Source: Caecitellus pseudoparvulus
Lineage: Eukaryota > Protista > Bigyra: Bicosoecida
DNA length: 64,000 bases
Direction of reading: 5' to 3'
NCBI GenBank assembly: GCA_965644315.1
Contig: CBFFRQ010000066.1
Span: forward strand, 596,032 to 660,031
Both the position numbers and the translations under genes were made by a program. Positions within the stretch are counted from its first letter, which is position 1, and every line of letters starts with the position of its first letter. This document shows, one piece after another, positions 1-64,000 of this stretch. The notes under the pieces were generated by a model that saw only the letters and a list, made by a program, of their open reading frames with translations, was not told the DNA's origin and did no database searches.

Positions 1-1243
1 CTTTAAACGTGACCTCCATCATCTCCCCCACTGAGCCCACCTCCAGCCACGCCGCAGGTTGCTCGATGCGGGGCAGGCCCAGGGGGATGAACTCCAGCCC
101 CGCCTCCGTCACGAACTCTGCGAAGTTGTCCGTGGAGCAGATGGCGAACTCGTGCCCCCGATCCACCAGGGCCCGCCCCAGGGCGACGAACGGCTCCACA
201 TCCCCGCGCGTGCCGATGGTGCAGCACACGATGCGCAGGGAGCCCGAGGCGTCCGGCAACGCCTTGCCAGGAGCGGTCTTCGAGGCTGTGTGAGCCCGGC
301 GCTGGGCGCCGTGTGGGAGGGCGTGCTTGGCTGAGGGCGGGGGGGTGCGGTCTCCCCCCGCCGCCAGTGGTTGCAGGGGCATGACGGGGGGGGCGGCAGT
401 GTGCAGTGCCAGCGGGGCGGGTGGCAGCAACTGGTGGGGGTGCTCGCCTGCCTGGCGCTTGGGCCAGCGCCAAGCAGCCTCGGCTTCATCCAGTGGCATG
501 CCCCAGAACCACCGTGCGGAGCACTGCAGGTGGGTCGTGCAGGCCAGGCCAGCCAACACCACCACCGCGAAGGGGTGGGCCCACTCCGTGGGAGGGGACC
601 CCCCCGCACACGCCTCCAGCACCTGCCCAGCTGAGGCGAGGGAGGCATGCGGCAGGAGGAGGGCCAGACAATACACCACCAACCACATGCGCACAGTGGA
701 AAGGCGGTTGCCCAGCCACAGTCGGTACTCCACTGCCCGGGGCCGGCGCAGCTCCGGGATGGCGAAGAGCGGCACGTGGGAAGGACTGTCCCGCTGGGTC
801 CCCAGAATGTACAGCGCGTACACGAAGTATCCCTGTGAAGGAGCGGCCCGAAGTGACGCCGGTGGGGAGAGTCAGGGGCGAGAGAGGGCGGTCGGCGCCC
901 TGTCGCTTGCCACGCACCCACACCCCAGCGCGGAGAGCTGCATGCATCATGCTGGAAGGCGACTCGGCGAAGGCGGCGCCGAAAAGGGAGTGGCCAAACA
1001 ACACGAGGGAGATCTGCGAGGGGCATGTGTGTCGGCGTGCGGTGAGCCAGTCTCACGGCGAGCACGCCCAGGCCAGCGTTCGACTTCCGCACTCACCAGC
1101 TGCTCAACCTGCCACTGCAGCCGCGCCTTGATCACTCCAGGCGGCACTTCATCAATAGCAGCACTGCAACTCAGGTGCACGACCCTATCCACGGTGCCGT
1201 ACAGCAGCAGGGCGCCGGCAATGGCATCTGTCAGGGCTGCCAT
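1..1243 (-). CDS. Glycosyltransferase with GT28 N-terminal domain (sterol 3-beta-glucosyltransferase-like) and a hydrophobic N-terminal extension; 3' part runs off the window
   Basis: Exons 1243-1097, 1013-918 and 832-<1 join through GT-AG introns in phase 0. The minus frame (absent from the ORF track because it has no stop) reads ...LRIVCCTIGTRGDVEPFVALGRALVDRGHEFAICSTDNFAEFVTEAGLEFIPLG, the GxRGDV.P motif of Glyco_transf_28. Confidence 0.85.
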
Positions 1244-1454
1244 GGTGGCAGGGTTGTGTGGGGGGGCACCTGCGCTTGCCAAGTGAAGCAAGCAGCAAGT
1301 TCCCACGGCCGGGCAAACTTGCGAGGCTGAGCACAATCACTCAGCAGCAATACAAAGTGCCTGTACTGGACTTCTTCCTGGCCGAGTACGGTGGGCTGAC
1401 CAGAGGGCCCTTGCGTCTCCTGCCTGCTGCGTTCCAGCCACGTTGCACCGCAGG

Positions 1455-3771
1455 ATGGATAGTGCCAGCGATTCCGGCTCCTCCTCCGGCTCCAGCAGCG
1501 AGTCAGGGGAGGAGTTGTCCTTCTCCTGGCTGGGAGAAGGGCGCCCCGACGGCGATAACCACGTGCATGACGCGTGCATCGTGCGGGGCGTGACTGTGAC
1601 TGTGGGCGACGTCGTGCTGTTGCGGAGTGGGGATGGTGGGGAGCCCTTCGTGTGCTGGATCACACGCATGTGGTCCACAGCGTCAGAGGCGCCGTCTTGG
1701 CGCGGCAGGTGGTTTCACCGAGCCACAGACTTGCCCCGGCCAGGGTCCACGGCCGCTCCCAACGAGCTGTACCTTTCGCAGCAGGTGCGTGGCAGTGCCA
1801 TTCCGCGGCTTGGCAGGTCTCCTGCCTCTCGCCGCGGCGCTTGCGCTGAGGTGCAGCGAGACCGCCCATGCGCCCAAGTCCTGCACGGAGTTTGGCATTG
1901 TTCTTCACCCGTGTGTGCACAACCTTTCCCCCTGTCCGCAGCTGGACACAAACTCCGCGGAGACTTTCTTGGGCCTGGCCACCGTGCAGCTGCAAAACGC
2001 CGACGGCTCTGAAACTCTTTCCCTGCATCCTGCCACTGCTCCCGAGGAAGAAGTCGAGAGCTTCCTGTGCCGCGCAGAGTATCACACACACGGCAATGCG
2101 TTTAAGCCGGTGAACTTGGCGGAAATCAAGGGCATCCTCTCCGCCTGCGTGGCTGCACGTGGAGGTGGCGTGGAGGGCGCCGTGCCAGCTTCGGCTGCCC
2201 CAACTGCCGCACCAGGCTCCAGCGCTGCAGACCTGTCGCATTTGAAGATTGCCGCCGCATCTGGCCCAGCAGTGCCCAAACTCTCCTCTCCAGGGGGACT
2301 GGCGCCGCCGGGGCGCAGCCTCATGGCAGGCGGGGCTGGCGGGGCAGGCGCCTCTCCTCGAGCCCGAGGCTTGGCCCCCGCCCTGGCTGGCTCCGGGACC
2401 AGCGCAGACGCAACCGTCCTGTCCACTCGGGCCGCTGAGGAAGAGGCGCTCCTGGGGCGTCTCGTGCCGCAGCCGGCAGCGGGGGACGGCAAGTTCCAAA
2501 TCCGCGTCGGCCCCAACCGCCAAGCCATCCTGCCCTCCTACCAGGGCCCCCGCCCCGCCCAGCCCATGGCTGCGTCGGGTTCCCAGACCCCTGACTCTGT
2601 CGGGCTGGGCGGCAAGTCCGTGGAGGACGCAGGAACCGCCCTGGTCGCGCCGACGGCGCCTGACCTCACTCCCGGCCAAGAGCTCGCCTTCATGGAGGGC
2701 TTCAACCGTTTCGGGAAGGAGTTTCACCGCATCGCCGCCGACATGGCGGGCGTGAGCACTGGCACGCTCGTGGCGCACTACTACAAGCACAAGTCTCGCC
2801 GGGCTGTCCTGGCGCGGGAACGCCACGAGAAGCGCCATGGGGCCCCCCAGCCCGACGAAGTGGCCCTCGGCGGCGGCGAGAAGCGGGATGTCGTGCCTGT
2901 GGAGCTGGTGTGCATGCGGCGCTCCTGTGGCAACACGGTGTCCATGCGGCAGTACAACGCCCACCGCGTGCTGTACCGGGCACGCACGCAGTGCAACCCC
3001 AGCTGGCGCTCAGCCACAAAGAACCCCTTCTGGCTGTGCTTGGACTGCTTCCCAGCACCAGACCATGCCCTGCGCCAGGGCCTGTACAGCTACGCAGGGG
3101 CAGAGGATGAGGGTGGCCGCTCTCGCAAGCGCAGGCGAGCGGCGGTGCTGGCTGACGCAGAGCGCTTGGCCCGAGAGTACCAGCACGGTGGTCGCTTTTC
3201 CATGGCCGCTGACTCCATGTACGATATCGCGCCAGATGGGCAGGTGCCTGACAACTCTGGCATGGCCGCCTCTGCCCTCAACGGCGTGCGTGCAGCCATC
3301 ATGCAGGCGCAGCTGAGCGTGAAGGATTCCGTGGAGCTCGTACACCGCGTGCGCCAGGTGTACGGCGCAGAGTCCCCTCGCTTCCGGCGCTTCTTGTCCC
3401 TGCTCTTTCGGTACCAGCGGCGGGCTCTGAGTGTGCGGGGGCTGGCTGCGCGGGTGCTGCGTCTGTTCCGGAAGAACCCCCCCATTCTCAAGGCCTTTGC
3501 TGTGTTCCTGCCGCCAGTTGTCCGGGAGGCCTTTGTGCGCGGCATGCAGCATGGCTTGAAGGCCACTGCGGAGGCCGCGGAAGAGCGGGAACGCACGCTG
3601 CAAGCTCAAGAGGCCGCGGTGCACGCTGCCAACCAAGCCGGTGATACAGAGAGTGCCGCGAAGAGGCCTCGCACGGAGGAGGCAGGAGAAGAAGACTCTG
3701 CCCCTACCACACATGCAGCTGCCTCGAGCAGTGCTTCTGCCGCTCCCGAAGGGGGCTCAGGCGCCACTTGA
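1455..3771 (+). CDS. Chromatin co-repressor-like protein: BAH + ELM2 + SANT/Myb + Cys cluster + C-terminal PAH domain
   Basis: Exon 1455-1784, intron 1785-1941 (GTGCGT..CGCAG), exon 1942-3771. BAH: VTVGDVVLLRS..PFVCWITRMW..GRWFHR..NELYLS. ELM2: IRVGPNRQAILP. SANT: FMEGFNRFGKEFHRIA..LVAHYY. PAH: FRRFLSLLFRY..VLRLFRKNPPILKAFAVFLP. Confidence 0.8.
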
Positions 3772-3911
3772 ATGGTGCTGCTGGTTGCGCGCCAACAGGT
3801 GAGCAGGCGCACCGCACCGCAGTGCCTGCGCTTCCTCAATTCACTCCACGCCAACTCCCAGTGCCAACCACATGTCAAACAACGACAATATCTTACCATT
3901 CCCTTCGAACC

Positions 3912-5000
3912 ATGGGCTGTGGGTCATCTGTGCCCGCCCAGGAGGCGGCACCCCAAGCGGTGCCCGCCGGGCAAGTGGAGAAGCCGTCCGGAACTGCAAC
4001 TGCCCAGAGCGCCCCCGCTGCCCAGTCGCCCAGCAAGCCAGCAGAAACAACACATGCCAAAGACACACAACAATCTACGACCAGCACAGCTGACGAGGGG
4101 GGCCAAGTGGGTAGTTCCACGGTGCAAGGCGCGGAAATTGAAACCAGCGCAGTGGCTGGCGCCAAAACCACGCACGCGTCAGCAGATGACGATGCCGCTG
4201 ACACGGCCGGCGTTGGCGTGACTGTCGAAGCAGAAGTTGAAGCACCGGCCCCTTCTGGTGCTGAAGTTCCCGCCGAGGCTGCTGCAACCACCACACAGTC
4301 GTCAGACGCTGACACGACTGGCAGCAACACTGCTCCGGCTGCGGCAGATGCCAGTGCGTCCTCTGCACCAGCCGAGGAAGCCGCCGAAGAGGCCACAACT
4401 GAGACCACTGAGGAGGCTGCAGCTGAGACCACCGAGAAGGCTGCAGCTGAGACGACTGAGGAGGCTGCCGCTGAGACCACTGAGGAGGCGGCCGCTGAGA
4501 CCACTGAGGAGGCTGCAGCTGAGACCACTGAGGAGGCTGCCGCTGAGACCACTGAGGAGGCCACTGAGGAGGCTGCCGCTGAGACCACTGAGGAGGCTGC
4601 CGCTGAGACCACTGAGGAGGCGGCCGCTGAGACCACTGAGGAGGCTGCAGCTGAGACCACTGAGGATGCCACTGAGGAGGCTGCAGCTGAGACCACTGAG
4701 GAGGCTGCAGCTGAGACCACTGAGGATGCCACTGAGGAGGCCACTGAGGAAGCCACTGAGGAAGCTACTGAGGAAGCTACTGAGGAGGCTACTGAGGAGG
4801 CAACACCCGCTGCCGCTTCAGCTAGTGCCACAGAGGAAGCCAGCCCGGAAGGGGATGGGGATGGAGAGGAAGATGCCGAGGCAGCTGCGGCGGCAGCTCA
4901 CGAGGCCAAGGGAGCGGCCGTGCGCAAAGCCAGCATGAAGCAGTACGCCAGCTCTTCAGCCAAGAAAAAGCGCAAGGGAGGCAAGCGCCGGAAGCGCTGA
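3912..5000 (+). CDS. Putative dually acylated, acidic low-complexity repeat protein with a polybasic C-terminus
   Basis: ATG at 3912 gives MGCGSS (myristoylation and palmitoylation motif). It is followed by an Ala/Glu/Thr-rich body with TTEEAAAE repeats and ends AKKKRKGGKRRKR. Confidence 0.7.
   Translation: MGCGSSVPAQEAAPQAVPAGQVEKPSGTATAQSAPAAQSPSKPAETTHAKDTQQSTTSTADEGGQVGSSTVQGAEIETSAVAGAKTTHASADDDAADTAGVGVTVEAEVEAPAPSGAEVPAEAAATTTQSSDADTTGSNTAPAAADASASSAPAEEAAEEATTETTEEAAAETTEKAAAETTEEAAAETTEEAAAETTEEAAAETTEEAAAETTEEATEEAAAETTEEAAAETTEEAAAETTEEAAAETTEDATEEAAAETTEEAAAETTEDATEEATEEATEEATEEATEEATEEATPAAASASATEEASPEGDGDGEEDAEAAAAAAHEAKGAAVRKASMKQYASSSAKKKRKGGKRRKR
4397..4800 (+). repeat. Coding minisatellite: 24-nt unit (GCTGAGACCACTGAGGAGGCTGCM) mixed with 12-nt subunits (GCCACTGAGGAG)
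   Basis: Directly visible tandem array encoding (TTEEAAAE)n and (ATEE)n. Confidence 0.95.
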
Positions 5001-5044
5001 GGGTGCAAATGCACAGTAATGCAGACAACGGTGCATTGGGCCGG

Positions 5045-6915
5045 CTAGGTGCGCGGCTTCTTGGCAGAGGGGCTGTCCGGGTCTGAGCGGGTGCGCTTCG
5101 AGCCGCCAAGGGAAGCTGCAGCGGCGAAGGGTGCTGGGGAGCGCGAAACCTGCGCTGATACCGTCGGGTCAAAGTCATCATCGTGCATGCCCCCGGCAGT
5201 GCCTTGTCTGAACATCAGGGGCGGTGCCTCGCTGCCAGAGCCGGCCGCTGCTGCGACGCCGTCATCCACTGGGCTGGGCGCATCCGGCGGAGCTTCCGTT
5301 GGGGACTCCAACAAAGCGGCGAGTTCTGGCAGGTCGCGCACCTCCTCCAGCCACGGATGTTTCAGCAGTTGCTGCACAGTCAGACGGTCTTCGGGCTGGG
5401 GCGCCAGCAAGCCTGTGATGAGGTCCTTGGCTTCCTGGGAGATGGCTGCCCACTGCCGTGCCGGGAAACCCCACTGCACTTTATGCTTCTGGGCCTTCAA
5501 CGCCTCGGGGTGGAAGGGGGGGCTCCCGCAGAGGAGGATGTACGTAATCACACCTACACTCCACATATCTGCCGGCTTGCCATAGCCGGCCGTGGCGCCG
5601 GGCATCTGCGCCACCAACACTTCCGGTGCAAGGTACTGTGGCGTGCCGCAGTACGACTGCAAGCCTTCTGCGCCGACAGCCTTGGCCACGCCGAAGTCCG
5701 CAATGACAACAGACGTGTCGTCGCTCTTGTCCAGGAGCAAGACATTTTCTGGCTTGAGGTCTCGGTGCACCACGCCTCGAGCGTGCATGTGTGAGATGGC
5801 GGCCGCGAGGCGCCAGAGAATGATGCGTGCACGGCTCTCAGTGTAGGCACCCTTGCTGTACAGGCGCTCGAACAACTCCCCGCCGTCTGCTTTGTCTGTG
5901 ATGAGGAAGAGGAAGTCTTTGCTCTCCAAGACATCGCGGAGTCTCAGAAAGCACGGGTGCGTCATGCCAGCCAGCATGTGTGCTTCCTGGATGATGTCCG
6001 TCGCACTGCCGGAGGAGGAGAACCGCAGGCGGCGCTTGTCCAAGATCTTCACTGCCACCACCTCCCCTGTGCTGCGTTTGACGGCTTCGAACACCTCGGC
6101 GAAAGCGCCCTTGCCCAGGGAGGTGCCCTTCGCATACCGCTGGTGGAAGTTGCGGCGCCGAGCGGAGACACTTGCCAGGCGTTCAGGCAGGGTGGTTTGC
6201 GACATGACCACGCCTTCACTCGCATCTGCCACATGCTGCTGGCTCAAGCTCTCAGGCTGCATCTTGACAACGTAGCTGGGCAGGTCTGTGAGAGGGTGGA
6301 CGCCGTTGTGAGTGGGGGCATGCCAGCAGGTTACCCCCTGCCTGCTCAACCAACTCACCATGCGGGGTGGAGCTGGACGGCATGATGAAGGAGATGACAG
6401 ATCCCTCCGAGAGCCTGATATTGGCGCCTTTCGCGATCTTCCTGCCGTCCACATACGTCCCGTTTGCACTGCGAGGGGTGGGCGAGGACGAGGCATGCCA
6501 GAGCTGAGCATCGCAGCGAGGTCGACGCTGCAGCCCCTGGCCCAGCTGACTCATGAGCAGCCCAGGCAAGCCAGGGAAACGTCAAGGCGCAGGTGCTTGC
6601 AACAGCTCCAGCGCTGCCAACCCACCTTTGGTCTCGAATCCACAGATCCCACGCCCCACCCGCGCCGGGGCGAGCAAACACCTGGCAGTGTGTGCCCGAG
6701 ACATGAGCATTGCCCAGGCGCACGGTGCTCTTGTGGCGCCTGCCGAAGGTCACTGACTGCAGCGGGGGCACGTCGATGCGCCTCCCCGAGCCTGATTCGA
6801 TGAGCTGCGCCACTGAAGCAGGTGCGCCAAGCCCGTCGCCTTGCGAGGGCACGCCCGCGCCGCCCGCGGAGGCAGCAGGACTTGGCCCAGGCGCACTTGA
6901 GCGCTGTGCTGCCAT
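5045..6915 (-). CDS. FHA domain + CAMK-family Ser/Thr kinase (CHK2/Cds1/Dun1-like)
   Basis: ATG at 6915, two introns (~6626-6469 and ~6358-6286). FHA motifs FGR..VSGTHC..S-ANGTYV join across intron 1. Kinase motifs are intact: GKGAFAEV, VAVK, HRDLKPEN, DFG, GTPQYLAPE. Confidence 0.9.
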
Positions 6916-7346
6916 GGTGGTGCCCAGGAGTTTTGGCCAGCCGTCGCCTGGGCAGGAAAGCGCAAGGCTGCACTTGAGGGACGCTTGCTCCAGCCACAAG
7001 CGTGGTGGTGTACTGCACACCTGATTGAGAGAGCGGGTTCAGCCCAGCACCAAGACGCAGCACGACCCACACAGGAAATGATTCGCTGAAATCGGCACCA
7101 GCGGAAGTGCTGGGTGCCTTGAGTTGTGTTGCGGCGAGGGCATTTTGAGCGAACGATGCGCCTGGGTGCTGCTGCGGAGTTTGGACCCGTCGCTCTGGCA
7201 TCTCTGTGGCCGAGCAAAAGCACGGTCCGCAAAGGGGGCTTCGCAACGCCACGCACTCCATCAAAAAAGCATTTCAAGCATTGTGTGTCAGCCGCGATTC
7301 CCTCCTGGCTTCCTTGCCCTGCTGCGTTTGTTTGGCGGTGGTCATC

Positions 7347-9313
7347 ATGCTGGCCTGGACGTGCCGCAGGGCGGCGGGCGTCGTGCGCAGAGCATGTCGC
7401 GCTGAGGGCGCCTGGAAACCAGCGCAAGTTGTCCGGGCGCGGGACACATTGCGTTGCTTCGCACGCTGCTGCTCAAGCGAGCCTGCTCGCTCCATCCCGA
7501 CCCAGCTGCCGTCACGCTTTCCACGCACGCACTCGCTGGGCGAGCTGGTACTGGAGCACCAGGACCTAGAGCCTGGGAGCAGGGCCCGAGATGTCAGCGT
7601 TTGTGTGGCAGGGCGTGTCACTGCGAAGCGGGCCGCCAGCTCCAAGCTGGTCTTCCTGGACCTCACAGCAGACGGCGTAACAGTGCAGGTGCGGAAATTG
7701 CTCTCGCACACACAGTGCCGCGGCTCACCCGTCGTCTCTGCGCATGCGCTGAGCCCGCACAGGTGATGGCGAGTAAAGCTGAGTATACTGGAGCAGGCCT
7801 CCCCGAGGACGCGCCCGAGGCGTCCTTTTCCGGCAGCACTGGCCTGCTTCGTCGAGGGGACATCGTGGGCATCACTGGCTTCCCAGGCAAGAGCAACAAA
7901 GGCGAGCTGTCCATCATCCCCACCTCCATGCAGCTGCTGGCCCCATGCACGGCCAACTTGCCGCTGCCTGGCACTTTGACTGACCCAGACACGCGGCACA
8001 GGCAGCGCCACGTGGACGTACTCGTGAACAGCTCAGCGTGGCGGGGAGGGGCGCCACCCTCCGCCACCCCCACGCCGCCTGCCACACCAGGCGCGCTGAC
8101 AGGCGCGGCCCAGCGCCGGTCAACCTGGCTCCCTGCAGCCGCATGTAATGTCCCTGCTGATGGCGTTGTTGGTCGCCCACGGGGTGTGCGGGACGTGCTG
8201 GTGCTGCGTAGCCGGGTGCTGCGTAGCCTGCGGCATTTCTACGAGAGGGAAGGATTCATGGAGGTGGAGACGCCGACGCTGTTTCCGGCGGCAGGAGGCG
8301 CCACGGCACGCCCTTTCACTTCGCACATGGATGCGTACGGCTTGGACATGTTCCTGCGCATCGCGCCAGAGCTGTTCTTGAAGGTGCGCACGGTGGCAGA
8401 GTTGCCTTGGAGCCCACCGCTTTGCACCACCCCCTGCCCTCCCTTGCTCTTGCCACAGAAACTGATCATTGCTGGATTTGAAAGAGTCTTTGAGATTGGG
8501 AAGGTGTTCCGCAACGAAGGCGTGTCTGCTGTGCACCACCCAGAGTTCACGACCGTGGAGAGCTACGCCGCGTACGAAGACGTGGAGGACGTGAAACGCA
8601 TGACACAACGATTGCTGTGTAGCGTTGCAGAGGCTGCCACTGGCTCATCAAAGGTGCCTGTCTCCCACGCCTTCATGACTGACAGCGCACGCTCTGCTGC
8701 CGGGCTGCAGCCTGGGGAGGCAGTGGAAGTGGACTTTAGCGCGCCCTTCGCGAGTGTCAGCGTGCCTGACGTGCTCGCACAGCACTTGGGCAGGCCCTTG
8801 CCTGATTCCCGCGACCCCGCAGCGGCACAGGAACTCAAGGCTCTGTGCCAGTCACACGGTGTGCCCGCTGAAGCCCCCTTCACAACAGCGCGCCTCCTAG
8901 ATGCCATGATCAGCCACTGGATCGAGCCCACCTGCATGCAGCCAACGTTCGTAACTCACCACCCAATCGCCCTCTCACCCCTGGCTCGAGCAGTTCCAGG
9001 CGGTGCAGATGCTACTCAGCGCTTTGAGCTGTTCGTGGGTGGCCGTGAGCTGGCCAATGCGTATTCCGAGCTGAATGACCCCGCTGAGCAGTCAGCGCGT
9101 TTCGCGGAGCAGAGCGCTACCCGCGGGCAGGACGCTGAAGCCCACGATAAAGATGAAGACTTTGTGGCTGCATTGAAGTGTGGCCTTCCACCCACAGGTG
9201 GCTTTGGGCTGGGTGTGGACCGCCTCGTCATGCTGCTGACTGGCACAGACCACCTGCGGGATGTGCTGGCATTCCCCATCACACGCCCCCTGCCACCGCC
9301 CACTGAGGCGTGA
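7347..9313 (+). CDS. KARS: Class II lysyl-tRNA synthetase, probably organellar (Arg-rich N-terminal transit-like peptide)
   Basis: Introns 7689-7762 and 8384-8458. OB-fold: VAGRV..KLVFLDL..RRGDIVG..GELSI. Catalytic motifs: FMEVETP, GGATARPF, LRIAPELFLK, FRNEG..HHPEFT, ELANAYSELNDP, GLPPTGGFGLGVDRL. Confidence 0.95.
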
Positions 9314-9327
9314 GCAGACGCAATGCA

Positions 9328-12300
9328 TCACCTACGGCGGCCCCTTCCCCGGCCCCGGCGGCCCTTGCCCCCCCCTCGACTCCGCCCACGCCCCCCTCGC
9401 GAACTGGCCTCCCGGGGCTGCGGCTCACTCCCCGAGCTTCCGTAGCTGAAGCCCAGACTGATGCTGCTGCCGGCGTGAGTGACAGACATACCAGCACTGC
9501 CGTGCCCGCTGGGGCGCTCAGCGGGCAGGGGCGCCTTGGCTGCTCTCGACTTGGACCCTTTCGAGGCTTGGCTGGTGGGGTACGCCGCCGGCCCGCGCGA
9601 TGGCTGCGCTGCAGGCGGCATGCCCCGGAGCTGTGGCTGCTTCGACGCGTGAGGCTTGGGAGGCGGCGTCGCCGCAGCGTCCCCGCTGGCCTGCAAAACG
9701 CTGCACAGGGCGTCGATGAGTGCCTCTGCCTCTGCGTCACGTGACATGTCCATGTCTGGCTGCAGGATTTTGCGGCGCAGGATGCCTTCCAGACACCCCC
9801 GCAGCATGCGGGCGATGGCGGCGACCTTGGGCGATGGCGTGCGGTAGTACAGCCATCCATCCACCACCAGCACCGTGTCGCTGCCTTGGCTGGTGGCAGA
9901 GGGCAGCGTCACGGCTCGCCCAGACGAGCTGGTCGTGGCCTCTTGCACTGCCGCGTACTGCACCGCCAGCTTGGCGCCTGTCAGCAGCAGAGGCCAGGCG
10001 GTGATGGGGGAGATGTCACGCAGGAACACTGCTGAGGTCTTGACTTTCTCAAAGAACACGCCGTACCGACATGCCCCGAAAGATGCCGCCGTTGCGTCCG
10101 CATTCACGCTGGAGGGGTGCATCTGCACAGGTCCAGAGCGGGTTTTCAGAGCCAGCGTTCCGGACGAAGCAGCCGAGCTGCGCCCACCTGCAGCGGGTGG
10201 AGGGGGGAACGTCGTCACGTTGGGGTACAGCCCTCCACACAGGACTGTCTTGACCAGTCCGTGGTTCGACGCATTGCGGTTCCACGGCGCATCCGCGTCA
10301 GCCCCGACGCCATCGGACACAAGGCTGCTCCAGGAACGCCCCTTGCCGCCCCCACCCCGCGCTGGGCGAAAGCGCCGGTACGAGGGGGGTTTCTGCACAA
10401 AGCCAATGTCCACAAGGAGGTCGAACAGCTGGGCCTTCATCTCGGAAATCGTGCACAGCGTAGCACGCGACAGGAAGTTGTCGAACTCGAAATCCCGCAA
10501 GTCGTCCCAGGCGCCCCTGCTGCCCTTGCTCGCCGCCACCTCCGCCGCCAGTGCCCTCCACTTGTCATACGCATTCATGAGGGTCAGGTGGTCGCTGGCG
10601 CCAATGCAGAACGCCTTCTTGGCCTTGTCCGACTCCGTGCGTTTGTCCAGGGGGGCCATGAACGGCGACCGACTGGCCAGCCCGGCGGCAATTGTCAGCA
10701 CGGGGTCCAGGCAGCCGAACACAGCGCCCATGAGGATCATCTTGCCCAGGCGGGGGTCGATGGGCAAGCAGGCCAGGTGGTACCCCAGTGGTGTCAGTTG
10801 GTCGCCGGCGCCCTCGTCCAGGGCTTGCAGCCCCCGCAGCGCGCGCAGACTGGATGTCACCGCCTCCTCCTCAGGCGGGTTCACCGCTGACCCAAGGAAG
10901 GCCTCCACCTCCCCCAGCTCCAGCACCCGGATGGACAGCACCAGCTCGTCAAGGGGCACGCGCAGCATCTCGGGCAGGGTGTACTCTGCCAGCCCCGCAT
11001 CCCAGCGGTGCTGGGAAAAAAGGTGGTAGCAGTAGCCAGCGGCCACACGGCCGGCACGCCCCCGCCGCTGTTTTGCACTGGCCTGCGAGACCCACGTCGT
11101 GACGAGGGACGCCATGCGGTTGGAGGGGTCAAAGCGGTTCTCCTTCACCTTGCCCACGTCCACCACGTACACGACGTCGTCGATGGTGATGGAGGTTTCG
11201 GCGATGTTGGTGGAGATGACGATCTTCCGCACACCGGGCGGCGGCCGGTCGAATACGGCTTTTTGCTGAGACGTCGGCAGCGTGGAGTGCAGGGGGTGAA
11301 TGACAAACTTGCCTTTGTTGGCGAAGAGCCCGCCCGCCTTGGTCAGCTGCTCGTACAGCTTCTGGATCTCAGCCAGGCCGGGCATGAACACGAGAATGGC
11401 ACCGGCAGGTGTGGAGGCCGACGCCTCCTCGTCAGCTGCTGCGGCCGCTGTGCCTGAGCGGCGGTTGGCGGGGTCTGCTGACACGATGTGTCGAAGTGTC
11501 GCTTCGATAAGGTCGTAGTTGATGACTTCTGGGTCCATAGCCGCCAGAGTGTCGAGAAAGGCGGCCTTGCGACCGGGATATGCCTTGCGCAGTGCAGCGA
11601 GCGACCCGTCGTCTTCAGCGACAGCGGGAGGAGGGCCCTTGCCACCTCCCCCTCCCTTGCCCTTCCGAGCGTACTCGCTGCCAGGCGCACAGGTGTACCC
11701 AGTCACATCCAGCACGTGCTCCAGCGTGTGGGCTGTTACGGGGAAGGCACGCCCAGGCACGTGAATGGCGGGTGCTCCGCCGAAATAGTCAGCGAACAGC
11801 TGCGCATTCAGAGTCGCAGACATGAGGATGAGGCGCAGCTTCGGGCGAGATGGCAGCAGGCGGCGCAAAATGATGAGCAGGAAGTCAGTGTTCAAATCCC
11901 GCTCGTGCACTTCATCCACACACACGTGCGTCACGCCCCGCAGCGCACCGTCGCCCTGCAGTCGGCGCAGCAGCACGCCAGTCGTGCAAAACAGCAACCT
12001 CGTCTCGGCAGACCGCTTGCTCTCCAGCCGGATGCTGTACCCGACGCTCTGCCCAGTGCGTTCGCACCGCTCGGCGGCGACGCGGTCAGCGACGCCAATG
12101 GCTGAAATACGCCGTGGCTGGGTGCAGATGATGTTCACATCGGCGCCCTGACCAGAGCTGACTGCCGCATCCAGCAGCAACTGTGGCACCTGTGTCGTCT
12201 TGCCAGCTCCCGTTTCGGCAGAAATGACGACCACCTGGTTCGACGCCACAGCCGCGAGCAGTTCCTTCCGCAGCTGGTACATGGGCAGCCGCTCCCGCTG

Positions 12301-22383: not shown

Positions 22384-25248
22384 ATGAACCGCGTCATCAG
22401 CGCCATCTTCCGGCCCCAGCATGGCCAACAGGGGGGCGCCGCGGGCTTTGAGGATGACGATCGACGCAATGAAGGCCGTGGGCGGCAGCAGCGGTCCGTA
22501 TCGGACATGGGTGCGGGTGCTCAGCTGCCACAAGGCACATCCGCAGCAATGAGCTCAGTCCCTGGCTCAGGGGGCCTGCCCTCGTACGGCCGCCACAACA
22601 GCTCTCTGTCAGACTTCGACGGTCTGTCGCAGTCATCTAATGACACCAGTGATGCGCTGTCGCAGCACACGGCCCCAGAGGCGACACCCAGCCGCGGTCG
22701 GGCAGCCTCCGCCGTGCCTCGCACCACGCCTCTGGCACACACGCTGGACCAGGCTGCTCGTCAGGCAGTGAGTGGCTTGTCTTCTCTGCTGGGCATGCAC
22801 GTTTCTTCCTCTCGACAAGGGGGTCGGGGAAGCTCCGCCGGACGCGAACGCCGCCGGGTGGCGCGCGCTGCGTTGCAGCAGGAGGCACGGCATTTGTACA
22901 GACTGCAGGGGCTGCGGCGGCACCGTTTTTCCGCCCTGAAACTGCTCATGTACACGCTGCGCCTGTCTCTTCGTTCGGGCGCTGCCGCGTGGACGGTCAA
23001 GGCCGCTGTGGGGTTCATGTTGGCGTTGGTGAAGCGGCGAGGGTTTCGGTCGGCGTTTCGCAGCGTGGTGGCGCTGGACAACCTCCGCTTCGGTGGCTTC
23101 GTCGCGGCTCTCGTGGCAATTGCGACGGGTGTCAAGTACGCCTTGCGTGTCTTGCGTCAGCGCGCGGACTGGGTGAACGCGGCTGTGGGCGGGGCTGTGG
23201 CCGGCACGGCCATGTTGCTGGATTCTCCGCACCGGCGAACCGGTATCGCACTTTTTGTCGCAGTGCGAGCGGGCTACGCTCTCGTGCACACAGCCATGCG
23301 CCAGCAGTGGCTGCAACGCAGGGATTCCGCCGTGTTCTGGGTGTTTGCAGTGGCCAATGCGCCCCTCACGTACGCTGCCATCCTGGAGCCGTATTTGCTG
23401 GAGCCTGGCTATCGCGGGTGGATGTTCGGCATGGGCGGCATCGACAAGTGCGTCATGGACAGCATGGTTAGGGAAGCATACTGGGGCATCTCTGCCGACA
23501 CACTCCCTGCCCTGTACAGCCTGGCTGCCGCGGTGGGCAGCAAGCACACTGGGAAACACGCTGATGCTGCCGCGGCGCTGGCAGGGTCAGCGGCGGGCAC
23601 TGGTGCAGTGGCCGGTGCACTGACGGTGTACGGGGTGGGCAGTGGACTAGGGCGGCGCAGCGCCTCTGCCTGTGGTGTACCCGCTCAAGGCTGGGTGGGC
23701 GGAGTCATGGGCCCACCAGGGACGCTGCCGCCTGCCGCGCGAAACGCCCGGCCTGCCGCCACATCCGCCCTGTACGATGGCCTGGCACTGCACAAGCTGC
23801 CGTGGATTGTGCGGGCACCCTTGAAGTACTTGCTAGACACACCCACGACTGCCACGTCTCTGGCGCTGGCGCATCGCCGCGCCGTCGCCACGTCGCTGCT
23901 GACGCCGCTGGCACAGCAGCAGCGGCACCGCGCGGCAGTCACGGGCGGACTGGACCGATCACGCGAGCAGGGGGCGGCGCTAGTGCGGTACCAAGCAGCT
24001 GACACCCCTCGACATGCCCGGGCGGCCGTGGCTGAGCGCCTGTATCGTACCGACGCGCTGGTGGACTGTGTTGGCGACTCGGACGCTGCTGGGCAGGTCG
24101 CACTGTCGCAGCTGGGTCGCACGCCGCCGTCCCTGCTCGCAGCAGCTGCCGCACAGCCCCACCTGTACTCTGGACCAGCACACCAGGCAGCCTACCGAGC
24201 TGTGCGGTGTCACAAGCCCGCTGCGGCAGGTGCCCCCGCGCGTCGCGGCCCGTCAGCCTCGTCGCAGTCGACGAGCCTGCTACGAGCAGGGCGTGTTCCG
24301 GTTGTGGATGTGGATGCCGCTGTGCGGCACGGGCAGTGCGGCTGTGGAGGAGATGATCGCAGCGCGAGCTCCCTGCGGCAAGCCCTGCACGCAGTCATGG
24401 GGCAGCGAAGCGGGCGCAGAGGTAGCACCAAACTGGAGAAGGGTGGTGGTTTGCCCACCACTGACGCAGCCGTACCTATTCTGCCATTGCCCCTGCCGCC
24501 AGAGCTGCTGTCCGTGGCTCCAGCGGACCTGTTTCCCGGCGTGCGTGTGGGGCCGCCGGTGTTCAAGCCCTGCCGTCATGCGTGGCACGGCGGTCGCAGC
24601 TGCCTGGTCGCACACGTCGCCGACCTGCCACGCGCCTTCGCAGCCGCTTGCCGCATGTACGCGCCCATCCACATGGTGCCGCTCGTCTTGTTCCGAGCTG
24701 GAACACTGTGGAAGGCGCCCCTCACCAGCCTGCGCAAGGCCGTGCGGGCGGTGTACCAGTCAGCTGCCTTCCTCACGGTGTACGTGTTCTGCGTGCGTGC
24801 AGGTGCGTGCTTGGCTCGCCACATCGTCGGGCCACACTTGGCCTGGTGGCAGTTCGCGGGCATTGCGCCCTTTGCTGCGCTGGGGCTGGCATTCGAGAGC
24901 CCCAAGCGCAACTCTGAGCTGACGCTGTACACCCTCATGCGTGGGCTGGACGTTGTGTGGCAGTTGCTGGAGCGGGAGGGGTGGGTGGCACGCCTAGCAC
25001 ATGGGGAGGTGGCGCTGTTCGCGGCGTCCATGGCGCTGCTGCTGGCACTGCCCCGGTCGGACTTCAAGTCCACGTACAGGTCTGTGTTGAACTTCATGTT
25101 TGGCACGCACAAGGATGCTCGGAGCCTGGTGGCCGAGTTGCCGCCTGGCGCCGAGCGTGTGCACGACACGCCGACGCTGCTCGCTCTGGCGGCCCCGCCC
25201 GCCGCTGAGCTCAGCGCCTTGCACCTGCCGTCTGCTGCAATGCATTGA
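22384..25248 (+). CDS. TMEM135: TMEM135/PMP52-family (Tim17-like) membrane protein with a large low-complexity insertion
   Basis: NLRFGGFV..NAAVGGAVAG..RRTGIALFVAVRA; PC..HGGRSC..MYAPIHMVP..QSAAFL..ESPKRNSELTLYTLMR. Confidence 0.82.
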   Translation: MNRVISAIFRPQHGQQGGAAGFEDDDRRNEGRGRQQRSVSDMGAGAQLPQGTSAAMSSVPGSGGLPSYGRHNSSLSDFDGLSQSSNDTSDALSQHTAPEATPSRGRAASAVPRTTPLAHTLDQAARQAVSGLSSLLGMHVSSSRQGGRGSSAGRERRRVARAALQQEARHLYRLQGLRRHRFSALKLLMYTLRLSLRSGAAAWTVKAAVGFMLALVKRRGFRSAFRSVVALDNLRFGGFVAALVAIATGVKYALRVLRQRADWVNAAVGGAVAGTAMLLDSPHRRTGIALFVAVRAGYALVHTAMRQQWLQRRDSAVFWVFAVANAPLTYAAILEPYLLEPGYRGWMFGMGGIDKCVMDSMVREAYWGISADTLPALYSLAAAVGSKHTGKHADAAAALAGSAAGTGAVAGALTVYGVGSGLGRRSASACGVPAQGWVGGVMGPPGTLPPAARNARPAATSALYDGLALHKLPWIVRAPLKYLLDTPTTATSLALAHRRAVATSLLTPLAQQQRHRAAVTGGLDRSREQGAALVRYQAADTPRHARAAVAERLYRTDALVDCVGDSDAAGQVALSQLGRTPPSLLAAAAAQPHLYSGPAHQAAYRAVRCHKPAAAGAPARRGPSASSQSTSLLRAGRVPVVDVDAAVRHGQCGCGGDDRSASSLRQALHAVMGQRSGRRGSTKLEKGGGLPTTDAAVPILPLPLPPELLSVAPADLFPGVRVGPPVFKPCRHAWHGGRSCLVAHVADLPRAFAAACRMYAPIHMVPLVLFRAGTLWKAPLTSLRKAVRAVYQSAAFLTVYVFCVRAGACLARHIVGPHLAWWQFAGIAPFAALGLAFESPKRNSELTLYTLMRGLDVVWQLLEREGWVARLAHGEVALFAASMALLLALPRSDFKSTYRSVLNFMFGTHKDARSLVAELPPGAERVHDTPTLLALAAPPAAELSALHLPSAAMH
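25238..25247. terminator. Palindromic CAATGCATTG at the convergent TMEM135/SF3B3 ends
   Basis: Perfect 10-bp palindrome overlapping the TMEM135 stop, about 20 nt past the SF3B3 stop. Confidence 0.45.
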
Positions 25249-25267
25249 GAGCCACCCAGGCCACGCC

Positions 25268-28200
25268 CTACAGCACCTTTGCCCGGCGCTCCTCCACCCG
25301 GCGCACCACCTCCGGCAGGGCCTTGCCGAGGTTCCCCGCGATGTGTTCCTGCAGTTTGTGCGGCAGGGAGAGCAGCAGTTCGCACAGGTCGCCGTCCAGG
25401 ACGCGCTTGACGGGGATGAAGGCGCCTCGGTAGGCCATGTGGTCGCGGCCCAGCAGGGAGCACGCCTTTTCGTTCCGAAGGTACAGCTCCAGGTGTGTGA
25501 AGAAGTCAACTTCCGCTTGGGACACGCAGGGCGCCAGGGCGCCAATGCGGCCGGCAATGGTCGCGTAGAGGATGACTTCCTGCCCCCCAGGCATGAGTGC
25601 TTTGCGCAGGGAGGTGACGACTTCGCCCACGTGGAAGTGCGCCAGGACGTTGAGTTTGTTGGGGGCACCGCCCAGAGCGCTGCCGCCCCACAGGGCTCCC
25701 GTTCCCGCGTCCGCCCCGCCGTCCTCTGTGTAGTCCGGCGGCAGGCGCAGCACTGCGACGTTGCCAAAGCGGTCTGCGACGGTGACTGTGTCGTGGTCCA
25801 GCAGCGTCATGGCCGTCGTGGCGCGGGGGTACGTGTCGTCTGCGAAAACGGCGAAACGCCCCGAGCCCCGGTTGAACCGCACGAACGACACACTCTCGGC
25901 GGCGTCTCCCACGAACACGCGGTCGCCCGACGTCAGCAGCCGCGTGATGGCGGTGGGGAACGGCCTGCTCTCCGCCTTGCGCAGCAGTGTGCGCTTGCCC
26001 AGGTCGTACAGGCGCAGGCGCGAACCAACGCCAACCAGCAACTTGCCCTGGAACGCCGCCTGGGCCCGGGGGATGTCTTCCACTTCCGTGGAGTGCACCA
26101 GCTGCAGTGCCCCTGCCAGGTCCACAGTGTACACGTGCAGGGCGCCGCCTGCGTGGCGCAGGGGGTGGTACTTGACCTGCTTCCCCGTGCCCACGACAAT
26201 GTACGCCTGACTGCCCTTGTCGGGAAACGTGACGTACGAGACGGAAAAGGCGGCCTGGTCGCCGTCCAGCTCCACGACCGCCTTGGTCTCCTTCGACGCC
26301 GTGTCCACGATGCGCAGGGCAGAGGCCCAGCGGTGTTCCTCGGCAGGCTGCAGCAGGCCCACCTGCCGAGTGTCAGTTGGCGGGGCGGCGCCACCTTCGC
26401 CACTCTCCTCTGCCAGCACGGCTGCCAGTGCCTCTCGCTCCACGGCAGGGCAGGTGTTGTGGTCTGCTTCCACCACTGCGACGAGGGATGTGCCGGTGAT
26501 GGGCACGGCTGCGCGGGGTGTGTAGGCCAGTGGCACGTCACTTGTGTTGAAGGCGTGCTTGGCGTGGCTGAGGGTGAAGAAGCGCAGGGTGGAGCCAGAG
26601 GCCGCCACAACGCCCTCAGGGCACAGCTCTGTCGAGAAGGCCGTGGCGTGCTGCAAGGGGTCGTAGTCCAGCGGCGAGCAGGCGTACCGCCCCCGCACCT
26701 CTGCACACAGCCACGCTCGGGACGACAGCGCCAGCACGGCCGTACGACCCTCCACCACTGTTGGCACGAGTTTGACAGGGGCGCCGCCCATGACACGCAT
26801 GCGGCTGTCTGTGAGGGTGCCTGCTGCCGCGTCCACCACCGCCCGGTACATGAGGCCGTTGTTCAGGCCGATGAAGGCGAAGAGGGTAGGGGCGGCGGCC
26901 GCTCCCCCTGCCGGCGAGTCTGGGGTCAGTCGCACGAGGGCTAGGGACGCCACGGGGGCCATGACTGCCAGCGCAGACACCTGCTGCAGGCGGGTGCCTT
27001 CCGTGTCCATGCTCAGTACTCGCACGGCGTTTGATGTGTCGGCGATGGCGGCGAAACGCGCCAGACGCCGCCCCGGCGCCCGAGCCCCCAGCGCGATGGC
27101 CGTCGCCTTCACGCCGATGTCACGCCGCAGCACCTCGCCCAGGCCGCCCACGGCATCCACCTCAAAGTACACGAGGGTGGTCGTGCCGTCTGCGGTGGGG
27201 GTCAGGGCCAGCAACACTTGCGCGTCGTTCACAGCTGCGAACTGCAACGTGCGCCCATCGGGGGGGTGCCACTGCTGTACGCGGCGCTCGCCCTCAGCCC
27301 CCACCTGCACCACCACGACGGTGTGTGGCGTGACCTGCACATACGCGCCGCGTGTCAGGCGAGTCACTGCCAGGGTGGGCGCGTCAGTGATGAAGCCGCT
27401 GTCCTGGACCTGCTCCACACTGGCGCCCACAGACAGCACCAGGGTGGCGTCTGTGAAGGACACGACGATGTACTTGTCAAAAGCCTCGCGCCCACTGCGT
27501 GTGAGGGCCTCCAGCGTCATGCCCACTCCCTGCGCCGCCTCCGCGGTGATGGTGGTGTCGTGCCCCTGCACTGTCCACACCGCCTGCGGCACGCCCGGCA
27601 TAGGCGAGCTGACCAGTTCCCGCACAGGCGTGCCCTGCTTCAGCAGGCGCAGCGTGGAGTTGGGCCCACGCCCACACAGCGCCAGGTACTGCGAATCGCC
27701 CACCAAGGCTGCTGCGTCCAGGCCCCCCGCTGCTGAGCTGGCACTGGCAGCCGCTGCGCCGGGGAGGCTGCTCCCCGCCCCCTGCAGCACCTGTAGGTCC
27801 AGAATGGGTGCCAGGCTGGAGGAGGTGTGCACGCGGCGGAGGTTGGCCAGGGGCCGTGGCGCGAAGGTCTCGCAGGTGACGGAGCTGGCGTCTGGCTGTA
27901 GAGCATGGGCGATGGCGGTGGTGTCGCCCTCGCCCATGGACGTGAAGGAATACACGCTGTGGTCCCCGAACTCCGACCCTGCGAAGAGGAAACCCTTCTT
28001 GGTCACGGCCAGCGCCGCGGTGGGGGGGATGCTGTCGAAGTACTGTACGACGAGGTCAGTTGCGCCGCCGGTGTCCGGGGACACGGGCAGGGTGACCTTG
28101 TACAGGTCGCCCAGCTCCGACTGCAGCATGATGAAGCCCACGCGCTTGTGCCTGTGCACGCTGGAGGCGATGATCATCAGCTCCCGGTCATCCGGCATGT

Positions 28201-29181
28201 CTGTGCGCCGGGGCAGCACTGTGCGCAGGGTGGGGTGCCCCTCCCGATGCCACAGCAGCAGGTTCTCGGAGCACACCAGAACGCCGCCAGGGCCAAAGTC
28301 CCCCCCCGGCACCGGCACCAGCATGTGTGCCGCCCGGTCCGTCTCTTCCACAGCCTTGCGTACGACGTGGTTCAGGCCCAGGTCCAGCTCATACGTCGCC
28401 AGCAGTTTGGGCGTGTCGCTGGCCGCCTCCCCCGATGGGTCCTCATCCGCCGCCCCATACTCCACCTCCAGGCAGGCAAAGGCGGGGTTGCTGACGCCGA
28501 CGTCCAGGCCCGTCACGTCCAGCGTCAGCGTGGTGGCCCGGTGTGCCTCCAGCGGTGAGGAGATGGTGGGCGTGCCGCCCGAGTCCCGGTTCAGCACGTA
28601 CACGAACTTCTGCTTCTCCACGGCGCCCACCAGCACCGACCGCCCAGCAGGGTCCACGGCCAGGTACTCGCCCGGCACTGCCCGGCGCACGCCTGACTTG
28701 CCGTACGTCTCCAGGTGCACGCTGCGCCAGCTGCCAGCTGCGGCGTCAAACTCCAGCATGGCGAAGGTGCCGGCGTCCGAGGCGACGACCAGGAAGTCCG
28801 TCTTGGAGCCTGCAAAGGGGAAATTCGGGACGTCAGACACTTGGAAGGCGGCAGGGACGCACAGTGGTCCTCCTCGCGTTCGTACCGAGCATGCGCAGAG
28901 GGGCCAGGCGCCGCACAGCGGCAAAGACGTCTGCGGTGGCCACCGACTCCAGCTCGCCTGTGCTGGAGCTGATGCGGAAGAGCTCCAGGGAATTGCCATG
29001 GGACACCACGACCTCCTGGGCCTTGGGCGCGGTGAAGGAGCCTGGGCAGGGGCGGGGGCGGCGGGGCTGTGGTTGCGCCGGAGGCTGGTGCGGAGTTTGC
29101 AGACACCAGCGGCAGTCACCCACCGTGCACAGCGTGCGCCACAGCGCCTGGGCGCTGCAGGGTCAGGTTGTACAGGTGCAT
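25268..29181 (-). CDS. SF3B3: Splicing factor 3B subunit 3 (SAP130/Rse1)
   Basis: ATG at 29181 (MHLYNLTLQ), two short introns. HLETYGKSGVRRAVPGEYLAVDPAGR, ISSPLEAH, YELDLGLNHVVRK, YDLGKRTLLRKAE, LLGRDHMAYRG..DGDLCE. Confidence 0.97.
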
Positions 29182-29715
29182 GCTGTGCTAAGCTGCGCCA
29201 GGCACCCGTTCCACGGCCCCGAACTGGTCGGTGGTCAGCGCGGCAGGGGCGCCGTGCTCTGCCCTGCGGAAGATGAACGGCAGCAGCCCAAGACACCCAA
29301 GACACTGCTCCACTGCGTCGAGTGGGCAGGGCGCTGTGGCTGTCAGTGGGCTGTCGTGCCTTCAAGAGTGGTTGGCTGCCGCAAGTGCTCCTTTCCTGCC
29401 GCCCCCCCCCCCGCACAGTCCGGCAAGGGTGCCGCTCCACACTCAGCGTGCCGACGCAAAATGATGCCACCCCATTCCACGGCATCGCTGGAACGGCCCG
29501 GCGACTGCACTTGCTGCTCTTGCAGCTGCACAGCTCAATGCAGGCACGTATTACGTCTCCCTGTCCCCTGCCAAGTCCCAGTACCGCGAGGGAGCGTGCT
29601 CGTAGCACTTGGTCCGAAGCTGAGGCGTGCTGCGGAATTTGCGCCGCCCCCATCCGTCAGCTGGTTCCTCGTCCCCGCACCCTCTCCCATCCGACCACCT
29701 GAGCTGTGAAGCAAC

Positions 29716-30759
29716 ATGGCAGACACAGACGACAGTTCTGGCGCAGCGCCAGACGCCCCCGCCAGCTGTGGGCAGGAGTCGGCCGGCGCAGCCCAAAGCA
29801 GCAACCACCTCACCTCTGCGCCGCCCGACAAGGCGAACTTGAGCGGGCGCCTGGCCACCCTTGCCCGCAAGTATGCCGCAGAGCACGACTCCTCCACGAC
29901 CTCCCTGCCCGACTTTGTGCACGGTGCCGCTGCTGCATTTGTCAACATCCTCGTCACCTTCCCTGTGAACAAGGTCATGTTTCGGCAGCAGGCGGAGAAC
30001 TTGACCGTGCAGCGTGCCGTGCAGTCCGTGCAGCATGAGGGACTGAGTCAGCTGTACCGAGGCGTCGGCCCACCCCTCCTGCAGCGCAGCTTGTCCATGT
30101 CCCTCATGTTCGGGCTGTACGACGCGTACTACAAGGCGCTCAAACGGTGGCAGTTGCTGACGTCGCACTGGACCTGCAGCGTCACTGCTGCGTTGGCAGC
30201 CGGGTCAACAGAGGCGTTGCTGGCACCCTTGGAGCGTGTGCAGACCCTCCTGCAGCACAGGCGCTTCACAGAGCGCTTCGACAACACCTGGGACACTGCC
30301 GTGAAACTGCGCCCCCTAGGCGTGCGGGAGTACTACCGCGGAGTCTCTGCCATCCTCCTGCGCAACGGCCCCTCCAACGCGCTTTTCTTCACCCTGCGGG
30401 AGCCGCTGCGGGACATCCTGCCCACCTCGGACTCCCCGTCATGGGGCCTGCTCCGCGATTTCTTCTCGGGAGCACTCCTGGGCGCCTCCCTGTCCACCGC
30501 CTTCTTCCCCCTCAACGTCGCGAAGACCATGATGCAGAGCCAGCTGGGCGGACCGCACCCTGGCGTCGTGCCTGTGCTGCGCCGCGTCCTCGCCGAGCGT
30601 GGCTCGTGGGGCAAGCTGTACCGAGGCGTGCAGGTGAATTTTTCACGCTCCCTCCTCTCCTGGGGCATCATCAACTGCACCTTCGAGGCCTGCCAGCGGT
30701 ACGACGTCTTCGGCCTGCAAGCCGCCACACAGGCGCCTGAAGAGTGGGCTGACAGGTGA
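29716..30759 (+). CDS. Mitochondrial carrier, SLC25A51/MCART1-like (NAD+ transporter family)
   Basis: GAAAAFVNILVTFPVNKVMFRQQ, AGSTEALLAPLERVQTLLQ, EYYRG..ILLRNGPSN, FFPLNVAK and RSLLSWGIIN are characteristic of the SLC25A51 clade. Confidence 0.85.
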   Translation: MADTDDSSGAAPDAPASCGQESAGAAQSSNHLTSAPPDKANLSGRLATLARKYAAEHDSSTTSLPDFVHGAAAAFVNILVTFPVNKVMFRQQAENLTVQRAVQSVQHEGLSQLYRGVGPPLLQRSLSMSLMFGLYDAYYKALKRWQLLTSHWTCSVTAALAAGSTEALLAPLERVQTLLQHRRFTERFDNTWDTAVKLRPLGVREYYRGVSAILLRNGPSNALFFTLREPLRDILPTSDSPSWGLLRDFFSGALLGASLSTAFFPLNVAKTMMQSQLGGPHPGVVPVLRRVLAERGSWGKLYRGVQVNFSRSLLSWGIINCTFEACQRYDVFGLQAATQAPEEWADR

Positions 30760-31361
30760 CGCTGCAGTGCCCCGCTGTGCCAGTGCGTGTGCCTGTGCTG
30801 TCGAGTTCGGGTGCGAGGTCAGCGGGGCGCGTGGCGGGAGATGTGGCCGCAAAGCAAGCCTGGTGGGTTGAACTGTATAACGGCACAGCTTGGGCGCCTT
30901 GCCGTGCTTGGCGTTTGGCAAGGCTGTGCTGTTGCCGGCACACTTCGCTGGTTGGTCAGCGTGTGGTGATGTGTTGCGTGATTTGGCGCATGGCGCGGTG
31001 GTGAAGCGCCGAGCCGGAAGGCATGCAAGCCTCCAAGGCAGGCAGGAGCGGCATTGGGACTAGCAGTGCGATGATATAGCTTGTGGGGGTGCTGGTAGGG
31101 TCGGGCGTGGCAGCGAGATCGGCTCAGCACGCCTTGGGAGCGCTGCATTTGAGCCTGGAATCGTCGCGCATTCAGGCGGCAATGCAGACCAGGCAGGTTG
31201 GTCACTGTCCTGCAGTGGTCAAAATTATCACCCCCATCGTCAACGCATATCCCCTTTTGAAACGCATGAGTCGTACGATACTGCGCCGAGCCGCCTGTGC
31301 CGCTTGCGCGGGCGAGTTGGTTGGTGTGTGTGGCAAGTGCGGAAAGTGGAGCCACCACGCC

Positions 31362-33206
31362 ATGGCCGAAGGCAGCGACAGGCCGTCAGTGGTGGGGCGA
31401 TGGAAGGCAGCATGTGATGGTGAGCAGGCAGATGAGCTGCTGAGCATACTGGGGGAGTGTTGTGACGGCGCAGGCGGGGGGTTAGATGGGTTGTCAAGTG
31501 TCGAGACAACGGCTGGCTTCATGGTGGCTTGCAGAGCTGGTCACGTTGGGCTGCTGCGTGCGCTGCTGGCGTTGGAGGGGGAGCTTGCTGTGGATGTGCA
31601 CGCTGAAGGTGAGGATGGGCCTGAGGCTGGCTTCCTGGCTGCCTGTCAGGAAGGGCACCTCGATGTGGTGCGCGAGCTGCTGGCTCTGACGGGCGACCGT
31701 GAAGTGGACGTGCATGCTGGGGATCAGAGTGGGCCTGAAGCTGGCTTCCGGGCAGCCTGTGAGCATGGTCACTTTGGTGTGGTGCGGGAGCTGTTGGCGC
31801 TGAGGGGTCATCGCGAGGTTGATGTTAATGCTTGGAGTTGGCTCGGACCTGAGCATGGCTTCAGTGTTGCTTGTAAGAATGGACATGTTGATGTGGTGCG
31901 CGAGCTGTTGGCGCTGAGGGGGCATCGTGATCTAGTTTCTCGTGGGTGGCTCAAATACTTGAGGAAGTACTTGAGGGGGTCTTTCAAGCTTGATCTGGTT
32001 CTGGCTGTGCTGCTTGTGATGATTCTGGTATCGGGTTTCTGTATGTATGCAGATGCAAAGGAGCATGCAGGGCTTACTTGCGATTTTTTCGGTTACTTTC
32101 AGTGGTATTGTTCCTTTCGGCATGTGGGTGTGAGGGGTGAGACTCAGTGGCCGTCTTTTCACCTTGAAGCGGAAGGTTTGGGGATGCACTCCACGGGTTT
32201 ACATGCGATTGCTTGTTCCTTGTTGATATTCGCGGGGCTGTTCTTCGTGAGGCTCGGTGGCCCTGTTCTTGCCATGGGCGCACACACCCAAGTCAACGGC
32301 ACGGCTGAGCAAGGGTTTCAAGGGGCTTGTGAGAATGGCCATGTCAGGGTGGTGCGTGAGTTACTGGCTCTGACGGGTGATCGAGCTGTGGATGTGCATG
32401 GTGGGCCCGACGGCAGTCCTGAGGCTGGCTTTCGTGCTGCCTGTGCGAACGGGCATTTGGATGTGGTGCGGGAGCTTCTGGCACTGACGGGGGCTCGTGA
32501 GGTTGATGTCCATGCTGGGCCTGAGAGCGAGTCTGAGGCTGCCTTCAGACTCGCCTGCCAGCGCGGGCAAATTAATGTGGTGCGGGAGCTACTGGACCTC
32601 ACTGGTCATCGTGAGGTCGATGTGCACGCTGGATGTAAGGGTGAGCCCGAGCTTGCCTTCAGGCTTGCTTGTCGCTATGGGCACATTGATGTGGTGCGCG
32701 AGCTGCTGGCACTGACGGGTGATCGAGCTGTGGATGTGCATGCTGGGCCTGAGGGTGAACCTGAGTATGGTTTCCGACGCGCGTGTCAGGCCGGGCACAT
32801 TGATGTGGTGCGAGAGCTGCTGGCTTTGACAGGTGACCGTGAGGTGGACGTGCATGCTGGGGATGGAAGTGGGCCTGAGGCTGGGTTCCGATATGCTTGT
32901 CAACAAGGGCACATAGATGTGGTGCGCGAACTGCTGGCCCTTTCGGGCCATCGCAAGGTGGACGTGCATGCTGGACCTGAGGGGGAACCTGAGTCTGCCT
33001 TCCGGCTTGCCTGTGCGAATGGGCACGATGAAGTGGTGCGCGAGCTGCTGGCGTTGACGGGGGCTCGAACAATTCCACTCGAGGCTAGACGCGTCATGGG
33101 GATGAAGGAGGCCTCACAGCTCACCAAAGATGCTGTTTGGACTGGCACTAGCACTCGGCCAAGTCGGAGAGACATGCTCCTTTTGCGGGTTACTTGGCGC
33201 TCTTGA
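31362..33206 (+). CDS. 38-aa ankyrin-repeat protein (same family as 17991-20576) with an internal two-TM segment
   Basis: Repeat starts at 31509, 31623, 31737, 31851, then 32307, 32421, 32535, 32649, 32763, 32877, 32991. Hydrophobic stretches LVLAVLLVMILVSGFCMY and AIACSLLIFAGLFFV lie between 31930 and 32300. Confidence 0.85.
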   Translation: MAEGSDRPSVVGRWKAACDGEQADELLSILGECCDGAGGGLDGLSSVETTAGFMVACRAGHVGLLRALLALEGELAVDVHAEGEDGPEAGFLAACQEGHLDVVRELLALTGDREVDVHAGDQSGPEAGFRAACEHGHFGVVRELLALRGHREVDVNAWSWLGPEHGFSVACKNGHVDVVRELLALRGHRDLVSRGWLKYLRKYLRGSFKLDLVLAVLLVMILVSGFCMYADAKEHAGLTCDFFGYFQWYCSFRHVGVRGETQWPSFHLEAEGLGMHSTGLHAIACSLLIFAGLFFVRLGGPVLAMGAHTQVNGTAEQGFQGACENGHVRVVRELLALTGDRAVDVHGGPDGSPEAGFRAACANGHLDVVRELLALTGAREVDVHAGPESESEAAFRLACQRGQINVVRELLDLTGHREVDVHAGCKGEPELAFRLACRYGHIDVVRELLALTGDRAVDVHAGPEGEPEYGFRRACQAGHIDVVRELLALTGDREVDVHAGDGSGPEAGFRYACQQGHIDVVRELLALSGHRKVDVHAGPEGEPESAFRLACANGHDEVVRELLALTGARTIPLEARRVMGMKEASQLTKDAVWTGTSTRPSRRDMLLLRVTWRS

Positions 33207-33453
33207 AGATTCCAGCTGAGCTGGGGACTTCCTTGCAGCCGGCAGTGTGCTCAACTCCGGGCAGGAAGATTGATCTTCAGTCTGTTGGGATTGTATGGAT
33301 GATATTGCCAGTACACGGGGCCGTTGTGATCGAAGTGGTTCGCATTCACGGCTGGGCAGCTCCAGACACCCTCTGTGCGCTGTCTCCTTCCACATGCAAG
33401 GCTACCACAGTGAAATCAGCTAAAACAATACGCAAACAATGCATTCTTGCGGC

Positions 33454-34154
33454 TCAGATGCTGGCCAGGGCGCCCTTGCCCTTGCTCTTGTCCTGTGCCG
33501 CTGCCACTTTCTCATCGGCTACTGTCACTGCCCTCAACACCTCTCGCTTGTTGGCTTCTTGCAGCTCGCCGTGCAGCAGGACCTCGTCAAGCAAAGAGTA
33601 GGCCTTGTGGAATGAGAAGATGATGTCAAGCTCACACACCTGCGGGGGGAGAGATGGGTTGTGCTGCTGCAGTGCCAGAGCCAAGCCAGGGACACCACGC
33701 ACATTGCCAAAGTAGCGGTCCAGGACCTCCACGTAGTGGTGGATGATCTCCAGCGTTATGAGCTCATTGTCACTACTGTCCACACAGGCGACGAAGAAGA
33801 GGCTAGCATACCTGCGGGCCACACACCATGCATCGGTGCAGTGGCGTTTCGCGTCACATTCCGCACCTGCGAGGGCACCAGCGCGCTCACCGCTTGTAGA
33901 CGATCTTCTTCTCCCCCCACTCAAGGAAGTTGCTCATGCGTGGGGGCCTGTTCAGCACCAGCGTCGACACCTCGCGCATGATGCGCTCCTTCTCCTTGGT
34001 CTCGATGGTGTCGTACCACTTTGTCAGGCGCACCTTGCCCTGACGGCTCACGAGCAGGAGGAAGTGGATCTGCGACACAGTGGGGGAGGAAAGGGTTGAT
34101 GCCCAGTAAACACCCCTCTAAGCAGGTCATCTTTGCCCTTGTAACACGCACCAT
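33454..34154 (-). CDS. AP1S: AP-1 adaptor complex sigma subunit
   Basis: ATG-only first coding exon (34154-34152) and three introns. [59 protein letters not shown]. Confidence 0.93.
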
Positions 34155-34393
34155 GGCTGTAGAGAGGCCAGTGAGCTTGCGGCACAGGCAACGTGTTGCG
34201 CCTGGCTGCGTCGATCGCGTACGAGGGTCCCTTCAATGCAACGCAAAGAAAAAAATCTTCTCCAATAAGTCCCGACCACGCTGCATTTGAGGCCACTCTT
34301 TGCGGGTTTCGGGTTTTGACTTCCTGCTTTGTCGCTTGCAGGCGGGTTCGCCGACTTGTGCACAGATTGGCACATGCTTCACAAGGCAAAGAA

Positions 34394-35133
34394 ATGACGC
34401 AGTTTTCGGCAGCGGGAGTGCAGAGATACTGTAAATGGATCCATGGAGCAGCAGGGCGCTGGTTCTCTTCGTCCCCGATGGTGCCACGCGTTGGTACGAG
34501 CAAGCTGCATTGGAAGCGATTTCCGCATGCACTTGCCTTGCTTTGAGTCATGCAGGAGTGGCTGTCACGGCAGTTCGAGCCAGAGCATTTCCACCCCAGA
34601 GTCTTGATGACTTGAACTGGGATGAGATCTTGTTGATTCAGAGGGGCAAGGATCCTGGCGCCGGTTTGTGGTGTCCGCCTGGCGGCTCGCTGGAGGCCGG
34701 AGAGAGCATTGCTCAGGCGGCGCTGCGGGAGCTTCAAGAAGAAACAGGATTGCAAGGGTGCCTTGTTCCCGATGCCAAAGGCATGGGAAATGGCGTGTAC
34801 TGCGTGTCAGAGGCCCTGGTGCACGCAGATGGCTCGTACGCTCTGCCTGGGCGCCCAGTGCCTGACTCGCAGCTCGCCTTTCACTTCGTCCTGCAGCACG
34901 TGCTGGCAGCTGTGCCGGCGGGTTCCACACCCCACGCATCTGACGACGCTGCAGACGTGGCATGGGTGCCCTTGTCCAGCCTCACCTCTGCAGTGCCTGT
35001 ACCAGAGGCTGGCGTGTCGGATCCGGCGCTTCTGCACCATCGAGTGCACTTACCCGGGAAGGCAGATCCCGTGCAAACGGTGCGCGGACTGCCAGTGGTG
35101 CTCGGAAACTTACCCAGGACAGGGAAGGGTTGA
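34394..35133 (+). CDS. Nudix hydrolase (MutT/ADP-ribose pyrophosphatase-like) with a possible transit peptide
   Basis: Removing intron 34494-34555 yields PRVGVAV. Nudix box [24 protein letters not shown]; C-terminal [11 protein letters not shown]. Confidence 0.88.
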
Positions 35134-35726
35134 CTTTGTTAAGAACGGCGCGCCTGGATGCTTCCACAAGAGTGAGGCATGCCGTAAATCTGGCCTGTGC
35201 ATGCTGGAGGGGGAAGCACCTGATTGCCGTCCAGGCTGAGACACTGATGCAACGACTGAGAGCGCGTGGCAATCGCGAATGCTAAGCAACTCAGTACTAG
35301 CTTGTCAGGGTTGCTGGGTTGTTTGGTCGGCAGTGGTGAATCCCCGAGGCGAGCAGGGCTACGAGGTTGATGTGCGAGGCTCTGGCTTCATCGTGTCTGC
35401 TCCCTGAACAGTTTCATCAATCTGCACATTACTTTCCACACGTGCTGCACCAGAAAGCATTGCACAAATGCAGCTGGAAGCCTTCTTTTCACTCCTCACT
35501 GGCTTGGCGCAGCATCGGTGCCACTGTCATTGCCACGTTTCGGATTTTCCAGCGCAGCTTCAAACATCCGCGAGCTCTGCCTGCCCAGAGGAAGGGTGCC
35601 GAAGAGAAGTTACAGAGACGTCGGGCAAGCACCACCACCCAGCCCCTTCGTTTGCGAGGTGCGCGGTCTACTGGGCTTCGCAGTCGAGGTCGCGAGTCAA
35701 AGCAGTTTCCGCACCCGGCTGCCAGC

Positions 35727-37510
35727 ATGTCTGATTCTGCACTGGTCGTGGCGGACCACGACACTGGGGAAGAGTTGGATGAAGCGACACGAGAGGCTAC
35801 GTTGCAAAGGCAAATCTCTGCGGCGCAAGCTGCCGCTGCGGATGCAGAGGTGCGTGCTATGGCGCTGCGGGCAACGCAGCGCGTTGGCTGCACAAGCGCG
35901 TCTTGCTGATGCACAGAAGAAGGTGGCAGAGGAGCTGCGACGCAGCAGGGTGAACAAAAGCAAAGTGAACGGCTCATGGCGCAAGATTCAGCGCCTTGCC
36001 AAGGTGCGTCGATCGGCTCCGCCATTCTTTGCAAGTGCTTAGCACTCGTGCATACCCCGCGCTGCCGCAGGCGGAGGCGTTGTTGAAGGAGCTGGACACC
36101 ATCGCAACAGAGCACCAGCGCGATCTTGACCGCAAGGATGCGCTCCTTCAAATGCTGCTAGGGGATGTGCGGGAGTGTGAAGAGGAGGCGGTGGTGCTGG
36201 CCCAAGCCCACATGGCCGCAATTGACAAGCTCGTGCATGAGCAGGACGGCCGACTGCTGGGGCTGGAGACCAACTTCCACCAGCAGGTGGAAGCACTGAA
36301 AACCGAGCACGCAGAGGAACGCGAGGAGCTGGTGAAGCTGCACAAGCAGCGCGTTCTGGAGATGCGGCACGTCGTGCACACCGTGCAGGCGGCCGAGGCT
36401 GACAAGAAGCTTGGCATGCAGGCTGCCCACGAGCAGAAGCGAGAGGAGCTGAATGCCGCGGCACTGGAGCGAGTGCATTACTTGCAGAGCGTGCTGGACA
36501 GCCGCATCGAGGACCTGGAGGAGCAGTTTGAGCAGGCCCACGTGCAGTACCAGCAGAGCACTGAGCAGCGCATGGCTGAGTACCGAGCGCTCATGACCCG
36601 CGGGGAGAAGCTGGCGGCGTCTATCGAGGCCAAGCGCAGGCGCCTGGCAGGTCTGAAGCGAGATCTGCAGCGGTGGCGCGTGAAGCTCATCAACGCAAAG
36701 CGTGACGAGAGCCAGCGCAACAAGGACCTCAGCAGCGAGCGAGACCGCATGTGGGGCGCCCTGGGCAGCCTGAAAGGCAAGCTGCAGCGCAAGCGTGCAG
36801 CTGCCCAAACGAGGCTCAAACACCTGTCCGGCAGTGCTCAAGCTGCCAAGGGCGTTTTGGCGGAGAACATTCGGCTTGCAGAGCGTGTGCTGGGGCTGGC
36901 AGAGGCGGCTCGCAAGTTGGAGAGTGAGGCAGAGCGCATTCTGCCTTTCGCCGTGACGCACTCCGTTGCAACGCAGGAGCCAGGGGAGCCCCATGGGGTG
37001 ACTGTTCCACCAGCTGCCACACAAAGCCCCGAGATGCTGGGGGAGCCGCAGCAGCCCCCGCAAGGCCAGGGTGGTGAGCAGCTGGAAGCCCTTCAGGCCG
37101 AGCTCGCCGACACCCTGCGGCTGAAGGATGAGGAGCTGCTGCAGGCCGCCCCGCCGACGGACGGCAGCGTTGCGTTGCTGTTAGATGAGGGCGGGCAGCC
37201 AGTGGCGCCAGTTCAGGTGCTGGACAAGTTCTTCCGGCGTGTGAACCGTGCAGCGCTGGATACACTGACCGCCGAAGCTGCCCGTGCCGAGCTGCAGGAA
37301 GAAAACGCCCACCTGCAGGACCTTGTCAAGCAGTGCATGGAGGGGTTGACCCTGTCACAGGACACGCTGACAGGGCCCAACCCCCTGCTGGTCGTGAACG
37401 GCAAGCACGGCATAGTCCCCGGTCGAGTGCTTCCAGCGCCCAAGCGCCAGGTGAGTTTGGTGGAGGGGGCGTACGCCATGGCGAGCACGGCGAAAATGAC
37501 CCGCGCCTAA
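35727..37510 (+). CDS. DRC2: Dynein regulatory complex subunit 2 (CCDC65)
   Basis: Introns 35850-35916 and ~36004-36070. SRVNKSKVNGSWRKIQRLAK-AEALLKELD..RDLDRKDALLQML, then coiled coil, RKLESEAERILPF, FFRRVNRAALD and NPLLVVN. Confidence 0.85.
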
Positions 37511-38480
37511 GCACCGCTGGGGAGGGGCTTTGGGGTTGCGTCCGCCGCCGCAGTGACGCGCGCCTGCTTGGCGGCTGCGGCAATGGCAGTTTGCACCACC
37601 TCCTGCACGCGGTCGTGGCCAGCGTACAGGGGCAGCTTGTCCACGGCGGAGGACCAGGTGTCAGCCGGAATGAACTGTGTATACCACCCCAGGTGCTGCA
37701 GGTTTGCCTCGCGCAGCCGGGCGGGCAGGGACCGCGTGTGGCTGCCAGGCAGCAGGTTCCAGCCCCCCTCCAGCTCCAGCACCACCCTGTGCGCGGGCAG
37801 GGCCACGTGGGCAGTGTAGGCGACCTGGGACTTGTCACTGGACAGCGGGGCTCCCTGGCCGTTCATGAGGATGCTGTGCTGGAAGGCCGCCTGGGGGCCG
37901 CCTGGGATGCGCTGCACGCGTGTGTGCAGGGACGCGTACAGTGGCAGCGCAGCAGCTTGGGTGGCGCGCTCCGCTGCCGCGACGCGGGTGGAGACGTCGA
38001 GAGGCAGGGTGGGCAGAGCGGGCGTGTCCTCAGCACAGTCTCTGTTGAACACCTGCGCGGCGACGTTCACATGGTGCAGCAGCTCTTGGTCCTCCGTGCT
38101 GAACTGCAGCGTGCGCAGAATGCTGGGGTGCAGCGCCCGCTCGAAGAGGTCTGGCAGCAGCATGCCTGTCAGCACCGCCACAGCCAGCGCTTGGGAGACG
38201 CCCTTCCCATCTAGTTGGTCAATGTGCACTGCGGCGTCGCTGACAAAGGCGGCTGCCCGAGCAGGGTCAGCCTGCGCGCGACACGTCAGAGTGCGGAAAT
38301 TGAAGCACCGCTCCAGGGCAAAAGCGCACTCATGCAGCCCACTGTGCTCACCAACAAGCCTTGCAATACTTCTTCCGGAGAGGGACGGGCTTGTACCACT
38401 TGGGTGCAGAAGTGCCTCGGCATGCGACGCCGAACGCCGGCGTTTGCTGCTCGAAAGCGGCTGAGCCTGGCCGCGTGCAT
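37507..38480 (-). CDS. RAP-domain protein (FASTK-like organellar RNA-binding) with a transit-like peptide
   Basis: ATG at 38480, intron 38351-38272. C-terminal YTAHVALPAHRVVLELEG..ARLREANLQHLGWYTQFIPADTW matches the RAP pattern with degenerate acidic residues. Confidence 0.7.
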
Positions 38481-38601
38481 GGCGCTGAAGTCGAAGCCGG
38501 GGATACACCCGAGATCCCACGCAACCTGGTGCAGGAGAGCAAAGTTAGGTGAGCCCAACACCAGCGCTAAAAATCCATGCATATGAATTGTTCCCCAACC
38601 G

Positions 38602-41600
38602 TCACTTGCCCACCACCCCGTGCAGAGGCACCCATGACAAGTTCCACGGTGCGACAGCGGTGGCGGCAAGCGCGGCAGGCAGCGCCCTGGACAGGGACGC
38701 CAGGTCCTGCTGCAGCTCCTGCCACTGCTGGCGAGACACCGGCACCTGCACGGAACCAACCTGGGCCGACTCATCGCCCTCCTGCAGCCTCCACTTGACC
38801 GCCACGAGCGAACCGTGCACCTGCAGCGCACCTGTGACTCCGATGGAGCCGGGCAGCGCAGGAGGAGGGTAGATGGCAGCCAGCTTGCGACGCGCAGCAG
38901 GCTCCAGGCACGGCTCCATGCGCAAGAAGGCGCCCCCCTCCAACGGTGCCAGAAGGAGCGGCTGCCCCGCCGCCATGCCCTTCACGTTCCACCCCGCCAG
39001 CTTCACGTGCAAGGACGGGCAGGGAGCGGGTGCTTCAAAGACGAAAGTGAATGCGCCCTCTGCAGCACTGGCCGCCAGCAGGCGCCGCATGGTGTCCACC
39101 AGCGGCAGGTATGCGCCGAAGACGTCCCACTTGATGGAGGACAGCGGTGAGTTGTGCCGCAAGTACCAGTGGTACACTGGCACACCAGCGGCGGCCAGAC
39201 TGGCGTCAGCGCCCTCGCTGTCCTCGGCAACCCGCTCTGGGGTGGGCGCCGTGGCAGGGTGTGCCGTGGCCCAGGGCACGACGAAGGAAGTCTGCGCCTT
39301 GGCTAGGTTCAGCGTCGGCTGCGGCGTGTCGATGGACGGCAACGCGGGCAGACACACCGCAGCGGGAAACGCCTGCTGCACCCCACACTCCCCTGCCGCT
39401 TGCCCTTCCCGCAGCGGCACAATGAATGTGTCGCCCACCTCGGCGTCACACCGGGCGCAGTGCAGCTGGGCAGGCTCTGCTGCGGCGCTGGTGGCGTCGG
39501 GGCGTCCGCTGGCGGCCGCCGCCCCCGCCGCCATCGTGCCCCACCGCACAGCGACAGCCTTGGGCAGCTCGCGAGGCAGGGCGCGCTGGCCCCACCGGAC
39601 ACGCAGGGCGCCTGGTGCGGCGGCGGCAGGGTGCAGCATGACGTGTGTGTCGCCCAGCAGAGCGCCCTTGGGATCTGGTGTCACGTCCTGCGTCGGCAGC
39701 AGGTGACCCCGCTCCTCTGTGTGGCACAGCCAGTGGTCCATCCACGCGGTCCAGGTCTCGGACGGCGCGCGGCGAACTCGCCCCACAGCGGCCTGGCTCA
39801 GCTGGGCCCCGCACCAGGCACACTCCAACACCCCAGCGTGGCCGCGCAGGCACGCCTCTTCCCGGCTCAGCTGCGGGAGGGGCACCGCTGCAGGGGGCTT
39901 GTACATGGTCATGTGTGGCGTCGTGTCCATGTGCAGCCTCCACACGAGGCAGTCGTGGGAGAAGCTGTGCTTGTGGCTGCGCACGGCACACCCCAACTCT
40001 GCCTCCCAGAGCAACAGCACGCCGGGCGCAGCCTCGCCTCGGCGTGTGCAGGGCAGCAGCACGCTGGCCAGGCCTGCAGGCGACACATGCAGGCAGGGCG
40101 TGCCCGGCGCCCACACTGCTGCACTGGGCAGTTGCAAGTACAGCGTCGTGATGCCAATGTGCTGTGCCTGCTGCAGTGCGAAGGGGGGGCGCAGCAGCGG
40201 CGGCCCACCGCCCGTCAAGGCTGCCTTGGTCGCTGAGCGGAGGTGCGTGTGCGCTCCACTCGCACTGCTGGAGCCCAGGAGGCGCTTCAAGGCCAGCGCA
40301 GCAAAGGCTGACGTCGCTGCCGTGTCGTGGGAGGCAGCGGAGAGGGCTGTGGGTGCGCCCAGGCTCGCCACCGTGCCGGCCGTGGCGCTGGTGGCCACTG
40401 TGCCCGCATCCACCGCGCACGCCTGGCGACGAGACAGCTCCTGCCCCAGCTGCTCCTCCTCCTGCCGCCGGCGGACGAGGTCTACGTGCTGCTGCACGTC
40501 TGCAGGCAGAGGTGGGGGGACAGCGGGCCCCATGGGCTGCTTTGGTTCAGTGGTTGGCAGGGAGAAGGGCTCGCTGACACCCGCCACTTGCCGTCGCCGT
40601 GTGACAAGGCGGACCTGGTACACGCCAGGCTTGCCGGGCAGCCGCAGTGGCACACTCCCAATCAGCAAGGCGTCCGCCTGAGAGGTTGGGCTGGCGGTGT
40701 TGGCGGCGTGGCGCCAGGCTGTGCGGCCGTCTCCACTTGGCGGCATGGGCAGCCACTCCATCGCCCAATGGCGCCCCACAGCCCGCACCATGCTCTGGGG
40801 CGTGACCTTGCCCTCATATGAGTATATGCCCAGGAAGTCCCGGTCAGAGGGGCTGCCGTCATCACTGTCGTACACAGCGTCGTCCGGCACCTCCAACGGC
40901 CCACAAGCGCTGCCCACCACCCTCCCGGCCAGGCTGGAACTGCTCAAAGACGCCGCATTTACCGCGAATCGCACTCGCACAGCGCCACCCAGGTGCAAAG
41001 CATCTTCCGGATCAAGCGTGATGGACGCTGTGTACGCTGGTGGCTGTGCTAGCGCGGTACCCTCCTGTGTGGCCAGACTGGCCTGGTGAGCTGCCTGCAC
41101 GTCGGTGTCAGCAGAAGCCTTCCCGGAACCGACACGCTCACCTAAGGCGATCCAGGGGATGTGTGCGAGGGACTTCTTTACCATGAGCAGGACTTGCGTG
41201 CCTTCACACGTCCACAGGCTGTCTGACCGCACTGTGGGGCCTGGGAACACGATGTGCACCTGCACCTGCCCATGTGAAGCCACGGTCACTGCCTCCACAG
41301 TGAACTCCACAGCGACCTGGGACGCAGACGCGGCACCAAGGGCATCCAGAGGCATGCTCACGTACACCGTGTCCCCCTCGTCCGTCCACTCGATGGGGAC
41401 GTGCCAGAAGCTGCCGCTCCCTTGGTCACGCTGAGGCTGCTCCCTGTGCACCTCGACAGGCGGGCGTGCCTGCCCACTGCTGGCAGCGACAGCAGCCTGC
41501 AGAGCACCTGCTGTGAAGTTGTCGATGCTGGCTTTGGCGCTGCGCTTGGAGGCTTCCGCTTGCTGCCACTCGGTGCGTTGTTGGCTGGCTCTGCAGGTGC

Positions 41601-41770
41601 ATGAAGGAGCTTGCACATCGGGCGCTGTTGCAGACACGGCATCAAGGCACGCACTTCACCTGCCGTTCCACAACAGCGGCCTCTGCTGCCTTTCTGGCCT
41701 CTTGTGCCGCTTGTAGCTCTGCCTCTGCCTTTGCGATCTCTGCTGCGAGCGCTGCTCGTCGGGTCGCCAT
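38602..41770 (-). CDS. CS (p23-like) + SKICH-like + HECT_2 (UBE3D/Ipa1-like) fusion protein
   Basis: ATG at 41770, one intron (phase 2). CS: EWTDEGDTVYVSMPL..SLWTCEG..MVKK..W. SKICH: SDRDFLGIY..EW..PGVYQVRLV..GVSEPF. HECT_2: CAWCGAQL..PSETW..MDHWLCH and CARCDAEVG. Confidence 0.7.
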
Positions 41771-42234
41771 GAGCTCGAAACGCTTGTGAAACGGCGGAGC
41801 CTGTGAGTGCTCTACGGCAAGTAGAAGCGCTGCATTGATGTGCGGTCGTTGCGTGAACTACAGGTGTTAAGAATAAGGGTCGCATGGTCCAGGCTACTGG
41901 ACGTCTCGCGACTGTCAGCCGGCAGGAATGTGGAAAGACTTAGTCTCTGGCTTTCTTAGATCAGGCCAATGTTTCTCACTGCCACATGTGCACGTAGTTC
42001 TCATGCACGCAGGAGACGAACCCAACTATCATCCGGTGCAGCTTGTGTTTGAGATTGGCAATGATAGCCAGCTTGAGTGCTGCACTGGCCCAGAAGGGGC
42101 TTGCAAGGGCGCGCTAACAATGAGGCTCAAAACTCCAGCCAGCATACCGAAACTTGAGACAAAAGGCCAGCACCATTCCATGAACAAGATCAATCCTAGA
42201 TACCTCAACAAACAACCGACGTTCTAGGCTTGCG

Positions 42235-42980
42235 TCACTTGCGGCTCTTCTTCTTTTTGCCCTTCTTCGCCTTCATGACCTTGGCGCCCAGCAAGGAGGC
42301 CTGCTTCTGCCGCAGCTCCATGCGAATGACGACCTCCTCTGCCAGCGCCTCGGCTGGCGGGGGCATGCCGGCGATGCCCAGGAACTCTTTGTTGCCCACA
42401 CTGTCGGCGACGGCTGAGGCATTGCTGCCTTCCGCGTCGGTCGCGTGCACGTCCACGCCGCGTGCCAGCAGGAGCTTGGCGAAGTCGTTGTGCCCCAGCC
42501 GAGCGCACATGTGCAGAGGGGTGGAACCAGTGCCTGCTTCCTGTGCGTGCATGTCCGCGCCCGCCTCCAGCAGCAGCTCGGCGCTCTCCATGCAACCGTA
42601 CAGAATGGCCACGTGCAGCGGCGTGTGGCCTCCGAACTGGTGCAGCTCGCGGACGTTCACCTCGGCTCCAGCGGCGCACAGGAAGTACAGCATGCGCACA
42701 TCGTTCGCTGCTGCTGCGATGTGTGTCGCGCGAGTCCTGCGCGGTGGGGCGTGTGGTCCACGCAAAAGTGTGCGCGGGTGGCGCCGCAGCGACACACGAA
42801 ACGCCCCACGCACCCATTCACACTTGACGCGGCACACGACGCGCCTTCTTCCAGCAGACGCCCTGCCTCGTCCAGGTTTCCTTCCGTCACGGCTGACAGG
42901 AACATGCGGTTCAGCGCTGCAGTGGCATTTCCTGCAGGGTTGTGGTCGTTGGCCAGGTCGCCTCGCAGCGATGCAGCCAT
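42235..42980 (-). CDS. Small canonical ankyrin-repeat protein with a basic C-terminus
   Basis: Two exons (donor GG|GTGCGT). GHTPLHVA..LLEAGAD and GSTPLHMCARLGH..LLARGVDV; ends KKGKKKKSRK. Confidence 0.85.
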
Positions 42981-43222
42981 GGCGCTGGCTCCGATACGGC
43001 AATGCCCAGGACAGGGCCGGGCCGTGCACCAACACAACAAGTACTGAAGCAATCTCTTTCGCGGGTTCAGTTCGACTTGCTTTGTGTGCATTCCACTCAG
43101 TGGGCGTGGCAGTGTAGGGAGGTCGCAAGGTGGGCATCGTACTTGAGGGGGGCTCGGCAGCGGCTGGAGGGCCCCTCGACCTCCGCAAGCGCCGCACGCG
43201 CAGAAAGCCCGGGCCTGCCAAA

Positions 43223-43503
43223 GTGGAAACTCAACAGAGGGATGTGTGGAACGTGCGCTCCTCAGTCCTCGTGACTGCTGTGCCAGCGACCAACACGTTT
43301 CGGGCAAGTCCCCGGACACTGCGGCCGCGAGGGCCAGCCTTGACGGCGCAGCCTGCTGCAGGCTTCACGCGCAGAGACGTCGCTTCGCGGCGTAGTGCTA
43401 CGAAGACTGCGGGCAGAGGTTTGTCCTAGCAAAGTGATGCATCCAGTGTGCCTGCTTGTCGGGCACACCAACACAACGGGGCTTACTCCTGTCGTGTTTC
43501 CAC
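43223..43503 (+). ncRNA. RMRP: RNase MRP RNA
   Basis: CR-I AAGTCCCCGG (43306-43315) pairs with CR-V ACAACGGGGCTTACTC (~43473-43488) to form P4. P1 is GTGGAAAC/GTTTCCAC; P2 GGATGTGT/ATGCATCC; P3 GGAACGTG/CACGTTTC; P8 GGCC-GCGAG-GGCC; CR-IV AAAGTGA; P19 GTGTGCCT/GGGCACAC. A T-run follows. Confidence 0.88.
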
Positions 43504-43505
43504 GA

Positions 43506-43515
43506 CTTTCATTTT
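43506..43515 (+). terminator. Probable Pol III oligo-T terminator of the RNase MRP RNA
   Basis: CTTTCATTTT immediately after the 3' strand of P1. Confidence 0.5.
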
Positions 43516-43656
43516 CCGCCTGTTCACGCTTGCTCCTCCCCCCTCCTCACACTTGCGCCGCTGCTTGCATGGGACATGGGGGCACTGCACCTACCACCTG
43601 CTTTGAATGAACTCCCTGCACTGCTTGCACCCTCTGCCGCATCGCTTGCATTGCAC

Positions 43657-46600
43657 TCACTTCTTGCCTTCGATGGCGAGCGTGTCAGCAGAGCCTGGCG
43701 GCAGCAGCCCTTCATGTTGCCTGGAGCCAGCCGACGCGGCGCGGGAGGCGGCCACAGCAGCGGCAGCCGACCCTGCTGCAGACCGGGGGGCGTACAGGAA
43801 CCCGCCCTTGTGGCGCAGCACGAACACTTCCCCACGCAGGGCCTCCATCTCGGCAGCCTGCAGCGCCACTAGCTGGCGCAGGCGCGCCTTCTCCGCGGCA
43901 GCCTCCTTGGCTCCGGCAGACTCGTCGGACAGCAGGGCCGATGCGCCCTGTGTGTCGTCCAGCTCGCCCTCCAGGCTGGCTTGCTTGTCGCTGAGCCCCG
44001 CGATGGCTTCCAGTAGCTGCGTGTTGGCCCGCGTCACCTCCACCAGCGCAGCCTGCTGCTCAGAGATGCGGCCTTGCAGCCGCCGCGCCTCGCCTCGCTG
44101 GGTCAACTCCTGGTCTCCCACCTCACCCTCGGCCGCCTTGATGGCGGCTGAGGCGCCCGCCTTGTCCAGCTGTTGGATGTCGATGGGCTGCCCGAACTTC
44201 AGCACCTGCAGGTCGCGCGTGCGTGTCTGTGTCGCCGCAATGTCCGCTTCAGCCTCGCTGTGCTCGCGCTTCAGGCGGCGCTGGGCCTTGCGCAGGTCAG
44301 TGAAGCCTTCCCGCAGCGCATGCGTCTCATCCTGCAGGGAGCCCACACGTTTGCGCAAGTCCGCCAGGCTGTCTGGCTTCATGAGCAAGGCTGAGGCCAG
44401 TGTGGGAGGCACTTGGCCCACCGGCCGCCGATCTGCCTCCTCCACCGCCCGGTGCGCAGACTGCACCTCTGCAATGGAGGCGCCTGGAGCGATGTCCAGG
44501 TCCCGTGGCAGTGGGTCTGGGTGGGGCGCACCGTCCATGGCGTCCTGCACCTCCACGACACACCCCTTGCCCAGGTACACCTGCGAGAACGCCAGCGGCA
44601 CGGTGATGGTGAGCTTGTTCAGCACGCCCTGCTTCTCTGACTGGAACGCGGCGATCTCCCGCCGGATGGCGTTCAGGTCCGACGCCACCTGCCCCTGCCG
44701 TGCCCGGTGGCGGTCCAGGGCCGCCTGGATGCTGGTCTCGGAGGACACCAGGTCCCCCATGACCTCCTCCAGGTCCAGGCGCTCCTCGCGCAGGTCCAGG
44801 ACGCGGTCGAAGAGGGCTTGCTCACAGCCCTCGGGGCACACGTCGTCGCCCATGTCGTCCTCCTCGTCGTCTTCTTCCCCATCCCAGTCAATCTCACTCT
44901 CCTCGTCACTGCCCCCTGCGTCCTCCTCCCCACCATCCCGACTGCGCTTCACGCGGCGCCGGAAGATGCGCAGCAGCTCCGCGTGGGCGGGGTGCGACCC
45001 AGGCACCATCTCCTCGAACTGGTCCAGGATGGCTGCCTGGCGTGCCTCCCACCCCCCCCGCTGGTTGCCCTTCTCCTCCAGCGCCGCCTGGCACTCAGAC
45101 AGGGCCGCCTCAATGGACGCCTTCTCCGAAAGGGACTTAGACAGCTTCAAGGACAGGGCGCGGTCACGCTTGGCCATGTCGCTCAGCAGCTGCAGCTCGT
45201 GGGACAGGGTGAGGGAGCGCACCTCGCCGCCCTTCAGGTGCGTCGCGATGGTCAGGCGCTCCCGGCCCAGTGCCGCCAGCGCGTCGTCGAAACCCTTGAC
45301 GGCTGCAGAGATGTGCCGCACGACACGGCGCCGGGCCGCTGCCCACCGCGCACGCAGGTGCTCAGGCTCAGCGGCGCCTGGTAGAAGCACAGGGACGCAG
45401 GGCGTGGACAGGGGCACGGGCGGCATGCGTGTGTGCTGGCCTGGGGGGGAGGTGAGTGTGGCTGCCGACGGCGCCATGCCCCGCTTGATGCGGCTGGCAG
45501 CCATGACAGCCCCCAGCACGGGGTTGTCCCCCGCCCAGGCAGGCAGCCCCCCGCCTCGCACAGCGCGGCGGTCGGAAGCAAAGGTGTGGCGCTGGGGCAG
45601 GCTGGCGCCGGCCATGCGGCGGCGGCGGCGGCGGGTCACGGTGCGCTTGTCTCCCGTGGCGGGCGGCAGGGGCGTGGACTGGGCAACTTCGTTGGCCACG
45701 CGCACCTCCCGCAGTTCAGGCCACTCCTGTGGGTCGTTGTACGGGTCGGAGGGGGGCGCCCACAGGCCCGGCACCACTGCCGACTCGTCCCCAAGCGCCT
45801 TGGACAGCTCTACGACACGGGCGTTGGCAGCGTGCACGGCAGCCACCAGGGACGCACGCAGACTGCGCAGCGCGAGCAAGCGGTGGTTGAAGTGCATCTG
45901 CACGACGAACAGGGCGGCCTGCAGCACAGTGGCCTGCTGGGCCTTCTTGTGGGCGTCCAGGCGCTTGTGCTCGGGCACGGTGTAGGCGGGGTCCGACTTG
46001 AGGGGGAAGTTGCCCTTGTTGTGCTGGGCGTCGGCCAGTGCCTCGGCCAGGTCGGGGTCCACGTCATCGGGCCCCGGGCGCACGTCTTGGACCCGGCGCA
46101 GCGCGGCAGCTCGCGCCAGCCGCCGAGCCTTGCGCACCTCGAAGCTGCTGCCGGTGATGTTGGCGTCAGTGCCCATGGCCAGCAGGAGAGGCTCGTCAGC
46201 TGCGTGCAGTTTGCGCCGGAACAGGGCCGCGGCAGTCTGCCGTGAGGCACCGCCGTGCCTGCCCTCATGACCCTCGTCACCGTCCCCTTCCAGCGCTGCT
46301 CGCAGCTCTTCCACCTGCGCCAGCAGGTCGCGTGGCAGGGCCCGCGTGGGGAAGGACTTCACCACCGTGCTGCGGTCATTCAGCCCCGGCACGGAGAACG
46401 CCTCCACAAGGAGCGGGTCAAGGTAAGCACCGCGCAGCTTGGCCACTGACAAGCGGGCGGCCTCGCCCTCGTACGCCAGCTGCCGCTCCACCTCCTTCAG
46501 CCCCGCCTCCGCCTCGCCCTGGAGACGGGACGCCATCTCGGCGTCGATGACCAGCTCTGCCGGGTCCAGCTGTGGCAGACTGCCTGCCTTGGCAGCCGCC

Positions 46601-49600
46601 TGCACTTGCTGCCACTGCTCCTCGCCTTCCTTGCCAGGGGGCAAGCCCAGGCTGCTGCGGGAGACAGGCAGCCCCATACGCAGGCGCAGGGCGGCGAAAT
46701 CCAACTGCATGCGCCGCACGACACCCCGCACACGCTCCTTGGCCACCTCAGCAGCGGCAGCACGGGCGTCCGCTTCATCCTGCAGCTTGGCCTGCTGCAG
46801 GCTGTACGCCGTGGGGGCGGCGATGTCCTCTGCTTCCTTGCCCTCCAGAGCGCTGGCCACACTGGCGCCGTCGTCGTCATCGGGACGGCTCTGCGGCGCT
46901 GGGAAGACGTCACCCCCTGCACCCTCCTCGGCATCTTTCCCTTCCTGCAGCGCCTTCAAGTGCCCAGCACCAGTGGGCGGCGGCCCGATGAGCGTCGCTG
47001 GGTCCAGCGCCACCACACCTGACGAGCCCAGCTTGGCAGGCGTGCTCGCTGCAGCTGCGCCGCCAGCGGCAGCTTTTCCAGCACCTGCTGTCACCGCAGC
47101 AGCCTCTTCCTCCTCCTCACTGGGCAGTGTGGGCGGGTTGGTCACCACCTCAGCCGCCACGGCACGCTCGCCCAGTGCCGCAGTGTACACCGACGCGTTG
47201 GCCAGGGCCATGCCCCCCTTCCACGGGACATGGGCAGAGACGACGCTGGTCTCCAGCGCCAGTGGACCGGGTCCCTCCTCCTCCCGCTCAGCAATCAGTG
47301 CCGCCAGGATGCCCTCTGCGCCACCCTTGGGCAGCAACACGTCAGGGGCATCGTGGGGAAAGGGGTGTGGTACGATGCCATGTCGGTCCAGACCATCCAG
47401 CCCCGCGCTCTCGTCCTCCTGCACTGCCGCCAGCATGCCTGGCACGTTCAGCCGCAGCGCCAGCAGGGCGCCCAGTGGGGACGGCACCAGTAGGAATGCA
47501 CCGTCGAACGTGAGAGCTGCGCGGGCCAGGCTGGCGCTCTGGACGGCCTGAGCACTGCTCGCATCCACGCGCATGTACCGTTTGGGGTTGGTCGCGGGGC
47601 GCATCGTGACAGAGCCATCCAAACTCGCTGCCACGAGGAGAGTCACAGGGGCTGACGCCCCCCCTCCTGGCGCCACCTGCACGGTTGACAGTGTGGACAC
47701 GGGCGCGTGTGCGTTGGCATACGTCGCGACGGGTGTCACCGTGGCCAGGTCCGGCGTGGCGCCTTCCTTGCAGTGCTCAGAGGCAGGCAGCAGGGCGACG
47801 CTGGGAGCTCCGGGGGTGGGCGCACCCTGCGGACGGGGCAGTGCCACCTCCAGCAGCAGCTGGCACATGTCTTGGCTCGTGCACAACAAAACACGCCAGG
47901 TGCCGCTGAAGTCCTTCTTGGAGTTGGTGAAGCTGATGGCGTTGGCATGCGTGGCACTCTCATCCCACGGCGCAAAGGCAGCGGCAGTCAGTGTGCCCGG
48001 GTGCCGGGCCTTCAGGCGAGCCTCTTCCTCCTCTGCCGCTGCAGCAGCGGCCTTGGCATCCCGACCCGACACCGGGGCAGGGCTGGGAGTCGGGCTGCCT
48101 TCCCCGTCACCCTCCTCCACCTCAGGCGGCGCCAGGCGCAGCGGGGTGGGTTTCATCGGCAGGCTCAGCGCATACCGGGCGTAGGGCAGGTCCAGCTGGA
48201 ACGTCTTGGCCGTGTCAGGGTAGTGCTGGGCTGTGCCTGGCAGGGGCAGCACGGCCACCTCGGGGGCAGACCCAGCCGCCCTCCCCGCAACAGCCGGCTT
48301 CACGAGGAGGTGGTAACCGCTGGCGCCTCCAGAAGGGTGCCACTGCAGCGAGCCCACTGGCCAGGGGAATGGCACAAAACCCAGGGGGGTGAGCCCACCC
48401 TCCCCTGCCTCTGGCACTGCGAAAATGAACACGCTGCCGTCAGAGGAAGAGCTGGCGAGGAAAGCGCCATCAGCGGAGAAGGTGAGCGCCGTCACGGGTC
48501 CAGAGTGCGGCTTGAACACTTGCCGCCGCAGCCACGTAGAGTGCGCAGCGTCCAACAGCAGCAGGCGGGCCACGCCGTCCTCGAACCCCACCAACACGCC
48601 GGCTTTGCCAGCCAGTGCTGGCGACTGCGGCACCCAGGCGGCACAGGTGGCCGCACACCCCGATGCAGCTGAGAAGGTGCAGATGAGGGAGCGCGCAGCG
48701 ACGTCCCACGCCCGCACACTGCCGTCCTGGCCTGCAGACACGGCCACTTGCAGGGTGGGGGATGTCACCACGGCATGCACAGCGCCGGCATGGCTGACAA
48801 GCACCTTGCTGGCGTCGCCGCTGTCGGCGTTCAGGGACCAGACACCCCCCCCCGCGTCGAGCACTGCAAACTGCTGCTCAGCCAGGTGCACCAGGCCCGC
48901 CACCTGCACTGGGCGTCCACCTGCGTCGCCCACACGCACCTCTGCCAACGGCTCCAGCAGCACGTGCAGCTCCTCTTCAAACGTGTCGGCCGTGTCGATA
49001 TCGTGGAAGGACCACCAGCGCAAGATGCCGTCGTCGCCCCCCGTCACGAAGCGGCTGTTGTCCACGCCGCCATCCGGGCCTGGTAGCCACTTGACCGCCT
49101 TGATGTCCCCGTGATGCGCAGGCAGTCGCGCGTCGGGGGCGTCGGACAGCGGGTCTGGCCTGGCGAGGAGGCACTTGATGAAGTGCCCCTCCCACAGGAT
49201 GAGTTCCCCCGTTTCCGAGCCAGACAACACCTTGCCGTCCGGCAGCTCTGCAAAGGCGCTGACGTCTGACAGGTCCACCCTGCCGAACTTGCCGATCTCC
49301 CCCTGCAGCTTCATTCCCGTGAATGTGCTGGCCATGCGCCAGAACCGGATGTGCCCGATGCCCGAAGACGTCAGCTTGCCCGGCATGAAGGGGTGGAACT
49401 GCACCGTGTACACCTCTTGGCTGAACGCCTTGCTGCGCAAGTGCAGCTTCTCCTCACGCCACCTCCACACGGTCAGCGTGAAGTCTGGCGCGGCGCCCAC
49501 GGACGCCAGCAGCTCGCCGTCCTCAGAGAACGCCAGGTCTGTGAACTGCACCTCCGTGCCGCCGGCCAAGACGCTCGTCACAGCGAGGTCAGACAGACGG

Positions 49601-50141
49601 TACACAAGGATGCGTGGCTGGCCACCACGCCCGCCCAGCGCCAGGAATTCGCCACTGGGGTGAGCTGCCACACCACCCACACCACCCACATCCATGCCTG
49701 TAATGTACCGACTGGTGCCGTTCGTGAGGTCTGCGTGAGGGGCAGTGGGCGTCTGGTGAGGTTGGGTGACGGCGGAGTGCGAGGCCAGCGCACGCACCAA
49801 GCAGCCGCACGGCGTTGCCGCCCACCACTGCGATTTCCGTGGCAGAAATGCGGAGCAGGGAGTTCTTCTTCGCCACATCTGCCCCAAACATGCAGTGCAG
49901 CGCCGCAAAGTCACGTGGTAGCTCGCCAAATCGACGGGGCTGCGGGGAAGCAGCGGCGCTTGCGATGTCAAGTCGGCTCTTTGCACCCTGAAGCACGCGC
50001 CGTCTTCGCAAGACGCACCTGTGACAAGCCCCGTTCATCCTGCACACTGAGCTCAGTGACCTTGCTCTCTCCCTCCTCTGCCAGCTCAGGCTCTGGGCTG
50101 GCGGCCTTGGCTTCCTCCTTCCCTTCGCTGGCTGCAGCCAT
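43657..50141 (-). CDS. CFAP44: Cilia- and flagella-associated protein 44 (WDR52)
   Basis: ATG at 50141, two 5' introns. WD40 region with LRSKAFSQEVY..SGIGHIRFWRMASTFTGMKLQGEIGKFG..GKVLSGSETG..LWEG; GNFPLKSDPAYTVP; CPEGCEQALFDRVLDLRE..RLD; LQVLKFGQPID; LRHKGG. Confidence 0.93.
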
Positions 50142-50654
50142 GTTGTATCCAAGCTCCGCAGCAGTTGACTGTCGCTCCGGCCCACGTTCAGCGGGCAGCG
50201 AGTCAATGGGTGCTCAAATGTAATGAGCTGCAAGACAAGCTTGTAAGACCTCTCTGCTTTATTCAAGGCTTTCCTCCAAGCCAACAGATGGCGTGGTTGG
50301 GAAAGCTTGGGCCGCTTTGCGGAATTTGCAGCCCAGCGAAGCAGCACGGACCAGTCCAGCAGCCAGGGGAAGAGCTGTGAGTGCCAGCTGTGCCGCACTT
50401 TCTCTGCTCCACAATTGAGGTAGCTTTTCGTTTTTGCCTTCGGTGAGGAAGCGGTCACCAGCCCAGTTGGTGGCAGAGTTAGCAATTCCAGCTGCATCAA
50501 GGTTCAGTCAAAGTGGGAAAAACAAAACTCATCAAGCAACTACACTTGCGTACAGCAACGCAATTCCGTCATCAACCTTTGTGTGTATAGCTTGTACTGC
50601 TAGCGAACCGCAGGCAGCGTTTCAGAGCAGCGTTTCATCGGTGCATCAGTCGAG

Positions 50655-50876
50655 ATGGGGAACACAGTCGTGCATGCGCAAGCGCCAGCAGCTCCGGCGG
50701 CAGAGCCAAAGAAATGCGGCCCCAAGCTCGGCAAGAGTGGCAAGAAGATCTGCTGCTCTTGCCCCGACACACGGAAGTTGCGAGATGCGTGCGTGGTGGA
50801 GAAGGGCCAGGAGCACTGTCAAGACCTCATTGAAGCGCACAAGGCCTGCCTGCGGGAGGAAGGCTTCCGCGTGTGA
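50655..50876 (+). CDS. COX17: Mitochondrial copper chaperone
   Basis: [41 protein letters not shown]: CC copper site plus twin CX9C. Confidence 0.96.
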
Positions 50877-51035
50877 AGTTATTAAGCAGTGTTTGAGATT
50901 AGTGGTCACTCTGCCAGCTTCAGGACACTCTTGGGCCTGGGCCGCCGGCCGTGCGGCTGTGGCGTTCAGTGACGTATTTCGGCAGAAGTGCCCGAGCGGC
51001 GCAACGCCCTCGAAAATGCATTGCATGTCCGGAGC

Positions 51036-54000
51036 TCACACGACGTTGCTGTGCACCCGCAAGGCTGGCAGGTGGGCATGGGAGCCACTGGGTTCGCTGC
51101 CAGTTTCATGAGGCGGCGAGTCCATGGATGGCGGCAGCTGGCTTGCGGGTTCCACGGAATCCCACCGCAAGACGGGGCGAGGCGAGGCGCCGCCTGACGC
51201 AGCTGCTGACGTGAGGGGGGCCGAGGTTGTGTCGTCCAGCGGCTCCCCCAGTGCCGACGACAGGGCGGCCATGCTCTTGCTGCCCCGGTGCAGCGGGGAG
51301 CGCAGCAGGTCTGACTCGGACGACTGCCTGGGTCGGGCCGGCGGCGCGGTGGGCAGGATGCCTGACGGCTGGGCCGTGATGCTGGACAGCGCCCGCTCTG
51401 CCTCCATGAGGCCGTGGTTCACGATCTCCGTCCACTTGCCGTACTGCAGCAGGCTGTACCCCTGCACGTCGGGGCGGATGTACACGAAGCGGGGCGTGTT
51501 CGGGTCGGCGCGGCGGGTGGCGTCCTGCAGACGCGCGATCATGGATCGCATGGCCATCGTGTGGCTGATGTACGACACCTTCATGGTGAAGACAGACATC
51601 GAGGGGATGGTGAGGGGCTTGGCCAGGCCCAGCAGCCCCAGCAGCGCACGCCCAGCCAGGTACCACCCTGACAGGCTGTCTCCATACTCCTCACGGTCCA
51701 CACCCTCCACTGCCGAGTTGTCCTTGTTCTCCACGTCCACTGCCAGGATGGTGCCGATGCTGGGGCACAGCGCGTGCATGACATCCACCGGCAGGTTGTT
51801 CACATACCCGCCATCAACCAGCAGATGCCCCTGCACGTCCATGAGCGGCGGCAGCAGGCCGATGATGGTCATGGAGGCCCGTGCGTACCTCCACAGCGGG
51901 CCTGTGTGGTGGATGTCCATGGTGTCTGCCGTCACGTTGGTGCTGACGCAGAAGTACTTCACCCACAAGTCCTCGATCTGGGTGTCTCCGAACGTGCTCT
52001 GCAACACTTCGTTGAAGAAGGCGCCCGAGAAATACGCGATCATCGGCAGCGTCATGCGCAAGTACAGCATGGGGGAGCCGATTTCGTTAGCCAGCAGGCG
52101 CGCCAGTTCCCCTGCTTTGCGGGCAGACATGGTCTTGGCGTAGCAGCCGCCCATGAAGGCGCCTTGGGAGGTGCCGCCGATGAAGTCCACAGGAATGCCC
52201 CGGTCCTCCAGCACCTTGAAGACGCCGAGGTGGGCCAGGCCACGTGCGCCGCCCCCACCCAGCACCACTCCCACGGCAGTTCCTGCGATGAAGCGGCCTA
52301 CACGCGCGACGTCGCCAGGCACAGCAGCTCGTACGTGGTGGTGCCAGGACAAGCTTCGATGCCGCAGCCAATTCCGGGTGCAGTTGGGCTTGGCGTTGGG
52401 GTCCGTGTACAGCAGCACCAGCTCTCGCCGGGCCGAGCTCGGAGGAGGGGGCTCCTTCGTGTGGTATCGCGGGACGCTGTGGCGTGGCGCCTGGGGCGTC
52501 GGACCCGCCGCCCCCACTGACCGCAGCAACGCGCCCACCTCGTTGCCAAGGCCGAGACCAGCTGCCAGACGCGTCACGGTGCGAGAGGGCCGCACGTTGT
52601 CGATGGCCGTCTCGCGACGCGGGTCCCCGGCAGGGTGGGTGTTGGCAGCCAGCGCCGCCTCCACAGCGTTCAAGCCGGGGTCTGCTCCTGCCGTGCCAAC
52701 CAGCAAGGCAAGGTCTGCTTGGGAGTACGCGGTGGCGCACCAGTCAGGCAGGCCCAGGTCGCCCACCAGCAGGACAAATCGGTGCTGCTCCTCCTGGGTG
52801 CTGAGCCACGCCGTAATGCGTGCCCGCGCGAAGACGCTGTCCACACCGGCTGCACAGCCCACGCCCAGCACCTCATCCAAAGTGGAGGCGGTGACCACCA
52901 CCACATCGCCATGTGCGCGCAGGCAGTCCGCCAGGGTCGTCACGAAAGCAGACAGCAACGGCTGCCCCACGCCTCGTGCTCCCGCAGGCAACACCGCGAT
53001 GGTGGCGATGTCACTGCGCCCAGTGGGGGTGTGAGCCGCTGCCCCCAGTGGCAGCTGCGAAGTTGCAGGCCGCCCCCCACGCTCGACACCGGCACTGCCC
53101 ACCGTGGCACGCGTCAAGGACGACATGAGGTTCAGGCCTGCCAAGGACACAGCATGGTTCAGCCGACCCGTGGAGGCGGCTCGGTGCAGGCGGTGTGTGG
53201 CTTCCGCGCGCGCGGCAGTGGCGGCAGCTGGGCCAGGGCGGGGAGCGCTCGGCATGCCGTGCAGGCGGGCCAGCAGCGCGCCGTACCGCTGTGCCATGGT
53301 GGTGGCAAACTTGCGCATGATGCTGGGGTGTGCCGTGGCGATCCAGTCGAACGCCTCAGGCGTCACGCGCACCAGCTCGCAGTCACGCACACACATGACG
53401 GTGTGGTCTCGCGTCGCCCCGCCCTCCCGCGCAAGCACGGCCACTTCCCCCACACTCTCCCCTCGCGTCACATCCAGGCGCCGCACACGCCCGCCCATGG
53501 CCAGCTCCAGCGCTGCCGTGCCGACATCGTCAGCCCCCTGCACGCCCCCTCGCGTCACGTGCATGGCAGCGTCCTTCCCTGACTGCCGACCAGCACTGTC
53601 CTCCCCACTGCCGCGCTGCGTCAGGTCAATGCGCAGTCGGCCTGAGATGACCAGGTACAACCCGTCCGCCTCCTCTCCAGCTTCGTACAGGGTGTCGCCT
53701 GCGCCCAGCCAGACACGCTGCAGGCCCAGGCCCAGAAACATGCGCAGCAAGGGCGTCAGGGCCTGCGCGATGCGCTGTGCCAGCAGCTGCAGCACGGTCA
53801 AGTCCCCAGCCCCAGCCGTGCTGGAGCCCTCAAGGTCCCGTGCCGCCAGCAAGAAGGCCCGGCGAGAAAACACGGCCCAGCGGCAGGGCGAGTTGCAGAT
53901 GATGGTGGCACGGCGGGGGGTGTCCACGAAGCAGGAGACGCCCCCCGCGATGGAGCCGTCCGCGAGGTTCCCCACCCACACCGTGTTGGGGGGAGCAGGT

Positions 54001-55639
54001 GCGGGTGTGGAGGGGGAGAACCGCACCCCCCCCTTGCCTCCCCCCTCCTCCCCTGCCTCCTCCTGGGATCCGGAGCTGTGGGCGGCAGAGGCGACGCTGC
54101 CTGCCACAGACGCCGCCATGGAGGCCATGCTCTCCCCCTCCTCCACGTATGCGCTGGCGGAGCCAGACATGAGCACGTACAGGCAGTCAGCGGCGTCGCC
54201 CTCTTTGAACAGTGTCGCGCCGGCGTCCAGCTGCACCGTGCTCGTGGCAGCACTCACCACTGCACTGCGGGGGACAGAGGGCAGGGCATCCTCGCCCTGC
54301 CCCGACACCTGCTTGGCAGGGGTGAGGGGGCTGTCAGACTCCGCCCCCTCCAGGCGCACGGCAGGGTGGGGGTGTGCCTCCTGCGCGGCAAAGGCGGCCT
54401 GGGGCAGGCCCAAGAAGTCCACCAGGGCGAAGAACGCCACTCGGTACTGCCGAGCAGTGGTGGTGAGGATGAAGTTCAGGCTGGAGCGGGGCCACTGGTG
54501 CAGGAACCACTCGTACGTGGGGCGGTCCACGTGCAGGAGGGAGGTGGGTGCGCCGCCGCTGGCCGCCTCCACACTCACAACACGCGTGGCAGAGGGGCCA
54601 GCCAGGAGAGAGTTCTCGCCCAGCGTGGAGCCCGGCTCAAACACGCACAGGATGGGATCCGCTGTGGAGGCTGTGCCAGCTGAGCGGCTCTTCGTGCCAG
54701 CGTCCGACTGGGCGGTGCCAGGCAGGCCGTACGCGGTGTGGCTGTGCAGGGCCGTGTCCAGGCCGAACCCACCCCCAGGCGTGAAGGGCGTGGGCTCTCC
54801 CTGCCAAGCATCGCGACTTGCTTCGCAGCCACCCTCCAGAATGCAGTCATCCACCACCATGCCCGGGCCGCGGGGGTCACCCCGGACGCAGAGTGCCCCC
54901 GATACCACCACGTACACACCATCTGCAGCGTCATCCCCTGCCCGGAACAGCGTCTCGCCGGGCTGCAGTGTCACGGCGCGGCTCTTCTGCGCAAGTGAGA
55001 TGGCCGCACCACGCGTGAGCTGGAAGGTGTGCCCCACGCTGCTTAGCACTCGCGCCCCGTGCTCGCCCAGCGCTGCCAGCACCTCAGGGTCCATGGCTGC
55101 TCGGTCTTGCAGGTGCTGCAGGAGGGTGCTGGTCATGCTGCGGCGGGGGGTTGCTCCCAGGGGAGTGGGCAGCGTCGCAAGGGCTTGCCCAGCCCCACTC
55201 TGCCCTGCCTCGCCACTGCCCCCCTCAGGCTTCCTGGCGGGCCCCACCTGGTGGGGGTACTCAGTCAACTCATCGGTTGGGTTCACCCGGTCGTACTGCA
55301 AGAAGAGGCGGATGTGGCGCATGACGTAGTCCTGCCCCCGATATCCGATGAAGCCGAGCACCAGGAGTGCAGCGTAGGTTCTGACTCTGTGTTTGGAGAC
55401 GATGCGGGCCAGCCAGTCGCTCCAAGGCAGGTGAGTGCTGCGCAGCAGCTGAGCTACAAGGCGGCGCGGCGAGAGCGACTGCAGCTTGTAGGGCCTGTGC
55501 CGTGGGAGCGAAGTGGGCGGGTTGGGTTGGCGTGCAACTTCCGCAACGCTCCGCAAGCTTACCCTCCGCTCGCAGACATGGCCACAAGGGCCAGCGCGCC
55601 CACAGCCAAGGCGGCTTTCATCGGAGCATTCATTTCCAT
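51036..55639 (-). CDS. Neuropathy target esterase / lysophospholipase NTE1 (PNPLA6/7-like): three cNMP-binding domains + patatin
   Basis: Probable first exon from ATG 55639 (hydrophobic), with a GTAAGC intron. cNMP motifs LFRAGD, LFKEGD and LYEAGE..SGRLR. Patatin motifs GGGGARGLAHLG, GTSQG and LVDGGYVNNLP. Confidence 0.93.
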
Positions 55640-56380
55640 CCTTGTCGTGAAAGTGGAGCTCCTCAAACCCTCGAGGGTGCGAGATCACGGGTGCTTGCTG
55701 TGGGATTCTGGACCCAGCTGCGGCCTTCGCCTCGCCGAGTGGGCGGTTGCACGGACTGGCTTGCACTTCGCCGGGGCAGCTTGCAAATGAGAACCCAACC
55801 GCAGGGAGAGGTGTCTGAGAGGATGGATGGTGTGTTTTGGAGGGACCGTTGCCGTGTTACTCCTCTCTGTTGTGCCCAGTTTCTCAGCAAGTAGGCAAAC
55901 CAGTTCAAGGCCAGGCTGTTTGACTAGTGCGAAGTACAAGAGCGTGGGCCGCCTTTCCCATGGTCTCAGTACTAGCCCAAGAGCGTTGGCCGCAGTTCAA
56001 ACATGCGCTCCGCCTCGTGAGTGTGCTCCCCGTTCTCGAAACCAGGCCCAGAATGCGAGGGCAGCGCAGTCATGCGCACATCAGCGCCGCCACACTCTGC
56101 GCAATCACCCCAACGAAAGCAAACCACAATGCGGCAGAAATCACAAAAGAACCCATCATTGAGGCTTCCTTGGGCACCCTTCCCAAACCTCGCAGCCCCG
56201 CTGCTTCTGCACCTGCCCGGTACCTGCTGCGAGCTTCACTTGACACGGCGAAGGCCCAACACGCCCGGCATTTGACTGGCCCCTGAAGCCGGCGTGCACC
56301 CATTGACGCGCATGGGCTGCTCGACGTTGTGGCTTCCTCTCCATGCCTCGGCTTGACGGGCTGCATTCTCGGTGCTGGCC

Positions 56381-59300
56381 ATGCAGGTGACCACCGACCC
56401 AGGTGTGTGCCAGAGACGTGTGCCGTGCTGAGCGATTTCCGCGTCGGTGCATCTTGCCTCGCTGCTCCTCCCCAGACCCTCGAGATGCCGCCGTTGCTCA
56501 TGGCATTAAAGCAACACTATTGGCTCCCCTCCGCGTGGATGTCCTTTTCCCAAGCCAGGCCCACGTGAGCTCAGTGCCTCAGCTGTGGTCCGACTTGCCG
56601 CGGCTGCCGCCTGAGCCAGCGTGGCACTGCAGCGATGCTGGGGAAATGGGCCCCTCTGCAGGTGCAAGCACACAAGAAGCCACTTCCGAACATGCCGACT
56701 GGGGCGCTTTCTCTGGCGCCCGCGTGTCTGCTGAGGAGGGCGGGGTCCCCGTGGGGCAGTCGCGTCGGTGCCCTTGCATCGTGCTGGCGTTGGCACCTGG
56801 CCACTTCGAAGTCACCGGCCGCGTGCTGCGGTCAGACGGCCACGGGGAGTGGGTGGACTGGGCAAGTACTCCCGGGTGCAATGTCTCGTACGACATTGGC
56901 GAGGCCAGCTCCACTCGCAGCCTGTCGTGTCACATGGTGGACATGCTCACGTGCCCCACCACAGTCAGGGCCGTCGCCAAGCGCCACGCAAGCGTCAGCA
57001 GCCTCCCAGGGGTGCTCAGCAGCGCGTCTCTGGCTAGCTCTGGCTCTGGAAGCGACTTGGGGCCGCCGCCCTCGGACGCACTGTCCCCCGCATTCGCAAG
57101 CCGCTTCATCTTCTGGCTCGGCGTCCTGCGGCTCATGTGTGGGGAGCAGGAGGCGGTGCCCACCTCCTGGATATCGCGGCCAGCCTTGCGTAGCACGACT
57201 GCCCTGCAGCTGTACAGCGCAGCCGCGCTCAGTGCGGACCTTGAGCTGAGCGGCGCACCGCCCCTCGTCGCCATGGCTGCGGCATGGATGTGCGTTGGGT
57301 GTGGTGTGTTGGACCAGCACCGCAGCAGCCACCTGTTGCGACAACGCTTCTCTACAGAGCAAGTAGACCACACCACCAACACTCTGCAGTCACTCCCTGC
57401 CACGTCGATCGCGCTCCCTGACGACCTGGAGTCCTACCGTCCAGCTCACGTCGGCACACTTGCCCAGGGAGCGCAGGCCACTGTTCGACACATGGCTCAA
57501 GCAGCAGCAGGGCAGGCAGGCACCGATGCCTTGCCCAAGGTCGGCTCCGCCCTGCTGGCACTGGGTCTGGGGCGCCAGTTTCTCACTGTTGGCAAGGGAG
57601 GTGGGGGTGACCGGGATGCGCCCGCTGCCGTGCTGCGCCCGGGCACGCTGGCCTGTGGCGTGTGTGCGGAGTGCAAGCGGCGCTGCCCCGTCTCCCTGTG
57701 GCGAGGCAACCCCCACTTGGACCTTCTGCTGGTCTTGCTCCGCAGCCCAGCTTTGCCTGACGCAGCCCTGGCCTCGCGAAGCTTGGTGCAGGATTTGGCG
57801 TACAACTTGCAGTTGGCGCCAGAAGCCACACAGCGCAAGCACATGTCTGCGGCGCTGAAGGCGGTGTTCCAGGCGGGTGTGGCGCGCACGAGCCATGACC
57901 AGGGCGGCCTTGGGGCCGGGGTGGTGTCTCTCCCCTCCCTACCGCTGCACGTCGTGACACTGGTGGCGGCAGCCCTCACACACCGAGTGCGCGTCACGGC
58001 GCTCTCTGTCGCCCATGCCGCCGCACATGAGAGCCGCTTCCCCGCCCGGCTGCTGGAGGAAGGCATGCCTGATGGCGGTGCCGGCCAGGGTGGCCTGGAC
58101 GGCGGTGGACTGTCCATTCTCCTCCTGCAGTCCCCCGCACAAGCCCAGGCTGGCACTGCTGCCCACACACCCGATGCGCTCAGCCCTGACACCGGCCATG
58201 ATGCCGACGGCTTCTCCAGCGCCGCTGTAGGCGTCGCCTCGCAGCCTCCGCGCATCAGCGTGGGGCAGAGCCTCACGGCGGGGGCCCCCGGCACAGACGA
58301 CGCCGCCCCCGTCGTCGTCTTACGCGGACACCCCCAGCCGGCGCCCGGCATGCCTGGCCTCGTGGCGCAGCACGTCATGGTGCACCCCAACTCCGACTCC
58401 TTCCTGTCCCCCTCCTTCGGCCCTCTGCCCTTCCCCGACCTCGGCGAACCGCCGGTCGCCGGCCAAGCCCCCACCGCGCTGGGCACCATGGCAGCGCCCG
58501 AGCCAGCGCCCCTGCAAGCCGTGGTGCCACACTTGGACGAACTGCCCCAGCCGGAGTCCTTGCCGCCAGTGGACTCCCCCGTCCGTGTGCGCATGGCACC
58601 CCTCGCGCTGCCTGGCCCTGCGCGTATGGATGCGCCAGGACAGCTGACCCTGGCCCAGCCCACACAAGTACCCTCCCCGGAGTCCACTGGCAGCCCAGAT
58701 GGTGCCGACGGTGCCTTCACCCTGGACCTGCCGCCGCTGACCTCTGTCCCCGGCCACAAGCACTGGGCTGCCTGGAGCAGTCGCTGGGACCCCTCCCTCA
58801 CAGACATGGCCCAGGGCACAGTGGTGCTGCCCTTCGCCGGTGGCGCCGTGGGTTGTCTGGGCGACCTCCTGGAGCTGGCGGGAGAGCTCATCGCTGCCTC
58901 TGCAGCGTATGCCGTGCAGGTGACGGGGAACCGCCCCAGCGGCCGCAGCAGCCTCCGCCGCCTCCCCCCCCGCTCACTCAGCGCAGGGCACATGGACTTG
59001 CTCGTGCCGCCTTCCACCCAGCTAGACCGTTCCTCAGGGCAGGTGTCTGGCGCTGCGCGGGAGATGCGCCACCTCGTGCGTTGCCTCATGCACATCACGA
59101 CTCGTCTGAGCTCCGCCGTGTGTGGGGAGTACGGCGCTGTGCGGCAGGCGGCACGTGGAGTGTTGGAGCGGGGCGGCGCCCACTCTCGCTTCGCAGCGTG
59201 GCGCATGCTGCGGTGCTGGCCCCGTGCCGACGCCGAGCAGGGCATCTCGCACCTGGACCTCCTCACCAGCACGGTGCGAGGCTGGTGGGGGCACACTGAG

Positions 59301-60047
59301 GCGAGCCTGGGCCTGGACTTGCTCGGCCACGCGTCTTCCGATTCCGCCAACGCCAGCGAAGCACGCGCGCTGGGCTACCGGGAGTCAGAGGTGCCCGATC
59401 TGCCCACACTGCGTGCAGCGTTCCTGCGGCGCCTGGTGCTGTGCTTGGGCTCCCCCCACGCCCGGCTGGCCATTGCTGCTGCCAAGGCGCTGACCCCCTC
59501 ACGAGGGGGGCACTCTCGCCCCCTCGCCACCATCATTTCGCGCGATGCAGACATGTGCAAGCAGTGCCTGGAGGCAGTGCAGGGCAAGGCAGTGGCGGAG
59601 CACTGGAGCGGCCAGGTGCGGAAGAACGGCAAGGTGCTGCAAGGCACGCTGCAGCATGCGCTGAACCGCATGGAGGCCACAGAGGCACAGCGCCGGCGCA
59701 ACGCGGAGGCCCTCGCGGCGCGGTCCACAACTGCCACCACCTTCCCCCGCAAAGTCAGCGTGGAGGGGCTGCCCCCGAGCCCCCGCCCGGCCCCTGCCGT
59801 CAGCACACCACCTGCTGCCACCTACAGCGCCCAGCGTGCCGGAAGCACAGATGGGTCCATTTCTGTGGGTCTGCACCTGGCCTCGCCGCCCAGCCAGGAG
59901 AGGCCACTGCACGCGCCGCGTCGTCGGCAGCCCAGCAGCCCCCCTTCCCCACCCCTCGGTCAGCGGGAAGTCATCCCCAGCATCTTGCTTGCTCCACTCA
60001 CAGTGCATGGGGGTAACCAGGCAAAGGGCGGTGGCGCTGCGCAGTGA
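56381..60047 (+). CDS. Large protein containing a highly divergent, insertion-riddled PP2A B56 (B') regulatory-subunit-like region; 5' end uncertain
   Basis: Open 1214-codon frame. MLRCWPRADAEQGISHLDLL, FLRRLVLCLGSPHARLAIAA and EHWSGQVRK echo B56 [32 protein letters not shown] and HWN. A possible start is 56381, with intron 56403-56475. Confidence 0.55.
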
Positions 60048-60168
60048 GTGTGCCGCGAGCATGGACAGCGCAAGCTTGGGAAAGGCGCTGTCCCGCACAA
60101 TTCAAACTTCGTGTTCGTGCGTACTGAGCCAGGCATGGGGTTGAAATGAGTGGAATGCTGTGCCAGTC

Positions 60169-62238
60169 ATGCAGGCGCCTACACTGATTGTGCCGCCAGG
60201 GCTGCAGCAGTATGTCCAGGCGGGTGCGGAAACTGAGCCTGCCGTTGCAAGCTCCGAGCCATTGGCAGCGCTCCCCGAGCAACCCCTGCGAGGGGGCGCC
60301 CAATCACAACGAGGAGCTGATGCACAGGCATGTGTCCACATCAAGCACTGCCTGTCCTCTGCCACTGCAGCAGTGCAGGCAGTGCTGGAGGCTGTGCAGC
60401 ACCTGGCCCGTGAGAGCAAGCCTGCCGAGGCACAAGCCAAGCCTGTGGCACCGCAGTTGCTTGATGCCCGTCGCATCGTGTCCAAGGCTTTGACCTCCCT
60501 TGTGTGCCTCACCTTGCGCGAGCACGCTGTGTTTCAGCAACGGCTCGCTGCTGATGCCGCCCTCTGCCGCCGCCTGCGCCGCCAAGCCATCGACTCCCAC
60601 AATCTGCGCCGCCTGGCAGCACACCTACGGGCTGAGACACGGGGGCAGGTCGTCCTACAGCGCCTGGACCCATCCACCTCGGACTATGCCCGGTGCTCTG
60701 CAGCTGTCGTGGACAATGTCCGCCCCGGCACGCTGGACAGCGTACCCTTCGCCTCCGCAACTCGGGTGCTGGACGTGTATCGCCTCACGAATGCCTTCAC
60801 AGGCTCCAGATTTAACAGACGGGGGGCTGGGGCTGGGAAGGTGTTGGGTCTCTTCGTGTCTGTGTCGTCCACGGCGTTGCCGCGCCTCATCGCCTACGGA
60901 GCGCACCCGCCGCCCCCGCCGTCCGCTGGCTTGTGGGACGCCAAGGCTGCCTTTGTGAAGGCTGTGCGCGAGCGAGAGGTGGCAGCGGGGCGCAGGGTGG
61001 CGAGTCCCGCTGGTAGCACGCTGGGCAGCTTTGCCCACGACACTGTGCAAGCCGCCTCCACCCTCCCTGTCCCGCTGGCCCTGTCACGGCGGTCCGTGGC
61101 GCCGGCCGATGTGGCTTGGCTGCAGTCTGGCGGGGCCGTGTGCGAGGCCTCCGTAGGACTGGGCGTGGACAACGAAGCCACGTTGTCCCACGTCCTGGAT
61201 GCCCCGCCCTTGCGAGCCGTGCTGGGGGCAGGGAGTGAGGCTCCTGGACATGCCTCCTTGCTGCAGGCGCAGGCGGACGCGGTGCAGGCAGCAGCAGGCA
61301 CCAGCAGCGCTCTTCGCTACATCTGCCTGTGCCGTGTGGACACTGAGGGGGCGGTGCCTGCCGCGCAGTACGGTGCTCAGTGTCCTACCGGCTCACAGCC
61401 GACGCGGGCTGACGGCGTGCCTGCGTGGCTAGTGGCAGCCCACACGGAGGCTCACCGGGGCGAGGCAATCGTGCCCCCCCTGCACCACCCCCCCACGGAG
61501 CAGTGGTTGGTGTTCGACCCCTCCGCGGTGCAGGTGGACTTCGTCATGCAGGTCATGTTCACTGACTCGGCCCCTGCAGCCGCCCAGCCACACGCCAGTG
61601 TGGAGCTGGACAGTGCTTCAGGCAAGAATGCCCCCGGCACTCACGCCTTGCACACGTGCTGTGCTCCGCAGACACCTGCTGAAGAGGCGCTGAAGTGGTC
61701 TGCCCTGCGTGCCATTGCACGCCAGCGGCGGGAGCACGTTGTACAAGGCGCGCTGGACGAGCTGCTGGCGGGCCCAGTGGCCGCCTTGGCGCCGACCGTG
61801 GCCAGCGGATTGCGCCACGCCACCCCCGGGTGGGCTGCAGCTGCTGCACAGGTTGCTGTGCACATTGGAAGCCAGGCAGGCGCGATCGTCAGGGACCGGG
61901 TGGCTTCCGGGCAGGACCCAACAGCGGCCCTCATCGCGCCCATCCCCGGCATTCCAGCCCCAGAGCTGGGCAGGTTTGTCACCTCGGCCACCCGCACTGC
62001 ACGGGGGCCCCGTGTCGCAGAGCCAGAGCACGGCCCTGCCGCACAGGGGCCTGCCCACACGCACTCCACCCCAAGACCGAGGTCTCACGGCACATCTCCG
62101 GCAGGGGGCCAGGGGCTGCCATCCGCAACTATGCGGCCTGAGGGGGGCAACGCTGCGAGAGCCAGCCGAGCTGCCCGGGTCAGTGGGCGCAGCAGGCAAC
62201 GCTTGACAAGGGTGCGATCAGCAGGAACCCATGGCTAG
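60169..62238 (+). CDS. Coiled-coil + catalytically degenerate PARP-like (ADP-ribosyltransferase-fold) protein
   Basis: LQRLDPSTSDYARC..VLDVYRLTN..RF..GLFVSV..LIAYG..RYICLCRV..EQWLVFDPSAVQVDFVMQV follows the order of the PARP catalytic domain, but LFVSV replaces LFHGT. Confidence 0.55.
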   Translation: MQAPTLIVPPGLQQYVQAGAETEPAVASSEPLAALPEQPLRGGAQSQRGADAQACVHIKHCLSSATAAVQAVLEAVQHLARESKPAEAQAKPVAPQLLDARRIVSKALTSLVCLTLREHAVFQQRLAADAALCRRLRRQAIDSHNLRRLAAHLRAETRGQVVLQRLDPSTSDYARCSAAVVDNVRPGTLDSVPFASATRVLDVYRLTNAFTGSRFNRRGAGAGKVLGLFVSVSSTALPRLIAYGAHPPPPPSAGLWDAKAAFVKAVREREVAAGRRVASPAGSTLGSFAHDTVQAASTLPVPLALSRRSVAPADVAWLQSGGAVCEASVGLGVDNEATLSHVLDAPPLRAVLGAGSEAPGHASLLQAQADAVQAAAGTSSALRYICLCRVDTEGAVPAAQYGAQCPTGSQPTRADGVPAWLVAAHTEAHRGEAIVPPLHHPPTEQWLVFDPSAVQVDFVMQVMFTDSAPAAAQPHASVELDSASGKNAPGTHALHTCCAPQTPAEEALKWSALRAIARQRREHVVQGALDELLAGPVAALAPTVASGLRHATPGWAAAAAQVAVHIGSQAGAIVRDRVASGQDPTAALIAPIPGIPAPELGRFVTSATRTARGPRVAEPEHGPAAQGPAHTHSTPRPRSHGTSPAGGQGLPSATMRPEGGNAARASRAARVSGRSRQRLTRVRSAGTHG

Positions 62239-62539
62239 GCGCTCGTGCATTTATCCTGTGCAGTGCCACCCTTCACCTTCGCTCTGGATGCACTGCCACT
62301 GCACTCCTGAATCGGTGACTGGCAGGTTGCGACGTGCTGGAGGCTGCATCTCCCAGCTTCATACCTCCTGCCAGCGAGGAATGCATGCAAGTGTCTCAAC
62401 AAAACCCCACCAACTGGCACTTGACGATGACCATATCTTGTTGTGGCAGTGCCTGTCACGCATCGCTCTGCGCGTCAGCCCGCACTCGGTGCAGGCTGGA
62501 AACGGCGCGCAAGGCACCAATTTCCGCTGGTTCACCGCC

Positions 62540-64000
62540 ATGGCCACGCTTGGCTTGCAGCAGGGCCGCAGGCCGGCTGGGATGCGGCACCAATGTTCTG
62601 ACTTGGCTCTGCAGAAGATCTTTTACTTCTACAGTGATGGCAGCGACGAGCTGAGTGAGTGCAGCTGCGTGCAGCGCGCAAGGTTGCCGCGCCAGGCAGG
62701 CCGCCTGTGAAACCAGCACGCCTGCTCGGTGCCTGAGATGCGCCAGGCCCAGAGGTGGCACCCCTCCTCACATCCAATGCCTCTCGTTACAGGCGTTGAG
62801 AGCTGCATCAGCCTCTTTGAGAGCTGCCCGAACCTGATGGGCAGCTCAGGCATGTTGTCGGTTGGGCAAGTGCGCTCCCTCTTCCAGCAAGTGCAGCCGT
62901 CCATGGCGCACATCAGCTTCGCCCGCTGGAAGCAGCTGCTGGAGCTCGTGGCCCGCACAGTGTATGCTGCAGATGGTGAGGGTGCCTGAGCGCGGCTGCG
63001 TGCTTGTGCTTGTCGCACAGCGACCTTCGTTTCCTCGCCGCAGAGCCTCGCCTCGCACGCAGCCGCTTCATGAGTGCGCACATTTTCAAGATGCAGGGCC
63101 TGAACTTTGGAGGAGCACATGCTTCGCAGGCTCGGCCGTTTACGCTCAGCACAAGTTCCAACCGCCTCAAGTCGCCGGCGAAAGCTGGTCTGAGGCACAC
63201 CTTCGAGCACAGGCTGCTTGCCAGCGGCCACGCCAGCCAGTCCCCTGTGGAACATGTCAAGCCCCCCAGCAGGAAGCAGCTGGACTTCTCCGCCATTGAC
63301 GGGGCCGGGTACTCACCTGAGCAGGTGCGCCACAGCATCACCGGCATCACCGCCGCTGGCCCGGCGCCCACACCTCTGCACGCAACAGGCCCGAGCGAAG
63401 TCGAGCAGGAACTGGCAGGAACACGCCAGGAGTTGCAAAAGGTCATGGACGAGATTATCCCGCTGCGCACGCGCGAGAAGCAGCTGCAGGCTGATCTCAA
63501 CACTTCGCAGCAGCGCCTGGCACTGCAGCTGTGGCGCTCCAACACTGCCGAGCAGAAACACCTGGAAGACATGGAGCGCCTGCGCACTGTGGAGCAGCAG
63601 CACGCTGAGGAGCTCGCCACACTGCAGAACCTCAACAGTGACATGGAAAGCACTCTGGCGAGCCGAGCGCAGGACATCCAGCAGCAGCAGAGCGAGATCG
63701 CTCGCTTGCAGGCGCTGCTTCGCGAAAGTGAAGCTGAGCGGGCCGAGTTGACCCAGTCTTGCCAAGCCACAAAGGCTGAAAATGGAACCTTGCGAGAAGA
63801 CTTGGCCAGTGCAAAGGAAGCACAGAGGGACGCCGAGCAGAAGAACCAGGCCCTCGCAGTGCAAGTGCGGGAACTCTCAGCCCTCGTCGGCCAGGCCAAC
63901 GCCGAGAGAGACGCTGCTCGACAACTCGCTACAAAGAGGCAAGAAGAGCTCGACCTTGCACTCAGTGACATTGAACAGATGCGAGCTGCAATGGCTGAGA
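62540..64000 (+). CDS. p25-alpha/TPPP-like N-terminal domain + long coiled coil (partial; runs off the window)
   Basis: Introns ~62655-62792 and ~62976-63043. Spliced: LQKIFYFYS..LSVESCISLFESCPNL..VRSLFQQV..ISFARWKQLLELVARTVY. A stop-free heptad-rich frame follows to the window end. Confidence 0.65.

Follow-up and report, generated by a model that had tools for sequence, protein, structure and literature searches.

A degenerate patch encoding a predicted two-helix hairpin within an ankyrin-repeat array of Caecitellus pseudoparvulus: putative out-of-frame duplication with frame compensation

A gene of Caecitellus pseudoparvulus encoding a 38-aa ankyrin-repeat protein was found to contain a degenerate patch, predicted to form two transmembrane helices, in the middle of an otherwise intact repeat array. 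The best explanation, to which we assign a probability of roughly 55%, is that this is an old degenerate patch shaped by an out-of-frame duplication and its compensation and kept open by selection, so that the gene would now encode a membrane-anchored ankyrin protein. All positions given are those of the window, i.e., the whole 64,000-nt stretch of DNA that was analysed, and all features are on the forward strand.

The gene, its family and the degenerate patch

The ORF (31362–33206, 614 aa) carries the N-cap and the C-terminal tail box of its family, and its Pfam Ank_2 match (E 8.6e-35; 119.6 bits compared to a cut-off of 27.3) places it in Pfam Ank/Ank_2. No signal peptide was evident, and no effector, NACHT or death domain was detected with Pfam. 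The ORF is flanked by a mitochondrial carrier gene and an AP-complex sigma gene, one on each side, in the genome of a eukaryote with introns (30.6 Mb, 215 contigs) that occurs in marine samples. The family of 38-aa ankyrin arrays is large, with at least 246 matches among 149 scored candidates, and 415 of the anchor spacings in the fetched loci corresponded to 38 aa, besides about 16 true length variants of 34–42 aa. A second gene of the same family, with a long unrelated N-terminal part, is present at 17991–20576 of the window.

The degenerate patch (31929–32303, 375 nt) separates an N-terminal ankyrin block of about 3.7 units (31509–31928) from a C-terminal block of about 6.7 units (32304–33068), both delimited by anchors and conserved sites. 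The N-cap, the flanking units and the tail (W...RRxhhhhR box; 33138–33206) were all found to be intact. An earlier reading made from the sequence alone had described an apparent insertion of 456 nt, exactly 4 × 114, and this was confirmed: the anchors lie at 31848 and 32304, and the other spacings are all 114 except for the first, which is 111. Several further elements of that reading also held. The frame of the patch is open and the ORF runs into intact units at 32304; in each bin of the flanking repeats, 26–30 of the 30 conserved sites are kept, and the edges of the patch are sharp; T makes up 35% of the patch compared to 24% in the family; and two hydrophobic helices are predicted, at 31989–32051 and 32196–32255, with Kyte-Doolittle 19-mer maxima of 2.66 and 2.08, respectively. 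The statement that there was no net indel was correct for the net length; inside the patch, however, indels are present, and the frame was shifted and compensated at least once.

One public run (X1) covers 31889–32393 without differences, and two pieces from another run (X3) likewise showed none; an assembly error is thus excluded. Both runs covered the patch at about half the depth of its flanks, which means that the other haplotype either lacks the patch or differs from it by more than 15%. Further downstream, at 33130–33574, the two haplotypes in these runs both departed from the window, with 10 and 6 differences in 174 nt, and the assembly may be a haplotype mosaic there.

The two hydrophobic 19-mers and the positive-inside pattern of their flanks (7 K/R before helix 1; 3 K/R vs 6 D/E in the loop) are those expected of a two-pass membrane protein. 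The predicted hairpin agrees with the proposal that both ankyrin blocks lie on one side of a membrane, and the absence of a signal peptide, the seven basic residues before helix 1 and the acidic loop together lead to the prediction that the blocks and the tail box are cytosolic, with a loop of about 49 aa that would be outside or lumenal. Single-sequence AlphaFold models contained the helices, but their confidence in the patch was low and they were uninformative there. A hydrophobic hairpin inside the array was found in none of the other sampled family members. Some relatives (P0004, P0009, P0013, L024 and L028) have a hydrophobic segment located outside the array, and ordinary N- or C-terminal modules may also be a source of membrane anchoring in the family.

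A second degenerate patch of about 123 nt, with sharp bounds, was detected in the array near the 3′ end of another family gene (L026; G000:C54:361573-365229). It is stop-free and not hydrophobic, and it is in register with the consensus (46% identity, the best of 114 offsets). In all, about 40 partly overlapping loci yielded two degenerate patches.

Repeat ancestry of the patch and the out-of-frame duplicate

The patch was best fitted by three repeat units with internal indels, as gapped profile alignment favoured three units over two or four (z 6.0–6.7). The sequence-only reading had proposed that three ankyrin units were converted in register into the hairpin; derivation from repeat units was borne out by this alignment (z about 6), but conversion in register was not. 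The patch gave no Pfam Ank match and scored −1.4 bits with the local profile HMM of the family; the local HMM is blind to the patch, and the ancestry therefore rests on the consensus alignments. Inverted, complemented or reversed repeat DNA was also tried as a source and scored at or below shuffles.

The clearest remnant is a degenerate unit at 32028–32174, in the ancestral frame but shifted by +9 nt, which accounts for most of the loop predicted to be luminal or outside. Aligned to the consensus without gaps at +9 nt it was identical at 72 of 147 bases (49%, p<0.001), with a DNA segment score of 82 compared to 39.9 ± 6.8 for shuffles (shuffle maximum 75; n=1500; all 114 shifts tested) and a protein profile score of 26.9 compared to 11.0 ± 2.1 bits. 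It retains HAG, F, C, HV.V, E and H.E. This significant cryptic unit is the second one, which had not been cited before, and it lies 9 nt off the register proposed. Compared with the 114-nt consensus, this loop unit stood above the shuffled controls, whereas the third cryptic unit, which had been thought to be recognizably kept, was alone no better than shuffles (p about 0.5). Its A7-C8 and A27 matches are probably coincidental, since helix 2 appears to be largely an alternative-frame reading of a duplicated degenerate unit.

That duplicate is a diverged tandem copy of 32045–32166, located at 32176–32276 and read in the +1 frame, and it holds helix 2. The alignment of the two segments scored 62.5 compared to 33.4 ± 5.2, with p 0.005 after correction for the free choice of the split. 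Internal repeats within the patch are set 131, 125, and 110 nt apart, and each distance leaves a remainder of 2 on division by 3. At 23 positions the two copies have the same non-consensus base, the second copy agrees with the consensus against the first at only four positions, and none of 306 family units aligned to the second copy reached the score of the duplicate (maximum 51.5). Read in the ancestral frame, the duplicate is stop-free and resembles the loop (GFTCD vs GLTCD, EARWP vs ETQWP; p 0.011), whereas in its present frame no protein similarity to the loop was detected. Because of the shared non-consensus bases and the similarity confined to the shifted frame, helix 2 appears for the most part to be what the decayed unit, duplicated after its decay, encodes in the +1 frame. 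The segment is thus homologous to its neighbour yet read in another frame, and the frame is restored with no stop between; the putative restoring junction, a 5-nt loss, falls at 32277–32303 together with the last codons of the unit, which are back in register. In intact family units the +1 frame is on average more hydrophobic than the coding frame (mean hydropathy 0.48 vs −0.14).

Changes of +9, +131, −6, −15, and −5 nt would together give the +114 nt relative to a two-unit ancestor. Given such a sum of indels, the exact multiple of 114 is a coincidence or reflects a length constraint, and is not proof of conversion in place.

For the region before the loop the signal is different. Helix 1 alone gave no significant alignment with the consensus (p 0.28), and it contains a possible 24-nt duplication. 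The 12-nt duplication reported earlier for the basic KYLR-KYLR stretch (31953–31976) is real, with 11 of 12 positions identical. In a shifted frame this stretch reads LEEVLEGVF, like the consensus PEGEPEAGF, and +8 was the best of 114 shifts against the consensus, with a suggestive p of 0.074; the 12-nt pair is probably the near-repeat of the repeat unit itself, read out of frame. Another allele showed four differences in the first KYLR copy and no gap.

Under the preferred reading, the ancestral gene would have had two additional ordinary ankyrin units at the site of the patch. Both lost the ankyrin constraint and diverged, as the alignments demonstrate for the loop unit and as may be supposed for the first. 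Once this unit had degenerated, some 131 nt of it would have been duplicated in tandem, an event for which the evidence is statistical and the breakpoints approximate. This would have shifted the frame, and in-frame losses of 6 and 15 nt plus the 5-nt loss downstream, in an order that we infer, would have restored it. As the +1 frame of the G/T-rich repeat is intrinsically more hydrophobic, later substitutions could have turned it into two strong helices. Purifying selection, together with exchange with hundreds of paralogues, would have held the flanking units close to the family pattern. The patch would be old, its open frame under selection, and segregating at a locus shared by highly dissimilar ankyrin alleles; the predicted two-pass product may be a variable binding protein tethered to a membrane.

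Alleles, selection and alternative explanations

Two gap-free allele lineages of the patch, about 13% apart, were found. A metagenome (X5) contained two alleles with 2 and 46 differences in approximately 355 nt (46/354) and no gaps, and another run (X9) showed 81 differences in 631 nt with no gaps in the patch, all counted from partial lists of differences; in the flanks of the latter, 63 differences were accompanied by 9 gaps. The 3′ flank itself is diverse, at 3–7% from the window, so that a divergence of 13% within the patch does not clearly point to hypermutation there. At a larger scale, contig L047, which represents another haplotype of the species, was 97.6% identical to the window over 7 kb up to 30940, past which (L047:6990-8477) it carries a different ankyrin gene with intact units and 69% identity. 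The 3′ flank of that gene was 93% identical to a tandem cluster on contig C183, where the closest 5′ relatives of the window gene, with intact arrays, are also located. These comparisons show that the locus holds very different ankyrin alleles. C183 may be an alternative haplotype, and the locus behaves as a slot for divergent ankyrin alleles. An allele with intact units was thus found, although as a different gene (L047), whereas none of the alleles found had the loop unit in unduplicated form.

Neutral decay in a dispensable or dying gene, with the patch as a tolerated or non-expressed relic and functionless helices, is rather unlikely, although hundreds of family copies provide redundancy, other haplotypes do without this version of the gene, and the frameshifted intermediates imply a relaxed phase. 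The loop compared to the family showed pS 0.62 and pN 0.54, and units compared to each other pS 0.58 and pN 0.22 (49 codons, with pS near saturation). These values are compatible with neutrality within error and with selection alike, and positive selection on the patch is possible. However, in simulations of neutral change of equal size the frame stayed free of stops in 1.8% and two helices were present in 2.6%, each unlikely under neutrality, and the many gap-free substitutions of the X9 allele as well as the intact N-cap, flanking units and tail also argue against decay.

That three units were converted in situ without leaving the register, whether through a localised burst of point mutation or through strong positive selection, is improbable. 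The register was tested against a consensus of approximately 300 family units with codon-shuffle controls. In strict register the three cryptic units showed 37, 33, and 34% identity (p 0.07, 0.26, and 0.04), and the whole patch 35% compared to 29% for shuffled sequence (p 0.004–0.008), first of 38 in-frame offsets. This result, the excess of exactly 342 nt and the L026 patch, which is truly in register over its 123 nt, favour such a conversion. The strict register was, however, third or fourth of the 38 offsets when profile scoring was used instead, and the signal was far stronger at +9 nt and in the shifted frame, by which a strict 38-aa register reached through point changes is largely refuted. 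Nor did the mutation spectrum fit the proposed localised hypermutation. Base retention in 31974–32174 was 9/15 for A, 6/20 for C, 26/54 for G, and 12/21 for T; the commonest change was G>T (13), with only 3 C>T, and no A-, C-, dinucleotide- or RIP-type signature was present in the patch when DGR, AID/APOBEC and RIP types were considered. The T excess is concentrated at the first and second codon positions (28 vs 11% and 36 vs 28% in patch and family, compared to 33 vs 32% at the third), and T occupies 74% of second codon positions in helix 1. An excess bound to codon position is fitted better by amino-acid-level change and a frame shift than by a T-biased mutator.

That part of the patch is an intron or an alternatively spliced piece, leaving a protein with one helix or none, also has a low probability. 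The patch is T-rich, and a strong, canonical-like GTAAG donor lies at 31873–31880 in the last intact unit before it, with frame-preserving acceptors at 31935, 32052, and 32070; frame-preserving GT..YAG pairs occur, for instance 31873–32052 and 32028–32102, and such pairs could remove helix 1. However, YAG acceptors are missing from 32147 to 32347, and clean removal of the patch by a canonical intron is therefore not possible; the neighbouring introns are 63–82 nt long with CGCAG-type acceptors, and the T excess depends on codon position.

Acquisition of the patch through gene conversion or insertion from a divergent sequence at another site, for instance from a lost or unassembled degenerate ankyrin sequence, would fit the sharp edges but is very unlikely, as the patch is single-copy in its own genome in both DNA and protein searches and no credible relative was found in protein collections (word searches, HMMER over 1.84 billion representatives, and Atlas), in agreement with the earlier proposal of an origin from repeat units. 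Candidates that came up in these searches were rejected: two HMMER matches (P0001 and P0002) were unrelated repetitive ORFs with scores summed from weak stretches, Atlas matches scored below 0.8 and were considered noise, Pfam matches to cytochrome b561 and DUF4405 were below cut-off, and four 20-mer matches from a metagenome pattern scan were chance hits in unrelated AT-rich DNA.

Relation to known systems and significance

Transmembrane segments are usually acquired by domain shuffling or from non-coding DNA. The flanking units of the present gene match the usual ankyrin repeat, long hairpin loop included, as in Pfam Ank_2 (PF12796), but here, unlike in ordinary Ank_2 proteins, a hydrophobic hairpin interrupts the array. 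Pairs of compensatory frameshifting mutations have been described in vertebrates and insects, where they are rare (6 stringent cases of 624 candidates; Biba et al., 2022, PMC8935012). As in those cases, a stretch between two frame-changing indels is here read in another frame and gains substitutions, giving novel sequence in an old gene; the differences lie in the cause of the first shift, a duplication of 131 nt from a decayed repeat unit, and in the outcome, a predicted transmembrane helix. In an in silico comparison, alternative frames of repeats were more hydrophobic and might make membrane proteins of soluble ones, an effect most evident for short repeats and homorepeats (Osmanli et al., 2025, PMC12871928), whereas the present case is natural, concerns a solenoid repeat of 38 aa, and regains its frame further downstream. 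By analogy, the patch would work like a compensated frameshift within a tandem repeat, along the route to membrane segments predicted in silico. According to Vakirlis et al. (2020, PMC7005711), T-rich non-genic DNA can give rise to de novo transmembrane domains without a protein homologue; T-rich sequence likewise yields the predicted helices here, but its source is former ankyrin coding sequence within a gene. In a narrow literature search no paper describing this route for an ankyrin array was found.

The non-self recognition hnwd genes of Podospora, in which WD40 units are carried on NLR proteins and RIP is a possible mutator (PMC2873952), resemble the present family in the large number of repeat genes, the conserved units with variable surface positions and the very divergent alleles, which here are the 69% identity of the L047 gene and the 13% between patch alleles at one locus. 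Unlike in hnwd, no NACHT or death domain is present.

The general weight of the finding is moderate, as it concerns one locus and a predicted product. The ancestral state is nevertheless unusually well known, with hundreds of intact copies of the source unit in the genome and old alleles of the patch in public runs. This makes the gene a tractable natural case of the change from a soluble repeat protein to a membrane protein, and of compensated frameshifts as a route to new topology. More tentatively, the gene may be expressed unspliced with the hairpin as a selected functional anchor made wholly from ankyrin DNA, and such remodelling of patches, perhaps recurring in the family as at L026, might be one route to new cellular locations for a variable ankyrin recognition family.
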